From Macrostomum lignano (taxonomy: Eukaryota), in NCBI GenBank assembly GCA_002269645.1, contig NIVC01003025.1, positions 67,500 through 99,196 of the forward strand: 31,697 nucleotides of DNA. The letters run 5' to 3'. This document shows, piece by piece, positions 1 through 31,697 of the stretch; the stretch's first letter is position 1, and every line of letters begins with the position of its first letter. The position numbers and the translations under genes are program-made. The notes beneath the pieces are model-generated. The model was not told the origin of the DNA. It saw only the letters and a program-made list of their open reading frames with translations, and did no database searches.

Positions 1-314
1 GTTCGAAGAGACCCATTTCATCTCCGAGCAGACATCTGGTTCGAAGAGACCCATTTCATCTCCGAGCAGACATCTGGTTCGAAGAGACCCATTTCATCTC
101 CGAGCAGCCATCCGGTTCGAAGAGACCCATTTCATCTCCGAGCAGACATCTGGTTCGAAGAGACCCATTTCATCTCCGAGCAGACATCTGGTTCGAAGAG
201 ACCCATTTCATCTCCGAGCAGACATCTGGTTCGAAGAGACCCATTTCATCTCCGAGCAGCCATCCGGTTCGAAGAGACCCATTTCATCCCCGAACAGACA
301 TCCGGTTCGAAGAG
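1..314. repeat. 38-bp minisatellite, ~8.3 copies, cut by the window start
   Basis: Unit GTTCGAAGAGACCCATTTCATCTCCGAGCAGACATCTG starts at 1, 39, 77, 115, 153, 191, 229, 267 and 305; variant units end ...CAGCCATCCG. Confidence 0.97.
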
Positions 315-3300
315 CGAACGTAGAAAAACTTTGGTGTACGGCGAATTTTATAAATGTATTCCAGCATGGGCAGGTCTTGTGTGAACATGTAAATATGCCA
401 GTGAAGGACCAGGTACCGGTATGAGCTAATGGGCGACGAATATAGAGCATGGGCTGCAAGGCCTCTTACGCTATAATCTAGTTAACTAGTTAATTTAATT
501 TGAAATTGTTGGAAAAAACGCTTGAGCATGCCATGGGTGTCTTATTGGGTGTTCTGTAGAGCTTTGTTTGTCTTAAAAGGGTGATTAATCGGTCGGGTTG
601 GAACGCTTGCACCATCGCTACAGACTTTTAAGCAGGAAAAGTAGATTTCAGTGGTATTGCAGTTTCTACCTTAACGTTCATTGAAATCATGTCGACAGGA
701 AGCCTTTAAACTATTTAGAACCTTTAAACCTTTTGCGAGTAAGCTCATAAAGCATATACACTCGTATATACACGCGTGTACACTTCTTATGTATTGAAAG
801 TCGTGTTGCAAATTGTATCGCATCCTATATTAATCGTGGGTAAATGGCCATATTTTCCTGCACACAAACGAGCCCATAAATTTTCTAAGTAGATGGTACG
901 GCCCGATTTTGAGCCTTGATGCATTTTTCACTATTTATTCTGTCTTTTGGCGTTGCTAAGCTAACTCCTAGTCAAAACTGGCTTATCTCTGATCCAGAAA
1001 AAGCAAAAGAAGCATGGAAGTGCAGTTTAAACAGTCGGTGTCGTGTCAAAAATCGGTTGTGACAATTATTCTAGCTAAAAATATACCATCGCCTGACGGC
1101 ATCTCCCGCTCTTGACACGCGCCAATAAACTAATGGAATTACTTCTTACTGCTACTCCGGTTAAAACGATACCAACACATACAGATACTCGTAACTGCAC
1201 GGTTTTACAGCTTTTATTTTACGTTTCTACGGCCTTTCTGTCCGTGACAGATGTGCACTCGAGATCTTAGATAGGAAGGAAAAAACATCCGTCATTAATA
1301 TGCAATGGTGACTGTTTGGCCAAGTTTACTGGTTATTTTATTCACTCTGGTGCATTTTTGTATTGGTTGGGATTCCATGGTTCGACGCCACCAGCTCTAA
1401 GCTTCCTTAATCCTATCATGTTGGATTAAAGAATGAGGACAGGAAGCCATTATAGTTGATTTTTTATAAAGACTCCATCATTAAAAGAATAATTACATCA
1501 TACATGTAACCTTGATACGGAACGGTAATTGACACCTAAATTTTCCTTCTATGGGTGCTTGAGCTTGACTCCCTTTATTTGAAGACCTCTTTTTTTCTAA
1601 GTTAGACCTAGGCGATCCCGACCCAACGGACAGGATTATATGCTTTCCCGGGAGCCCATAGCAGTTTATCTATAGAAAATCCCACAACGCCTTAAGTAAC
1701 CAATCTAAATTTCTGGAACTGAAACTACTAACAGTAGCGTAAACGCAAATCTTTGTTACTCTTTAAGCTATTCCCTACTACAAAAAATTAGATTTCCTTT
1801 GAGTGCATTTTCATCTCCACTCGCAGCGTAGTTAACGATACATATGCAGTAAATTCACGCACTTAGTCTTGCTTTCAACGAGGAAAAAAACAGCCATGCT
1901 CTTTAATTTTGCGTACACCGACTCCCATGTCGCAATATTAAACAAAAACCAATAGTAGTATCCATAAGGACTTAGCGTTGCGTTTGTTGCTGATGTTAAA
2001 CGGGGAGCCTAGCGGTGCTGGGAGTTAGGGTGGGTCCACCAGGAGTCTAAGACTCGGACCACCCGTATTCTGGAATCCTCATTTTCGAAGAAAAAAGCTT
2101 TCGTAGTTTCAAGACAGGAATGTCTCGAAAACTGACCTGCCATGCTCGTTCATGGAACAAAAGACCGTCGAAAGCAAGTCCTGACCTACTTTGAGCACCA
2201 ACCAGATTAAACCGATAACAAATGAAAAAGAATAATTGTTGATAATGCATATTATAACGGCAAGCTAGTAACAGTACGAGGTGTAATCCCGATGGCAAAA
2301 ATGTTCAAATCGATTCAAGATATCTTGCTTCCTTTCGTTGATGCACGAATCCCCCCAGACTTACGAGGAAATGTTTGTAGCAAATACTCCATTACTCACT
2401 GCGGACTGCATCTGACTCGATTTTGTTCGACTTCAAATCCGAGAGGGAAATTAATTTACAAGCCGGTCGACTGTCTTAGAGATGTAGCATTTCCTGCACG
2501 ACCAAGTGACGCTCATAGGAGCGCGGGTGATGGCGGGCAGGAAGGGAAGCAGCTTCCCTGTGGAATATTTGATAGAATCGAGGTAATGAACCGAAGCACA
2601 CAGAAGAGTTCCCTTCCTGTGGCTCTTCTGGCTGCGGAGAAGGGATCATGCACAACCTCTGAGGCTTCCGGGAGAACCAACTGCGCAACCTCTTGATACT
2701 GCATCAAGAGAGGATCAAAGCCTGTCTTTGGAATCGAATCCCTAATCAGAACTACGAACTGCCGAGCGCTTCATTTAACCATAAATCATGGATGGCAAAT
2801 AATAACTGTATCAGAAAAGGGTGCACTAGTTCTGATGACCTAGTTTCGTTAGAATCATTAAATTTAAAGACAATTATGGTTCGGGCAAAATTTCTTGACT
2901 TTTTTAGATCTACTGAATTGCACCGTCTCGATGCGCCTTAACCATGGTAGTTAATTTCCACATTACTGGGGAATAGTTGTCATAGCATGACGCAAACGAC
3001 GCTTTATATTTATCTTAAAACAATCGGCACTTTGATTAACATGGAGAAGCGTCATGACCCAAGGCTGGTAGCAACTTTCAAAAACGACGGTAAGACAGTT
3101 ATACAATATCCTGAAAAAACTACAACACAACAATGTAAGCAGATAAACGTTGATGGGCCGAGTCACAGACTCGTAGAGTTAACGCTTCTTCACTGCGAAG
3201 CATTCACCTGTTGAACAACTAATTAACCATGCAATGAAACCACAAAACGAGCTCATTTGCATTGCTAATAGAAACTTCATTACAGTTGTGATGAGGGCAC

Positions 3301-3337
3301 AGGTCGCAAATAATTTCAGCTGTACACTGTAGCCATA

Positions 3338-3817
3338 CGAGGGCTGAGCAATAAGTTTCTGGATGTACATAGTTGAGAGGCGACTGGCGAAACCTGATAT
3401 CATAGGTGTTTAAGTACAATATCTTAGTACAGTGGCTGCAAAAATTCAGACACATGACTGGTGCGCCAACTACCAGAAGTGCTGAGCGCTCTCTCCAGGC
3501 GTCGCTAAAGGACTCGAGCTCGGGGCATCTTTCTCACAAGACTCGGCAGGTGAGGAGTTTCTGGCCGACTAAAGTAACATATAGTTATATAGTAGTCCTT
3601 GAGAGCGCATCCAAGAACTTTGCTATTCACCCTACAGCCCCACCTGGCCCCTTGTGACTTTTTGAGAAAGTACCTAGCTGCTTCAGACTGGTCCAGCTGT
3701 TCCAGGGCGTGGTTTGAGCAGATGCAACTTTGCATTGAGTATTCTGGACAGTACTTTGAAGTTTTTCTCCTACTATTTCTGTCTACATCCGGAAACTTAT
3801 TGCTCACCCCTCCCTCA
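3338..3817 (+). mobile_element. Internally deleted, frameshifted mariner (Tc1/mariner) element, ~480 bp
   Basis: Left end TA|CGAGGGCTGAGCAATAAGTTTCTGGATGTA (3338-3367) is inverted at TACATCCGGAAACTTATTGCTCA...CCCTCA|TA (3784-3817), with TA on both flanks. The interior encodes YSP-/HLAPCDF (mariner YSPDLAPxDF with a 1-nt deletion) and W..CIEYSGQYFE, matching the mariner C-terminal CxxxxGxYFE motif. Confidence 0.88.
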
Positions 3818-4487
3818 TAAATTTAATGACTCTCCCAGGTCTTGCTTCAAACTAAATTGTGCGATAGCATCCGAATCAACCCATTTTACGGAGCGGTATC
3901 GGTTAAGAATAACTTAACGTGGGCCAGAAGGAAGGAAGTTGATAGCAAATTTTACTTTTATATCCTTTCGATGCTACTTATTCCATAAAGTTAAGTGCAA
4001 ACTAACCAAAGCGACTAACCAAACTAACCAAACTAGCCAAATATTTTAAAGAATTTATTTCTTCGAAACGTTTCAACAAATTGTTCAGTGTCAGTTCAAA
4101 TCAAAAGTTACAGAAATCATCGAATTCTCTTCATTCCTCCTCTATGCGGCAGTTACCTGTATGTAATGTAGAGATATACATGAAGTTAATTACGAGTTGA
4201 AGTGAAAGAACAAATTGAATTTTGAACGGGAAGCACATTGCCACCTGCTGGAATTCCACCTGCAGTAACTCTTTGACTCGCTTAAAAATAGCCAATTGAA
4301 AGATGGCATTAGCCATATGACTCAAAAATTTTCTGAGCAGTTTGACTGAATAAGAACAGCTGCATACTGTGACACACAACAGGCCTGTAGCAACTGAATT
4401 TAGAAGGTCGTCCGTCACTTCCCCAGACTGAATAGTTGCTTCAAGCACACCTGACGGTAATCATGGGTTTCAAGGAAGCAACGACTT

Positions 4488-4568
4488 TCACACAGCGAAT
4501 TTAGTAAATGTAATTTCAGTAGCTTGATCGGCTGCAGGTGCGAAAGGGGGAAAACTCGTGCTTCTGGC
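4488..4568 (-). CDS. Probable terminal exon of the first GPCR (ARSTSFPPFAPAADQATEITFTKFAV*)
   Basis: Phase-0 donor TCG|GTAATG at 4641 and acceptor CCCTAAG|GCC at 4569 define a 73-nt AT-rich intron. Splicing gives a polar Ser/Thr-rich tail ending at TGA 4490-4488. Confidence 0.62.
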   Translation of the reverse strand, partial: ARSTSFPPFAPAADQATEITFTKFAV

Positions 4569-4641
4569 CTTAGGGATTAAAATTTATGAGGTACACCCGT
4601 ACGAGTAAATCGATCCCAAAACATTGTAAAAAACACATTAC

Positions 4642-5580
4642 CGAGTTCCTGCAGCGGTTAGCAATCTGAAACTGGGCCTGCACCTCGCGACGAAAGACGC
4701 CAGATCTAGTCAGGTGCACCCAGAGGTTGGCGGCACCACACAGTAACTGCGGCAGTCGAGCAAGACTGCTGTAGGCAGATCGCTCACTTTTAGGCAGTGC
4801 GACAATGTATAAGAGACCGACTCTGGTGACCACCTGAGTGCAGAACACCAGGCTGCCAACAATCACAACGCTGCGCACGCTGTCCAGAAGCTCCTGGGAG
4901 GAGACCGCCGCCCCACGGGTCATCAGCCAGATTCGGACGGCGCAAGCCCCGCTGAGAATCATGGCCAAAAAACTGTACACAATAGTCGATACCAGGTTCC
5001 ACATGGTGTACTCATCCCCAGAGACCTCCACGATGGTGCACATGGTAGTGATCCTGTTCGGATTTTCCAGCGTGAGTGACAGGGCCGTCACGTCCGCCAC
5101 AGCGCACAACCAGGCGACGGGCACCACAGGCCACGGGTAGGCGGCCCGCTTCCGGCTGTACCGGTGCGGAACGAGCACAGCGAATGCTCGGTCGAAGCAG
5201 GTGGCCGCAGTAAAAATGATGGAGCCGACGATGCCCAGCATCAGAGGAACAACGTCTAGCAGACATTCGCGTTCTGTCCGGAGGTTTCCGAGGCCGACCA
5301 GGTCGTCATGACAACGCCTTATAGTCACGTAGATGTAGCCGATCGCCAGAAATGCGTCCGCGACGGCGAGGTTCGCCACCAGGATGTAGAAGGACTTTGC
5401 GCGCAGCAAGTTGGATTTCGAGACGGCGTAGATGGTGAGCGAGTTGGCGCACAGAGACGCGAGGGCGGCCACCAACTGTACGCTGTTCACGGCCCTGTTG
5501 TTCCTGTAGCGCAAGACACTTTCATCGATCAGTTCCTGTAGCTGGGAGTCATCGATTGTTGCGTTGTTAGCGAACTCCAT
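4642..5580 (-). CDS. Class A (rhodopsin-like) orphan GPCR, main coding exon (313 codons); proposed CDS join(5580..4642,4568..4488), 339 aa
   Basis: Seven hydrophobic segments, N-terminal NAT sequon, TM2 NLAVAD, TM3 CFDRAF (DRY variant), TM4 Trp, Cys in TM3 and ECL2, TM7 AANLWVH, helix-8 FRRE. The first ATG is at 5580 (the ORF track starts at a TTG). An acceptor-like TTTTGCTTGCAAG lies 10 nt upstream of the ATG. Confidence 0.9.
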
Positions 5581-6068
5581 TGATAGCAGACTTGCAAGCA
5601 AATTTTGCTCAGTAGTATCTTATTCAAATTTTCGTTTGTGATAACTAAGAAAGACTCCTTGACTTTTATCTGACAAGCCTGTGGTTTCTCCACCAATCAG
5701 TGCACTTCAAAGCAGTATGGGCTTTGGATAGCCCATGTTGGAAGTTCCAACAGGTACTGATGGTTCCTCTTCAATGCTCACACAAGAACGAATTAAGTAG
5801 TTCTAGTGGTCGCATAGCCAAGACTGATGATATCCGAGCTACGTGCAAAGTGATAGGGTGCATCAGTTCTCTTTTTACTAGTTCGAGCCTATGTCCGATT
5901 GCAAGCAGGCTCAATGAGTCTTGAATCTGAAAAAAACAAGTCCATACCAAGTACCGCAAGCAGCAGCACTAGTATAATGGGAACAAGATTGTCAAAATTT
6001 AGATCTAGAACAGAAAGAAGCAATAAAACGTTGCTTGTTTTAATGTATCAAATTTTGGAGACCCGTTA

Positions 6069-6727
6069 ATCCAAGAGGCATCTGATGCATGAGACCTGCT
6101 ATTCGTGAGGCAACTGATGCATGAGGCCTGCTATCCATGAGGCATCTGATGCATGAGGCCTGCTATCCATGATGCATCTGATGCATGAGGCCTGCGATCC
6201 ATGAGGCATCTGATGCATGAGGCCTGCTATCCATGATGCATCTGATGCATGAGGCCTGCGATCCATGAGGCATCTGATGCATGAGGCCTGCTATTCGTGA
6301 GGCAACTGATGCATGAGGCCTGCTATTCGTGAGGCAACTGATGCATGAGGCCTGCGATCCATGAGGCATCTGATGCATGAGACCTGCTATTCGTGAGGCA
6401 TCTGATGCATGAGACCTGCTATTCGTGAGGCATCTGATGCATGAGACCTGCTATCCGTGAGGCATCTGATGCGTGAGGCCTGCTATTCGTGAAGCATCTG
6501 ATGCATGAGGCCTGCTATCCGTGAGGCATCTGATGCGTGAGGCCTGCTATTCGTGAGGCATCTGATGCATGAGGCCTGCTATCCGTGAGGCATCTGATGC
6601 GTGAGGCCTGCTATCCGTGAGGCATCTGATGCGTGAGGCCTGCTATTCGTGAGGCATCTGATGCATGAGGCCTGCTATCCGTGAGGCATCTGATGCGTGA
6701 GGCCTGCCTATCCGTGGGGCATCTGAT
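6069..6727. repeat. 32-bp minisatellite, ~20.6 copies, between the two GPCR genes
   Basis: Consensus ATCCATGAGGCATCTGATGCATGAGGCCTGCT; period 32 (ATGAGGCCTG at 6121 and 6153). Confidence 0.97.
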
Positions 6728-6974
6728 TTTGTTAGTTATTTTAGTTCGTAAAAGTACACGAAGCTGTTTGAATTAGGGTCTGTTGACTGTTAAGATATTT
6801 TATTTGTTAAATGATTGACTATATAAACAATCAGACACAAGATCTTAAGCATAGACGCCATCGAATAAAAAATTAGCCACATCCAGTGACAGATGATTGC
6901 TCAGAAATTTTTGTTGAGTCAGTGCAGGGGTGGAGGGAGCCGAGCTGGGCGTAGTTGTCAATGAAAGCTTCTCA

Positions 6975-8033
6975 TCAGCAGTGAATCGACGCTTTGCGCT
7001 CACCGCGCACAGCCGCTCTCAAACAAGCGGCGGCTTCTGAACGCGCCCGAGGGCCCAACAGAGCGCAGATAAGAGCGTTTAAAGCGGAGTTCAGCGACAC
7101 GGCCAGATTGCCGCCTAGCAGCAGCAAGAGAGCCGCTAGCTCGGAGTCACCGCCGTCTTGACTCTGCAGCAAGAGTCGGGAGAACTCCCATAGCAGGACC
7201 GGAGCCTGGCATAGCAGGTAGATCAGGCTGTACAGCAGGGCCATTAGCGTGCACCGGCCGCCGCGGGACAGGCGTTCGTTGAACACGCGGGCTTCGGCCA
7301 GGCGGAGGCGTCGCCGGCTTCGCCTCAAACGCCGGACGGTGGCTCCGACAAGAAGCAGGTTGAACAGTAAGCAGAGACCCAGCGGACCGGCTAATCGAAA
7401 CACGTACAGCCAGACGTTCGAAAGGTACTCCGGGAGCAGGCCGTAGGTGTAGGTGACTCGAAGGCCAGCAGGGCAGTAGACAGTTCGCACCACCACCAGA
7501 CTGCGGGCAGCGGCAAGGCTGGCCACCAGGCAGAAGCTAGCAGCGATAAGGCCATTGGAGACTCGCCGACGCAGCCGACTCTGCTTGCCGGTTGACGCCG
7601 AGGCGACATCGACGGCTCGAGCGGCCACCAAAGCCACGGTGAGGCAGGACTGGGCGGAGTCCAGCCACACCTGCAGAGCGGAGATTGGAGCGTGCAGGTG
7701 GGCGATTGCAGCGTAGTAGCCAGAGCCTGGCAGCAGGCCGGGATAAGCGGTGACTACGTGCACGAGGCTGTCCAGCGAGTTGAACGCTTCGGCGGGCAGG
7801 CCGAGGCCGCACAGCCAGCCGGCGGCGAACCAGAACGGGCCGCTGCCACCGCGCAGAAGCAGCAGCCGCGTGGCCAGAAGATTCACCCCGCCGCCGCACA
7901 GCAGGCCGACCAACGCCTGCACCGCCAGAAGGGCCAGCGGCAGCGCGGACGACGAAGTATTGGCAGTAGTTTGAGGAGCATCTGCGTGCGAATTTGCCGT
8001 TGTGCAGGCGCTCTCGAACAATACGAGTGGCAT
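6975..8033 (-). CDS. Divergent single-exon class A GPCR, peptide-receptor-like (FMRFamide/myosuppressin/Srw-type motifs), 352 aa
   Basis: Intact ATG..TGA ORF with GC-rich codon use and 7 hydrophobic segments. TM5 GPLGLCLLFN, basic ICL3 RRLRRSRRR, TM6 LLCQAP (CxxP), TM7 LNSALNALIC (NSxxNxxI); the DRY position reads ARA. Confidence 0.85.
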   Translation of the reverse strand: MPLVLFESACTTANSHADAPQTTANTSSSALPLALLAVQALVGLLCGGGVNLLATRLLLLRGGSGPFWFAAGWLCGLGLPAEAFNSLDSLVHVVTAYPGLLPGSGYYAAIAHLHAPISALQVWLDSAQSCLTVALVAARAVDVASASTGKQSRLRRRVSNGLIAASFCLVASLAAARSLVVVRTVYCPAGLRVTYTYGLLPEYLSNVWLYVFRLAGPLGLCLLFNLLLVGATVRRLRRSRRRLRLAEARVFNERLSRGGRCTLMALLYSLIYLLCQAPVLLWEFSRLLLQSQDGGDSELAALLLLLGGNLAVSLNSALNALICALLGPRARSEAAACLRAAVRGERKASIHC

Positions 8034-9769
8034 GGCTGCACAGCTGAGCCGATAGAAGCGGCCTATTTCGCCATCCGGCTCTGATTATAAGCTGAGCAAG
8101 CTGGCACTCTGTTTGCCAAACAGGTGGAAATTCTACAGTCCAGTTGCCTATTTGCTACCCTGCAATCTGTGCGAGCAGCTTGTAAATCAAATCGATAGGC
8201 ATTGGCTTTAGCTGCTGCTGCTCGAAATTGAGCACCCTGCACGTAAGTAACTGCAGTTGAAGCGACACTGGCGTTGAATGCGCCAGCTAGATCCGCTTAG
8301 TACGAGAAGAAATACATCGCACTGTAGCAGACTTTATCAAATTTACAATCGGAAAGTTCTCCCCAGTATATTGTTCGATCCGGACATCGACGCTGATAGT
8401 GCAGAAGCCAGGCCTCGCCCTTAGACGTGCCCACCATATGTCGTCAGGGTACCTGCATGGTCAGGTGTCGGAGTGGCCAAGGTCCCGCAAACTAACTCGT
8501 CAGACTAAGTGGGCTCTGGGGTATTTCTTAGTACATGACAAAGCAAGGACCAGTGTAGTATAACAGGACGTAAAACTCAAAGATAGTGCGATTTCTTGGA
8601 GGCCGATTTCCTGGAACAATACACTGCGGAGATAGAAAAAATCTTTTTTTTTCATTTATTTCATCAGTCCAACGTTGTAAATACTCACAAGTGGCATTAG
8701 CTTAACTTTTGCTTTGTTCCTTCTTGAATAAAGTATATCTGCAATAAAAATGTTACATAGAGGTACTCTTAAGCTATTATTGTAGGTATAATTTCATTTC
8801 AATACATAAATGTATTAGTTCTTACATACATGCATACACAGGGCATACACGATCGTTGAGTTTTATCTCCTGTTATACTGCATGGTTCTTGGACAAAAGA
8901 CACCCGGGGACTCGAGGCTCCTACTAACGATCATCGCTACGGACGAGGATTAAGGGGTGAAACTAGCTTAGAAACGGGCCAATTCAGAGACTCGATGCGA
9001 GGCTTACTGGAGGATAGTCTAGTTAATGCTGAGAGCGAGAACTTTTGCATAGGGGAAGCCTTTTTACCTAGCTAGAGACAATAAAACCAGCTGGTTTCCT
9101 AATTTCCAAGGCAAGACAAGCTAATTAAGGAAAATCACAAACTAAAGGTCAGGTCCTCTGTTACACTACACCACTACACACACATGCATGGTTAAAAAGT
9201 CTGTAAGATCCGTCACATGTACATTAGCGAGTACGTTAAAATTTTACTGAGGCGATGGTTTTTCATGAAAATTGTACTTTCATGATGCAGAAAAAAAGTT
9301 GAATTGAAATCCATCTATTTTTACGTCGCTTACGGTCTATCAAGTGGGAAATTTGGTTAATTTCGCGTGAAATTCAATGCTAAGAACCAGCTAAGGTTAG
9401 GTCCCGATCCGTGAATATTCTCGTCAGGGCACGGGCGTACCTGACATTGATCCATCAATCAAATACATGAGAAAAAATCTGTTTTGACTGGTCGGATGAC
9501 ACTATATATGCCTGCATATCTCGTAATACGCTAAAAGTGCTAAAAATTCAAGATTGTGGTAAGATGAGAATAAGAATGACAAAATGAAAACTTTCCCGAA
9601 AAGAGAGCCGTAAGATGCTATGTACAAGCTGGTGCATGTATGTTTTTTAATTACCGAAGATATTTTATTACTAGTATTGAACTTATTATTACTAGTATTA
9701 CTAGTAATTGATTTTTTTCAAAAGATACAGCTGCTTGTCCATCATTTTGTTAGAATTATAACTTAGCTG

Positions 9770-10245
9770 CAGCTGTAATTTCAGGTCTGACGACGACTTA
9801 TTGATCAGTTCCCGATTGACATTAGCATTCACATTCAAACTTACCAACAGCTGCTGTAACTTTTTGTTACTTCAACGAAACTCTATGAAATTTTACACAG
9901 TTTGACGCAGCGTAGTTGAATAACTACATAAGAGATCTTAAGTTTTAAATAACTTGTTCTAGGAATAATTCATATTTTAAATATGATCCCATCTCCGTTG
10001 TGTATTTTGGCATGTAACTCAGCCAGGGGCGGATCCAGAAAATTTTTGAGGGGGGGGGCAAGCTATACCAAGCAACTACAAACCAAAATTAGAAAATAGA
10101 CCTGGCATAGTTGCAGGCCAAAAAGTATGGCCCAAGTCCCCTCACTGGATCCTCCCCTGACTCAGTAGCAGAACGTCTTAAATACGAGCAACATGTACAT
10201 GCAAAACTATGAAACTTTTTTGTCTCTTGACAGACGCGAGATGTG
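9770..10245 (+). repeat. Left arm of a diverged inverted-repeat pair (partner ~13045-13370), interrupted by a MITE
   Basis: AACTACATAAGAGATCTTAA (~9922-9941) matches the reverse complement of 13204-13223 with 1 mismatch. TTGACATT, TTTACACA..TTTGA.GCAGC, AACTCAGC..AGAACGTCTTAAA and TACATGCA.A..TATGAAA blocks also match, in colinear order. Confidence 0.72.
10024..10159. mobile_element. 136-bp non-autonomous DNA transposon (MITE), hAT- or P-like CA..TG termini
   Basis: 15-bp TIRs CAGGGGCGGATCCAG / CTGGATCCTCCCCTG (1 mismatch). Flanks ACTCAGC (10017-10023) and ACTCAGT (10160-10166) form a 6/7 target-site duplication. Confidence 0.85.
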
Positions 10246-10249
10246 TTGA

Positions 10250-12250
10250 CGTGCGGCTTCGGCACAAATCTGAAATTCAGCTGAAACGTGAAAAGCTCGA
10301 ACGCTCAAGTTCCTCTGTAGGCACATAAGCGCGACCTTCTGCAGCAGTTTTAGTGTCTCCCATGATGGCCTGCGACCCAATTAAAGCTTGCCAATGAGCT
10401 GCTTGAGCGCCCGCTGACTTAGTCTCACCTTGACCGACTCAATCCTCATTGACCTGACCGACTCAATCCTCATTGACCTGACCGAATCAACTTCCCCACA
10501 TTTTCGTAGGGCAGCTTCTTGATTCCTTGCAGTGTCGAACTCAGTGCCCAGAAATGGCATCCGCTACGACAGTGATCGACACTTAGCTCTCGGTTGACGG
10601 CGAAATCCAGCTACGACCAGAACGATCAGCTGGTTTAAGAAGTGCTGGCATCCAATCTCTGTAACCCAGAAGGCAAAGTCATCCAGGTAGGACTCAGTGT
10701 TGATGAAGCGTTTGCGCGCCATCATCAGATGAACAGCATTACTAAGGCCGGCGATGGAAGCACGTGACACGAAAGTGACAGGCGTGGATCGTACAGGTAT
10801 GTCGAGGCGGCAGAATCACAGAACTTGAGCCCAGTGTTGACAAATTTATCAAACAAGATGCACACCACATGCACAGCACGCCTTGTTCAGGTCCACCTCT
10901 GGTCATGAAGCAGCCTATTGTCAGCTTCCGGGCAAGGCTTTCGAAACGCTAAAACCGCGCAGCTTTCCCTCGCTCGCCTACCTCGAGTTCACCAATGCAC
11001 CATCGGGCAGGCTGCAGTCATGGATCTGGGGCATAAAGCTCCCAGAGCATTGATCGCCCCCAGCCGCCACCTGACACTGACTGACTGACAAACGGCACTG
11101 ACGATAGCGACCCAGGTGAAGCTCTTTCCAATATTTGGGACTCAATCGCGTCAGAGTACATTTGGACCGACTCGTAGTTGCCGACCTCAACTGCCTTCAG
11201 CAAGGCCGGCTGCACATTTGTTTTGCGAAAACCTTCAGCAGCGCCATCCAGAATGAACATATTCCTCGCAGGCGGAAAGTCAATGCGTTCCAATTCGTAT
11301 ATTCATACATCCAGCCCGATTATGGTATCATCATTCGATAAAATAAAGAAAGTTGAAACAGAATTCAGTTAAAACAGAACTGCATTCAGTCAGTGCAGTG
11401 GCCGGCTAGCAGCTCTGAACCAATTATCCCATCCCTGTGTGCCATCGCTTCGGAGTGACCGAGGCTGCATTGCCGACAGCGATAAGCGAAACGGAAGTGA
11501 AATCTGGAGCACTTAGATTTCTTTTTGAAGTCGATTAGTCGGAGCAGCTCCTGGCTCCGCTTTGACAGCTTTTCAAAGCAAGTGCATGGTCATTCTGTGG
11601 TGCCATCAGGTAGCTCGTACTGGGCAACCCGTCCCAGATCAGATCCTCACGATCCCAAATCTCGTTTGTCTTGCTCAACTTGCACTCATCATTTAAACCT
11701 CGTGACGAACCCGTGACGAACCCGCTGTCGAACCCGCGCGAGGTCAAAAAGCTCGACAAATGCAGCACACCGCGAAGCGCAGGTAATAATCAGCTGCATA
11801 TAACTGGATGATAACTCACCAGACTGCCGTCATCATGTAGCAACTTCAGCATAATTCTATAATTCGCAGAGATCCAGGCTTCAAACGTCCTTGAGTCAAC
11901 AGCAACCTCTTTCACTTTAAATACAAGTCTGCCGGATAAAGTCAACTGTCTGGGTTTCGCCCGACACGAAGCAGCGTTTCTTCGTTTCTACACGAAGCAA
12001 CGACGGAGCAGCGGGATTCGGTACACTTGCCGAGCTCCACAACGGGCTCCTGCAGCAGTATGACCACAGGGTTAATGAGTAACTGATTCGAGTTCTCTTT
12101 GAAGCCGTGGGCTGCCGCTAAGCTAGCTGTGTCTGACCTCTTCCTGCAGCAGGGCATGCTCGACTCTTTGCGTAGATTCACTAGACAGGGCTGCTTCTCC
12201 GCATTCAGCAGCTCGACGTCCTGGCTGCCAGTGGCTCCAGACTCCACGCT
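10250..12250 (-). mobile_element. Decayed DIRS-order (DIRS/Ngaro-type) retrotransposon: ORF1 fragment, RT and partial RNase H; no tyrosine recombinase seen
   Basis: Minus-strand motifs in the correct order across frameshifts: ORF1-like FEAWISANYRIMLKLL; FILDGAAEGFR..VEVGNYES; IHDCSLPDGALVNS; VDLNKA; TGLKF..TYLYDPRL; AVHLMMARKRFINTESYLDDF (YxDD); PFLGTEFDT; LKQLIGKLNW; RNase H-like CLQRNLSVRAFHV. Confidence 0.85.
10431..10490. repeat. 24-bp tandem duplication (~2.5 copies) inside the retroelement remnant
   Basis: TGACCGACTCAATCCTCATTGACC repeated head to tail. Confidence 0.9.
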
Positions 12251-13044
12251 GCCAGCCCCCTAACGGTGCCCCCGCTGCCCCCCCCCCAATCGAAACAGCA
12301 AATATTACTAATAAATAAATATTACTCTCCAGTAGGAGTTTCAACTCGTGCAGAACAATTGAAACGAAATGCAAAACCTTCAGTCAAATATCAACCAAGA
12401 GGAAAGGCTACATGCGATTATAGAAGTTCAGATTGGAATCTTGAAACATCGTATGTTCAGACATCTTATTGACGCCCATTCAAGTCATTTTTCAGCGATT
12501 TTTTTAACGGCATTTTTCAGAGCCATTCATATATATTGTAACGATGTTGATATTTAGTTGTTCGTAAATAATATAGTTTTATGAATGCCTTCTTAGTATT
12601 GTAATAATTTATCTACTATTTATCAGCGAATTTTAAACTTATTTAATATGTACGTCTAAAATTTTGTTTTACGGTATCCTTCATAGAAATATTGTATTAT
12701 TTAAAATACTGTTAAATCGCGATTTTGCGCTTTTCTTTACTCATCTGCCGTCTCTTGTACTTATCGGTTGGTCCGCCGCGTTGTGTCCGTTTGCGGTAGT
12801 TTAACACCAAGAATTTAACGGCGATAAAACAAAAATTCAACTTTATATAGAATAAGACAATTCAACTCGATTCGGCCGCAAAACTGTCTCTTACTACGAA
12901 GACTCAATTTATTTTTGTGCATAGCCGTCAGTACCGAACTCAGAAGGGTCTCGTCACAATATCATAAGCCTATGCATTTTAATTAAAAAATTGATTTTTA
13001 AGTTTTGCTTTGTTACTGAAGAAGGATTTTAACTAAACAGAATT

Positions 13045-13370
13045 ATATTTCTGTGCATCTCGTGTGAATGGATAGACTACTTGAATTTCATATCTCTGCA
13101 TGTATTTTAAGACGTTCTGCTGAGTTGTATTACAATTACAACTACAAGCTACGGAGATTAGGAACATACTTTAAATTTCATTTGTATTTAGACGTTTTTA
13201 ATGTTAAGATCTCTTACGTAGTTTTTTACTTGGCTGCCTCAAAATATGTGTAAATTTTTTTGCATTTCATTCAAATCAAATTTGGTTAAATTTGGTTTGT
13301 TAAATTCGAAAATGAGTTGTGAATGTCAAATACCGCCCTGAATAAGCTGAATTAAATTCTGACAGCTGGT
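13045..13370 (-). repeat. Right arm of the diverged inverted-repeat pair (partner ~9770-10245)
   Basis: The reverse complement aligns colinearly with the left arm and carries the site without the MITE (AACTCAGCAGAACGTCTT, ~13111-13128). Confidence 0.72.
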
Positions 13371-15061
13371 GGTGGTGGTCGATTCCATGACTGACAATTA
13401 CAAGGAGGGGTCACTAATATTTCAATATATTTCTGTAGATCATTTCCATTGTATACTAGAAGTTTTTGGCATAAGATTTGTTAGTAGGGCTTTTTTGCTA
13501 AAGGAAGCATATAAGAATAGGCCTATAATTCACATGGCCATGCCTATGTGCTATAGTAGAGTTTCCTAGGCTATAAAATGCTTGGAGAAAAAATAAACTT
13601 TATTTAGACTTTTAAAATGATGCTATATAGGCCAAAACAATCCCAACTAGATACATTGCTATAAATAGCATTTTGGCTAAGAATAACATGATATAATATT
13701 ACCATATAATGATATCTAAGCCTTTTTGCTACAATTTTTTACAATATATTTTAGAAAAACTGCATATATGGTTGATTTATAATTGGGGTCAAGACCAAAG
13801 TGTTCAGTTATAGCCTAATTCACTTTTAAAATAATACCAAATGCAATTAAAGCAGACTACACTGCTACAGACTTAGATTAAAATAATTTATAAAATATTC
13901 TAGACAAAAATATTTCAAAAAGTGTTAAATTGCTTAAATATTTGTTTTTTAGTTCTAATTTTATTTAAGTAACTGTCATCATTATTGATATAAATTATTG
14001 TGCTTTATAAAGCCCTTTAAATTTTATCAAACATTATCATGTATATTGCTTTAGCCATATTAGCAAATGTTTTGCATGTTCAAAGGACCTATATAAATGC
14101 CTTTTTCCTGACTATGGACCTATTCTGCTTCAAGCTCATAGCCAATAGATTCCTAGACTAAGACTAGTAGCTAAGGTTTGTTAAACAGATAAAAAAATTA
14201 TACAAGTACTAAATTATAAGTATGACTATTAGGTAGGCATATAAATTACTTTGCATTCTTCCCTATACACAGATAAGTTCAAAGGCTATAATATAAAGCT
14301 AGCAAAGAAGAATATATGATTAAGTTATTTTCATTTATATAAAAAACTTACATTTTCTCTAATTATACAATATCATTGTATTATCTATATCCATCTATAA
14401 TTTAATTTGTTGTATATTCTACTCTATCCATGTCTCTACTCTTTAATTGTTATTAAGATTTAAGGTTCCTTTTATGAATATTGAGCTTAATCTTGGCTAA
14501 GGTCTATGGCTACATTTTTTTAATTTTTTAACTGAAAGACAACCTTTAGCCAAAATATATATTTATTCATCAAAATTTTCTTAAATTATTTCAACAATAA
14601 CCTTTCTGATAATAGACAAATATAATATTAATAATTGGTAGTCGTTTCATTTTCATTTTTTGTTGCATTGATTGGGATCAATGTGATTATAAGCAAAAAA
14701 TATTTGGCCCCTAGGTAGGCCTATACAAAAATAAAATAATAAGTTATAGGACAAATTAGAATTAGCTTCTAATTTTTGTATCAAATTAGATAATAACAAG
14801 GCCTAAGCTTAGTATTATTGTCTGTAAATAAATAGAAGAAGAAAAACAATTTATATAACTTTAATAATATTAATAAAGTTACTTTATGAGTGTTATTATC
14901 ATTAATCTATAAAAAGTAAATTACCATCATTGTGTAAGTATTGATATTATACTAAGAAATGTGACTTTAGCACACCTCACTATTTGGTAGGATAGGAACC
15001 CAATCCCAAAATGCTAGGATCTCACCTAGCAAAAATTTGGGATCCCAATCTCAAAATACCA

Positions 15062-16074
15062 GATCCCAGCAAAAATGTGGAATCCTAATCATAAACTGCC
15101 AGGATCCCAGCAAAAATGTGGAATCCTAATCATAAACTGCCAGGATCCCAGCAAAAATGTGGAATCCCAATCATGAACTGCCAGGATCCCAGCAAAAATG
15201 TGGGATCCCAATCATGAGCTGCCAGGATCCAAGCAAAAATGTGGGATCCCAATCATGAACTGCCAGGATCCCAGCAAAAATGTGGAATCCCAATCATGAA
15301 CTGCCAGGATCCCAGCAAAAATGTGGGATCCCAATCATGAACTGCCAGGATCCCAGCAAAAATGTGGAATCCCAATCATGAACTGCCAGGATCCCAGCAA
15401 AAATGTGGAATCCCAATCATGAGCTGCCAGGATCCAAGCAAAAATGTGGGATCCCAATCATGAACTGCCAGGATCCCATCAAAAATGTGGGATCCCAATC
15501 ATGAGCTGCCAGGATCCAAGCAAAAATGTGGGATCCCGATCATGAACTGCCAGGATCCAAGCAAAAATGTGGGATCCCGATCATGAACTGCCAGGATCCA
15601 AGCAAAAATGTGGGATCCCGATCATGAACTGCCAGGATCCCATAAAAAATGTGGGATCCCAATCATGAGCTGCCAGGATCCAAGCAAAAATGTGGGATCC
15701 CGATCATGAACTGCCAGGATCCCATCAAAAATGTGGGATCCCAATCATGAGCTGCCAGGATCCAAGCAAAAATGTGGGATCCCGATCATGAACTGCCAGG
15801 ATCCAAGCAAAAATGTGGGATCCCGATCATGAACTGCCAGGATCCCATAAAAAATGTGGGATCCCAATCATGAGCTGCCAGGATCCAAGCAAAAATGTGG
15901 GATCCCAATCATGAGCTGCCAGGATCCAAGCAAAAATGAGGGTTCCCAATCATGAGCTGCCAGGATCCAAGCAAAAATGTGGGATCCCAATCATGAGCTG
16001 CCAGGATCCAAGCAAAAATGTGGGATCCCAATCATGAACTGCCAGGATCCAAGCAAAAATGTGGGATCCCGATC
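15062..16074. repeat. 41-bp minisatellite, ~24.7 copies, with degenerate lead-in from ~14990
   Basis: Consensus GATCCCAGCAAAAATGTGG(G/A)ATCCCAATCATGA(A/G)CTGCCAG; period 41 (15062, 15103, ...). Two GATCCCA half-units per monomer. Confidence 0.97.
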
Positions 16075-16242
16075 CTGAAATGCTAGGCGATCACATTTAA
16101 CCAGCGTCAAATCAGTCACTACTCACCTTTTGTTTTAAAAAATTTAATTATAATCAAGCATATGTTATATGTTTTTATAAAATTCCAGCTAAACTATTGT
16201 TAAACCATAACTTATTAATTATTCTATGCATGCAACGCGGCA

Positions 16243-16671
16243 ATGTCTTTTGCTTGCTCTGTTAAGACTGCTACTATAACCCGCTGCCTCCTGCTTAGCA
16301 GCCAAAGATGGCTGTCTGTCGTTAACGCTGGCAGCCAATCTGCAATGAAGTCATTGCGACCAGTCTTTTCTATGCCAGCAACAGCTGGAGCAACAGGCGT
16401 GACGCGTTGCTTGCACACACAGCCGTTTGATCAGCAGCGGCCTTTGATCTGCTACAACTGCCGCAAGCCCGGCCACCTGGCCAAGGATTGTCCGTCTGGC
16501 GTTATATGCCACAACTGCGGACAGGAGGGCCACCTGTCCAGAGACTGCAAGTCGCTGCCGCGGTGTCACAACTGCGGCCAGGAGGGCCACTTGGCTAAGA
16601 ATTGTCCGTCGCCTGTGAAATGTCGCATCTGTGGCCAAGAGGGTCACTTGGCCGCCAACTGTCCGGGCTGA
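16243..16671 (+). CDS. Small CCHC zinc-knuckle protein (4 x CX2CX4HX4C; CNBP/GIS2/UMSBP-like) with a putative mitochondrial presequence, 142 aa
   Basis: Intact ORF with knuckles CYNCRKPGHLAKDC, CHNCGQEGHLSRDC, CHNCGQEGHLAKNC and CRICGQEGHLAANC, joined by 5-aa linkers. The first 62 residues lack D/E and contain RCLHT. AATAAA follows ~105 nt after the stop. Confidence 0.9.
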   Translation: MSFACSVKTATITRCLLLSSQRWLSVVNAGSQSAMKSLRPVFSMPATAGATGVTRCLHTQPFDQQRPLICYNCRKPGHLAKDCPSGVICHNCGQEGHLSRDCKSLPRCHNCGQEGHLAKNCPSPVKCRICGQEGHLAANCPG

Positions 16672-16775
16672 TGCAGCGTTTGTGTCCTTAAGGTTTCAAA
16701 ATTAATTCAATGAAGTTCAAAATCAATTAGAAGTTTCGAGCAGTTTTAAAGAGTAGTTCGTTTTAGTTTTTTGTT

Positions 16776-16781
16776 AATAAA
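16776..16781 (+). promoter_or_regulatory. Probable polyadenylation signal of the zinc-knuckle gene
   Basis: AATAAA 105 nt after TGA 16671, followed by T-rich tracts (~16820-16857). Confidence 0.6.
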
Positions 16782-17284
16782 AAATGCACTTTGAAGAACT
16801 AGATTGCATAACTAGCGATTGCATTTTTGTAAATCTTTGCTGCCTTTTTCTTTTTTGACTATACACTGTATACAGTATACCCAGTTAGGCAGTGTTAAGC
16901 GTCTTCGGTCTGATTTTGTGCTGTTTCCAGTTTGATTCCTAAGTGAGTGCTTCTTCCATTCTGAAGGAGTGCTGTTTCTATTCTGATTCTTGATTCAGAG
17001 TGCTTTTTCCACCCCGAGGGAGCGCTGTTTCTGTTATATCTTTAATACCTGAGGCAGTAGTGTTCAATTGCAGGAGTGAGAAAAGTGCTCGCTTGAGAGC
17101 TAGGCTGACAATATTTATTAGTTAGCAATGAGCTGGTGGGTGCATGCAGACAGATACAAGCGCACATTGGGTGGAGGTTAAATACAAAACCATAACTATC
17201 ATTCAATAACTATCGCCACTGCTAGTGAGTCAACAATTCAGTGCATGCAACTTATTGCAAAGTTCACCGCGTCACCATGTCACA

Positions 17285-17604
17285 GTTTCCATCCTGAGTG
17301 AGTGCTGTTTCCATCCTGAGTGAGTGCTGTTTCCATCCTGAGTCAGTGCTGTTTCCATCCCGAGGAAGTGCTGTTTCCATCCCGAGGAAGTGCTGTTTCC
17401 ATCCCGAGGAAGTGCTGTTTCCATCCTGAGGAAGTGCTGTTTCCATCCCGAGGAAGTGCTGTTTCCATCCCGAGGAAGTGCTGTTTCCATCCCGAGGAAG
17501 TGTTGTTTCCATCCCGAGTGAGTGCTGTTTCCATCCTGAGTCAGTGCTGTTTCCATCCCGAGGAAGTGTTGTTTCCATCCCGAGGGAGTGCTGTTTCCAT
17601 TCTG
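17285..17604. repeat. 22-bp minisatellite, ~14.5 copies, ending ~130 bp before the CEP19 ATG
   Basis: Unit GTGCTGTTTCCATCCCGAGGAA, with CCTGAG and GAGTGA variants. The overlapping ORFs in the track repeat every 22 aa (3 x 22 nt). Confidence 0.97.
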
Positions 17605-17736
17605 ATTTATTTTTTGAGTGAGTGCTGTTACCCTTCTAAGAGAGTGGGATTTGTCATTCTTAATCATCCTATGACTCCTACTGTAAGTAGGGTGTTAAGA
17701 AAGTCTACAATAGAACCGAAAACTGATTACTAATTC

Positions 17737-17940
17737 ATGTCTGGCGACGAGCTGTTAAAGTGCGGCCTGGTGTTCAAGCCGCCAACTCTGCTGTTGTTGT
17801 ACAGACGCGGTGGCCTGCTTGGCGTTGTGCGAAAACGCTCGGTACGCTTAGGCGCGCACCTGTCAGCGGCTGAGGCCGAGGCAAAGAATGGCGATGCCGG
17901 CGCTAATTCTACTGGAGCTATTGCTGAACGACTTAAACAG
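17737..17940 (+). CDS. CEP19: CEP19 (centrosomal protein 19 kDa) exon 1; CDS join(17737..17940,24779..24982,25386..25520), 180 aa
   Basis: KCGLVFKPPTLLLLY..RKR.V matches the CEP19 N-terminus (KCGIRFQPPAIILIY). Phase-0 donor CAG|GTGAGT at 17941; in-frame TAA just upstream of the ATG. Confidence 0.92.
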
Positions 17941-18289
17941 GTGAGTTAAGTCTCATTAACTATGCCTGAAATATTTAAACCTGATACTCTGTTATCGTTT
18001 TTAGAATAGCTTTTTGTCCAGGCCCATCAACAGAAAAATCCCTACAATAACTTTCAAGTTATAAAAAAGTAGACGATTGTTTCGAGATTTGTCTTGTCCG
18101 AGAGTAAGACTTAACTCGAATAGACAAATAGACGAAAGTTTACACGTTAATCCCGAAATTATTTGTAGCAAAAGTTTACTCACTGGCGCACATGTTACTG
18201 TTACTCACATTATATGTAATCTTGGGCTGAATCAGTCCACTTCATTAATCATGAGATTGCTATAAAAATATAAATCCAATCGTCACTTG

Positions 18290-19047
18290 TAGAATAGATA
18301 GATAGATAAAGAAAAGCAAAAAAACTCGAGTTCTTGCGCGCACGCGTCGCGAAAGAGACGCGAAGGGCAAGCAGCTGCGGTCTGAGGGCTGAGGGCTGAG
18401 CCTGAAAGTCAGACACGAAACAGTCACTCAGCGTCACAGTACGCCTTTGGCGTGGCTGGTGCAGGCTAGGAGCATTGCCAACGGGACTTGGTCGCTGCGG
18501 CCGAGACTCCGGAGGCAGTGGCTCACCAGAATCCGCCCCTTGTACGTAAGATAAAGACGTTCCTGAGCAGGTGCGCCGCGCGCCAGGCCTGATTCCTCCT
18601 GTCGGAGACGATGAAGTCCGGACTCTTGCTAGAATGGAATGACGCAGTACGTAATCCACGACCATGATGAAGAGCAGGGGAGCCAGCGTGTCGCCATGCA
18701 GGACGCCGAAGGTTGTGCTGAATTCCTCAGTGGGGCACTGGGGCCCTTGCTCGTTTGAACAAACGCTCTGGAATCATTGTACAGGTCCATCACTCCAGCT
18801 ACCAGTGCAGACGGAACGCCGTAGTAGGACAGCAACCACGCGATCGCAAGCCTGAGCACCAAGTCGAACGCCTTACGGAAGTCCACGAAGACGATCGACA
18901 CGGCGCGTTGGCAGGTCTTTTAAGGCCTCGATGACGGCGCGGATAGTCGCAACCTGCTTTGTGTTGGAGCTGGAGGAAGATTCTAGTTGAGGCCAGGCAA
19001 GAGGCGGTTGCGGATCACTGCATTGGCAGCTTCGCCATGGCGCACTG
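18290..19047 (-). mobile_element. 5'-truncated, internally deleted RTE-type non-LTR retrotransposon (LINE) in CEP19 intron 1
   Basis: AKL.NAVIRNRL, QVATIRAVIE, SIVFVDFRKAFD..LLSYYGVP, GVLHGDTLAPLLFIMVVDYVLR and a C-terminal SHCLR segment. The 3' end carries a (TATC)n tail at ~18290-18311. Confidence 0.85.
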
Positions 19048-19063
19048 ATCCAAATCGCACTAG

Positions 19064-19700
19064 TCGAAGGCGCCTATCTTTCGAGGCGAAAAACTTGATT
19101 GTCTCTTCAACGTCGATATCCACGATTTTATAGATTGACATCAATGCCAATCCACTAAGACTTTCCTCGCCTGTCGTCGCCCTTGAATATTTCTTCAGGT
19201 ACTTCATTGCGGAAAACGTTCTCTCAGCTGTTGCCGTTGAGACGGGCAAAGTATAAAAAATCTAAAGTGCCAAATAGATGCTAGATAAAAGGCTGGCTTG
19301 CAGCTGTCCAATACATCACTAACGTTGTGCGGGCAATCAGAAATGTTCTTGGTCATCTAGAATCTCTGCCACACCGCAAACTCATGGTGAAAGTCTTCAA
19401 GTGCAACAGCTGGCAAAAATTGGTGGCTTTGATACCCTTTGAGGGTAGCAGAAAGCTCAGCAAATTTAACGGACTCAGCATCGCACACAAAAAATGGAAG
19501 CAAGTTGCTGAGCTGAGCTATGGCTCCAGTTTGCTGGTATTAAACAGATCATCAAGCGTCCCAATGAGGCTAAGCTCGAAGGAACAAAAATAGTTACATT
19601 GATGAAGTGCTCAGCTATGATCTGTTGATCGTGTGCTAGCTGGTCCCTCTGATAACATGCACGGGGGAGCTGGTCGACTTTTAGGGATCCTCGCAGCTCG
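19064..19700 (-). mobile_element. hAT transposase C-terminal (dimerisation domain) remnant
   Basis: TLPVSTATAERTFSAMKYLKKYSRATTGEESLSGLALMSI..IDVEETIKFFA..RRL. Upstream fragments HEFAVWQ..CPHNVSDVLDSC and PRACYQR..AEHFINV, with stops and frameshifts. Confidence 0.85.
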
Positions 19701-21189
19701 ATTGCCTGAATCTAACAGTTGCTCAATGCTATAAAACTTTGCTGCAAACTGCTACTCGTAGCAGGTGTAAAAGTAGCACTAAATACGTGCTTCAGCATAA
19801 TCATACGCACTAAACACTGTGACCGGGATATTGCAGCCAAAAATGCAAGTGCGAATGCAAAAAACAAAGGCTGCGTTGAGAGAAACCAAACCTGGGCCAT
19901 CCTGCTGCTCATTTGGGATACACGTCCTGAATAAGAATGCAGCAGCATCGACAAATGGGGCCGTCAAGTTTTTCAGAAAACGCTATCATGCGCATTTCTG
20001 GTCGCTGCATTTGCACTTCTTTTAGCATGTAGGTATTTTGGCGTCGTGTCAGTTTCTCCAGTAGTGCACAGTGCACACACGGCTCTGTTTGGCTTGTAAT
20101 ACTCTTGTAGAAAGCGCAACTACCTTAATCTGACAGTTTGCGGCTGACTCCAGCTAGACAAGCCTCAACAGCGAATCTGATATCGTTTGGGTGCCGGTCC
20201 TTGCTCTGGCTACCGATCATTAGGATCTTGCTGCTGTCTTATTCACTCCAACAGTTCATCATCGTGTGGCGGTTGTTTTTTGCTTTGCGTTTGATTTGCC
20301 TGCTCAACATATTTATTCAGAATGTTAGGTTTTTAAAAATGTCTAAATTAGTTTTATTGCGTTTGCTCATTCGACTTCTTCTGGAAGGAGAGATCCATCA
20401 CATGAAAAAAAACTCAATAAATTAACCAACCATTCTGATCTCTTAATGTACATTTACATTTTGTATTAATAATATTGTGAAGGCAGAAGCCATAAAGCAT
20501 AGCAGTTTGTAAAACTATTGCAGTACACACAGTCAAGCACAGGATCAAAAATTAATTAAAATAATGCATCAAGTACATATACCTGCAATCAGGGCTTTTG
20601 TTTAGTTTGTTTTGTTTTGTTTAACCTAATGGATTCAAACCAAGGTCCAGTTTCTGTTTCTATCCTGGGTTTTCTACTAAAGTTGCCAATGCAAGTTTGC
20701 ATCTCAAGAAAAAATATGGATGCAAATAGGTAAGCTAGGTAAACTTCCTTGATATGGTTTACTGGATTAATTGTATAGTTTAAAAAGTATATTCTTACTA
20801 GGCTCTAATAGTCTGGAAGCTAAAAGTCTAGAACACTTGCTTGAAGGAAAAAAGTCATGCTATTTCTGCAATACCTCCTGATTTTTATGCTGTTTGAATT
20901 ACTAAGATTATTAAAAAACTATTTAAAGAATGATAATGTGAGAGTTAAGTAGGTAGAATGGCAGATCTACATCCATTATGAAGAAAGATATATGTATAGT
21001 CAAGAACAAAATATAAACTATATTATCAGTATTCTACTGTTGGATGCCTATGCCAGTGTGGAAATAAATAATATGGTTGAATGTAAAAATTCTATGCTTT
21101 TTTTCGTTTTAGCAGCTTTTAACTATAAAATAAAACCATAATCAATCACGATTCTAATCCATCCCTGCAGTCCTGAATCTACACTCTTA

Positions 21190-21483
21190 AAATAATTTCA
21201 TCAGTGGGGTACAGATTCTGAAACTCTTCGTTTTCATAAGCTGATGCTAATTATGCCATCTAGCCTTGGCGAACCCCTGGTGTTCCTACAAACTCGGCTT
21301 CATTCGGCACAGCAACCATTCCAGACTGAACCAACTGCCATTTCTGGCACATCACCAACTTCCACTGCCTGCATGCTTTCTCTCTTGTTCGCCTGCCATC
21401 AATTCGTCCTCCTCGATTCCATCTAGCGACTCTAGCAAGTCGTCATCAGTCGAAGTATCTTCCTATTCGTTCTCAGATTCCAT
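21190..21483 (-). mobile_element. Possible piggyBac-like transposase N-terminal remnant
   Basis: Acidic start MESENE*EDTSTDDDLLESLDGIEEDELM, then FVGTPG and PTDEII, resembling piggyBac FxGxPG..FFTDEI. No TTAA ends or catalytic motifs confirmed. Confidence 0.3.
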
Positions 21484-22124
21484 GGTAAAAACAAGCGCGA
21501 AAATGCAGCAGTCTAAATGCTACTTAGACTTTATACGAATCATTTTCACCAAGAAAATTTTTATTGCGCGCAGTGAGGAGATTTTCGCACAGGAATACCA
21601 ATAAAAGTTTTTCATTTGCCCTTCGGGTACAAATGCAGTTTTCTAAAAAGCAACAAAATTTGCTAAAATCACAAACCCAGAGAGACTCGCGTCTTTATAC
21701 ACCACAAAATTGTTGTATAAAATACTCCAATTGAAAAAACCAATGATATAGTCACAACTTAAATTGTTGGCCCCGCCAATTACAACCCATCCTAAAAATA
21801 CTTCTAAAAAGAAGATAAAAAATTAATGCAGCAGAACCGTTTATGGCATGCTGTTATTTCCTATCATGTCAATGAAAGTAATAATTTTTTCCGCAATTCT
21901 GCGCAAGAATTCTGCGAAAATCACGTTACTGAAACGTGATTTTCAGTAAAACATTCAAGAAAAATGTTGTTAACGTTTTCTACTCCGTATAAGCCCTTGT
22001 GTGTTTTCCTTTTTGCCAAATGATCGTTGCCAGTGAACAACTGACATATTTTTGGATCCAGGGTATTCACTAAAATAATACGAAGAAAATAGCAGAATAG
22101 CAAAAATGTGCCCATGCTAATTCA

Positions 22125-24700
22125 TCAACTCGGCACCTCTGGATAAACAGTGTTCGTAGTTTATCCGCCAATAACCTTCCCGAACGTTGACAGCGTCTTT
22201 GGCTCGAGACAATGCCGTATATACTCGTAGTCGGCCATGCGTAAATCAACCCCAACGGTCAGATGAACTCCGTCAGCGACTGACCCTGAGCCTTGTGAAT
22301 ATTAAGGCAGAAACTGGGCCTCACTGAAAACTGTAGCGTAGCCGCTTGAAGGTTATGGGCACGTCGGTGTTTGTGGGGCTCAAAGGAATGCGTGGCAACA
22401 ATAGTTGTTCACCGTTGTATTGTCTGGCTACTTCTTGGCACCGCAAGGTGTCGCTATGTCTAGCAGTTTTTGCCGTGTGCCGTTGTAGAGCCTGGGCGGG
22501 TTAAAGTTGCGCATCAGCACCAGTGGCATGTCCACCTTGAAGCGCATCCGATGCTTTGGCAAGTTCGGCACTTCCAGGCTGTTTAAAACTTCCGGGAGAA
22601 ACCGCGCGCGTGGCTTCGTTTTCGCTTGACGAACTGTCTGCGGACCGGTACTCCCGGGCCACTCCTGGAAGCGCCAGACAATCACCGTTGATTTTGTTGA
22701 CAATTTAGTTGTAAGGAGCCAGTATAGCCCGAGTGGCAAAGTAGGCATTCCTCTCCTAGGGCTGGTTAAAAGACTGGCACACGGCTCAAATAAGATGTTC
22801 CGTCGAGTTATCTGATGGTAGAATGATGTCTGATGATAGGGCTATGTAGCCAGTACTGTCTTCAGGGGTGCAACCTGAACCAACCTGAAATTTATTACGA
22901 AAACTCGGTGCTACCAAAGATAGTTGATATTAAAGTTTTTTAAGTTTTAAGTTTGTTTAGTTATGTCGCAAAAAGTATTAATGTGATTTAACCACTTTTT
23001 GTAAATTTTGTTCGACAGGCGCCTAAAGACTGCAAAAAAACGAAATCCAGCTATTACGGCACATTCCCGCAAATCATCTTAAGAGAAAAAAAGAAAACCA
23101 ATCAGAAGAATAAACTTTGCGTATTGCTGACGCAGTTCTGCGTCCGGGCCTCCAGCTTGCGGAATGTTTTTTTCGACGGGTTAGGGTTAGCGCACGCCAT
23201 CACGCTGTTTGCCCGTGTCCTATGCTGCACCACCAGCAAAACCTGGCGGAAGTCGAAGAGGGATTGATGCTCTCGGATATCCCGTAGACTCTGATCAACG
23301 GCTTCCAGGTCTCTTCGGTCCGTGATAGTGATAATGTAGATACTTCGTCCCATACAATCAAACGGGTTTGACGAGATGTGCAGCTTGCCTGGACTGCACT
23401 CGCACGGAACAGACGTCAGAGTGTCCGTGTGCATCTATCTCTAAACCGGGCTTTGAACCTGAGCAAACAATTTTTATTTATTTATTGAATGTATTACTTT
23501 TTTGCTTAGAAGAATGGAAATAGAAAGCAAGTTTCATAAAACAAAAACTAAATATATTGCGACGTAATTTAGAAATGCAGCTGCTTAAAAATGAAGCAGT
23601 TTTATTTCTTTTGTAATAACAAAATAATATAGTAAACGTAATAATGAAATGAAAATAACTCGCGTTGAGTGCGCAGTCTGCCCGCTAGGCAACAGGGTGG
23701 AAACAATATCCGAGAAAGCTATGACGTGAGCGACTTCACCGCGACTGCGAACAAAAGCCAGTAGTACCTCCAATATAAAGTTTTTCCAGTAGCAGGAGCA
23801 TCTACGAAGTGCAATCCGCCGTAGTCACTTCTGATGTCATTTAAGCAATGAAGCGCGATCATTACATTTCTGCCTGTTCTTGCATTAAATTGCAGCGGCG
23901 CAAGCTGGGGCAGAGAAAAGGCTTCGGCAGGTCATAGTCGCTCAAAGTGCGATCACTCATAGAAGTTGACAGCACTTGGAGCTCACGAACCGCGAGGTCT
24001 TCTATCTCCTCGATGCTGAAATCTGGGGGAAACGGAGGTCCTTGCACAAGTCGTCTGCAAACTCGCGTCAAAGTTTCTGACCATCGTGCGGTCACCCCAA
24101 ATGACAAAATAAGATGACGCAACACATTCGGCATACGTGACAGAGCGGCCTCTTCAGGCAGAACTGCCAGTGGTTTTCATGCTGAAGCAGACCTTGGGCT
24201 TGGCAAGCAGCCTTAAATGTGTAAAAAACACTGTCTGTAGTAAGCAATGCTTCATAGCCAGTAGGACCTTTCACGTGAAGCAGCAGCATTTGCATATAGA
24301 ATTTTTTTTTTGTTGTTCAGCTTTAGATTAAAAAAATAAGTACAGACTTGTAAGTTTTTTAAAGCTTTAGTTGTTTTTTATTGTTGCAAACGAATAGTCT
24401 TTCAAAAAAACTATAGGCTTTTTAAGGTGAAAAAAGCAAAATAAAAAATTGCTTAGCACAAATGAACGAAAAAATAGGAACAAACGTTTTTTTGTTTCAC
24501 ACAAAATTGTTCCAGTACAATCATATTTGAAAAAAAGGAAACGCATTTTGCAGTTTTGCTGCGCGTGAGTTTCTTCTTAATTCGTGAGTCGCCATGTCGC
24601 CGCTCTTTAGTAGATATTTAACGACGTACTTGACCGAATGCACACTGGCGCTTACTTCGATATTAAAATTAGCAGGCGAACTTAATTATCAAAGAATATA
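22125..24700 (-). mobile_element. Decayed Helitron RepHel (end of Rep plus Pif1-type helicase), with introns, antisense in CEP19 intron 1
   Basis: Ordered motifs: NIEVSASVHSVKYVVKYLLKSGD; FYMQMLLLHVKGPTGY..TFKAAC..GLL; FVDAPATGKT; LLPSGQTAHS|TFK; IVWDE; EAVDQSLRDI..DFRQ; RAILAPYN; LNSL..LP.H..K..P.VLMRNFNPPRLYNGTR; LPRIPLSP; IHKAQGQSL; HGRL.VYTALSR; TNTVYPEV. Confidence 0.93.
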
Positions 24701-24778
24701 CTAACTTTTCATGCAATCTTTTAAAAAGTCAGCAAACAATATTTGGTTACAATTAACAAATCTAAATTGTCTCTGCAG

Positions 24779-24982
24779 GACAAGCGACACGGCGATCTCA
24801 TCTGTCAGCTCAGCCAGCTGCAGCTCGAACGCCTGCTGTCCATCCTGCGCGATGTGACAGTGAACGGCCTCAGCAAAGAGCAGAGTCTGGATAAACAGCG
24901 CCAGATGGAGCAAATCGATCCGCTAGAGGATCCTAACAAAGTTGACGAGGAGACACTGCAGAGGAAGAAGGCTGCCATGCAG
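24779..24982 (+). CDS. CEP19: CEP19 exon 2
   Basis: TGTCTCTGCAG|GAC acceptor; RH..QLSQLQLERLL..L...IDPLEDPNKVDEETLQRKKAAM matches the CEP19 core (IDPEEDLNKLDDKEL..RKSIM); CAG|GTGCGG donor, phase 0. Confidence 0.93.
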
Positions 24983-25017
24983 GTGCGGCAACTGGGTCTT
25001 CGTAATTGGGTTTTTTG

Positions 25018-25160
25018 TCGGTTTCTTCCCATCATCATTTGGATATTTTGCGTTTCTTCCCATCGTCATTGGGATATTTGCGGCTTCTTCCCATCCCATC
25101 ATTGGATATTTTGCAGTTTTCCCATCTATCATTGGGATGTTTTGCGGTTTCTTCCCATCA
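25018..25160. repeat. Degenerate ~31-33-bp tandem repeat (~4.5 copies) in CEP19 intron 2
   Basis: Recurring GTTTCTTCCCATC(A/G)TCATT(G/T)GGATATTTTGC. Confidence 0.85.
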
Positions 25161-25385
25161 CTTGCACTTTAAAATAGGCATATTTAATAATTTCATTTCA
25201 ATCCTTTGAATTTGGATTAGTTATGTTTTCCTATCGTGTTGATTCAGCTATTGGAATAATAAAGGCTGGGCCTTTTCCAATTAAGCACTCTGTGCCATTC
25301 TAAAGTCAAGTACAGCTGAGCACACGCCCTCCTCTTATCGTATTGGTCCAATATCTGTGCCTTGCCTTCCTGGGCAATTTTGCAG

Positions 25386-25520
25386 GAACAATTCGAGAAG
25401 CACCAGTTGAAACCGGGTGACCCTGGCTACATCTACGACAAGGAGGTGGACTTCAGCGCCGATGCGGGCACAGTCGAGCACTGCGAATGGGACTCAGAAG
25501 ACGACCAGAGCGGATTCTAG
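25386..25520 (+). CDS. CEP19: CEP19 exon 3
   Basis: TTTTGCAG|GAA acceptor; EQFEKHQLKPGDPGYIYDKEVDF..CEWDSEDDQSGF* matches the CEP19 C-terminus (FEKN..K.DDP.FVYD.EV.F..WD). Confidence 0.94.
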   Translation, partial: EQFEKHQLKPGDPGYIYDKEVDFSADAGTVEHCEWDSEDDQSGF

Positions 25521-25789
25521 TGCTTCACCTATTATTTTAGCTGCGTCATTTTCATCTTATTTATTCCCTAACAAGCATATATTTGTGCAGTCTGGGTTCA
25601 TGGTCTATGAATTTGTATTTTGCTAACGCGTCAAGGTCGCTTATTTATACTTTACTTGAAAGGCTCTCGTCTATTCCGAGTTCCCGTCCCTATAGTTCGC
25701 CAGGCGTCAGATAGTTTTTCGGACCGCCTTTCGCATGGATCGATGTGAAAAACATACTGTATATAACGTCTGTCGTTGACTAAAACGTA

Positions 25790-26963
25790 CCCGTTGAAAA
25801 CGTTACCGTGACAAGAATCGCTAAAAATCTGTTTAAAGAGTCATTTTAAACAACTCATCAGTGAACTCTAGCGACTTTAGGGCAACTCTTCGGATTTTTT
25901 AACAACTCAAACGACTGTGATGCGATGGAGAGGCGACTGTTGAGTCACAAGCGTATCACGTGAGTTGTAAAATCGTTAAAATAGTCGTCCAGAAGTTTTT
26001 GTGTTAGCAATTAACTTTCTAGGCGAAATATTTTAAAATATATGGGTTATTGTTCTTCTTCTGGTCTCTCACTTCTATGGCTCTTGTTCTACTTCAAATA
26101 TCAATGTGAGAGCCAAATACTCGTAACTGAGGCGGCGGATTCAACTGACTTTTCCTGATGATGCAAACACTTGATGGTAACTTACAGACCGTTGTATTTG
26201 ATGGTCACAATCTCGAGATGTTATCTTAAAAAATATAAGGTCTAAGATGGAATTCCAAATAAGAAGCTCGTTTTGTTCGAGTCCAAGGGGTTTCTAAGTG
26301 TTGGGGAACCGAAGGTTCAGTCTATTGTGGAACGTGGTTGTTGTTGTTTTAGTTTTAGTGAGTCAATTTATCAGTTTTAGTGTTTGGGTCGAGACCCTGG
26401 CAGTGTCAATCAAAAGTAGTTAGAATAGCGAGAAGGGAGAAGAGAGGCGAAAGAGAGGCGAGGCCAGGGAGGCGCGAGCTTCTTGGTTGGTTAACATGAG
26501 CTTTTATAGTACTTTTCAGTCTTAATCGCATTGGATGGTACATAACTGTTTTTCATTGGTTGAGGTTGGGGTCGTGTCCTCAGCTTTTGCTAGTTGGAGC
26601 GCATTCGTTGGTTAAAATACATTCCAATGGGAACTTTCTAGAGCCAAAATGTGTCACTTCACAGGTAGACGAATAGAGTTGTTTTCAATTCGTAAGTTGA
26701 AAACGCGACTCAGTGATTCCACAGCGACTCCAGCACGCCTCGGAAATAACTCTACGGCCCCAGAGTCGCAGACAATAAAACGTCTCATATTGACTCTTAG
26801 GCGACTCTTTAGCGACTTGTACCGTGACGTCTCGTTGTTTTAAAGAGTCATCTGGAGTCACTTTTTTCCTATTTTACCTGTGTTACTTGCAAATTGCAAC
26901 CACTCTGGGGCGACGCAAGTGACTCAATGACGCTTCTTGGCGTAGGTACCGTTTTCATCGACC
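25790..26963. mobile_element. GACTC/GAGTC-rich TIR element (MITE-like) with an unrelated ~0.65-kb internal segment
   Basis: TGAAAACGTTACC (25795-25807) is inverted at GGTACCGTTTTCA (26945-26957), with TA just outside both ends. Segments ~25790-25975 and ~26650-26760 recur at ~30765-31010. Confidence 0.6.
26501..26559 (-). promoter_or_regulatory. CCAAT-CCAAT-TATA module (LTR U3-like), minus strand
   Basis: Minus strand CCAAT (26559-26555), CCAAT (26534-26530) and TATAAAAG (26508-26501), followed by a pyrimidine-rich leader. Confidence 0.4.
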
Positions 26964-27920
26964 TATGTTAAAGTTTCCTAAACTTTTTTCACATTTTTGA
27001 ATTCCCTTCTTTACTTCACATTGTCTATCTCTATTCTATAACGAGTATGTATAAGTTTTTTATATTGCTAATTAATTCTAACGATATATGATTACACTGT
27101 GTCTGTGTAAACGCGATTTCACATTTGCTGTGATTTTTATCTTTTATCTGTTTCATAATCCGTCCCGTAGTGGTTATGTAATTTTTTCAAACAATATAAT
27201 GTGCAGCTATTTTTTCCGGTAATTTTTCTCTTATTTTACTTTGTATTAGAGGCAGTGGGAACTTTTAGCGACATTGTCACGTACGCAGTCATACGCACAG
27301 GCACACACTCACACAGGAGTGTACAGCAGCCCTAACTTTATTTATCGTTAGGCATGTACACTTCACTGTGCCTTGGGGGTTGGTCCTCAAGGCCGTTAAT
27401 TGCACGAGCAGAGCCAAGCCGAGATTCCAATTTGGCCCCAAATTAATGCGACTGCACTTGGAATCGAGCTAGAGCACAAGGCTACGGCTCCCTTATTATT
27501 ATTTTACTTTATACGCAATTATGAAATTATATTCACAGATACTACTAGAATAACTAGATGGGCCACTCAGCACATTAGCGTGTAAACTACTTCCAGTTCA
27601 GTAGCAAGTTAAACAGAAGCATTTTAATGTACTTTTAAAGCCATGGCTCATTTATTTACTCTTAAACCCTCCAACCGCACCTTTCCAACACTTTCCCCGC
27701 CCCGCCCCAATTTTTATTGCCTTTCTCGGAATTCCAGCCTAAAGCTGCCATGTACATTTCAGTGGACTGGCTAATGTACATTATTGCTGAACCAATTAGC
27801 AGGTAACGTAAAAAATTACATCTTGTTCATTAATTTCAATACCCTGTTACAGATGCCATCGTGAAGCGATTAATCAATTAGATCTATAGTAAAAATAATA
27901 ATATTAACTATTCGACCAGC

Positions 27921-28391
27921 ATGTCCTCTTCGTCTTCGCCAAAGCGACCGCGCCTGCGGCTGGAGCTGCCACCGTCCGCCAGTTGCTCCGCTTTTGACAC
28001 CTTCAGGAGCGGCGGCGGCAACCTCGCCATCTCCCGCCAGCGCTCCGAGCAGGCGCCGCCATCGGCTGCTACGCCGGCCCGCCGGCTGTGGCTCTGCCCT
28101 GACGACGATCTCGGCAGGCAGGCGGCGGACAGAGCGTCCGAAGAGCGAAGCCAGTTATGGACTGACAGGTACGGACCGGCTAGCACAGAGGAGCTCTGCT
28201 TGCACAAGAAAAAATTGCTAGAATTGGAGGCCTGTCTGAGCTGCAGGCCTCGGCTGGTCTTCGTGCACGGCCCGTGCGGAGCGGGCAAGTCCGTTGCTGT
28301 GCGGCTGCTGTGCGACCGCCTGCGGCTGGGCTCGGCTTACCTGGATGAGGAGCTGGACGCCTGCGCTAACGGCCCGGCCGAGGCCATGCAG
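27921..28391 (+). CDS. RAD17: RAD17 checkpoint clamp loader, exon 1; model join(27921..28391,28690..28944,29573..29951,30305..30725), ~509 aa if four single-base gaps are restored
   Basis: WTDRYGPASTEELCLHKKKLLEL (Rad17 WxxKY.P..EL.VHKKK), Walker A GPCGAGKS, phase-0 donor CAG|GTGAGA. Confidence 0.92.
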
Positions 28392-28517
28392 GTGAGAGGA
28401 GCACAGGCCTCGTATAATCAGTGCTGAGGCGTTTCTAGCCGGCGTGGGTGTTGCTGTCAGTGTCCGTGTGGATTATTCTCCTGTTATCTCTTCTCTCCCT
28501 GTAATAGCCTCTTATCT

Positions 28518-28520
<3 letters not shown>

Positions 28521-28551
<31 letters not shown>
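28521..28551. repeat. (CT)n microsatellite with a degenerate CTCTA/ATCT pyrimidine tract filling RAD17 intron 1
   Basis: About 15 CT units, then repeated ATCTCCCTCT/ATCTCTA variants to ~28665. Confidence 0.9.
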
Positions 28552-28553
<2 letters not shown>

Positions 28554-28689
28554 ATTTCTAATCTCCCTCTATTATCCCCCTATCTCTAATCTCCCTCTAA
28601 TATTCTCCCTTCTCTAATTTCCATCTATTATACCTGTATCTCTAATCTCTCTCTATTATCTCATCATCTATGCTATCACCCCATCCTAG

Positions 28690-28944
28690 GCCCTGATTCG
28701 CCTGGCCAGATTCCGCCAAGCCCGCGTCATCGTGTGGGACGAGCCGACCCTGTCACTTTCATTTGCCGACCAGCAGCAGCAACAGCTGAAGTTTGGCTCA
28801 TCGTCTGGCGACACTGCAGCTTTGCGGGCTCTGCTAGACGAGTTTCTGGCCAGATGCCTCGATGTGTGCCTGGTACTGATCAGCTGCAATGACCGCCTGT
28901 TGCCCAGGGACTGGCTGGAGGACAATAATGCGACCTTAGTGCAG
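28690..28944 (+). CDS. RAD17: RAD17 exon 2
   Basis: CCATCCTAG|GCC acceptor; Walker B-like VIVWDEP; CLVLIS; CAG|GTTGTG donor; 255 nt, phase 0 at both ends. Confidence 0.85.
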
Positions 28945-28971
28945 GTTGTGGCTTCTGAGTATTTTATTTGT

Positions 28972-29545
28972 TAGATTTGAAGTCTCGAGTATGGGATGTG
29001 TCAGATCTGAAGTCTCACCTTGAGTATGGGATGTGTCAGATCTGAAGTCTCACTTTGAGTATGGGATGTGTCAGATCTGAAGTCTCACCTTGAGTATGGG
29101 ATGTGTCAGATCTGAAGTCTCACTTTGAGTATGGGATGTGTCAGATCTGAAGTCTCACCTTGAGTATGGGATGTGTCAGATCTGAAGTCTCACTTTGAGT
29201 ATGGGATGTGTCAGATCTGAAGTCTCACCTTGAGTATGGGATGTGTCAGATCTGAAGTCTCACCTTGAGTATGGGATGTGTCAGATCTGAAGTCTCACTT
29301 TGAGTATGGGATGTGTCAGATCTGAAGTCTCACCTTGAGTATGGGATGTGTCAGATCTGAAGTCCCACTTGAGTATGGGATGTGTCAGATCTGAAGTCTC
29401 GTCTTCAGTATGGGATGTGTCAGATCTGAAGTCTCATTCTGAGTATGGAATGTGTCAGATCTGAAGTCTCATCTTGAGTATGGGATGTGTCAGATCTGAA
29501 GTCTCGTCCTAAGTATGGAATGTGTCAGATCTGAAGTCTCGTCTT
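28972..29545. repeat. 35-bp minisatellite, ~16.4 copies, filling RAD17 intron 2
   Basis: Unit TGAGTATGGGATGTGTCAGATCTGAAGTCTCAC(C/T)T; period 35 (29021, 29056, ...). Confidence 0.97.
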
Positions 29546-29572
29546 AAAGTCTCGACCCGCTGTAATCCCCAG

Positions 29573-29951
29573 GTCAATCCGGTGGCTCGCACCCAGCTAA
29601 TCCGCAGTCTAAACGCCATCCTGACTAAGCGCCACCTTCGCCCAGCCTCCTACAAGTCGCTAATCGAATCCGTGGCCGCCGCTGCCGACGGTGACATTCG
29701 AGCCGCCGTATCCGGACTGCAGTTTAGCCTGCAATTCGCGCTATGCACTGCTGGCATAGTGCAGGCAGCGTGGCCAAATCGGTGCTGTTCAGAGACACGC
29801 CCTATCAGCTGTTCCACGCTGTCGGCAAACTGCTGCACGCTAAACGAGTCGAGACGGCACAGGCAGCGGCCTTGCGCCTCTCGTTGATGAACCTGAAGTT
29901 GTGTCCGAGCGCTGCAGCCTACCCGTTGACCTGCTGCTCTCCTTTGTTCAG
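29573..29951 (+). CDS. RAD17: RAD17 exon 3, with two apparent single-base deletions
   Basis: VNPVARTQLIRSL..DGDIRAAVSGLQF; next frame RDTPYQLFHAVGKLLHAKR; next frame EPEVVSERCSLPVDLLLSFVQ; all are recognisable Rad17 blocks. Length 379+2 nt restores phase 0; donor CAG|GTGAGG. Confidence 0.85.
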
Positions 29952-29996
29952 GTGAGGACCGTGTTTTAATCGATTAGGAAGTCAGGGGTCTTGCTA

Positions 29997-30222
29997 TTAT
30001 AGCGGCTCTTGGCCTAGGGACCGGGGTCTAGCCACAGGTATACAGCAGCTTCTGGCATAGGGACCGGGGTCTAGCCACAGGTATACAGCAGCTTCTGGCA
30101 TAGGGACCGGGGTCTAGCCACAGGTATACAGCAGCTTCTGGCATAGGGACCGGGGTCTAGCCACAGGTATACAGCAGCTTCTGGCATAGGGACCGGGGTC
30201 TAGCCACAGGATACAGCGGCTT
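29997..30222. repeat. 43-bp minisatellite, ~5 copies, in RAD17 intron 3
   Basis: Unit TAGGGACCGGGGTCTAGCCACAGGTATACAGCAGCTTCTGGCA at 30015, 30058, 30101, 30144 and 30187. Confidence 0.96.
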
Positions 30223-30304
30223 TTGATTTGCGGCAGTTCCCGAAGCCCCTGCAAATTAACTAACCAGCCTTCCTCTCATTGTCCCGGTTATTGATCTCTT
30301 CCAG

Positions 30305-30725
30305 GCCAACGCTGCAGTGCACTTCTCCAGCGAGGCTGTTGAACCCTTAGCCAGAATGTCGGACGACTTCAGCCTGGCCGACCGGCTCTCGGCCGCCTGG
30401 ACCACCGAGTCGGACGCGAAGCCGCAGGCCATCTCTCTGGCCAGCCGGTCTCTCGTCTGCCGCCTGGTCGGTTCGAACCGCGCACCCAACGGTTTCTACC
30501 GATTCGAAAGCCGCACAAGTTGCCGCCAGCCGCCACTTGGGCCACCGCCGCCGCGGCCAGGACCGGAGTGGATGCCTTCTACACCCCTGCATGCCTCCGC
30601 TCCGGCTGGCCGCCTCGGCGAGGTCGGCTGCTGCTGCTCGGAGCGGCAGCGGCGGTGCTCAGTTTGTGATCTGCCCGGAGCCCGACCTGGAGCTGGAGGC
30701 CACCATTGAGGATGATGATGACTAA
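30305..30725 (+). CDS. RAD17: RAD17 exon 4 (terminal), with two apparent single-base deletions
   Basis: CTCTTCCAG|GCC acceptor; ANAAVHF..MSDDFSLADRL (human QNYIDFF..ASEFLSFADIL); GFYRFE+KP after one shift; acidic tail LEATIEDDDD* after a second. Length 421+2 = 423 nt. Confidence 0.8.
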
Positions 30726-30764
30726 GACAGGCGCAGATTCTATACCGACAGAGTTTGTTCTATC

Positions 30765-31010
30765 CTGTTGAAAACGTTACCGTGACTAAGAGTCACTGCA
30801 AACAGCTCACTAGTGACTCTTGTGACTTTTTAACGACTCAAGCGACAGTAATGCGATGGAGAGGCGACTTTTGAGTCACTCAAGTAGACTAAATGGAGTT
30901 GTTATCAGTTCGAAATATGATTCGAATTCATAAAGTGACGCAGGTGCACTTCGCAACTCAGTGAGTCTACAGCGACTCCAGCACGCCTCAGATACGACTC
31001 CACCGCCCCT
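30765..31010 (+). mobile_element. Second, truncated copy of the GACTC-rich element
   Basis: GTTGAAAACGTTACCGTGAC, TGCGATGGAGAGGCGACT and ACAGCGACTCCAGCACGCCTC are shared with 25790-26760. Confidence 0.75.
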
Positions 31011-31013
31011 GCG

Positions 31014-31697
31014 ATTGAGCTCGTGGCTCGTTGCCTCAACTGCCTCATCAGTCTGAGCAGTCAGCTGATTGAGCTCCTGTTCTCAACTGCCTCATCAGTC
31101 TGAGCAGTCAGCTGATTGAGCTCCTGTGCATTCTCAACTGCCTCATCAGTCTGAGCAGTCAGCTGATTGAGCTCCTGCATTCTCAACTGCCTCATCAGTC
31201 TGAGCAGTCAGCTGATTGAGCTCCTGTGTTCTCAACTGCCTCATCAGTCTGAGCAGTCAGCTGATTGAGCTGCTGCATTCTCAACTGCCTCATCAGTCTG
31301 AGCAGTCAGCTGATTGAGCTGCTGCATTCTCAACTGCCTCATCAGTCTGAGCAGTCACTGATTGAGCTGCCTGCATTCTCAACTGCCTCATCAGTCTGAG
31401 CAGTCAGCTGATTGAGCTCCTGCATTCTCAACTGCCTCATCAGTCTGAGCAGTCAGCTGATTGAGCTCCTGCGTTCTCAACTGCCTCATCAGTCTGAGCA
31501 GTCAGCTGATTGAGCTCCTGCTTCTCAACTGCCTCATCAGTCTGAGCAGCAGCTGATTGAGCTCCTGCTGCATTCTCAACTGCCTCATCAGTCTGAGCAG
31601 TCAGCTGATTGAGCTCCTGCATCTCAACTGCCTCATCAGTCTGAGCAGTTATGATTGAGCTGCTGCATTCTCAACTGCCTCATCAGTCTGAGCAGTC
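31014..31697. repeat. ~49-bp minisatellite, ~14 copies, running off the window end, with many small indels
   Basis: Consensus TTCTCAACTGCCTCATCAGTCTGAGCAGTCAGCTGATTGAGCTCCTGCA; unit length varies ~46-52 bp. Confidence 0.96.

What the first reader, a model, noticed from the sequence alone, without database searches (positions are those of the whole stretch)
16243..16671. Apparent mitochondrially targeted, knuckle-only nucleic-acid-binding protein
Seen: 62 N-terminal residues with no Asp or Glu, six Arg/Lys, many Ser/Thr/Ala/Leu, and R-C-L-H-T at 55-59 resembling an MPP cleavage site. The rest is four near-identical CCHC knuckles, with no RGG box. Established: animal CNBP and fungal Gis2 act in the cytosol and nucleus on single-stranded nucleic acid, whereas kinetoplastid UMSBP binds kinetoplast DNA replication origins. 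Inference: a lineage-specific CNBP-like paralog relocated to mitochondria, where it could act on mtDNA origins, G-rich strands or mt-RNA processing. I know of no described animal equivalent. This is the best candidate for new biology in the window.
Basis: partly seen in the sequence, partly recalled or inferred. Interest (0 to 1): 0.72.

Follow-up and report, generated by a model that had tools for sequence, protein, structure and literature searches.

The report
Flatworm zinc-knuckle protein with presequence-like tail
This is a real, trans-spliced gene of the flatworm Macrostomum lignano encoding a small four-zinc-knuckle nucleic-acid-binding protein; its unusual acid-free N-terminal extension looks like a mitochondrial import signal, but that localisation is still only a plausible guess.

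Summary
ORF 16243-16671 (+) encodes 142 aa. Residues 1-62 have no Asp/Glu and six Lys/Arg, followed by four CCHC knuckles and no RGG box.

The window is the end of Macrostomum lignano contig NIVC01003025.1. The gene is annotated there, and two further syntenic copies exist.

In those copies the annotated 5' end follows a consensus spliced-leader acceptor (TTGCAG), 10 nt upstream of ATG 16243. In the window those bases read TGCATG, the 3' end of the spliced leader. This is probably an RNA-seq polishing artefact, which itself points to leader-carrying reads at this junction. ATG 16243 is therefore very likely in the mRNA. The leader's own AUG is out of frame.

The knuckles are saturated at synonymous sites but conserved in protein, so they are old and constrained.

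The extension has no homologue among 1.84 billion representative proteins and no GC3 bias. Its amphipathic-helix signal is weak, and 1.5-4% of random open frames match its composition. No localisation predictor was available.

I put mitochondrial import at about 0.45. The main alternative is a cytosolic or nuclear knuckle protein with a disordered tail. Similar presequence-like extensions occur on knuckle proteins of fungi and uncharacterised eukaryotes.

The parts
16183..16188 (+). TTCCAG, a second sequence matching the M. lignano trans-splice acceptor motif [T/C]TNCAG, conserved in all three copies. Possible alternative acceptor; no evidence that it is used.
   Evidence: motif from PMC8629364.
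16227..16232 (+). Position of the spliced-leader acceptor. It reads TGCATG in the window but TTGCAG in the two other copies. The window version equals the last six bases of the spliced leader (...TTGCATG), so it is probably an RNA-seq (Pilon) polishing imprint rather than true genomic sequence.
   Evidence: The same pattern occurs at the CEP19 5' end. Pilon polishing with RNA-seq is stated in PMC5730564.
16233..16242 (+). 10-nt 5' UTR between the trans-splice junction and the start codon (CAACGCGGCA). The annotated 5'-partial CDS (NAA-M...) begins at 16234.
   Evidence: P0121 is the window's own annotated product. TBONE cuts transcripts at SL-read peaks.
16243..16671 (+). Intronless CDS, 142 codons plus TGA.
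16243..16428 (+). Residues 1-62: acid-free, net charge +6, Ser/Thr/Ala/Leu-rich extension with no detectable homologue. Candidate mitochondrial presequence.
16306..16317 (+). R22-W-L|S25, the only match to the classical R-3 processing-peptidase motif RX(Y/F/L)|(S/A/T) in the extension.
   Evidence: The motif definition comes from general knowledge.
16405..16419 (+). It fits only the loose R-2 pattern.
16450..16491 (+). CCHC knuckle 1 (CYNCRKPGHLAKDC).
16507..16548 (+). CCHC knuckle 2 (CHNCGQEGHLSRDC).
16564..16605 (+). CCHC knuckle 3 (CHNCGQEGHLAKNC).
16621..16662 (+). CCHC knuckle 4 (CRICGQEGHLAANC).
16776..16781 (+). AATAAA, 105 nt after the stop codon, conserved in the other copies. Likely polyadenylation signal.
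   Evidence: The poly(A) site itself was not seen.

Best explanation
Shown, or nearly so: this is an expressed, intronless, spliced-leader trans-spliced gene of Macrostomum lignano. It has three copies in assembly Mlig_3_7. The mature mRNA is the 35-nt leader, then 10 nt, then AUG 16243. The leader's own AUG has a weak context and opens an out-of-frame 11-codon reading frame that overlaps the start. The product is a 15-kDa basic protein (pI about 9). Its C-terminal 77 residues are four CNBP/nucleocapsid-type CCHC zinc knuckles under purifying selection.

Inferred from family knowledge: the knuckles bind single-stranded, probably G-rich, DNA or RNA and act as a nucleic-acid chaperone.

Inferred from composition only (my probability about 0.45, still the single most likely reading): the acid-free, positively charged 62-residue extension is a matrix-targeting presequence. 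It would be cleaved somewhere between residues 24 and 57. That would deliver a knuckle-only protein to mitochondria, where it could act on mtDNA or mt-RNA.
For: Gene and expression:
- NCBI carries 5'-partial CDSs (NAAM...) for all three copies, PAA53772.1, PAA84841.1 and the window's own.
- In the two other copies the CDS begins right after TTGCAG. This matches the reported acceptor motif [T/C]TNCAG (PMC8629364).
- The annotation pipeline cuts 5' ends at peaks of leader-containing reads (PMC5730564).
- In the window, the leader's terminal bases are stamped onto the genome at this junction and also at the CEP19 junction. The assembly was polished with RNA-seq.

Knuckles:
- Pfam zf-CCHC E=1.3e-31.
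- Best solved relatives are Air2 (E=1.6e-11) and retroviral nucleocapsids.
- Between units, pS is 0.46-0.93 against pN 0.09-0.33.
- Across the three copies the knuckle region has 1 variable site in 222 nt. The 3' UTR varies at 4.7% and the upstream flank at 11%.

Presequence reading:
- No D/E in residues 1-62, six K/R, 47% S/T/A/L, an R-3 motif at 22-25 and two phi-x-x-phi-phi motifs.
- No hydrophobic stretch long enough for a signal peptide or membrane anchor; maximum Kyte-Doolittle mean over 19 residues is 1.08.
- The other two frames of the extension each hold 4 stops.
- AUG 16243 has G at -3 and is the first in-frame AUG.
- Comparable extensions precede knuckle arrays in unrelated eukaryotes, including P0007, P0011, P0004, P0016, P0019 and P0023.
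Against: - No validated localisation predictor could be run, and no experimental localisation exists.
- Basic residues are sparse for a presequence (4 Arg and 2 Lys in 62 residues).
- The best 18-residue hydrophobic moment, 0.51, is reached by 7% of shuffles.
- AlphaFold2 on the single sequence shows no helix in the extension, at very low confidence.
- GC3 of the extension is 0.49. It is 0.75 in the knuckles and 0.66-0.77 in other coding ORFs of the window. The extension may therefore be young or weakly constrained.
- An exhaustive search of 1.84 billion representatives found the extension only in M. lignano.
- 1.5-4% of random open frames share its composition.
- Two of the three variable sites in the extension among the copies are nonsynonymous.
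- CCHC proteins cannot be localised by analogy. Trypanosoma brucei UMSBP2 proved to be telomeric (PMC6125633). Crithidia UMSBP is mitochondrial without a typical presequence (PMC2192376).
Confidence: 0.45

Rival explanations
1. Same gene and same knuckle function, but the protein stays in the cytosol or nucleus, for example in RNP or germ granules. The N-terminal 69 residues are then a young, fast-evolving disordered tail with no targeting role.
For: The extension has no homologue and no GC3 bias. Its amphipathicity is weak and no structure is predicted. 1.5-4% of random open frames have the same composition. Characterised relatives (CNBP, Gis2) are cytoplasmic or nuclear (PMC3528734). UMSBP2 is nuclear (PMC6125633).
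Against: A 62-residue run that is acid-free, net positive and hydroxyl-rich, placed directly before a domain that normally starts at the N terminus, is the classical appearance of a presequence. Random acid-free basic sequences often support import (general knowledge). The same architecture recurs in other eukaryotes.
Confidence: 0.38
2. The main product starts downstream. Ribosomes that initiate at the leader AUG read the 11-codon overlapping frame and re-initiate at Met35 or Met44. Alternatively, internal in-frame acceptors (exon starts 16351, 16423, 16435, 16438) let the leader AUG start a knuckle-only protein. Either route gives a shorter isoform or a second, cytosolic one.
For: The leader AUG precedes and overlaps ATG 16243 out of frame. 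In-frame AG sites exist; splicing at 16423 would give MPFDQQRPLICYNC.... Flatworm leader AUGs are used as initiators in some mRNAs (PMC9851317). The neighbouring CEP19 gene appears to do this.
Against: The annotated 5' end is at 16233 in all three copies, and none of the internal AG sites matches the acceptor motif. The leader AUG has U at -3 and C at +4, a weak context, while ATG 16243 has G at -3. Products starting at Met35 or Met44 would still begin with an acid-free basic stretch.
Confidence: 0.1
3. A remnant or domesticated fragment of a retroelement Gag/ORF1 nucleocapsid, not a cellular CNBP-like gene.
For: Retroviral nucleocapsids and Gag are among the best solved matches. Transposon debris lies nearby: a hAT dimerisation fragment at 18983-19249 (-) and a Pif1/Helitron-like fragment at 22428-22748 (-).
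Against: There are four evenly spaced knuckles. No capsid, protease or reverse-transcriptase coding lies on the same strand next to it. The three copies are syntenic with conserved flanks rather than dispersed. The gene has its own trans-splice acceptor and AATAAA. The best protein hits are short multi-knuckle cellular proteins named CNBP or HEXBP.
Confidence: 0.04
4. A chance ORF or an untranslated transcript.
For: It is short, and the extension has no homologue.
Against: Four perfect knuckles are kept despite saturated synonymous divergence. The CDS is far more conserved than its flanks. Knuckle GC3 is typical of coding sequence. There is transcript-based annotation in three copies.
Confidence: 0.02

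Closest known systems
CNBP/ZNF9 (animals), Gis2 (yeast), Leishmania HEXBP: cellular multi-knuckle single-strand nucleic-acid-binding proteins
   Same: Tandem C-X2-C-X4-H-X4-C knuckles with a G-x-x-G-H core and short linkers, in a small basic protein with no other domain. The best named database hits carry these names, at 34-47% identity over the knuckles.
   Different: It has four knuckles, not seven (or nine in HEXBP). It has no RGG box. A 69-residue extension precedes the first knuckle, where CNBP and Gis2 start with a knuckle. Knuckles 2-4 have His or Arg where CNBP has an aromatic residue after the first Cys (the CNBP side is from memory). Orthology was not demonstrable.
UMSBP of trypanosomatids (CCHC protein binding the G-rich universal minicircle sequence at kinetoplast DNA origins)
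   Same: A knuckle-only small protein. It is the one characterised case of this protein type working inside a mitochondrion (PMC2192376, PMC2615610).
   Different: UMSBP has five knuckles and no typical N-terminal targeting sequence (PMC2192376). Here there are four knuckles and a long presequence-like extension. There is no evidence of common descent beyond the knuckle motif. One UMSBP paralogue is nuclear and telomeric (PMC6125633).
Uncharacterised eukaryotic proteins with a presequence-like extension plus a CCHC array: P0007 (Logan run SRR30445392, compact fungus-like contig), P0011, P0004/P0023/P0016, and P0019 (Moniliophthora roreri ESK88204.1)
   Same: The architecture matches. P0007 has a 65-residue extension with 1 acidic and 8 basic residues, an 'RPL' just before the first Cys, knuckles with 5-aa linkers and a total length of 151 aa. 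It is 45% identical over 101 aa.
   Different: The extensions do not align with each other or with this one. None has a known localisation. Most come from unnamed metagenomic or read-archive assemblies. They may be convergent.
Air2 / retroviral nucleocapsid zinc knuckles (solved structures 2LLI, 1AAF, 1A1T and others)
   Same: They are the closest sequences with a solved structure (E=1.6e-11 to 2e-08). This supports the knuckle fold and single-strand RNA/DNA binding.
   Different: Those knuckles sit inside larger proteins or polyproteins with other roles (the TRAMP complex, genome packaging).

Membership tests
zf-CCHC zinc knuckle (Pfam PF00098) | C-X2-C-X4-H-X4-C spacing with the Gly/His core, scoring above the Pfam gathering threshold | tested here: met
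   107.6 bits against a cut-off of 20.8, four stretches. Four exact regex matches.
CNBP/Gis2 | Seven tandem knuckles | tested here: not met
   Four knuckles only.
CNBP/Gis2 | RGG box between knuckles 1 and 2 (animal CNBP) | tested here: not met
   No RGG anywhere. The linker between knuckles 1 and 2 is PSGVI.
CNBP/Gis2 | Protein begins with the first knuckle, with no N-terminal extension | tested here: not met
   The first Cys is at residue 70.
CNBP/Gis2 | Orthology (reciprocal best match or phylogeny with animal CNBP) | tested here: inconclusive
   The top hits are fungal or environmental multi-knuckle proteins, some named CNBP or HEXBP. No animal CNBP was among the listed hits. The short repetitive domain gives no resolution.
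CNBP/Gis2 and UMSBP | Binding of G-rich single-stranded DNA/RNA | not testable with these tools
   Needs EMSA or CLIP with recombinant protein.
UMSBP | Five knuckles and intramitochondrial localisation at mtDNA origins | tested here: not met
   The knuckle number is four. Localisation is not testable here.
Mitochondrial matrix-targeting presequence | N-terminal stretch free of acidic residues, net positive, rich in Ser/Thr/Ala/Leu | tested here: met
   0 D/E, 6 K/R and 47% S/T/A/L in residues 1-62. This composition occurs in 1.5-4% of random open frames.
Mitochondrial matrix-targeting presequence | Capacity to form a positively charged amphipathic helix | tested here: inconclusive
   Maximum hydrophobic moment 0.51 (18-residue window, residues 22-39), reached by 7% of shuffles. 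AlphaFold2 gives coil at pLDDT about 30.
Mitochondrial matrix-targeting presequence | Processing-peptidase motif (R-2, R-3 or R-10) | tested here: met
   R-3 at R22-W-L|S, an R-10-like pattern at R14, and R-2 patterns at R14, R22, R39 and R55. These are low-information motifs, so this is weak evidence.
Mitochondrial matrix-targeting presequence | Positive call by trained predictors (TargetP, MitoFates, DeepLoc) or experimental import | not testable with these tools
Mitochondrial matrix-targeting presequence | Extension retained, acid-free, in orthologues | tested here: inconclusive
   Only the M. lignano copies were found. They keep it acid-free, with changes I12T and S31N. Controls for whether related Macrostomum species are in the database failed.
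SL trans-spliced gene of M. lignano | Acceptor motif [T/C]TNCAG immediately before the annotated 5' end, with leader-bearing reads at the junction | tested here: met
   TTGCAG|C in L001 and L003, with the CDS starting at the next codon. The leader's 3' bases are imprinted in the window copy. The reads themselves were not seen.
Retroelement Gag/ORF1 nucleocapsid | Knuckles joined to capsid and followed by protease/RT on the same strand, with dispersed copies | tested here: not met
   No such ORFs lie on the + strand next to it. The copies are syntenic.

The most novel reading that the evidence does not exclude
A metazoan has a nuclear-encoded, knuckle-only CCHC protein that is imported into mitochondria through a lineage-specific presequence. 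There it would serve as a single-strand (G/T-rich) mtDNA or mt-RNA chaperone or origin-binding factor. This would be an animal counterpart of kinetoplastid UMSBP that arose independently. It might be one instance of a recurrent but undescribed eukaryotic class of presequence-bearing knuckle proteins. A bolder addition, at about 0.05 probability, is that alternative spliced-leader acceptors with an in-frame leader AUG produce a second, cytosolic knuckle-only isoform.
Probability: 0.4. Interest if true: 0.6.

Novelty: new variant of a known kind. Interest (0 to 1): 0.4.

Why it matters
As far as I know and as far as my literature searches went, no animal mitochondrial proteome has a described CCHC zinc-knuckle protein. 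Outside kinetoplastids, no knuckle-only protein has been tied to mtDNA or mt-RNA.

If this protein is imported, it adds a new type of nucleic-acid chaperone to animal mitochondrial gene expression or replication. M. lignano has transgenesis and RNAi, so the question can be answered directly.

The recurrence of presequence-like extensions on knuckle arrays in fungi and environmental eukaryotes hints at a wider unstudied class.

If the protein is not imported, this is one more small lineage-specific RNA-binding protein and is ordinary.

[quoted passage not shown] This matters to anyone calling start codons or splice sites in that genome.

Tried and rejected
1. I looked for orthologues that keep the extension.
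- The full-length search found only the M. lignano cluster plus generic knuckle proteins.
- An exhaustive search of 1.84 billion representatives with residues 1-69 found only P0001 and a spurious translated tandem repeat, P0123.

2. I ran two control searches to learn whether related Macrostomum species are in the protein collection. One used the GPCR ORF and one a CEP19 exon. Both returned nothing, not even self-hits.

3. I searched for the gene identifiers Mlig027223 and Mlig002438 in full texts and in the supplements of four M. lignano papers. There were no occurrences, so I have no expression class (germline, neoblast or other).

4. AlphaFold2 on the single sequence gave pLDDT 40 with the extension as coil. 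This is uninformative.

5. Cluster look-ups for the presequence-like homologues gave almost no names or taxa.

6. I first read the window's TGCATG as a real loss of the acceptor in a decaying copy, with two new upstream ATGs. I rejected this in favour of a polishing artefact, because the CEP19 junction shows the same overwriting by leader bases and the assembly was polished with RNA-seq.

7. Signal peptide or membrane anchor: rejected, no adequate hydrophobic stretch.

8. Retroelement Gag remnant: rejected on context.

9. Recent tandem duplication as the cause of knuckle similarity: rejected, synonymous sites are saturated.

10. Rfam and tRNA scans of the window found nothing. No copy of the spliced-leader sequence is in the window.

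Full report
**What is there**

The ORF at 16243-16671 (+) is real. It encodes 142 residues.

- Residues 1-62 contain no Asp or Glu.
- The basic residues in that stretch are K8, R14, R22, K36, R39 and R55.
- 29 of the 62 residues are Ser, Thr, Ala or Leu, and R-C-L-H-T is at 55-59.
- Residues 70-140 are four exact C-X2-C-X4-H-X4-C knuckles joined by 5-residue linkers, with no RGG box.
- Pfam zf-CCHC matches at E=1.3e-31.

**Where it comes from**

The best database match is a Macrostomum lignano protein, PAA53772.1 (BOX15_Mlig027223g1), at 99% identity.

The window is identical to the last 31.7 kb of contig NIVC01003025.1 of assembly Mlig_3_7, GCA_002269645.1. The window's own gene is annotated there as a 145-residue 5'-partial CDS starting 'NAAM' (P0121).

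Two further copies exist:
- L001, on the same contig in inverted orientation.
- L003, on NIVC01000359.1.

Both are syntenic with the window. Identity is about 98% downstream and about 90% upstream.

**Is ATG 16243 in the mRNA?**

In L001 and L003 the six bases before the annotated 5' end are TTGCAG, followed by CAACGCGGCA-ATG. This matches the acceptor motif [T/C]TNCAG reported for M. lignano spliced-leader trans-splicing (PMC8629364).

The annotation pipeline (TBONE) cuts transcripts at peaks of leader-containing reads (PMC5730564). A 5'-partial CDS that starts at the first full codon after an AG is what that procedure yields. Any longer transcript would have extended the open frame back to the in-frame TAA at 16216-16218.

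The window itself reads TGCATG at 16227-16232. The leader ends ...TTATTGCATG. The four bases that differ from the other copies are exactly the ones that turn the acceptor into the leader's 3' end.

The same thing happens at the next gene. At the CEP19 5' end, the other copies read TTGCAG|TCTGGC and the window reads TTCATG|TCTGGC.

Mlig_3_7 was polished with Pilon using RNA-seq mapped by STAR (PMC5730564 Methods). I therefore read both sites as polishing artefacts in which leader-bearing reads overwrote the genome. That is inference, and the raw DNA reads were not seen. It also counts as indirect evidence that leader-carrying transcripts end at 16232|16233.

The leader's own AUG is out of frame. 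It opens an 11-codon frame (MQRGNVFCLLC*) that overlaps the start. Its context is weak (U at -3, C at +4). ATG 16243 has G at -3.

An AATAAA lies 105 nt after the stop codon.

**Is it under selection?**

The four knuckle units differ heavily at synonymous sites (pS 0.46-0.93) but little at nonsynonymous sites (pN 0.09-0.33). Their similarity therefore reflects long-term purifying selection, not recent duplication.

Across the three copies:

| Region | Variable sites |
|---|---|
| Knuckle region | 1 in 222 nt |
| Extension plus 5' UTR | 3 in 217 nt (1 synonymous, 2 nonsynonymous: I12T, S31N) |
| 3' UTR | 4.7% |
| Upstream flank | 11% |

GC3 is 0.75 in the knuckles, like the other coding ORFs in the window (0.66-0.77). 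It is only 0.49 in the extension. Overall GC of the extension is 0.52, far above the flanking non-coding DNA (0.26-0.29).

The extension is open only in this frame; the other two frames each hold 4 stops.

I conclude that the knuckle array is old and constrained. The extension is translated but weakly constrained, possibly younger.

**The extension as a presequence**

In favour:
- The composition.
- Two phi-x-x-phi-phi motifs.
- No stretch hydrophobic enough for a signal peptide or membrane anchor.

Against, or neutral:
- Only four Arg in 62 residues.
- The maximum hydrophobic moment is not significant; 7% of shuffles reach it.
- AlphaFold2 shows no helix, at very low confidence.
- 1.5% of random open frames from window-like DNA have the same composition, rising to 4% when built from the extension's own dinucleotide content.
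- The extension has no homologue. An exhaustive HMMER search of 1.84 billion representative proteins with residues 1-69 returned only the M. lignano protein and a spurious repeat.

I could not establish whether other Macrostomum species are represented in the collections, because both control searches failed. The lack of orthologues therefore does not count either way.

No trained localisation predictor is available here.

**Parallels**

Among the knuckle-protein hits, several carry N-terminal extensions with 0-2 acidic and 5-8 basic residues:
- P0011: 64 residues, 0 D/E.
- P0007: 65 residues, 1 D/E.
- P0004, P0016, P0023.
- P0019, from the fungus Moniliophthora roreri.

P0007 resembles this protein most in overall build. 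It has 'RPL' before the first Cys, 5-residue linkers and a length of 151 aa, and is 45% identical over 101 residues. It lies on a compact fungus-like contig.

The extensions themselves do not align. None of these proteins has a known location. They show that the architecture recurs, not that it is mitochondrial.

My literature searches found no described mitochondrial knuckle-only protein outside kinetoplastids.
- UMSBP is intramitochondrial but lacks a typical presequence (PMC2192376).
- One paralogue, TbUMSBP2, is telomeric (PMC6125633).

**Mechanism and verdict**

The gene and its product's knuckle domain are solid. Binding of single-stranded nucleic acid follows from the family. The closest solved relatives are Air2 and the retroviral nucleocapsids.

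Mitochondrial import is the single most likely reading of the extension, at about 0.45. A cytosolic or nuclear protein with a disordered tail is nearly as likely, at about 0.38.

It is not a CNBP family member by CNBP's defining features (seven knuckles, RGG box, N-terminal knuckle). It may still work like one.

I rate it a new variant of a known kind, of moderate interest. It is cheaply testable, because M. lignano has transgenesis and RNAi (PMC5730564).

Noticed in passing
window 16227-16232 and 17734-17739 (compare L001 5994-5999 and 7297-7302; L003 7482-7487): At both annotated trans-splice junctions in the window, the AG acceptor seen in the other copies (TTGCAG) is replaced by the 3' end of the spliced leader (TGCATG and TTCATG). 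The assembly was polished with RNA-seq, so these look like leader 'imprints'. They create false genomic ATGs at 16226, 16230 and 17737.
   Followed up: partly
window 17737-17949 (+), and exon at about 24743-24997 (+): The downstream gene is CEP19 (Pfam PF14933, E=5.6e-10). Its annotated CDS is 5'-partial and starts directly after the acceptor (SGDELLK...). The leader AUG is in frame, so the initiator Met is apparently donated by the spliced leader. The ATG at 17737 in the window is the imprint, not genomic.
   Followed up: partly
window 16243-17739: The CCHC gene and CEP19 are on the same strand and both are trans-spliced. About 940 nt separate them (AATAAA region to the next acceptor), of which about 430 nt are tandem repeats. 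By the published repeat-adjusted criterion of less than 1 kb (PMC8629364) they would count as a two-gene operon.
   Followed up: partly
contig NIVC01003025.1: window copy (record 75733-92170, forward) and L001 (record 38340-50777, reverse): Two copies of the whole CCHC-CEP19 segment lie in inverted orientation on one contig. Upstream of the gene, L001 is 99.6% identical to the copy on another contig (L003) but only about 90% identical to the window. This could be a real inverted duplication or a chimeric join of homeologous copies.
   Followed up: no
window 15028-16087 and 17285-17600 (also 1-314, 6075-6727, 28987-29540, 30010-30222, 31035-31697): The gene is bracketed by minisatellites: a 41-bp unit in about 26 copies upstream and a 22-bp unit in about 14 copies downstream. 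The window as a whole is unusually rich in tandem arrays with periods of 22-49 bp. The long ORFs in 17264-17733 on both strands are translations of the 22-bp array.
   Followed up: no
window 16351-16647 (-) and 16224-16418 (-): Antisense ORFs of 98 and 64 aa overlap the CDS. They have no independent support and are most likely by-products of the coding strand's composition.
   Followed up: no
window 16267, 16351, 16423, 16435, 16438 (exon starts after AG): Five AG sites inside the N-terminal coding region would put the leader AUG in frame with the knuckles if used as acceptors. Splicing at 16423 would give MPFDQQRPLICYNC..., 83 aa. None matches the acceptor motif and there is no evidence of use.
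   Followed up: no
window 4570-5601 (-) and 6975-8033 (-): Two intronless 7TM receptor-like ORFs. The first matches the Srsx chemoreceptor family (E=5.6e-11). The second matches rhodopsin-type 7tm_1 only weakly (E=0.004, below threshold). The first found no homologue, not even itself, in the protein collection.
   Followed up: partly
window 27921-28427 (+): First exon of a Rad17-like checkpoint clamp-loader gene (Rad17 P-loop domain, E=1.7e-08). It is preceded by GACCAG|CATG, a possible acceptor immediately before the start codon.
   Followed up: no
window 18983-19249 (-), 22428-22748 (-), 18629-18901 (-): Transposon debris, apparently inside the CEP19 intron(s). It includes a hAT dimerisation-domain fragment (E=6.5e-06) and a Pif1 2B-domain (Helitron-like) fragment (E=2.3e-08). 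A third ORF carries an 'FVDFRKAFD' motif that recalls reverse transcriptase, but it has no Pfam hit.
   Followed up: partly
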